Positions 1 to 7,306 of a stretch of DNA of 7,306 nucleotides are shown here, piece by piece. Where the stretch lies: IMG/VR virus record IMGVR_UViG_2706794671_000004; one strand, given 5' to 3'. The position numbers were made by a program, and so were the translations under genes. Each line of letters starts with the position of its first letter. Within the stretch, counting starts at the first letter, position 1. The notes beneath the pieces are model-generated. The model made no database searches and was not told the DNA's origin. It saw only the letters and a list, made by a program, of their open reading frames with translations. Origin of the DNA: a virus. Its lineage: Duplodnaviria; Heunggongvirae; Uroviricota; Caudoviricetes.

Positions 1-76
1 TTTCTGGTGTGAGAACCTTAAGGAAACAACATGTTGGGTGGAGCGGACAATCCAAATGGCGAATTACCGTCTTATA

Positions 77-403
77 TCACTGGCGCTGACACTTCATCAC
101 CTCCGGACGTAAATCACCATCCTTTGGTGCATTCAGAAACGCGTTCAGTGTCCCCGGTGCATCAGTCGGTGCCACATCAATATCCCCGACACGGGTTGGC
201 TGCCAGCCGTTACAGTGAAGCGCAACCTCGTAATACCCCGGCTCAGCCTCAATCACATAAGCACCGTTATTGTCCGTCACGCAAGTGGCAACAACGTGTG
301 CCACAACGGTCGGACTGGTTCTTCTGGCCCGCAGTTCAATCGCACAATTTACGACAGGTTTACCCGCCCCATCTTTCAGTACACCTGAAATCTTTACTGC
401 CAT
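77..403 (-). pseudogene. stf: Side tail fibre (Stf-like) N-terminal fragment, apparently truncated after about 108 codons
   Basis: Minus-strand ORF 77..445; from the internal ATG at 403 the product begins MAVKISGVLKDGAGKPV..NC.I.L.A.R, matching the N-terminus of lambda Stf as I recall it, with PGTLN.FL and RPEV also conserved. It ends at TGA (77..79) after about 108 aa, whereas lambda Stf is several hundred aa. All three minus-strand frames below position 77 hit stops quickly. The ATG at 445 would add 14 aa and overlap the lom terminator hairpin, so 403 is the likelier start. Confidence 0.55.
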
Positions 404-414
404 ATTCACCCCAC

Positions 415-439
415 AAAAAGCCCGCCTGAACCAGCGGGC
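415..439 (-). terminator. Rho-independent terminator downstream of lom (hairpin plus U-tract on the minus-strand transcript)
   Basis: Plus strand 420..425 gcccgc and 434..439 gcgggc form a 6-bp all-GC stem with an 8-nt loop. On the minus-strand RNA the stem is followed directly by UUUUU (plus-strand aaaaa 415..419). It lies between the lom stop (467) and the stf start (403). Confidence 0.5.
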
Positions 440-466
440 AGTCATAACACTGTGTTACCTGGCTAA

Positions 467-1066
467 TCAGAACTTATAACCGACACCCACGATGAAACCG
501 TCAGTGCGCCAGTCACCACTGCCGGAACCTTCATAAGCAAGGTCAATGGCCACGGATTCGGTCGGGTTAAACTGCACGCCAGCCCCCCACGCCAGAGACG
601 TGTTGCTGTGGCGACCGCCATCACTTCCGGTCAGCACATCGTGCGTTTTCCCCTTGTTGTCAGTTACGCGGAGATAATCCCCGGAGAAGGTCGACACACG
701 GCTGTAAGCCACGCCCGCCATCGCATACGCGCTGAACCATTCATTCACGCGCACAGACGGCCCCGCCATCACGCTGAACCAGCGGTTACGCACGGAATCC
801 TCATGCCAGCGGGTATCGCTGTAATGCGTTTTTTGCTCATCTTCAGCGTTGGCATAACTGAATGACGTAATCAGCCCCAGCGTGTCCGTAAACTCATAAC
901 GGTATTTCACGTTAATGCCCTTCAGGTCATCGCTGCCTGGCATATCAGTATGGGTCTGAAGATACCCGGCGCTCAGCGTGGACTGATGTTCAGACGCCCA
1001 TGCAGGCGCACCGGATACGGCCAGACAGATGGCTGCGGACAAAATGGCTGCACAAACTTTACGCAT
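467..1066 (-). CDS. lom: Outer membrane protein Lom (Ail/Lom/OmpX/PagC family 8-strand beta-barrel)
   Basis: 199-aa ORF. N-terminal signal peptide MRKVCAAILSAAICLAVSGAPAWA with an AWA|S cleavage-type motif; alternating aromatic/hydrophobic beta-strand pattern; C-terminal ...GVGYKF ending in Phe, typical of outer-membrane barrels. Similar to lambda Lom as recalled, and in the lambda position (after J, before stf). SD-like GAGAGG (plus 1072..1077) sits 5 nt before the ATG. Confidence 0.9.
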   Translation of the reverse strand: MRKVCAAILSAAICLAVSGAPAWASEHQSTLSAGYLQTHTDMPGSDDLKGINVKYRYEFTDTLGLITSFSYANAEDEQKTHYSDTRWHEDSVRNRWFSVMAGPSVRVNEWFSAYAMAGVAYSRVSTFSGDYLRVTDNKGKTHDVLTGSDGGRHSNTSLAWGAGVQFNPTESVAIDLAYEGSGSGDWRTDGFIVGVGYKF

Positions 1067-1090
1067 AATTACCTCTCGCTTTTCTGCAAT

Positions 1091-1114
1091 AAAAAAGGCA
1101 CCATTTCTGGTGCC
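1091..1114 (-). terminator. Rho-independent terminator immediately downstream of J, upstream of lom
   Basis: Plus strand 1097..1103 ggcacca, loop tttc, 1108..1114 tggtgcc: a perfect 7-bp stem with 4-nt loop. On the minus-strand RNA it reads GGCACCA-GAAA-UGGUGCC followed by UUUUUU (plus aaaaaa 1091..1096). It sits 19 nt after the J stop and 24 nt before the lom ATG. Confidence 0.6.
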
Positions 1115-1133
1115 CGTATCTGGGTTATAAAAT

Positions 1134-4100
1134 TCAGCTAATCGTGATGCCTGCAGTGGCTTTCTTCATCACCACAACCAGCAAATCGCTGATACTTGCT
1201 GTGGGATACCAGCCATTTACCAGCCATGCCGATACAGAAAACTCCAGCGTCATGTGACCGTGACCGGCAGGCATATCAATAACACCCGTATATATCAGCG
1301 TATTATCCAGGGTCGTTCGGTTATAAATTTCAGCACCGTTTTTCTTCACTATCAGGCGGCATGACGAATAAATATTGTTATTCTTCCGCTCATGTTTAGC
1401 ACCGCGAAACGCCACCGCGGGAATAACAATTTGCCGATCAAACGGCTGATCGTCATAAACCCTGACGGTAATGGTCCCTGATGGCCACCTCTCCGGTGCC
1501 CGGGAGTCCCGTGGGAAAGGTTTGCCCACTGTTTTAACGAGATCGCCTTCAATCTGGTTCGCGGACAATTTTCCCAGAACCCGACAGTTCTTATTAATCG
1601 NNNNNNNNNNNNNNNNNNNNNNNNNNNNNNNNNNNNNNNNNNNNNNNNNNNNNNNNNNNNNNNNNNNNNNNNNNNNNNNNNNNNNNNNNNNNNNNNNNNN
1701 NNNNNNNNNNNNNNNNNNNNNNNNNNNNNNNNNNNNNNNNNNNNNNNNNNNNNNNNNNNNNNNNNNNNNNNNNNNNNNNNNNNNNNNNNNNNNNNNNNNN
1801 NNNNNNNNNNNNNNNNNNNNNNNNNNNNNNNNNNNNNNNNNNNTGCTGGCGTATTCTCAATACCGGCACCGATACCCGCAATATAAAGGCGTCCGTCCTT
1901 CATCTGTTGCAGCTTCACAGCCCACATGCTGTTCAGGTTATTATTTGTATCAACCTGAACTTTCTGTATCTGCTGGATTGCAGCACTCTGATTTTCCAGT
2001 TTTTTATTGACGGTTTGCGTGATTTCATTGCTGACATTCGTAATGGACGTCCTGATTTCAGTCAGGTCCGGCGCAAGCTGACCGTTATCAATCTGCGTCC
2101 ACAACTCCTTGCCGAGATGCGTTTTATTGATCAACCCTTTATAAAAATTCAGATAACCTTCTGCATCATCGCTCGCCCGACCGATGGCCTCCACAAATGC
2201 CGATTTGCCAACGGTGTTCACACTGCGAACGTAAAAATAATAATCATGGCCCGGCCTGATATTGATACTGGCGGCTATCCAGTACAGCGCCGTGCCAAGA
2301 TAGCGGGCGCTGGTTTCAACCTGCCTGATATCCGCAATCCGCTTTTCCGAAAACCAGAACTCAAACTGCACCGTCGGGTCATATACAGCCAGTTTCGGGA
2401 CCGCCGTTATCTGAAAATACCCCGGTATCAGTTCAATAGTGACAGGCGCTGCCGGTGCCGCAATCCGGAACGATACCGACGCCGGATCGCCCTGCTGCCC
2501 CCGGGCATTTACCGCCCGGACTGTCAGACTGTAATTCCCCAGCGCCAGCTGCCTGAAGCGGTATGTGGTTTCCGTCGTCCTGGCTGTGCTGACCAGCCGC
2601 TCACTGCCGTCGTCCGCTGCCACGGTCAGGCGAAGCAGGAAGCTCACACCCTTCACCACCTTCNNNNNNNNNNNNNNNNNNNNNNNNNNNNNNNNNNNNN
2701 NNNNNNNNNNNNNNNNNNNNNNNNNNNNNNNNNNNNNNNNNNNNNNNNNNNNNNNNNNNNNNNNNNNNNNNNNNNNNNNNNNNNNNNNNNNNNNNNNNNN
2801 NNNNNNNNNNNNNNNNNNNNNNNNNNNNNNNNNNNNNNNNNNNNNNNNNNNNNNNNNNNNNNNNNNNNNNNNNNNNNNNNNNNNNNNNNNNNNNNNNNNN
2901 NNNNNNNNNNNNNNNNNNNNNNNNNNNNNNNNNGATTGCCACTTCCGTCAACCAGGCTTATCAGCGTGGTACCGGAGGACGGCAGCGTGATTTCACGGTC
3001 GAGCGTCAGCGTCCGGGTCTGGCTGTTCACCGCCAGTACGCGACCACCGGTGCTGATACCGGCATAATCATCATCGCAGATTTCAATGACATCACCCGGT
3101 ACATGGCGAAGCCCTTCTGCGCCCACGCTGAAGTCCACGGTCTGCGTTTCCAGCAGTTCCGTTTTAATCAGCCACAGCCCGGCTCGGTGTGCCTGCCCCC
3201 GGCTGGTACAGCCAAAGGCATCCATCTTCGTGACATTACGACCGTAACGGGCAATGGCCTGCGTATCCTCCACAAGCTCTGTCGCCGTCTCCCAGCCGTT
3301 ATCTGGGTCAATCCAGTTCACCTCAACGGCATTATGGCGGTCCTTCAGGGCGCTGAAGCTGTAGCGGAACGGCGCGCCATCGTCCGGCATCACCACATTA
3401 CTGCGGTTATAGGTCCACACCTTATCCGACGGTCGGTCCTGCACGAACGTCAGCATCTGTCCGTTCCATACCGGCATACAGCGCATCGCCGAGCAGAAAT
3501 CACTGAGAACATCCCACGCCTTACGCTGTGTGGTCAGGTAAGAGTTACAGGTGATGCGCGGCTCCGTGCCGCCAAATCCGTCCGTCACTGACTGGTCGCA
3601 GTACTGGCCGATGACATACAGCGCCCATTTGTCCACATCTGCCGCACCAAGACGTTTCCCCATGCCGTAGCGCGGATGAGTGAGCATGTCCCACAGACAC
3701 CAGGCCATGTTGTTGCTGTATGCTGGCTTAAGCGTTCCGTCCCAGATACCGCTGTATTGCCGCGTCTGCGGGTTATAGTTCGACGGCACCTGCAGAATGC
3801 GCCCGCGAAGATGATAATTGCGACTCACCTGCTGGTTACCGAACTGCTCTGAATCCACCTGCACGCCGACCAGCGCCGTGTTCGGGTAGCACTGTTTCAC
3901 ATCGATGATTTCGGTGTACGACGACCAGAGCGTTTTGTTCTGCAGCTGGTCTGTGGTGCTGTCCGGTGTCATCCTGCGCATCCGGATATTAAACGGGCGC
4001 GGCGGCAGGTTACCCACCACCACCGAGGCCAGATACTGCGAAGTGGTTTTGCCCTTAATGGTGATGTCTTTTTCCGTCACCCAGCCACCGTTACGCTGTA

Positions 4101-4522
4101 TCTGAACCAGCAGGCGGACTTCCGACGGATTCCGGTCACNNNNNNNNNNNNNNNNNNNNNNNNNNNNNNNNNNNNNNNNNNNNNNNNNNNNNNNNNNNNN
4201 NNNNNNNNNNNNNNNNNNNNNNNNNNNNNNNNNNNNNNNNNNNNNNNNNNNNNNNNNNNNNNNNNNNNNNNNNNNNNNNNNNNNNNNNNNNNNNNNNNNN
4301 NNNNNNNNNNNNNNNNNNNNNNNNNNNNNNNNNNNNNNNNNNNNNNNNNNNNNNNNNNNNNNNNNNNNNNNNNNNNNNNNNNNNNNNNNNNNNNNNNNNN
4401 NNATCCACCGGACCGTCAACCGGCCCTTCGCTGATGGCATCAATCACACTCAGCAACTGCGTGGATTTCAGGTTGTCCTTCGCTTCGCGCGGGGTATGCC
4501 CCTTACTGCTGCCTTTACCCAT
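1134..4522 (-). CDS. J: Tail tip / central tail fibre host-specificity protein J (interrupted by three N-runs; reading frame not continuous across them)
   Basis: N-terminus at 4522 (ATG) reads [34 protein letters not shown], matching lambda gpJ. The middle segment 2934..4139 ([30 protein letters not shown]...SLVDGSGN) and segment 1844..2663 ([32 protein letters not shown]...MWAVK) are also J-like. The C-terminus 1134..1600 (..[43 protein letters not shown]...[14 protein letters not shown], stop TGA 1134..1136) aligns to the lambda J C-terminal receptor-binding region but is divergent. The span is 3389 nt, not a multiple of 3. Confidence 0.85.
1601..1843. other. Run of 243 N (masked or unresolved sequence) inside J
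   Basis: Counted directly from the sequence. Confidence 1.
2664..2933. other. Run of 270 N (masked or unresolved sequence) inside J
   Basis: Counted directly from the sequence. Confidence 1.
4140..4402. other. Run of 263 N (masked or unresolved sequence) inside J
   Basis: Counted directly from the sequence. Confidence 1.
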
Positions 4523-4544
4523 TCCTCACGCTCCATAAACGACA

Positions 4545-4564
4545 AAACCGCCCGCAGGCGGTTT
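4545..4564 (-). promoter_or_regulatory. Hairpin with trailing U-rich tract in the I-J intergenic region (weak terminator-like or RNA-stability element)
   Basis: Plus 4545..4552 aaaccgcc, loop cgca, 4557..4564 ggcggttt: a perfect 8-bp inverted repeat with a 5-bp GC core. On the minus-strand RNA the stem is followed by UUUUGUCGUUUAU and then the J SD/ATG (GAGGA ATG at 4522). Confidence 0.3.
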
Positions 4565-4582
4565 CACATAAAACATTTTGCA

Positions 4583-5224
4583 TCAGCGACCAATCACCAC
4601 AACCTGACCACCATCCCCTTCGTCTGCCGTGCTGATCTCCTGAGAAACCACACGTGACCCCACGCGCATTTCACCGTACAGAACGGGCAGAACATTGCCC
4701 TGGGCAACCATGTTATCCAGTGACGAGAAATACGTGTTCTGCTTACCGTTATCCGTTGTCTGTGTACGGGGAGTTCTGGCTTTCGGTGCCAGCATCTGTG
4801 CAACACCGCCAAGCGTCATACTGGCACCGAGAGAAAACAGCAGATTACTCGCCATAATTCCTACCCCCGGCATCCATATAGCAACCGCCATAACAGCCGC
4901 CCCCAGCACCGCCTGAAACACACCGCCACTTTTAGCTCCCACCAGACGCGGTACTATGTGGATCACTGCACCATTTGCCAGCGGCTCATTAAGACGGGCA
5001 GACAATTCGGTTTCACCTGCATCACGCCCGGCAATGCGCACCTGATACCAGCCGTCACTCAGTTTCTGACGAAACGCCGGGAGCTGTGTGGCCAGTGCCC
5101 GGATGGCTTCAGCCCCCGTTTTCACACGAAGGTCGATGCGGCGACCAAATCGTTGTAAATCCCCGTAAAGGCAGATGCGCGCCATGCCCGGTGACGCCAG
5201 AGGGAGTGTGTGCGTCGCTGCCAT
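4583..5224 (-). CDS. I: Tail assembly protein I (N-terminal ubiquitin-like domain family)
   Basis: 213-aa ORF, MAATHTLPLASPGMARICLYGDLQRFGRRIDLRVKTGAEAIRALATQLPAFRQKLSDGWYQVRIAGRD... and C-terminal ...NGKQNTYFSSLDNMVAQGNVLPVLYGEMRVGSRVVSQEISTADEGDGGQVVVIGR, near-identical at both ends to lambda gpI as recalled. Its start lies 103 nt inside the 3' end of K in another frame, as in lambda. Confidence 0.92.
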   Translation of the reverse strand: MAATHTLPLASPGMARICLYGDLQRFGRRIDLRVKTGAEAIRALATQLPAFRQKLSDGWYQVRIAGRDAGETELSARLNEPLANGAVIHIVPRLVGAKSGGVFQAVLGAAVMAVAIWMPGVGIMASNLLFSLGASMTLGGVAQMLAPKARTPRTQTTDNGKQNTYFSSLDNMVAQGNVLPVLYGEMRVGSRVVSQEISTADEGDGGQVVVIGR

Positions 5225-5865
5225 TTGTCGGTGTACCTCTCTCGTTTGCTCAGTTGTTCAGGAATATGGTGCAGCAGCCCGCCGTCACCGCAGTAAATGG
5301 CGGCATGATTCGGCACCGATGAACCAAAACAGCACAGCAGCACATCGCCCGGCTGTGCCTCTGTCAGTGCGACACGGTAAAAACCCGTCACCTCCATATT
5401 GTCAAGATAGAGATTCTGACCGTTACGCCACCAGTCATCCCCGCGATGAAAATCCGGCATCTCAATCCCTGCCAGATGATAAGCATCCCGGAACAGCGTG
5501 TAACAGTCCGTCACCCCGTGCTCAAAGCGCCGCCCGGTGAGATGCGGCACACAGCGGAACTTGTGAATCGCCCCCCGGCAGACCAGCCACCACGGCAAAT
5601 CACTCTGCACCTGCAGCCGCCGGTCAGCCTCACTCAGCCAGGGCAGACCACCGGGATGACTGTGGACCAGCGCCACAATCTCACCCTGCATTTGTGCCCG
5701 CAGCCAGTCCTCCGGAGCCATCCGGAACCGTTCCTCCGGCTCACCGGAGATATTCTCGCTGGGAAGATACCTGTCTCCCTCCGGCGTTCTTACCACGAAG
5801 CCACACGACTCCGCTGGCGCACATCGCCGGGCGTGCGCCAGAATCGCTGATTCTGTCTGTGTCAT
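5122..5865 (-). CDS. K: Tail assembly protein K (N-terminal MPN/JAB metalloprotease-like domain plus C-terminal NlpC/P60 papain-like domain)
   Basis: Reading frame of the 335-aa ORF 5122..6129; the K-like sequence starts at ATG 5865 (MTQTESAILAHARRCAPAESCGFVV...), 4 nt after the L stop, giving 247 aa. It contains the JAMM-type HSHPGG...SEADRR motif and a downstream Cys/His region (GVTDCYTLFRDAYH ... NHAAIYCGDGGLLHH) consistent with NlpC/P60. An alternative internal ATG at 5721 (MAPEDW..., preceded by AGGAA) would give 199 aa. Confidence 0.88.
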   Translation of the reverse strand: MTQTESAILAHARRCAPAESCGFVVRTPEGDRYLPSENISGEPEERFRMAPEDWLRAQMQGEIVALVHSHPGGLPWLSEADRRLQVQSDLPWWLVCRGAIHKFRCVPHLTGRRFEHGVTDCYTLFRDAYHLAGIEMPDFHRGDDWWRNGQNLYLDNMEVTGFYRVALTEAQPGDVLLCCFGSSVPNHAAIYCGDGGLLHHIPEQLSKRERYTDKWQRRTHSLWRHRAWRASAFTGIYNDLVAASTFV

Positions 5866-5869
5866 GGAT

Positions 5870-6568
5870 TTACTGAGAAAGTTTATTGATGGAAAGGAAA
5901 CCGCCGAAATTACCGGTATTGTTGCGCAACTCACACCCGCGCATACACTTGCTGCATTTGTCCTTCCGGATATCCGTCGTTGGTTTGTCGAACTCGTCAG
6001 CCACTGCCCTGCCCGTGTAACCACACTCATCAGAACGGTAAGTCCACATACAGGTATTCGCCAGCATGATACGCCCCGGGAAAACCGCGCCATCCGTCTC
6101 CGTTGGTGTGGCCAGCACAAAAGAGGCACTGACCGCGCTCAGTTCGCTGCACTGCTCGATGCGCCAGCGGCTGATCACCTCCTGTTCCGGATCGGCGTCG
6201 CTGTTTCCGTTGACGAAGTTCACCGCATCCAGAAAACGGGCGTAAACCTTACGCCTGACCACCGTTCCGCCGACCAGACTCTGCAGGTCTTCCGCCATCC
6301 CGGTGACCATTCCGTGCAGGTTAGAAACCGTCAGTGTCGGACGGGCAGCACTGCCCTTGCCGTTCAGTTCAAATCCCGTCCCCTGAATGGGGTATGCCTG
6401 ATACTGCCGCCCCTGCCAGGTAACCGGCTCACCTTTTTCGTTCTGCTCATTACAGAAAAAATAACGTTCACCACCGACCTCTGTCAGATCGATTTCCCAG
6501 AGCACCACCTGGGCTGACTGAGTGAGGCGTGTCGTCTCATGATGTGTTTCCTGTGGAATATCCTGCAT
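5870..6568 (-). CDS. L: Minor tail protein L (tail tip complex; Cys-rich C-terminal region)
   Basis: 232-aa ORF MQDIPQETHHETTRLTQSAQVVLWEIDLTEVGGERYFFCNEQNEKGEPVTWQGRQYQ..., very similar to lambda gpL as recalled and of the same length. C-terminal cysteines in NTCMWTYRSDECGY and DKCSKCMRGCELR. ATG at 6568 is preceded by GGAGG (plus cctcc 6573..6577) at 5-nt spacing. Confidence 0.93.
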   Translation of the reverse strand: MQDIPQETHHETTRLTQSAQVVLWEIDLTEVGGERYFFCNEQNEKGEPVTWQGRQYQAYPIQGTGFELNGKGSAARPTLTVSNLHGMVTGMAEDLQSLVGGTVVRRKVYARFLDAVNFVNGNSDADPEQEVISRWRIEQCSELSAVSASFVLATPTETDGAVFPGRIMLANTCMWTYRSDECGYTGRAVADEFDKPTTDIRKDKCSKCMRGCELRNNTGNFGGFLSINKLSQ

Positions 6569-6572
6569 CAGA

Positions 6573-6577
6573 GCCTC
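6573..6577 (-). promoter_or_regulatory. Shine-Dalgarno GGAGG for L, overlapping the M stop codon
   Basis: Minus strand reads TAGGAGGCTCTGATG: M stop TAG (6578..6580), GGAGG, 5-nt spacer, L ATG (6566..6568). Confidence 0.7.
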
Positions 6578-6907
6578 CTATGCCACGACCTGTTCAAAAT
6601 CTGCCGTTATGGTTACCCACAACGCCCCCACGCTTGCCGACCATTTACGACAAACCACCCTGATCGGCTTCCAGTCATAAGGTGGCGTCCACTGAAATGC
6701 GCGGACGCCACCGTGCCGTTCCAGAAAGGCTTTTAAAAATGGGTGTTCACCTTTACGAACACGTATCTTCACGCTGTAAGTCGACAACTGGTTATTCAGT
6801 CCCGCCGCACGACGCTGTTCATAACCATCGCCCAGCTTCACTGTCACCACTTTCGGCTCTGATACCACATTCATATCCGGGCGCACTTTCCAGTGAAACG
6901 TCTCCAT
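6578..6907 (-). CDS. M: Minor tail protein M
   Basis: 109-aa ORF METFHWKVRPDMNVVSEPKVVTVKLGDGYEQRRAAGLN...HGG..F.WTPPYDW...FEQVV, similar to lambda gpM (also 109 aa as recalled). Its ATG (6905..6907) overlaps the H stop TAA (6907..6909) by 1 nt (TAATG). Confidence 0.92.
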   Translation of the reverse strand: METFHWKVRPDMNVVSEPKVVTVKLGDGYEQRRAAGLNNQLSTYSVKIRVRKGEHPFLKAFLERHGGVRAFQWTPPYDWKPIRVVCRKWSASVGALWVTITADFEQVVA

Positions 6908-7306
6908 TACCGGTATGCTCCACTTAACCGGCCACCATCACGGGCCTGCTGTTGCATAAAGTCCGCGGCCGCTTTTTTCCCGAGGTCATAAACCACCTTC
7001 AGGGCAGCCGGACCTATCTGCCCGTTCGTGCCATCGTTATTGATCTCAATGTTGTACTGCGGGGCAAACATCACCATGCCTGAACCACCAGTATCCGCCA
7101 CACCCCCCAGCTTACCATCAGCACCGCGACGCAGTGGCAGAATGGCTTCAGGTCCCGCTTCCCCCATCACACCCGCGCCTTTTGCAAAAGCAAAAAACGT
7201 CGGACGGTTAACCACCGTGCCACTGTAGCGACTCAAATCAGCAGACTGAGGTAGCCTGAGTTTAACGGACACTCCTTCCTGAAATAGAATGGCATCAGAA
7301 GGAGCT
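6907..7306 (-). CDS. H: Tail tape-measure protein H, C-terminal end (partial; gene continues beyond the window edge)
   Basis: The frame is open from the window edge (7305) down to stop TAA at 6907..6909. It encodes ...APSDAILFQEGVSVKLRLPQSADLSRYSGTVVNRPTFFAFAKGAGVMGEAGPEAILPLRRGADGKLGG..., resembling the lambda gpH C-terminal region and sitting in the H position upstream of M. The GTG at 7272 in the ORF track is not the true start. Confidence 0.8.
   Translation of the reverse strand, partial: APSDAILFQEGVSVKLRLPQSADLSRYSGTVVNRPTFFAFAKGAGVMGEAGPEAILPLRRGADGKLGGVADTGGSGMVMFAPQYNIEINNDGTNGQIGPAALKVVYDLGKKAAADFMQQQARDGGRLSGAYR

Follow-up and report, generated by a model that had tools for sequence, protein, structure and literature searches.

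In draft assemblies built from short reads, SSPACE-type scaffolding leaves gaps whose size is an estimate (PMC5320598). The stretch of DNA analysed here (the window, 7306 nt in full) carries three runs of N inside a single tail gene, J, and these N-runs resemble such scaffold gaps in that they lie between collinear contigs, are about 240-270 nt long and are off by 1 to tens of nucleotides. The likeness extends to the scaffold ends, which lie in IS repeats, and to a sister draft that has its gaps elsewhere in J; no difference in kind from SSPACE-type scaffold gaps was found. As for the gene itself, the closest described system is gpJ, the tip attachment protein of bacteriophage lambda (PDB 8iyk, 8k35, 8xcg), with which J shares the gene order M-L-K-I-J-lom-stf and the series of Pfam domains. 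J differs from lambda gpJ in its length (1159 residues, compared to 1132 in lambda) and in being placed inside a prophage remnant truncated by IS elements. This remnant is similar to the prophage pseudogenes that arise by IS-driven genome decay in Shigella, since IS600 interrupts H and IS21 interrupts stf. In contrast to those pseudogenes, J is undisrupted in every resolved base and in every finished copy.

When the window was read from its letters only, the frame of J appeared to change phase at each of the three N-runs. On the evidence given below, we consider it about 95% probable that these frameshifts are an assembly artefact, in which the N-runs are scaffold gaps with estimated lengths, and not biology.

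The tail module and its IS boundaries

The tail genes of the window are all on the minus strand. Based on the public gene calls, Pfam and the ORF list, a fragment of H was placed at 6907-7272, M at 6578-6907, L at 5870-6568, K at 5122-5865 and I at 4583-5125 (or up to 5224), and the public gene calls placed lom at 467-1066 and a truncated, N-terminal part of stf at 77-445. One scaffold end, the last 58 nt (7249-7306, minus strand), is the terminus of an IS600 element (IS3 family) that truncates the tape-measure gene H. E. coli relatives match the reverse-complemented window only from base 59, which is the IS600 boundary, and the adjoining DNA in the finished-genome locus L006 matches sites annotated as IS3-like element IS600. 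As a result of the IS600 element, only about 121 codons from the C-terminal part of H are left. At the other scaffold end, the side tail fibre gene stf is truncated by an IS21-family element, whose terminus makes up the first 91 nt (1-91, minus strand; TGTCAGCGCC...). The IS21 end has a 100% match that starts from exactly that base, is about 2131 nt long and is annotated as IS21 istA/istB, and the match to E. coli relatives ends at window position 92, the IS21 boundary. The stf gene is cut by this element after about 118 codons, and the 122-aa ORF in the public gene calls reads into the IS. Taken together, these results show that the prophage is a defective remnant which has been eroded by IS elements. 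The remnant is conserved across finished Shigella sonnei genomes. Short-read contigs typically end just inside repeats, and the location of both scaffold ends inside IS600 and IS21 copies is thus a sign of a short-read scaffold.

In the finished-genome locus L006, J lies at 8703-12182, which corresponds to about 1955955-1959434 of CP023645.1. This J has six Pfam domains above the curated cut-offs, in the order FNIII-A_GpJ, Phage-tail_3, Ig_J, Ig_J_second, Phage_Tail_Tip and Ig_GpJ_C, and the pieces of J in the window carry the corresponding parts. Residues 1-836 of J align with residues 1-836 of 8iyk_J (E = 0, 2138 bits). Gene calls and Pfam place J downstream of M-L-K-I and upstream of lom and stf, both in the source record and in its relatives. 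Within the lambda gpJ family, the biology of which is already well known, this gene is unremarkable. The C-terminal receptor-binding part is the most variable region of J, with a mean identity of 73-87% among 89 J variants. The C-terminal third (residues 867-1159; window 1134-1950) is closer to the PDB chain 9wca, 'A8 gpJ 713' (E = 3.9e-182), than to 8xcj, a C-terminal fragment deposited as Tip attachment protein J (E = 4.3e-160), and because of this sequence relationship, the receptor specificity of this J may differ from that of lambda (LamB).

Two further features were seen in and around J. The public annotation of the source record calls a 162-aa antisense ORF at 3103-3591 (plus strand), which is most likely spurious because it gave no hit in Pfam and is contained entirely within J. 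On the minus strand, a terminator-like hairpin followed by a T-run is found just after J (1096-1115; GGGCACCAGAAATGGTGCCT followed by TTTTTATT) and another just after lom (420-439; GCCCGCTGGTTCAGGCGGGC followed by TTTTTGT), in a window whose total of terminator-like sites is not above the shuffled expectation.

Frame phases of J and the stretches under the N-runs

The N-runs of the window (n = 3) are at 1601-1843 (243 nt), 2664-2933 (270 nt) and 4140-4402 (263 nt), and they hide 776 of the 3389 bases of the J frame, or 23% of the gene. The minus strand of every resolved J piece was translated in all three frames, and the phase was defined as the highest coordinate of a codon mod 3. In each resolved piece, a single frame was open and matched J. 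The phases of 1, 0, 1 and 2 that the sequence-only reading had assigned to 4403-4522, 2934-4139, 1844-2663 and 1134-1600, respectively, were reproduced by the three-frame translation, and its J span of 3389 nt (1134-4522) was the same on recount. Its codon-to-codon gaps of 262, 266 and 242 nt were incorrect, although they were rightly said not to be multiples of 3. The first full codons have their tops at 4137 (in 2934-4139), 2662 (in 1844-2663) and 1598 (in 1134-1600), and the gaps from the last to the first complete codon are 265 nt (4138-4402), 272 nt (2663-2934) and 245 nt (1599-1843). The earlier values were off by a whole number of codons, which leaves the residues mod 3 (1, 2 and 2) and the conclusion that the frame is broken unchanged.

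The four pieces were next aligned to J of the finished genomes. Piece 1 (4403-4522, minus strand, phase 1) starts with the ATG at 4522 and comprises codons 1-40, with 100% identity to residues 1-40 of the finished-genome J. N-run 1 (4140-4402), which covers the rest of codons 41-128, has 263 N compared to 262 nt in the finished genomes, an error of +1. Piece 2 (2934-4139, minus strand, phase 0) consists of the final 2 nt of codon 128, the whole of codons 129-529 and the first nucleotide of codon 530; it has 100% identity with 0 gaps and carries part of FNIII-A_GpJ as well as Phage-tail_3. N-run 2 (2664-2933) covers codons 530-644 and has 270 N compared to 343 nt, an error of -73. Piece 3 (1844-2663, minus strand, phase 1) consists of the last nucleotide of codon 644 and codons 645-917, with Ig_J, Ig_J_second and the start of Phage_Tail_Tip. 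N-run 3 (1601-1843) covers codons 918-1005 and has 243 N compared to 262 nt, an error of -19. Piece 4 (1134-1600, minus strand, phase 2) begins with the final 2 nt of codon 1005, continues through codons 1006-1159 and ends with the stop, and it carries the receptor-binding domain Ig_GpJ_C. Within J, the hidden stretches are nt 121-382, 1589-1931 and 2752-3013. Together with the partial codons at their edges, they amount to 264, 345 and 264 nt (88, 115 and 88 codons), which brings J to 3480 nt and 1159 codons. In the finished genomes, J is one ORF of exactly this size with its sole stop at the end, and the length of about 1130 codons that had been expected for J was too short.

The deposited record and the finished chromosomes

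The window is the exact reverse complement of the whole draft scaffold CWTI01000174.1 (GCA_001255855.1, 7306 nt), with the same N-runs. Across the whole collection, the 154-aa C-terminal fragment of J has an exact match on one contig, CWTI01000174.1. As the window matches this scaffold with the Ns included, the Ns belong to the deposited record and the window is one entire scaffold. The accession series suggests that the assembly came from a pipeline of the Velvet/SSPACE/GapFiller type. These observations bear on the reading that the Ns were imposed later by data preparers, as a mask on real bases, and are absent from the public assembly. The description of the contig collection does mention a few N-masked stretches. 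However, the independent NCBI copy of the record has 7306 nt and identical N-runs, and the public gene calls stop there; in addition, a length-preserving mask would imply real indels, to which the objections to a J pseudogene (below) apply. A later mask is next to impossible. The public gene calls of CWTI01000174.1 split J into fragments of 40, 401, 273 and 154 aa with their edges at the N-runs, and these fragments are now separate protein-database entries.

The comparison set consisted of 12 copies of the module in nine finished chromosome records, and the matches were reached via the exact gpI and Lom protein sequences. CP019689 is Shigella sonnei 75/02, for which 23 prophage regions were reported (PMC5447701), and CP022455 is 2015C-3794, the PacBio reference for a Shigella outbreak cluster (PMC8627651). 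All of the 12 finished copies showed 0 mismatches and 0 indels to the four resolved J pieces and their anchoring flanks, and the 6530 resolved nt of the whole window showed no indel relative to the finished genomes. Hidden stretches 2 and 3 were identical in 12 of the 12 copies and stretch 1 in 11 of them; the variant copy of stretch 1 has another sequence with the length unchanged (262 nt). The sequence-only reading had leaned towards a masking or assembly artefact, and this is borne out by the 12 finished copies, in which the flanks are 100% identical and the runs of 263, 270 and 243 N correspond to 262, 343 and 262 nt. It had also proposed that the sequence under the Ns be recovered and translated to look for a single ORF, and in the finished genomes with identical flanks one 1159-codon J ORF is indeed restored. 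We infer that the hidden sequence of this isolate is the same as that of the finished genomes, and judging from the alignments, the hidden gene is almost certainly the intact 3480-nt J found in the finished S. sonnei chromosomes.

The best megablast identity was 97.8% among complete E. coli genomes and 92.6% among phages. In these E. coli and phage relatives, the sequence is longer than that of the window by 73-91 nt, and J has 3474-3480 nt compared to 3389 nt. S. flexneri SFBU1023 and E. coli ECMA0423, the two species-representative genomes with exact matches to a 120-nt pattern, were rejected as carriers of the same sequence because their other pieces differ. In E. coli GF75, GF8, GF161 and CDF6, the homologous J is truly interrupted by ISEc22, and the annotation lists it in several pieces, each called 'phage tail protein'. 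In CP019689.1 (L007/L008, L020/L021), there are two tandem H'-M-L-K-I-J-lom units, which are separated by about 9.4 kb, have IS copies between them and are both 100% identical to the window.

Gap lengths, possible real lesions and the placement of the gaps

If the N-runs are scaffold gaps, short-read contigs would have been joined by read pairs and the unassembled part between them written as an N-run. The length of each N-run would then be an insert-size estimate, wrong by +1, -73 and -19 nt, and these wrong lengths would make the frame of J seem to jump at each gap. With arbitrary gap lengths, the probability of three frame breaks is (2/3)^3 = 0.30, and with random real indels, the probability that all three fall in masked bases is (776/3389)^3 = 0.012; three frame breaks are therefore unsurprising for gaps of arbitrary length. 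The remark that three independent frameshifts inside masked segments would be an odd coincidence is thus justified for real indels, for which the figure is 0.012.

A sister draft scaffold, CWTP01000056.1 (L013), shares the I-J-lom sequence with the window and has its own N-runs elsewhere in J, where 273 N stand in for a true 262 nt and 274 N for a true 252 nt. The stretch under the third N-run of the window is resolved completely in this scaffold and is 262 nt long.

Alternatively, J could be a real pseudogene in this isolate, with indels of 1, 73 and 19 nt (or frame-equivalent ones) under N-runs of exact length. The prophage remnant is cut by IS600 and IS21, so there would be no selection for an intact J, and frameshifted tail genes are found in other relatives (e.g., H and stf in L001). 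However, the 2613 resolved nt of J contain 0 in-frame stops and 0 indels compared to the finished genomes, as do the 6530 resolved nt of the window, and all three indels would need to lie in the masked 23% of the gene (about 0.012). Furthermore, the 12 finished copies are all intact and near-identical in the hidden stretches (with one variant of the first), and the sister draft shows that N-run lengths are unreliable in such assemblies. A real pseudogene of this kind is very unlikely. The earlier alternative of a disrupted J in a defective prophage thus stands in its second half, as shown by IS600 in H and IS21 in stf, but not in its first, as 2613 nt of J are without a stop or indel.

An insertion hidden under one of the N-runs, such as an IS element, could also interrupt J in spite of the collinear flanks. 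The IS66-like element ISEc22 interrupts J in some E. coli relatives, IS elements abound in S. sonnei, and IS copies are present at both ends of this scaffold. Those true IS junctions do show IS termini at the scaffold ends, whereas the contig edges at the N-runs are J to the last base, without an IS terminus. In addition, an IS of more than 1 kb would be too long to be spanned by read pairs that give gap estimates of about 250 nt, and such an insertion is absent from all finished genomes of the lineage, which makes it barely credible. Private indels or a small insertion in this isolate, which would make J a lineage-specific pseudogene in an otherwise invariant S. sonnei remnant, are very unlikely.

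The explanation by scaffold gaps with estimated lengths is the one that we retain, and the apparent frameshifts are not a biological feature; the underlying finding is ordinary. N-runs in draft scaffolds do not keep length, and calls of frame, length or pseudogene status across them are unreliable. Spotting the artefact averts the false annotation of a J pseudogene, which is a matter of caution and not of biology.

With regard to the placement of the gaps, the mean identity over the 89 J variants was 92%, 95% and 92% in the hidden stretches and 80-95% in the resolved pieces. The hidden stretches were not generally more conserved among these variants, and a local conservation peak was seen for the third hidden stretch only. 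The G+C content of the hidden stretches is 59%, 64% and 55% compared to 56% for the whole unit; GC bias was rejected as a general cause of coverage drop-out because only the second stretch is elevated.

The contig breaks may have been caused by other tail modules of the genome that are near-identical paralogues. The 25-mers of the hidden stretches did not recur outside J in the 16.6-kb S. sonnei loci, none of the J variants compared had a mismatch-free run over any hidden stretch, and a scan of 80 J loci in IMG/VR found none from the same genome as an S. sonnei-type J copy. The closest variants, L026 and L027, have 1, 2 and 1 mismatches in the hidden stretches, about one third of the uniform-divergence expectation in a comparison that was chosen post hoc, and this lower number is only suggestive. 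The sister draft carries paralogous M-L-K copies with 98% and 85% identity, which shows that tail paralogues of the kind that breaks short-read assemblies exist in the lineage.

Between 3941 and 7534, the sister scaffold joins three incomplete tail modules by N-runs (M-L-K at 85% identity, H'-M-L-K at 98% and K-I-J-lom at 100%), and a stretch of about 400 nt of K is present to the left and again to the right of one N-run. The explanation is either a misjoin in the scaffold or a set of paralogous modules that lie side by side in that strain.
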